The translations under genes and the position numbers were made by a program. The notes beneath the pieces are model-generated. The model was given only the letters and a program-made list of their open reading frames with translations. It was not told the DNA's origin and did not search any database. A DNA stretch of 64,000 bases from Chrysomallon squamiferum (taxonomy: Eukaryota > Animalia > Mollusca), in NCBI GenBank assembly GCA_012295275.1, contig CM022668.1, forward strand, positions 4,340,001 to 4,404,000. Direction: 5' to 3'. Below, piece by piece: positions 1 through 64,000 of this stretch. Within the stretch, counting starts at the first letter, position 1, and each line of letters begins with the position of its first letter.

Positions 1-379
1 GATTAAAAAGAGAGAAGAAAGAAATAACAATTCGGTGATTTTATTATTACTATTATTTATTTATTACATTACAATACATCTATCTATCTGATGTAAGAGA
101 AAGTAAATTGCGTTAATTTTATTTTTGTTTTGTTTCAGAATCAGACACCATTACACATCCTTAACAGCGGAAAGTACTGAATACATAAATTACCAACTAT
201 GATTATTAGTAGTAACGTATGTGAAAACGGTACAACAAATAAATGTTCGTAACGTTTGGGTAAGTATTTCAGTCTATAACTATATACACACCTAATTTTG
301 ATCAATGTGATAGTGACATCATATTGAATCTGTATTTTCCTGGAAACTAAACACATGCTGTAGGAAAATCGCAAAGTAC

Positions 380-1059
380 TGAGTCAGTAATTCGGGGAAA
401 ACCTTTACTTTTATTTAGAATTTTTCCTAACTGGTTTGTCTAATCAGTAACCTACAACTGATGTGAGTCGCTAATAGAACAGACAACCATTATACCCACA
501 CAAAAAACATACATTTTTATTTTTTGTTTTCATTAATGATCCGTATTCAGTACAAATAAACTCTTTAGCTAACATTACCATCACCAGTTAATCGCCACGA
601 ACTGCGCATGCTTTCGCTAAGCTACGGTGCTGTTCGATTGTTGCAAACCGGTTTTTATTTCTCACAGTTTGAAACGTACATTTTCAAGAAAGCGTCATTC
701 TCTATGTTTTCTGGTTTTAGCCCAGACAATCATCAGCAACCGGTTTTGGCTGCCAGGTATCTTGACATTACAAACGAACAGGGATTTAAGCAAGGGAAAA
801 TCCCTTTTTGGAAAGTCGTGGAAGGGAATGTGCTGATCAAGTTATAAATATAATTCCACTGAAGGATAGAATATTTAAGCTTGTACTAGCTGTGGACTGG
901 TAGGTAAAAGCGTAACGTAGTTTAAAAGAATCAATTATTGTCTAAAAACAACCAGTTATTGTCTTAAAACAACGTGTTAATGTTATTAACATTGTGACAG
1001 TGTTAGGTTTCGTTGATTTTAATGAGTCGGTCATGGAACAAATACGAAACGAAATGAAA
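380..1059 (+). promoter_or_regulatory. Putative immune/stress-responsive promoter region of the caspase
   Basis: AP-1 TGAGTCA at 380-386; kB-like GGGGAAAACC at 394-403; consensus kB site GGGAAAATCCC at 794-804 (reverse strand GGGATTTTCC = GGGRNNYYCC); IRF-like GAAACGAAATGAAA at 1046-1059; locally more CpG. Short motif matches only. Confidence 0.4.
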
Positions 1060-1658
1060 TCGTTATTTCAGACGTTTTTAAAACTTTAACTTAAACGTTA
1101 AACTATTTCAGCAGTCATTGAGTTTGAACTTAAGTTTTCTCTTTTGATTAATAATAAATAATATACGTACTTCATTAATAGTTACTTTTCCCAAAACATA
1201 TTTTTAAATATAATTAATTATTCATTACTGTTGCTTTTTATTGATCGGTTTTAACAAGTACCTTCCCATATCTGTAAGGAATATTTGATTATTGATGGTA
1301 ATAACAATAACAACAACAACAAAAAATAGTCCAGTACTCGATAAACAAAATTTAATCAGTAAACTACCAAGGTTTGGTATATCGTTGGATATAAATTGTA
1401 ATGAAAATTAATGACTGCTGTCTGTTTAGTACATATGCTGATATTGTCACATATTTACCCCAGTTACTGACCAGGAAACAAAAATATACTAAATGCTAAG
1501 ACTGATGTTTGCTTACAGAAGTGAAAACATATAATATATATTTTATGCATCACCCCCAGTTATTTAATTGTATGCTTAATTTAAACTCAAACTGTGTCTG
1601 TATATTTTCCTCCAAACAATAACTGTATACCCTGTGTTTAATAAATAAAAAAAACAAA

Positions 1659-4052
1659 ATGACTAACACTTTGCGAATGGATGCAGAGGACGAGGGAGGT
1701 GTTGATTTCAGATGTGTACTACTTGAAGTTGATGGTGACCTGCACAAGGAGGACATTGATTCACTGAAATTCTTGTGTCGCGAGTTTGCTCCATTGAGTC
1801 GACTGGAACATATAAAGAACGGAACTGAACTGTTCAGCCTTCTTGAGAAAACAGGCCAACTGAAAGAAACAAATAAGTGGCTTTTGGCCGAGATGTTAAA
1901 ACGTATTATGAGGTTAGATCTGGTGGAAACATTGCAGGTTGATGAGAAAGAACTGGATAGATATCTGTCCACGTATGGATCACATTTTTCACCATACAGA
2001 AATCTACTTCTTGATCTTTCTGATGAAATTGGTGAAGAAGACTTTCATAAGTTGCTGTTTTTTTCTGGAGACATTCCTAGAGCAAAGCAACAAAAGATTC
2101 ACAGTGTGCTGGATTTTTTTCTCATTCTTGAACAGATAAAAAAAATTAGTCCTGAAAATGTTGACATTTTGGAAGGTTCTCTTAAGCAGATAGGAAGATT
2201 AGATTTAGTAGAAAAAATAAAGAACTTCAAACAGAAGATGAATGTAAATATAACCTCTACAGCGGATCAGTCAGCTGTGATTAGGACTGCAAATAAACCT
2301 GAAGAACCAATACCAAAGATGCAAGTAGAATATCCCAGTGAGCCAACTAAGCCTGATAGGACAACAGCAAATGTTGTACCAGAGAATCCTCAACCAACAC
2401 AAAGTCCTTCTTCAGAACCAGGTAAAAAAAACTTCTTAAATGACCCAAGAATCATAAAACTGACAACTTGATTTGTATTGTAACTTTATTTTGAAAATAA
2501 ATTAATGTAGAAATATTCCTATGAATGATAAGATTACATCAGTATTTCCGTAATTAACATACTTTAACTTATCTCATTAGTTCTGTCAATAATTTCAACT
2601 GTTCTATTATTTGTTCCATAGAATTTCAACATTGCTGTATAAACAATAAAATGGAAAATGTCAGCATCTATAATTACTCAGTCTAATTATTTTTATTCAA
2701 ATACTATATTGTTAGCGAACATTTTTCACAATAAACTAATAAAATCATTAATTTATAAATATGTATTCATAATGTATTTACACTTTTTGTCCACATTTCA
2801 AAATATTCACTTCAAATTGAAATGCTTAATTATACTTGTTTCTATTTATTAAGATTTTTATTTTCATTTTAATTTGTTCTTCAGTTTGCTGTTAAAATTT
2901 GTAGATCTGTATTTAAGTAGTGATTCCCTGGTTTCATTTCTGAATTAATATGGTTATATCGTTTTGACATACCAACAATGTTCTCACTTACAAAGACGAG
3001 GGATTATCTTTAGTTTTCTATTTTTTTATTTGTCTGTTTATTTATTACATTTTGTTCATTATTCATTCATTCATTGATTCATTTCATCATCATTATAATT
3101 ATAATCATTGTCTCATATTATTATTATCACATTTGTTTATTTATGTTAAATGTTGTTAATTTTTAATTATTATTTCATTCATTTCTCATATATATATCTA
3201 TATATATTTTTTCCAGCTATACCTGATACACTAATCCGTGATATTGCTCTGCATATATCAAACACGCAGTTCTTTGCCCTTGGAACCCAGTTGAATATTC
3301 CTGACTTAACACTACAAAATTTGAGTCAGTATTATCATTCACCTCTTGAGAGAAATACTAAGATGATCAAACTGTGGCTCCAAATGATAAATAGCACTCA
3401 TGATAGAAAAAAGATAATAACAGATTTGTCCAAGGCCATGAGGAACTGTGAAATGACACAAACAGCAGCAGCACTGGAAACCATGTTTGAAATACAGCCG
3501 CAAGGTAATGTTTTAGTTTGAAGTAAATCAGCTCTCTGAAAACACAAAACAGTTGGCAAATATTCTAGAGTTCAGAGAGTGTAAAGTTTAAGCTATTTCA
3601 GTGTCATTACCATTATCCCTCAAGATTTGATCACAAACTTTCATTCACCAGTGACTAAATTTCTTTATGATTTTATGTCACAAATTACATTTTATATGTG
3701 TGTGTGTGATTTTTATCTATATCTAAAGTTCTATCTGCTGTTTTTATTTTTCATGAAAATATTTTGGTTTCAGATCCTGAGATCAGCAGAAGAGGACAAA
3801 GGGCACATGAAGCTAACAGAACAGGTAATTGTACATTTTATAAATTTTTCATTGCTTTCAGAGAAATTTATTTTTCTAATAATGAAGCACAGAATAAGAA
3901 GATTATTTGAGATTTGTTACTTTTTAAACAATGTTTTCACTTACATGGAACATTCTACTTCCAAAAATCAGCAATTATCTTTATTTTTCTTTTTTCTGTT
4001 TGTCTATTTATTTACTACATTTTGTTCTTTGCTCATTCATTCATCATTGTTA

Positions 4053-4090
<38 letters not shown>

Positions 4091-7000
4091 TTGTTAATTT
4101 ATTAAATTTTCTTAATCATAATTTCAATCCTTTTTCATATTTTGTTTTTTTCATTTTATCTCTTTTTTCAGAGAGTGAAATAGTTAAACTATTTAGGAGT
4201 CATTACCAAAATTCTGTCTGCTGTTTTTATTTTTTATGAAAATATTTTGGTTTCAGATCCTGAGATCAGCATTACAGAACGAAGAGCAGATGAAGCTACC
4301 ACAACAGGTAAATATACATTTTATTAATTTTAAATTGCTGTTGAACAACATTTTTTTCTAATAAAGATCAGAATAAAAAGATATTTTTCTAATAAAGAAG
4401 AAGAGAATAAGAAGACATTTGAGACTTTGTTACTTTTTAAACAGTCAGTATAAATGTGTTTACATTGAATTAATTGTTTTTTAAGTCTAAATACTTTTAT
4501 TCAAATACTATGTTATTAGCAAACATTTATCACCAGGAAACTGATAAGATCAGTAATTCATAAATATGTATACAAAATATATTTAAACTATTTGTTTGCA
4601 TTTGTGTGAGTGTTTTATTTATGTGTGTGTGAAATGTTTATTTATGTCGAAAGTTCTATCTGCTGTTTTTATTTTTTATGAAAATATTTTGGTTTCAGAC
4701 CCTGAGATCAGCATAAGAGATCAAAGGACCCATGAAGCTAACAGAACAGGTAATTATACATTTTATAAATTTTTCATTGCTTTTAGAGAAATTTGTTTTT
4801 CTAATAATGAAGTACAGAATAAGAACATATTTGAGATTTTGTTACTTTTTAAATAGAAAGTATAAAGCTGTTTACTTCCAGTTGATTTTATTATTTGTTT
4901 TGGAGGCCAGTCTTTTCTATTTAAAATATACGAGAAACTTTGTATTATCACAGGTCAAGTAAACATAAACATTTAACATAAATTTAATGTGATCATAATA
5001 TTGACATGCAATATTGCTAGTCAACAACACTCGAATTTAATAATAAAGGTCATTTGTTTCTGGTACTTTTTCCAAACAAAAATGTGACCTAGATCTGGTA
5101 CCATCATGTATTTTATTTCTATTTTTTGAAAGAACAACAAGAAATGATTCACCTGCATAGTTCTACTCTTTGTTATTTTATCATTTTATGTTATTATTAG
5201 CAAATAATTGACATCACAAAAGAAATAAAGAAATCAGATTAAGCTGCATATATTTTAATTTTATAGCAGAACTTACTTTGAGTTGTGTTACTTATTTATT
5301 AACTTTTAATTTTTCAATTATTTATTGAAAATCACCAGCAAATCAGATTCCAGATGTCGTACAGCAGTTAGAAAGAACTGATGTAGACAGTGATCCTGTC
5401 CCCTACTACAAAATGGATGCTAATCCTGCAGGTATATTTTCAAATATTGTTTTTACTAATTTGGAAAAATGCCTCTAGTAGATTTGGCAAGCAATATAGA
5501 TGTATGTCACACATACATATTCATTCATTTTTTTATGCCTTTGTGATTTGTTTGGTGATGTTTACACAGACCTGTACTGCTAGAGATTTGAATTCTCGAG
5601 TGTATAAGTCATGATTCCCTGCTCTTATTCCAGCTACTATATCATAATGAGTGATTCATAAACACAGACCCAGTCTGGGCTCTCCACATTCATTTCACTG
5701 TATCTGTCCCTCATTCTTTCTCTCTGTTTCTCTTTGTCTGTCTCCCTTAAATATATGTTTTTTACTGTTTTATTCTAGGAATATGTTTAATAATCAACAA
5801 CAGAGATTTTTACGTTGATGAAGTGAGGCCAGAAGCTAAAATGTTGCCAAATAGAGAGGGAACTGATGTAGATGCTGGTAAGTTTTACTTTTAAAGAGAA
5901 TAGCAGCCATCACAAAACAACAACTATAGTAATAATTAAAATAACAGCATTAGTAACAATAACAATAATAATTATAATAAAAATAGTTTTAACAACAAAT
6001 AATAAGATAGTGATTATAATAAAAACAACAACAACAATAATAATAATGAAAGTTTGTTTATGTATGGCATTAGCTCTCATTTTCTCTCTCCTTCGCTTAC
6101 TCTGATTCCTTTATAGTGTTTTGTAGATGAAATTCATTCAATATTTAGAAATATGTAGAGAGATTTATTCACTTACATAAGTATGTGCCATTGTTTTCAC
6201 CTTTCAGAATATATATATGTCATAAACGAAAACAATGCTCAAACACCATCTATTACAAAAATAATATTTTTGTTTGGTTCAGACCCAACATACACATACA
6301 TACACATCAATATTACATACCTAGTTTTAGAATATGTAAATAAATTTTATTTCTAGTTAAGCTGAAAGAAACTTTTAAGAATCTTCAACTCATCATCCAA
6401 TACAAAGAAAATTTGTCTGACACTGACATGGTTCAGACTGTAAATCAGCTGGGTTTGTCTGATCACCGTGACTATGACTGTTTTGTGTGTTGTATTTTGT
6501 CACATGGAACTGAAGGTGCAATATACGGAAGTAATGGTTGTCTTGTAAAGATCAGAGACTTGACTGCACCATTTAGATCTCAGTCATGTCCAACACTGAG
6601 TGGGAAACCAAAGTTGTTTTTTATACAGGCTTGTCAGGGGAAGCAAAAGACAACCAGGTATGTATGATAGGCACATTATTATTCATTGAAGCTGTTAAAA
6701 TAATTTCTCAAAACTACAGTCATGAATACCCATTTTAATTTAGCTATGGGTCATTCTGTGTCAAATCACCCAATGGGTTAAACCCGACCGTCTCAGATTT
6801 TGAAATCTGAAATATTAGCCCAATCGGATCAGTGGTGTGGGAGATATGGCCCACCAAATTTTGAGGTTTTTGGTAAAAATGGGCAATACCACCAATCTTA
6901 GAACCCTCATATCTCATGAACTACTGGGCCAATCTTCATAAAATTGGTATTGTTGAAATGGCAATATGACAATACGCCAATACTGGAGCACATTGACCTA

Positions 7001-9343
7001 TTGACCTTTGCTATGACCTTGAAATTGAACGTGTGGATCATGTGCCCTTGAGATGACCTTTATTGAAATTTAATCTCCCACATGTTAACTAAAACATATA
7101 AAAAATTTCCTGGGTGTAATATTTTTTGTTTAGCCACAATATAGATTTAAAAAATGCACATAGATGAAAATAACACCTTTTCAGCCATTAACATCTGATT
7201 AACTAAAACCTGAATGATCAATTCTGGATGCTAGGAATCACCATCTTTCTTGATCATCGAGTAAGACATTGGAATCCATGTCATATTGCCTTTTTAACAA
7301 TACCAATTTTATGAAGATTGGCCCAGTAGTTCCTGAGATACAAGGGTTCTAAGGTTGGTGGTCACACCCATTTCTGCCAAAAATCTCAAAATTCAGTGGG
7401 CCATATCTCCCACACCACTGATCCAATTGGGCTAATATTACAGATTTGGTGCTGTGGGATCCCAGTCAACAAGTATACCTTAATTTATAAAAATCTGTGA
7501 TGGTTGGGTTTAAATTTGTTTTTTTGGGGGGTGATTTGACATGGAATGACCCCTATGTACATGTTATTCTGTGTGGCCTAATTCTGTGAAAATTGCCATC
7601 TCATTGTTTAATACATGAGAAAGACGTCTTGGGGCAGAATAATTTGCTACAAGTTTATACTGACATTGTCCACAAATAATAAAATTTTAATGGTTTTGTG
7701 TTTATTTGCTCTAAAATACTTCATATATAGTTACAAATATTTGTATGGGTTTGGGTATGAGTTCGAATGCTGACTAGGATTAATATTTTTAAAATATCAG
7801 AACCTGATTTTTGGTATGTTTTATTTACAGGACATGATACACAGATAGACAGTGATATTGACATGGATGCTCCACAGGCAGAAACAATCCCAAATGAAGC
7901 AGATTTTTTGTTAGGATATGCCACAGTACCAGGTTTTGTGTCTTACAGATCAAAATCAGCTGGATCCTGGTACATCACAAAACTGACTGAAATTTTAAAT
8001 AAATATGCTAAAAAGTAAGTAAATGAATTTTAGAATCATATGAAATTTTAAGTGGAAGCTTAGGAATCTGCTTAAACTAGTAGCCACAGAAACATGAATG
8101 AAAATAATTGTTAAACATCACATCATGACCAAAACAGGAAACTTCTGGTTCAAAGAGAAACCAAAGGTTTTATATACAAGTGATCAGGTAAAAAGCAGGA
8201 TACAGCAGCTGAACGATGATGAAATTTAAAAAGAAACAAATATTTTTTAAAACTGTATTGAGTTAATCTGAGTCATGGTGACATCACTGAAATGTTGTCT
8301 TGAGGATTATTTTATCAGTGTCAAAAAAAAAGTATCATCTACCTGTTCAGGAGATGAAGGTAGGTGGTTTATAAATTACTTATATTATCACAATGTTGAC
8401 TGCTCTTTTTGAAATAGATGGCAGGTTCAAACATGTTTTAGTACTGTTTATGTTTACATATTTTCAACTGTTGCATATTTAAAATATATATATAAAAAAA
8501 AACATTAAAAAAAAAAAAACTATGGTGAGATACTATTTGCTGTGACTTTGGTACTATTCTTTGTGATCTTGACTAAGTGTTTTGTATTGAACCTTTGTGA
8601 TGTCACATGTTAACTAACACTGTTAGCTGGATGATGATTTTTCTAGGCAGAACAAACTGATTACTTTAATAAAAACTGTCAATCATATAATCACAAAATT
8701 TAGTAATATACCAAGTATGTCAAATATATTTTTGAATGAATGTTGCTCTTTAAGTGCATTTTTTTTTAAAATTATTGTTTATAAATTGTTGTAAATGTTT
8801 GCAAGTTTGGGATTTTTTGTTGTTGTTTTTATATTTATTTTCTTTTGTTTTTTTATTCAATTATTGTTTTTAATGAATTATATAAATTTCATTATTTTAT
8901 TTATATTCAATTATTATCAGTTTATTTTTTTAATTAACTTTTTTCATTAGAAACATTTGTTACATATGTGACTGTATTTTAGTTAGAAGCTCCCAAGGAC
9001 AGTTCCTTTGTCATCTTGTTAACTAAAATGTACAAAATGTCATTTTCCTTCTCCTTTCAGATTATGTAACAAACTAATCAAAATATAATGGAGGTTGGGA
9101 CATATATACAGATGCGTGTGTGTGTTGTGTTTTTTAATCTTTCTATTTGTTATTAAAATATTACTATTTATTACTTTTTAAAATTTATTTTCATTTTATA
9201 TATTTTTCAGAGAGGACATCCTCAGTTTGCTGTTGTTAGTAAATAATGAAGTATGTAAAGGAAACGCCACGATGAATGATGGTACATACAAGCAGTCCCC
9301 AGCACCATTGTACACACTGAGGAAGAAGCTGATATTTGTATAA
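1659..9343 (+). CDS. CASP8: Caspase-8-like initiator caspase, DED-DED-DD-linker-p20/p10, ~670 aa after removing one apparent extra base
   Basis: Exons: 1659-2421 (two DEDs, with LKFLC and RLDL motifs), 3217-3504 (death-domain-like), 3774-3824, 4257-4307, 4699-4749 (micro-exons), 5339-5431 (YKMDANPA), 5779-5877 (GICLIINN..NREGTDVD), 6357-6657 (ILSHG..KPKLFFIQACQG), 7831-8014 (DMDA..EADFLLGYATVPGFVSYR..GSWYI), 9211-9343 (EDILSLL..KQSPAPLYTLRKKLIFV*). Tandem DEDs plus QACQG are caspase-8/10 hallmarks. All splice phases match except 6657/7831, which is off by one nt. Confidence 0.92.
3217..3504 (+). CDS. Death-domain-like cassette exon of the caspase (96 codons, phase 1-1)
   Basis: ttccag acceptor and gtaatg donor. 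AIPDTLIRDIALHISNTQFFALGTQLNIPDLTLQNL..ERNTKMIKLWLQ..ITDLSKAMRNCEMTQTAAALE follows the six-helix death-domain pattern (IA..I...F..LG..L.I....L / E...M...W / L..A....E....A..L). Recognised by eye, no HMM run. Confidence 0.75.
3690..4860 (+). repeat. Three tandem ~440-480 bp units, each carrying a 51-nt caspase micro-exon
   Basis: Each unit has ctgctgtttttatttt..atgaaaatattttggtttcag | AYCCTGAGATCAGCA..TGAAGCTA..AACAG | gtaa..catttta..aatttt..ttgttactttttaa. Exons are 3774-3824, 4257-4307 and 4699-4749. Confidence 0.9.
6748..7552. mobile_element. Non-autonomous DNA transposon (MITE) with long TIRs, Sola2-like
   Basis: Left end GGGTCATTCTGTGTCAAATCACCC and right end GGGTGATTTGACATGGAATGACCC are reverse complements. 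Inverted similarity covers ~6748-6970 vs ~7280-7552. A 4-bp direct repeat CTAT lies at 6744-6747 and 7553-7556. GGG termini, 4-bp TSD and long TIRs fit Sola2. No transposase ORF. Confidence 0.8.
8150..8424 (+). pseudogene. Possible decayed caspase p20-end/p10 remnant inside a caspase intron
   Basis: gagaaaccaaaggttttatatacaagtgatcagg resembles the KPKLFFIQACQG exon DNA. It is followed by EDYFIS..VSS..EGRWFINYL (cf. EADFLL..VSY..GSWYITKL), then atcacaatgttgactgctc (cf. atcacaaaactgactgaaa) ending ag|gt. Contains stops and frameshifts. Confidence 0.35.
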
Positions 9344-10220
9344 TTATTTTAAACTGTAAGTTATTTGCAGTTGACGTTTTCCACAATTAACTAAATATTA
9401 TTTCAGAGCAAATTATTGAAACCCTCTTACACTTCCTGTCTATCTGTGCTAACATCAGTGAGGGGTATGTACTGAAGGAACTTAAAAAAAAAAAAAAAAA
9501 AAAAAAATAATAATAATAATAAAAAAAATAAAAATAAAGAAACAAGCCTTAAAATTAAATAAGTTCTATATTTGAATGAAAAGACATTTACTTTGGTTCC
9601 ATTTTACATTTATTTCTTATTCATGTATGTAGTTTTATTGAACTAAATACAATGAATGCATTTTAGTTATAAAAAATTATATATATATATATATATTTCT
9701 TCTTTTTTTTTGATAAGACGAAAGGAATTCTGTAAACTTTAATGTTATAATTTCTTGCTAAAGTGAATAAACAAACATTTGGAACATTTTCAATCAATTG
9801 CTTTGTTTGTTTGTTAAGGAGGATACAATGTAGGTTCTGGCAGCATAGCTGATATAATTGGTCAAACTGTTAAAAGTTCCAATTTTTTCCATTTTCCTCC
9901 ACTCCCAAATCCCTTCTATAAAAAACAAATACATGGAAATAAAGATCATTGTGTGTTCTTGTAAATGGTGATGTTGTTTTTATTGTGTGTTAAACCAGCC
10001 CTTTGTACAAGAATGGTAAATGTGGTGGGGATAAACGCACTTCAGCAATTAACAGCATGGAGTAAAAAGTCCTAAAATAGGGTCTACAAACGCTTGGCTT
10101 GTTTTCACCAAAATGACTTCAATGTTATTTTTAGCATGGCTAGGAGTGTCAAAGTTCAATCTTGTCGCTGGCAATGGTTATATCAAAAGTTGTGTCCAAA
10201 AATGTACCTTTTCTTGTCTT

Positions 10221-11375
10221 CAATCTGTGTTTCAGTGCAGTTCAGGATTTGGTATAGGTATTATCTGTACTCTTCAGTAATTCCTTCACAACTGTCAGTG
10301 ACAGTTGTTTCTTCATTTCTTGATTATTTCTGTCCTTATTTTTTTATTAACAAAAGACATAAATGTACAGACATATTCTCATAACTTCTGAAGTTCTGTA
10401 GGTCGTTTATGCACACAATGTCTGTATCTTAATTAGAACCTCCCAAGGAATGTTCCTTTTCATTCTCCTTTCAGATCCTTTACCAAACCAATACAAATAT
10501 AATGCAACTGGAATATTACTATTTATTACATCTTTAAATTTATTTTCATTTTATTTTTCAGAAAGGACATCCTAAGGACATCCTACATTAATAAATGAGA
10601 AAGTAGGAGAAAAATTCAAGTTGAAGGATGATTGTATGATGAAGCAATCAACATATTTCAGCTCACTGAGGAAGAAGGTGATATTCCAGTGAAGGACATT
10701 ATTTTTCATTTGTTTATATTTCCTACAATCAGTGCCAACAACAATGAACTATACATTTGCAAGTGATTGCTTTATTTGTTTGCTTGTCAAGGATGATTAT
10801 ATAATATTCAAAATAACTGATTCTTAATTAATGGTGTAGTAAAATTTAATTTGTTTAAAGAAATATAAAAATAGTATCTAGTTTCTTGATTGTTTATCCA
10901 GTTTAATATGCATTAATGTTCTAAAGATAATATATATTAATAACAATTTTGTATATAATTTTGTGTATAATTATGAATCATGTAATTCGTAAAGGAATTT
11001 AATTTTGAGTTTGAGATGTATTCTACATGTGTATTGTAAATAAATGAGTACATTGCAAATGCTGAGGCATTTAATTTGGCTCGAGTTTGAAATGTGTATC
11101 TGCATGAGGGTTAAAGAAAGAAGAGAGGGAATTTTGCTCTTTTTTTTAAGCTTTTAAATTTTTTTTTATTGTTTTATTTTTTTTTAAAACACAATCTGTG
11201 TTTCTGTGCAATTCAGGATTTGGTGTCTAGTATTATCTGTACTCTTCTGTAATTCCTTCACAAAATTAACATTAGTACATTAGTTTTCACTTTCACTTTT
11301 TTTTTTTATATATATATTCGTAATCGTACAGAGGCATATTTTCATAACTTCTGCTGGTTGTTTATGTACACAATC
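10221..11375 (+). repeat. Direct repeat pair (~10221-10420 and ~11192-11375) downstream of the caspase
   Basis: caatctgtgtttc.gtgca.ttcaggatttggt..agtattatctgtactcttc.gtaattccttcacaa occurs in both, followed later by catatt.tcataacttctg. Confidence 0.8.
10562..10692 (+). pseudogene. Diverged duplicate of the caspase terminal exon (pseudo-exon or alternative last exon)
   Basis: ttttcag acceptor, then KDIL..TLINEKVGEKFKLKDDCMMKQSTYFSSLRKKVIFQ* vs KEDILSLLLLVNNEV..KQSPAPLYTLRKKLIFV*. It needs a 1-nt correction near the aaggacatcct duplication. Upstream intron ~10425-10560 matches ~8970-9210. Confidence 0.75.
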
Positions 11376-12003
11376 ACACATAAAAACTGTTTATTAAATA
11401 ACACAAAAAGGTCACATTTTCTTTTCTTTTTTTTATGTTTTATTTTTCTCAACTGTATATAAATTCAAAAGTAACTTCACACATACAAAAATAAGTCAAC
11501 AATACAAACTTCATTTTTATAACAAAACCATAAATACTTACCTAAATCTCTAGAAATTATATATTTTAAAAAATATAAATTTCCAAATTAGTTCTGTATG
11601 TGTTCTACAAAGAAATTGCTTATGCAACGCTTGTAAATAAGTTGGTATATCGCAGATGGTGAGTAACTTAAAAATCTGGAAACTGCCACATCTGCTTTTG
11701 CAAGTGAGAGAATCCACTTTAATATTATTAATACTACTAGTACTTGCAGCCGTAGCATGGTATGAATTTATTACTTTCAAAATAATTTATAATCTTGATC
11801 TAAATTGCATATTTAAACAACTGATTTTTAAATTTTATTATCTATATCTTTCCCAGAAATACAATCGTATTTAATTTCTGCTGACAACCGATAATTACGA
11901 CCTGATTCCACAAATCTGTCAAATTAAATTACGTCGATATTTTTTCCTTTTACTATTTAGAATAATTGGAATATGTTTTTAAGTTTTCTTCGTGTTGATG
12001 TTG

Positions 12004-64000: not shown

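What the first reader, a model, noticed from the sequence alone, without database searches (positions are those of the whole stretch)
1659..9343. Caspase-8 with a built-in death domain: DED-DED-DD-caspase, resembling an adaptor-enzyme fusion
Seen: a clean 288-nt phase 1-1 exon (3217-3504) with a death-domain helix pattern lies between the tandem DEDs and the catalytic domain. Known: vertebrate caspase-8/10 have only DED-DED and reach TNF-receptor-family death domains through FADD (DED+DD); some invertebrate caspases carry a DD instead of DEDs. Inference: having both could let this enzyme dock on DD-bearing receptors or adaptors without FADD, and skipping the symmetric exon would give a conventional caspase-8, i.e. 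a splice-controlled switch in recruitment. I cannot tell whether this architecture has been described.
Basis: partly seen in the sequence, partly recalled or inferred. Interest (0 to 1): 0.8.

Follow-up and report, generated by a model that had tools for sequence, protein, structure and literature searches.

The report
Snail caspase-8B with death domain
This snail gene encodes a caspase-8 with an extra, spliced-in exon for a predicted death domain between its two death-effector domains and its protease; the layout is already published for oysters and mussels, so it is an ordinary member of a known mollusc group.

Summary
The 288-nt phase 1-1 exon 3217-3504 is real, and an RNA contig joins exon 1 to it. 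Its 95 residues read as a death domain: Pfam Death E=0.0012 but below the cut-off, 30 of 30 atlas hits, and a six-helix model whose top six structural matches are death domains. DED-DED-DD-caspase is the published bivalve caspase-8B layout (Cg8B, Mc8B). Vogeler 2021 reports a single-exon DD and cites DD binding to human Fas and FADD. I found the same linker DD in 24 of 159 DED-caspase linkers, and in 20 of the 26 closest catalytic-domain relatives, across gastropods and bivalves. No exon-skipping transcript was seen, but the listing was cut. DD-less forms occur as separate gene records. As assembled, the gene has one extra base just after QACQG, probably an assembly error. The scan's earlier notes held no such finding.

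The parts
1659..2421 (+). Exon 1: start codon, tandem DEDs, Pro-rich linker
   Evidence: Pfam DED E=7e-39, 2 stretches; covered by RNA contigs
3217..3504 (+). Exon 2: death-domain exon, 288 nt, phase 1-1
   Evidence: joined to exon 1 in an RNA contig
3774..3824 (+). 51-nt phase 1-1 mini-exon, copy 1 of 3 (predicted)
   Evidence: AG/GT flanks; duplicated with its flanking intron DNA
4257..4307 (+). 51-nt mini-exon, copy 2 (predicted)
4699..4749 (+). 51-nt mini-exon, copy 3 (predicted)
   Evidence: a similar peptide follows the DD in Gigantopelta P0005
5339..5431 (+). Exon ending the prodomain, with Asp-rich likely cleavage site; an in-frame acceptor also exists at 5354
   Evidence: 65% identity to P0005
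5779..5877 (+). Exon, start of the large catalytic subunit
   Evidence: 67% identity to P0005
6357..6657 (+). Exon with catalytic His (SHG) and Cys (QACQG); one extra base at about 6641-6649 as assembled
   Evidence: three contigs of run X5 lack one base at 6644 or 6645 (table 4)
7831..8014 (+). Exon: inter-subunit linker and start of the small subunit
9211..9343 (+). Last coding exon: rest of the small subunit and stop codon
   Evidence: 84% identity to P0005; loose ends of RNA contigs behind 8014 resemble its start (table 7)

Best explanation
This is a gastropod caspase-8 of the molluscan caspase-8B type, in which a spliced-in exon for a predicted death domain lies between the tandem DEDs and the protease and likely serves as a second docking module. 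Shown here: the exon, its splicing to exon 1, the domain order, and the spread of this layout over gastropods and bivalves. Inferred from the family: the DEDs join FADD's DED and stack further caspase molecules, while the DD makes DD-DD contacts with death receptors or FADD at the receptor complex, as reported for mussel Mc8B. Clustering would dimerise the protease, and self-cleavage at the Asp-rich sites would free it, leaving DED-DED-DD on the platform. The DD is likely included constitutively, and DD-less forms likely arise by exon loss in duplicated genes. The extra base after QACQG is likely an assembly error.
For: Exon and junction. Fold. Spread: 24 of 159 DED-caspase linkers carry the DD, as do 20 of the 26 proteins with the best catalytic-domain score to P0005; 0 of 3180 shuffled linkers hit. 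Named carriers include Gigantopelta, Haliotis, Patella, Babylonia, Solemya, Tegillarca, Pinctada, Mytilus, Argopecten, Crassostrea, Saccostrea, Potamilus and Sinanodonta. The window protein sits in an 11-row clade, support 97, whose named rows are all gastropods; 7 of 11 have the DD. Gastropod and bivalve DD profiles align at probability 94.6, E=6.5e-8. Literature: PMC7836458 passages. Gigantopelta P0006, a separate gene record 91% identical to P0005, lacks the 94 residues that match this exon. Assembly indels: an ICA69/arfaptin-like exon in the same window also changes frame at a T run.
Against: No binding or activity was tested on this protein, and the Mc8B binding result is known to me only through Vogeler's citation (paper not held). 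The trees do not recover gastropod and bivalve DD-caspases as one exclusive clade; Lingula and Branchiostoma DD-less caspases fall among them at moderate support. A 9-sequence bivalve DD profile scored the window DD 5.5 bits, under the best shuffle of 8.7; a 13-sequence one gave 13.3 against 10.0. The DD is below Pfam's cut-off and Z 9.2 is modest for a helical bundle. RNA contigs did not show the one-base deletion (table 4), though the one listed piece that reaches there stops at 6648.
Confidence: 0.85

Rival explanations
1. The DD exon is a regulated cassette: skipping it gives a conventional DED-DED caspase-8 from the same gene and switches how the enzyme is recruited.
For: The exon is symmetric, so skipping keeps the frame. 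Gigantopelta P0006 lacks exactly the matching segment and looks intact, so the DD is dispensable for a complete protein.
Against: Only inclusion was seen in the listed contigs of three RNA runs from one study. All prodomain exons here are phase 1-1, so symmetry is not special to this one. The annotated isoform pairs compared keep the DD. The test is weak: contigs drop rare forms, and 82 joints and 4671 pieces were not shown.
Confidence: 0.15
2. The extra base after QACQG is real in this copy. The gene would then make a protein that ends just after the catalytic cysteine and lacks the small subunit: an inactive, cFLIP-like decoy or a decaying paralog.
For: Donor 6657 is phase 2 and acceptor 7831 is phase 1 as assembled. 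Divergent related copies exist in the runs, so one copy could be broken. A Gigantopelta record P0012 also ends shortly after QACQG.
Against: The small-subunit exons are 70-84% identical to P0005 and stop-free. Three X5 contigs lack one base at 6644 or 6645. Two other genes in the window also change frame. An AG at 7851-7852 could restore the frame.
Confidence: 0.1
3. The gastropod DD was gained independently of the bivalve caspase-8B DD, by separate exon shuffling into the same linker.
For: DD sequences are very divergent; small bivalve-only profiles barely or do not detect the window DD. No exclusive clade in either tree. Echinoderm caspase-8s with one or two linker DDs lie elsewhere in the tree.
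Against: Same position, same single-exon encoding as reported for oyster, presence in four gastropod lineages and many bivalve ones, and one converging profile.
Confidence: 0.12

Closest known systems
Bivalve caspase-8B group: Crassostrea gigas Cg8B (AKP95634) and Mytilus californianus Mc8B (ADB80146); Vogeler et al. 2021, PMC7836458, citing Sakamaki et al. 2014, PMID 25205508
   Same: DED-DED-DD-p20-p10 order; DD on a single exon; QACQG; the Mc8B DD is reported to bind human Fas and FADD DDs.
   Different: This one is from a gastropod. Both DEDs lie on one exon here, while the paper reports one exon per DED in oyster. It has three repeated 51-nt mini-exons after the DD.
Gigantopelta aegis XP_041374913.1 (LOC121387773; P0005)
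   Same: Closest relative found: 71% identity over the caspase domain, 45% over the DD, same order.
   Different: One copy of the mini-exon-like peptide instead of three; neighbouring paralog records lack the DD.
Vertebrate caspase-8/10 with FADD
   Same: Tandem DEDs and catalytic motifs.
   Different: No linker DD; none of the vertebrate linkers searched hit the DD profile at E<0.001.
Amphioxus bbtCaspase-1/2 (PMC3196919) and scallop DD-only caspase-8/10 (PMC8878197)
   Same: A DD in a caspase prodomain; the amphioxus DD co-localises with FADD2.
   Different: One DED plus DD, or DD alone, rather than two DEDs plus DD.

Membership tests
Caspase-8/10 family | Two N-terminal DEDs | tested here: met
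   Pfam DED, 2 stretches, E=7e-39
Caspase-8/10 family | Peptidase_C14 domain with His/Cys dyad and QACQG | tested here: met
Caspase-8/10 family | Uninterrupted frame from large to small subunit | tested here: inconclusive
   One extra base at about 6641-6649 as assembled; some contigs lack a base there
Caspase-8/10 family | Protease activity and activation at a death-receptor complex | not testable with these tools
   needs bench work
Molluscan caspase-8B | DD after the two DEDs | tested here: met
Molluscan caspase-8B | DD encoded by one exon | tested here: met
   3217-3504; same as reported for oyster
Molluscan caspase-8B | Catalytic domain groups with Cg8B and Mc8B | tested here: inconclusive
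   Falls in a 31-row clade (support 95) with oyster Cg8B-like proteins, but that clade also holds Lingula and Branchiostoma DD-less caspases; Cg8A was not in the tree. P0026 and P0029 match Cg8B stretches in the paper's supplement.
Molluscan caspase-8B | DD binds Fas or FADD DDs | not tested
   Reported for Mc8B only, via PMC7836458
Death domain (Pfam PF00531) | Score at or above the curated cut-off | tested here: not met
   19.3 bits against 22.6; the homologous segment of P0005 passes at 25.0
Death domain (Pfam PF00531) | Six-helix death fold closest to DDs rather than CARD, DED or PYD | tested here: met
   Six helices; top six VIA-align rows are DDs, Z 9.2-7.6, CARDs from 7.2; 30 of 30 atlas hits Death

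The most novel reading that the evidence does not exclude
A linker death domain is an old feature of caspase-8, present before gastropods and bivalves split and perhaps shared with echinoderms (sea-star caspase-8s carry two, a feather-star one carries one). It lets the enzyme dock on DD receptors directly, and it has been dropped repeatedly by clean loss or skipping of one symmetric exon, vertebrates included.
Probability: 0.2. Interest if true: 0.45.

Novelty: new member of a known kind. Interest (0 to 1): 0.15.

Why it matters
The architecture itself is known, so the finding adds little. The small additions are that it extends from bivalves to four gastropod lineages, that paralogs differ by exactly this exon, and that echinoderms have similar proteins. 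If the DD lets caspase-8 engage receptors without FADD, it would bear on how death-receptor signalling was wired before vertebrates. That has not been tested in a native mollusc system in the passages I read.

Tried and rejected
No whole genome is held for this window, so paralogs and FADD could not be searched. Word-based searches for longer proteins with the DD exon (0 of 47 candidates) and with the DED exon (0 of 2861) found nothing; both are weak negatives, since the profile-free HMMER search found 591 DED relatives. Foldseek gave no match at E<=0.001. Sakamaki 2014 is not held. Literature searches for 'DED-DED-DD' with caspase-8 (0 papers), for echinoderm cases (only Vogeler) and for a spliced mollusc isoform (6 listings, none on topic by title) found no gastropod description and no splice switch; subscription papers are not covered. 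The careful IQ-TREE run did not finish, so one search is a quick tree and one search is FastTree; 2 and 5 rows were dropped for lacking the motif used to cut the domain, and most vertebrate rows were left out. No complex prediction was run: no native partner was in hand. Reads were laid on 1300-9150 only, so the last exon was not covered directly. Rejected: chance ORF (spliced, conserved); CARD, DED or PYD identity (DDs rank first); a recent lineage-specific fusion (widespread).

Full report
Observation. The gene spans 1659-9343 on the plus strand in ten predicted coding exons. Exon 1 (1659-2421) holds two DEDs, and the exons from 5779 on hold a caspase domain with SHG and QACQG. Exon 3217-3504 is 288 nt, bounded by AG and GT, phase 1-1 and open. 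In run X1, one RNA contig runs from 2151-2420 directly into 3216-3502, so the exon is spliced in; runs X2 and X3 have contigs that also stop matching at 3216 with 27 further letters. All three RNA runs come from one study.

Is it a death domain? Pfam Death matches at E=0.0012, 19.3 bits, below the 22.6 cut-off. The ESM atlas returns Death clusters for 30 of 30 hits. A single-sequence model has six helices, pLDDT 78. VIA-align ranks six death domains first (ankyrin-G Z 9.2, rmsd 3.0, 86 aligned; a chain of the oligomeric DD complex 2of5 Z 9.1), with CARDs from Z 7.2; such Z values are modest for helical bundles, and Foldseek found nothing at E<=0.001. The homologous segment in Gigantopelta P0005 is 45% identical and passes Pfam's cut-off. 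A profile built from other caspase linker DDs, leaving out the window and Gigantopelta, scores it 38.7 bits, and 0 of 1000 shuffles reach that. Taken together, it is a divergent DD.

How common is it? A search with the catalytic exon listed 120 of 538 hits; 3 of the 120 already carried precomputed DED, Death and caspase domains. A search with the DED exon listed 150 of 591. Of 266 pooled proteins, 174 had DED plus caspase and 159 had a linker over 40 residues. An iterated profile seeded with the window DD converged on 24 of these 159, and on 20 of the 26 proteins scoring best against P0005's catalytic domain. None of 3180 shuffled linkers hit at the same threshold. Named carriers are Gigantopelta, Haliotis, Patella and Babylonia among gastropods, and Solemya, Tegillarca, Pinctada, Mytilus, Argopecten, Crassostrea, Saccostrea, Potamilus and Sinanodonta among bivalves. 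Three are echinoderm proteins: Antedon with one DD, Asterias and Patiria with two. The window protein lies in a clade whose named rows are all gastropods, support 97; the organism is inferred to be a gastropod on that basis only.

What is published. Vogeler et al. 2021 (PMC7836458; I read passages and searched its supplements) define a bivalve caspase-8B group, Cg8B and Mc8B, with two DEDs and a DD. They state that each domain is on its own exon in oyster, that the Mc8B DD binds human Fas and FADD DDs (citing Sakamaki et al. 2014, which I could not read), and that the effect on binding in bivalves is unclear. Oyster-type proteins in my set match Cg8B stretches from their supplement. I also read passages of PMC11463336, PMC10967218, PMC8878197, PMC3196919 and PMC11121540; the passages shown add DD-only and DED-DD caspases but no gastropod DED-DED-DD case. 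Searches for the literal architecture, echinoderm cases and a spliced isoform found nothing further.

Limits on orthology. Neither tree gives gastropod and bivalve DD-caspases as one exclusive clade; DD-less Lingula and Branchiostoma proteins fall among them at moderate support. A small bivalve-only DD profile missed the window DD (5.5 bits, best shuffle 8.7), a larger one barely detected it (13.3 against 10.0), and profile-profile comparison gave probability 94.6. A single origin in molluscs is the simplest reading, not a proven one.

The splice switch. Skipping would keep the frame, but so would skipping any of the phase 1-1 prodomain exons. No skipping contig was listed, though 82 joints and 4671 pieces were not shown and contigs lose rare forms. 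Annotated isoform pairs of Patella, Babylonia and Asterias differ elsewhere and keep the DD. Gigantopelta P0006, a separate gene record 91% identical to P0005, lacks the 94 residues matching this exon, with matching ends; a Mytilus edulis record lacks most of the linker found in the M. coruscus record. Exon loss in paralogs fits best, but annotation gaps or skipping cannot be excluded without those genomes.

A flaw in the assembled gene. The donor at 6657 is phase 2 and the acceptor at 7831 is phase 1. The conserved 'QPG' lies one frame over, so there is one extra base at about 6641-6649. Three contigs of run X5 lack one base at 6644 or 6645; RNA contigs did not show this. An ICA69/arfaptin-like exon (family name recalled, not searched) and a TRIM-like ORF in the same window also change frame, which points to assembly indels. 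A truncated copy remains possible.

Mechanism. By inference from caspase-8 biology and the Mc8B report, the DEDs engage FADD and stack, the DD adds DD-DD contacts to receptor or FADD, clustering dimerises the protease, and cleavage at Asp-rich sites releases it. None of this was tested on this protein.

Verdict. A real, expressed, correctly read death-domain exon in an ordinary member of a described molluscan caspase-8 type. Interest 0.15.

Noticed in passing
window 3690-4875: Three tandem copies of a 51-nt phase 1-1 exon with flanking intron (75-91% DNA identity between blocks); Gigantopelta has one similar peptide, so the linker grew by local exon duplication.
   Followed up: partly
window 10449-10690: Degenerate partial duplicate of the last caspase exon and its upstream intron, with indels and stops in the frames read; likely a dead copy.
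   Followed up: partly
window 3239-3595 (runs X1-X3, X5): Contigs that match the DD exon only in part or with many differences indicate at least one more divergent copy, present in RNA runs too.
   Followed up: no
window 6803-7447: A high-copy element with 169-nt inverted ends (90% identity) sits in the intron between the two catalytic exons; very high contig depth; MITE-like by recall.
   Followed up: no
window 39136-39363 (minus strand): ICA69/arfaptin-like exon (name recalled) changes frame at a T run; likely an assembly indel.
   Followed up: partly
window 28121-30888 (plus strand): TRIM-like gene (by eye) whose RING motif is split by a long low-complexity insert and by a frame change near 28700-28850.
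   Followed up: partly
window 12007-14019 (minus strand): Intronless RING/B-box TRIM-like ORF of about 670 codons (by eye).
   Followed up: no
P0238, P0274, P0251: Echinoderm caspase-8-like proteins with DED-DED-DD-DD (Asterias, Patiria) or DED-DED-DD (Antedon); no paper found in one search.
   Followed up: partly
P0153, P0208: Other DED fusions among relatives: tandem DED with an RPA-type OB fold, and TSP1 plus tandem DED plus caspase; may be gene-model chimeras.
   Followed up: no
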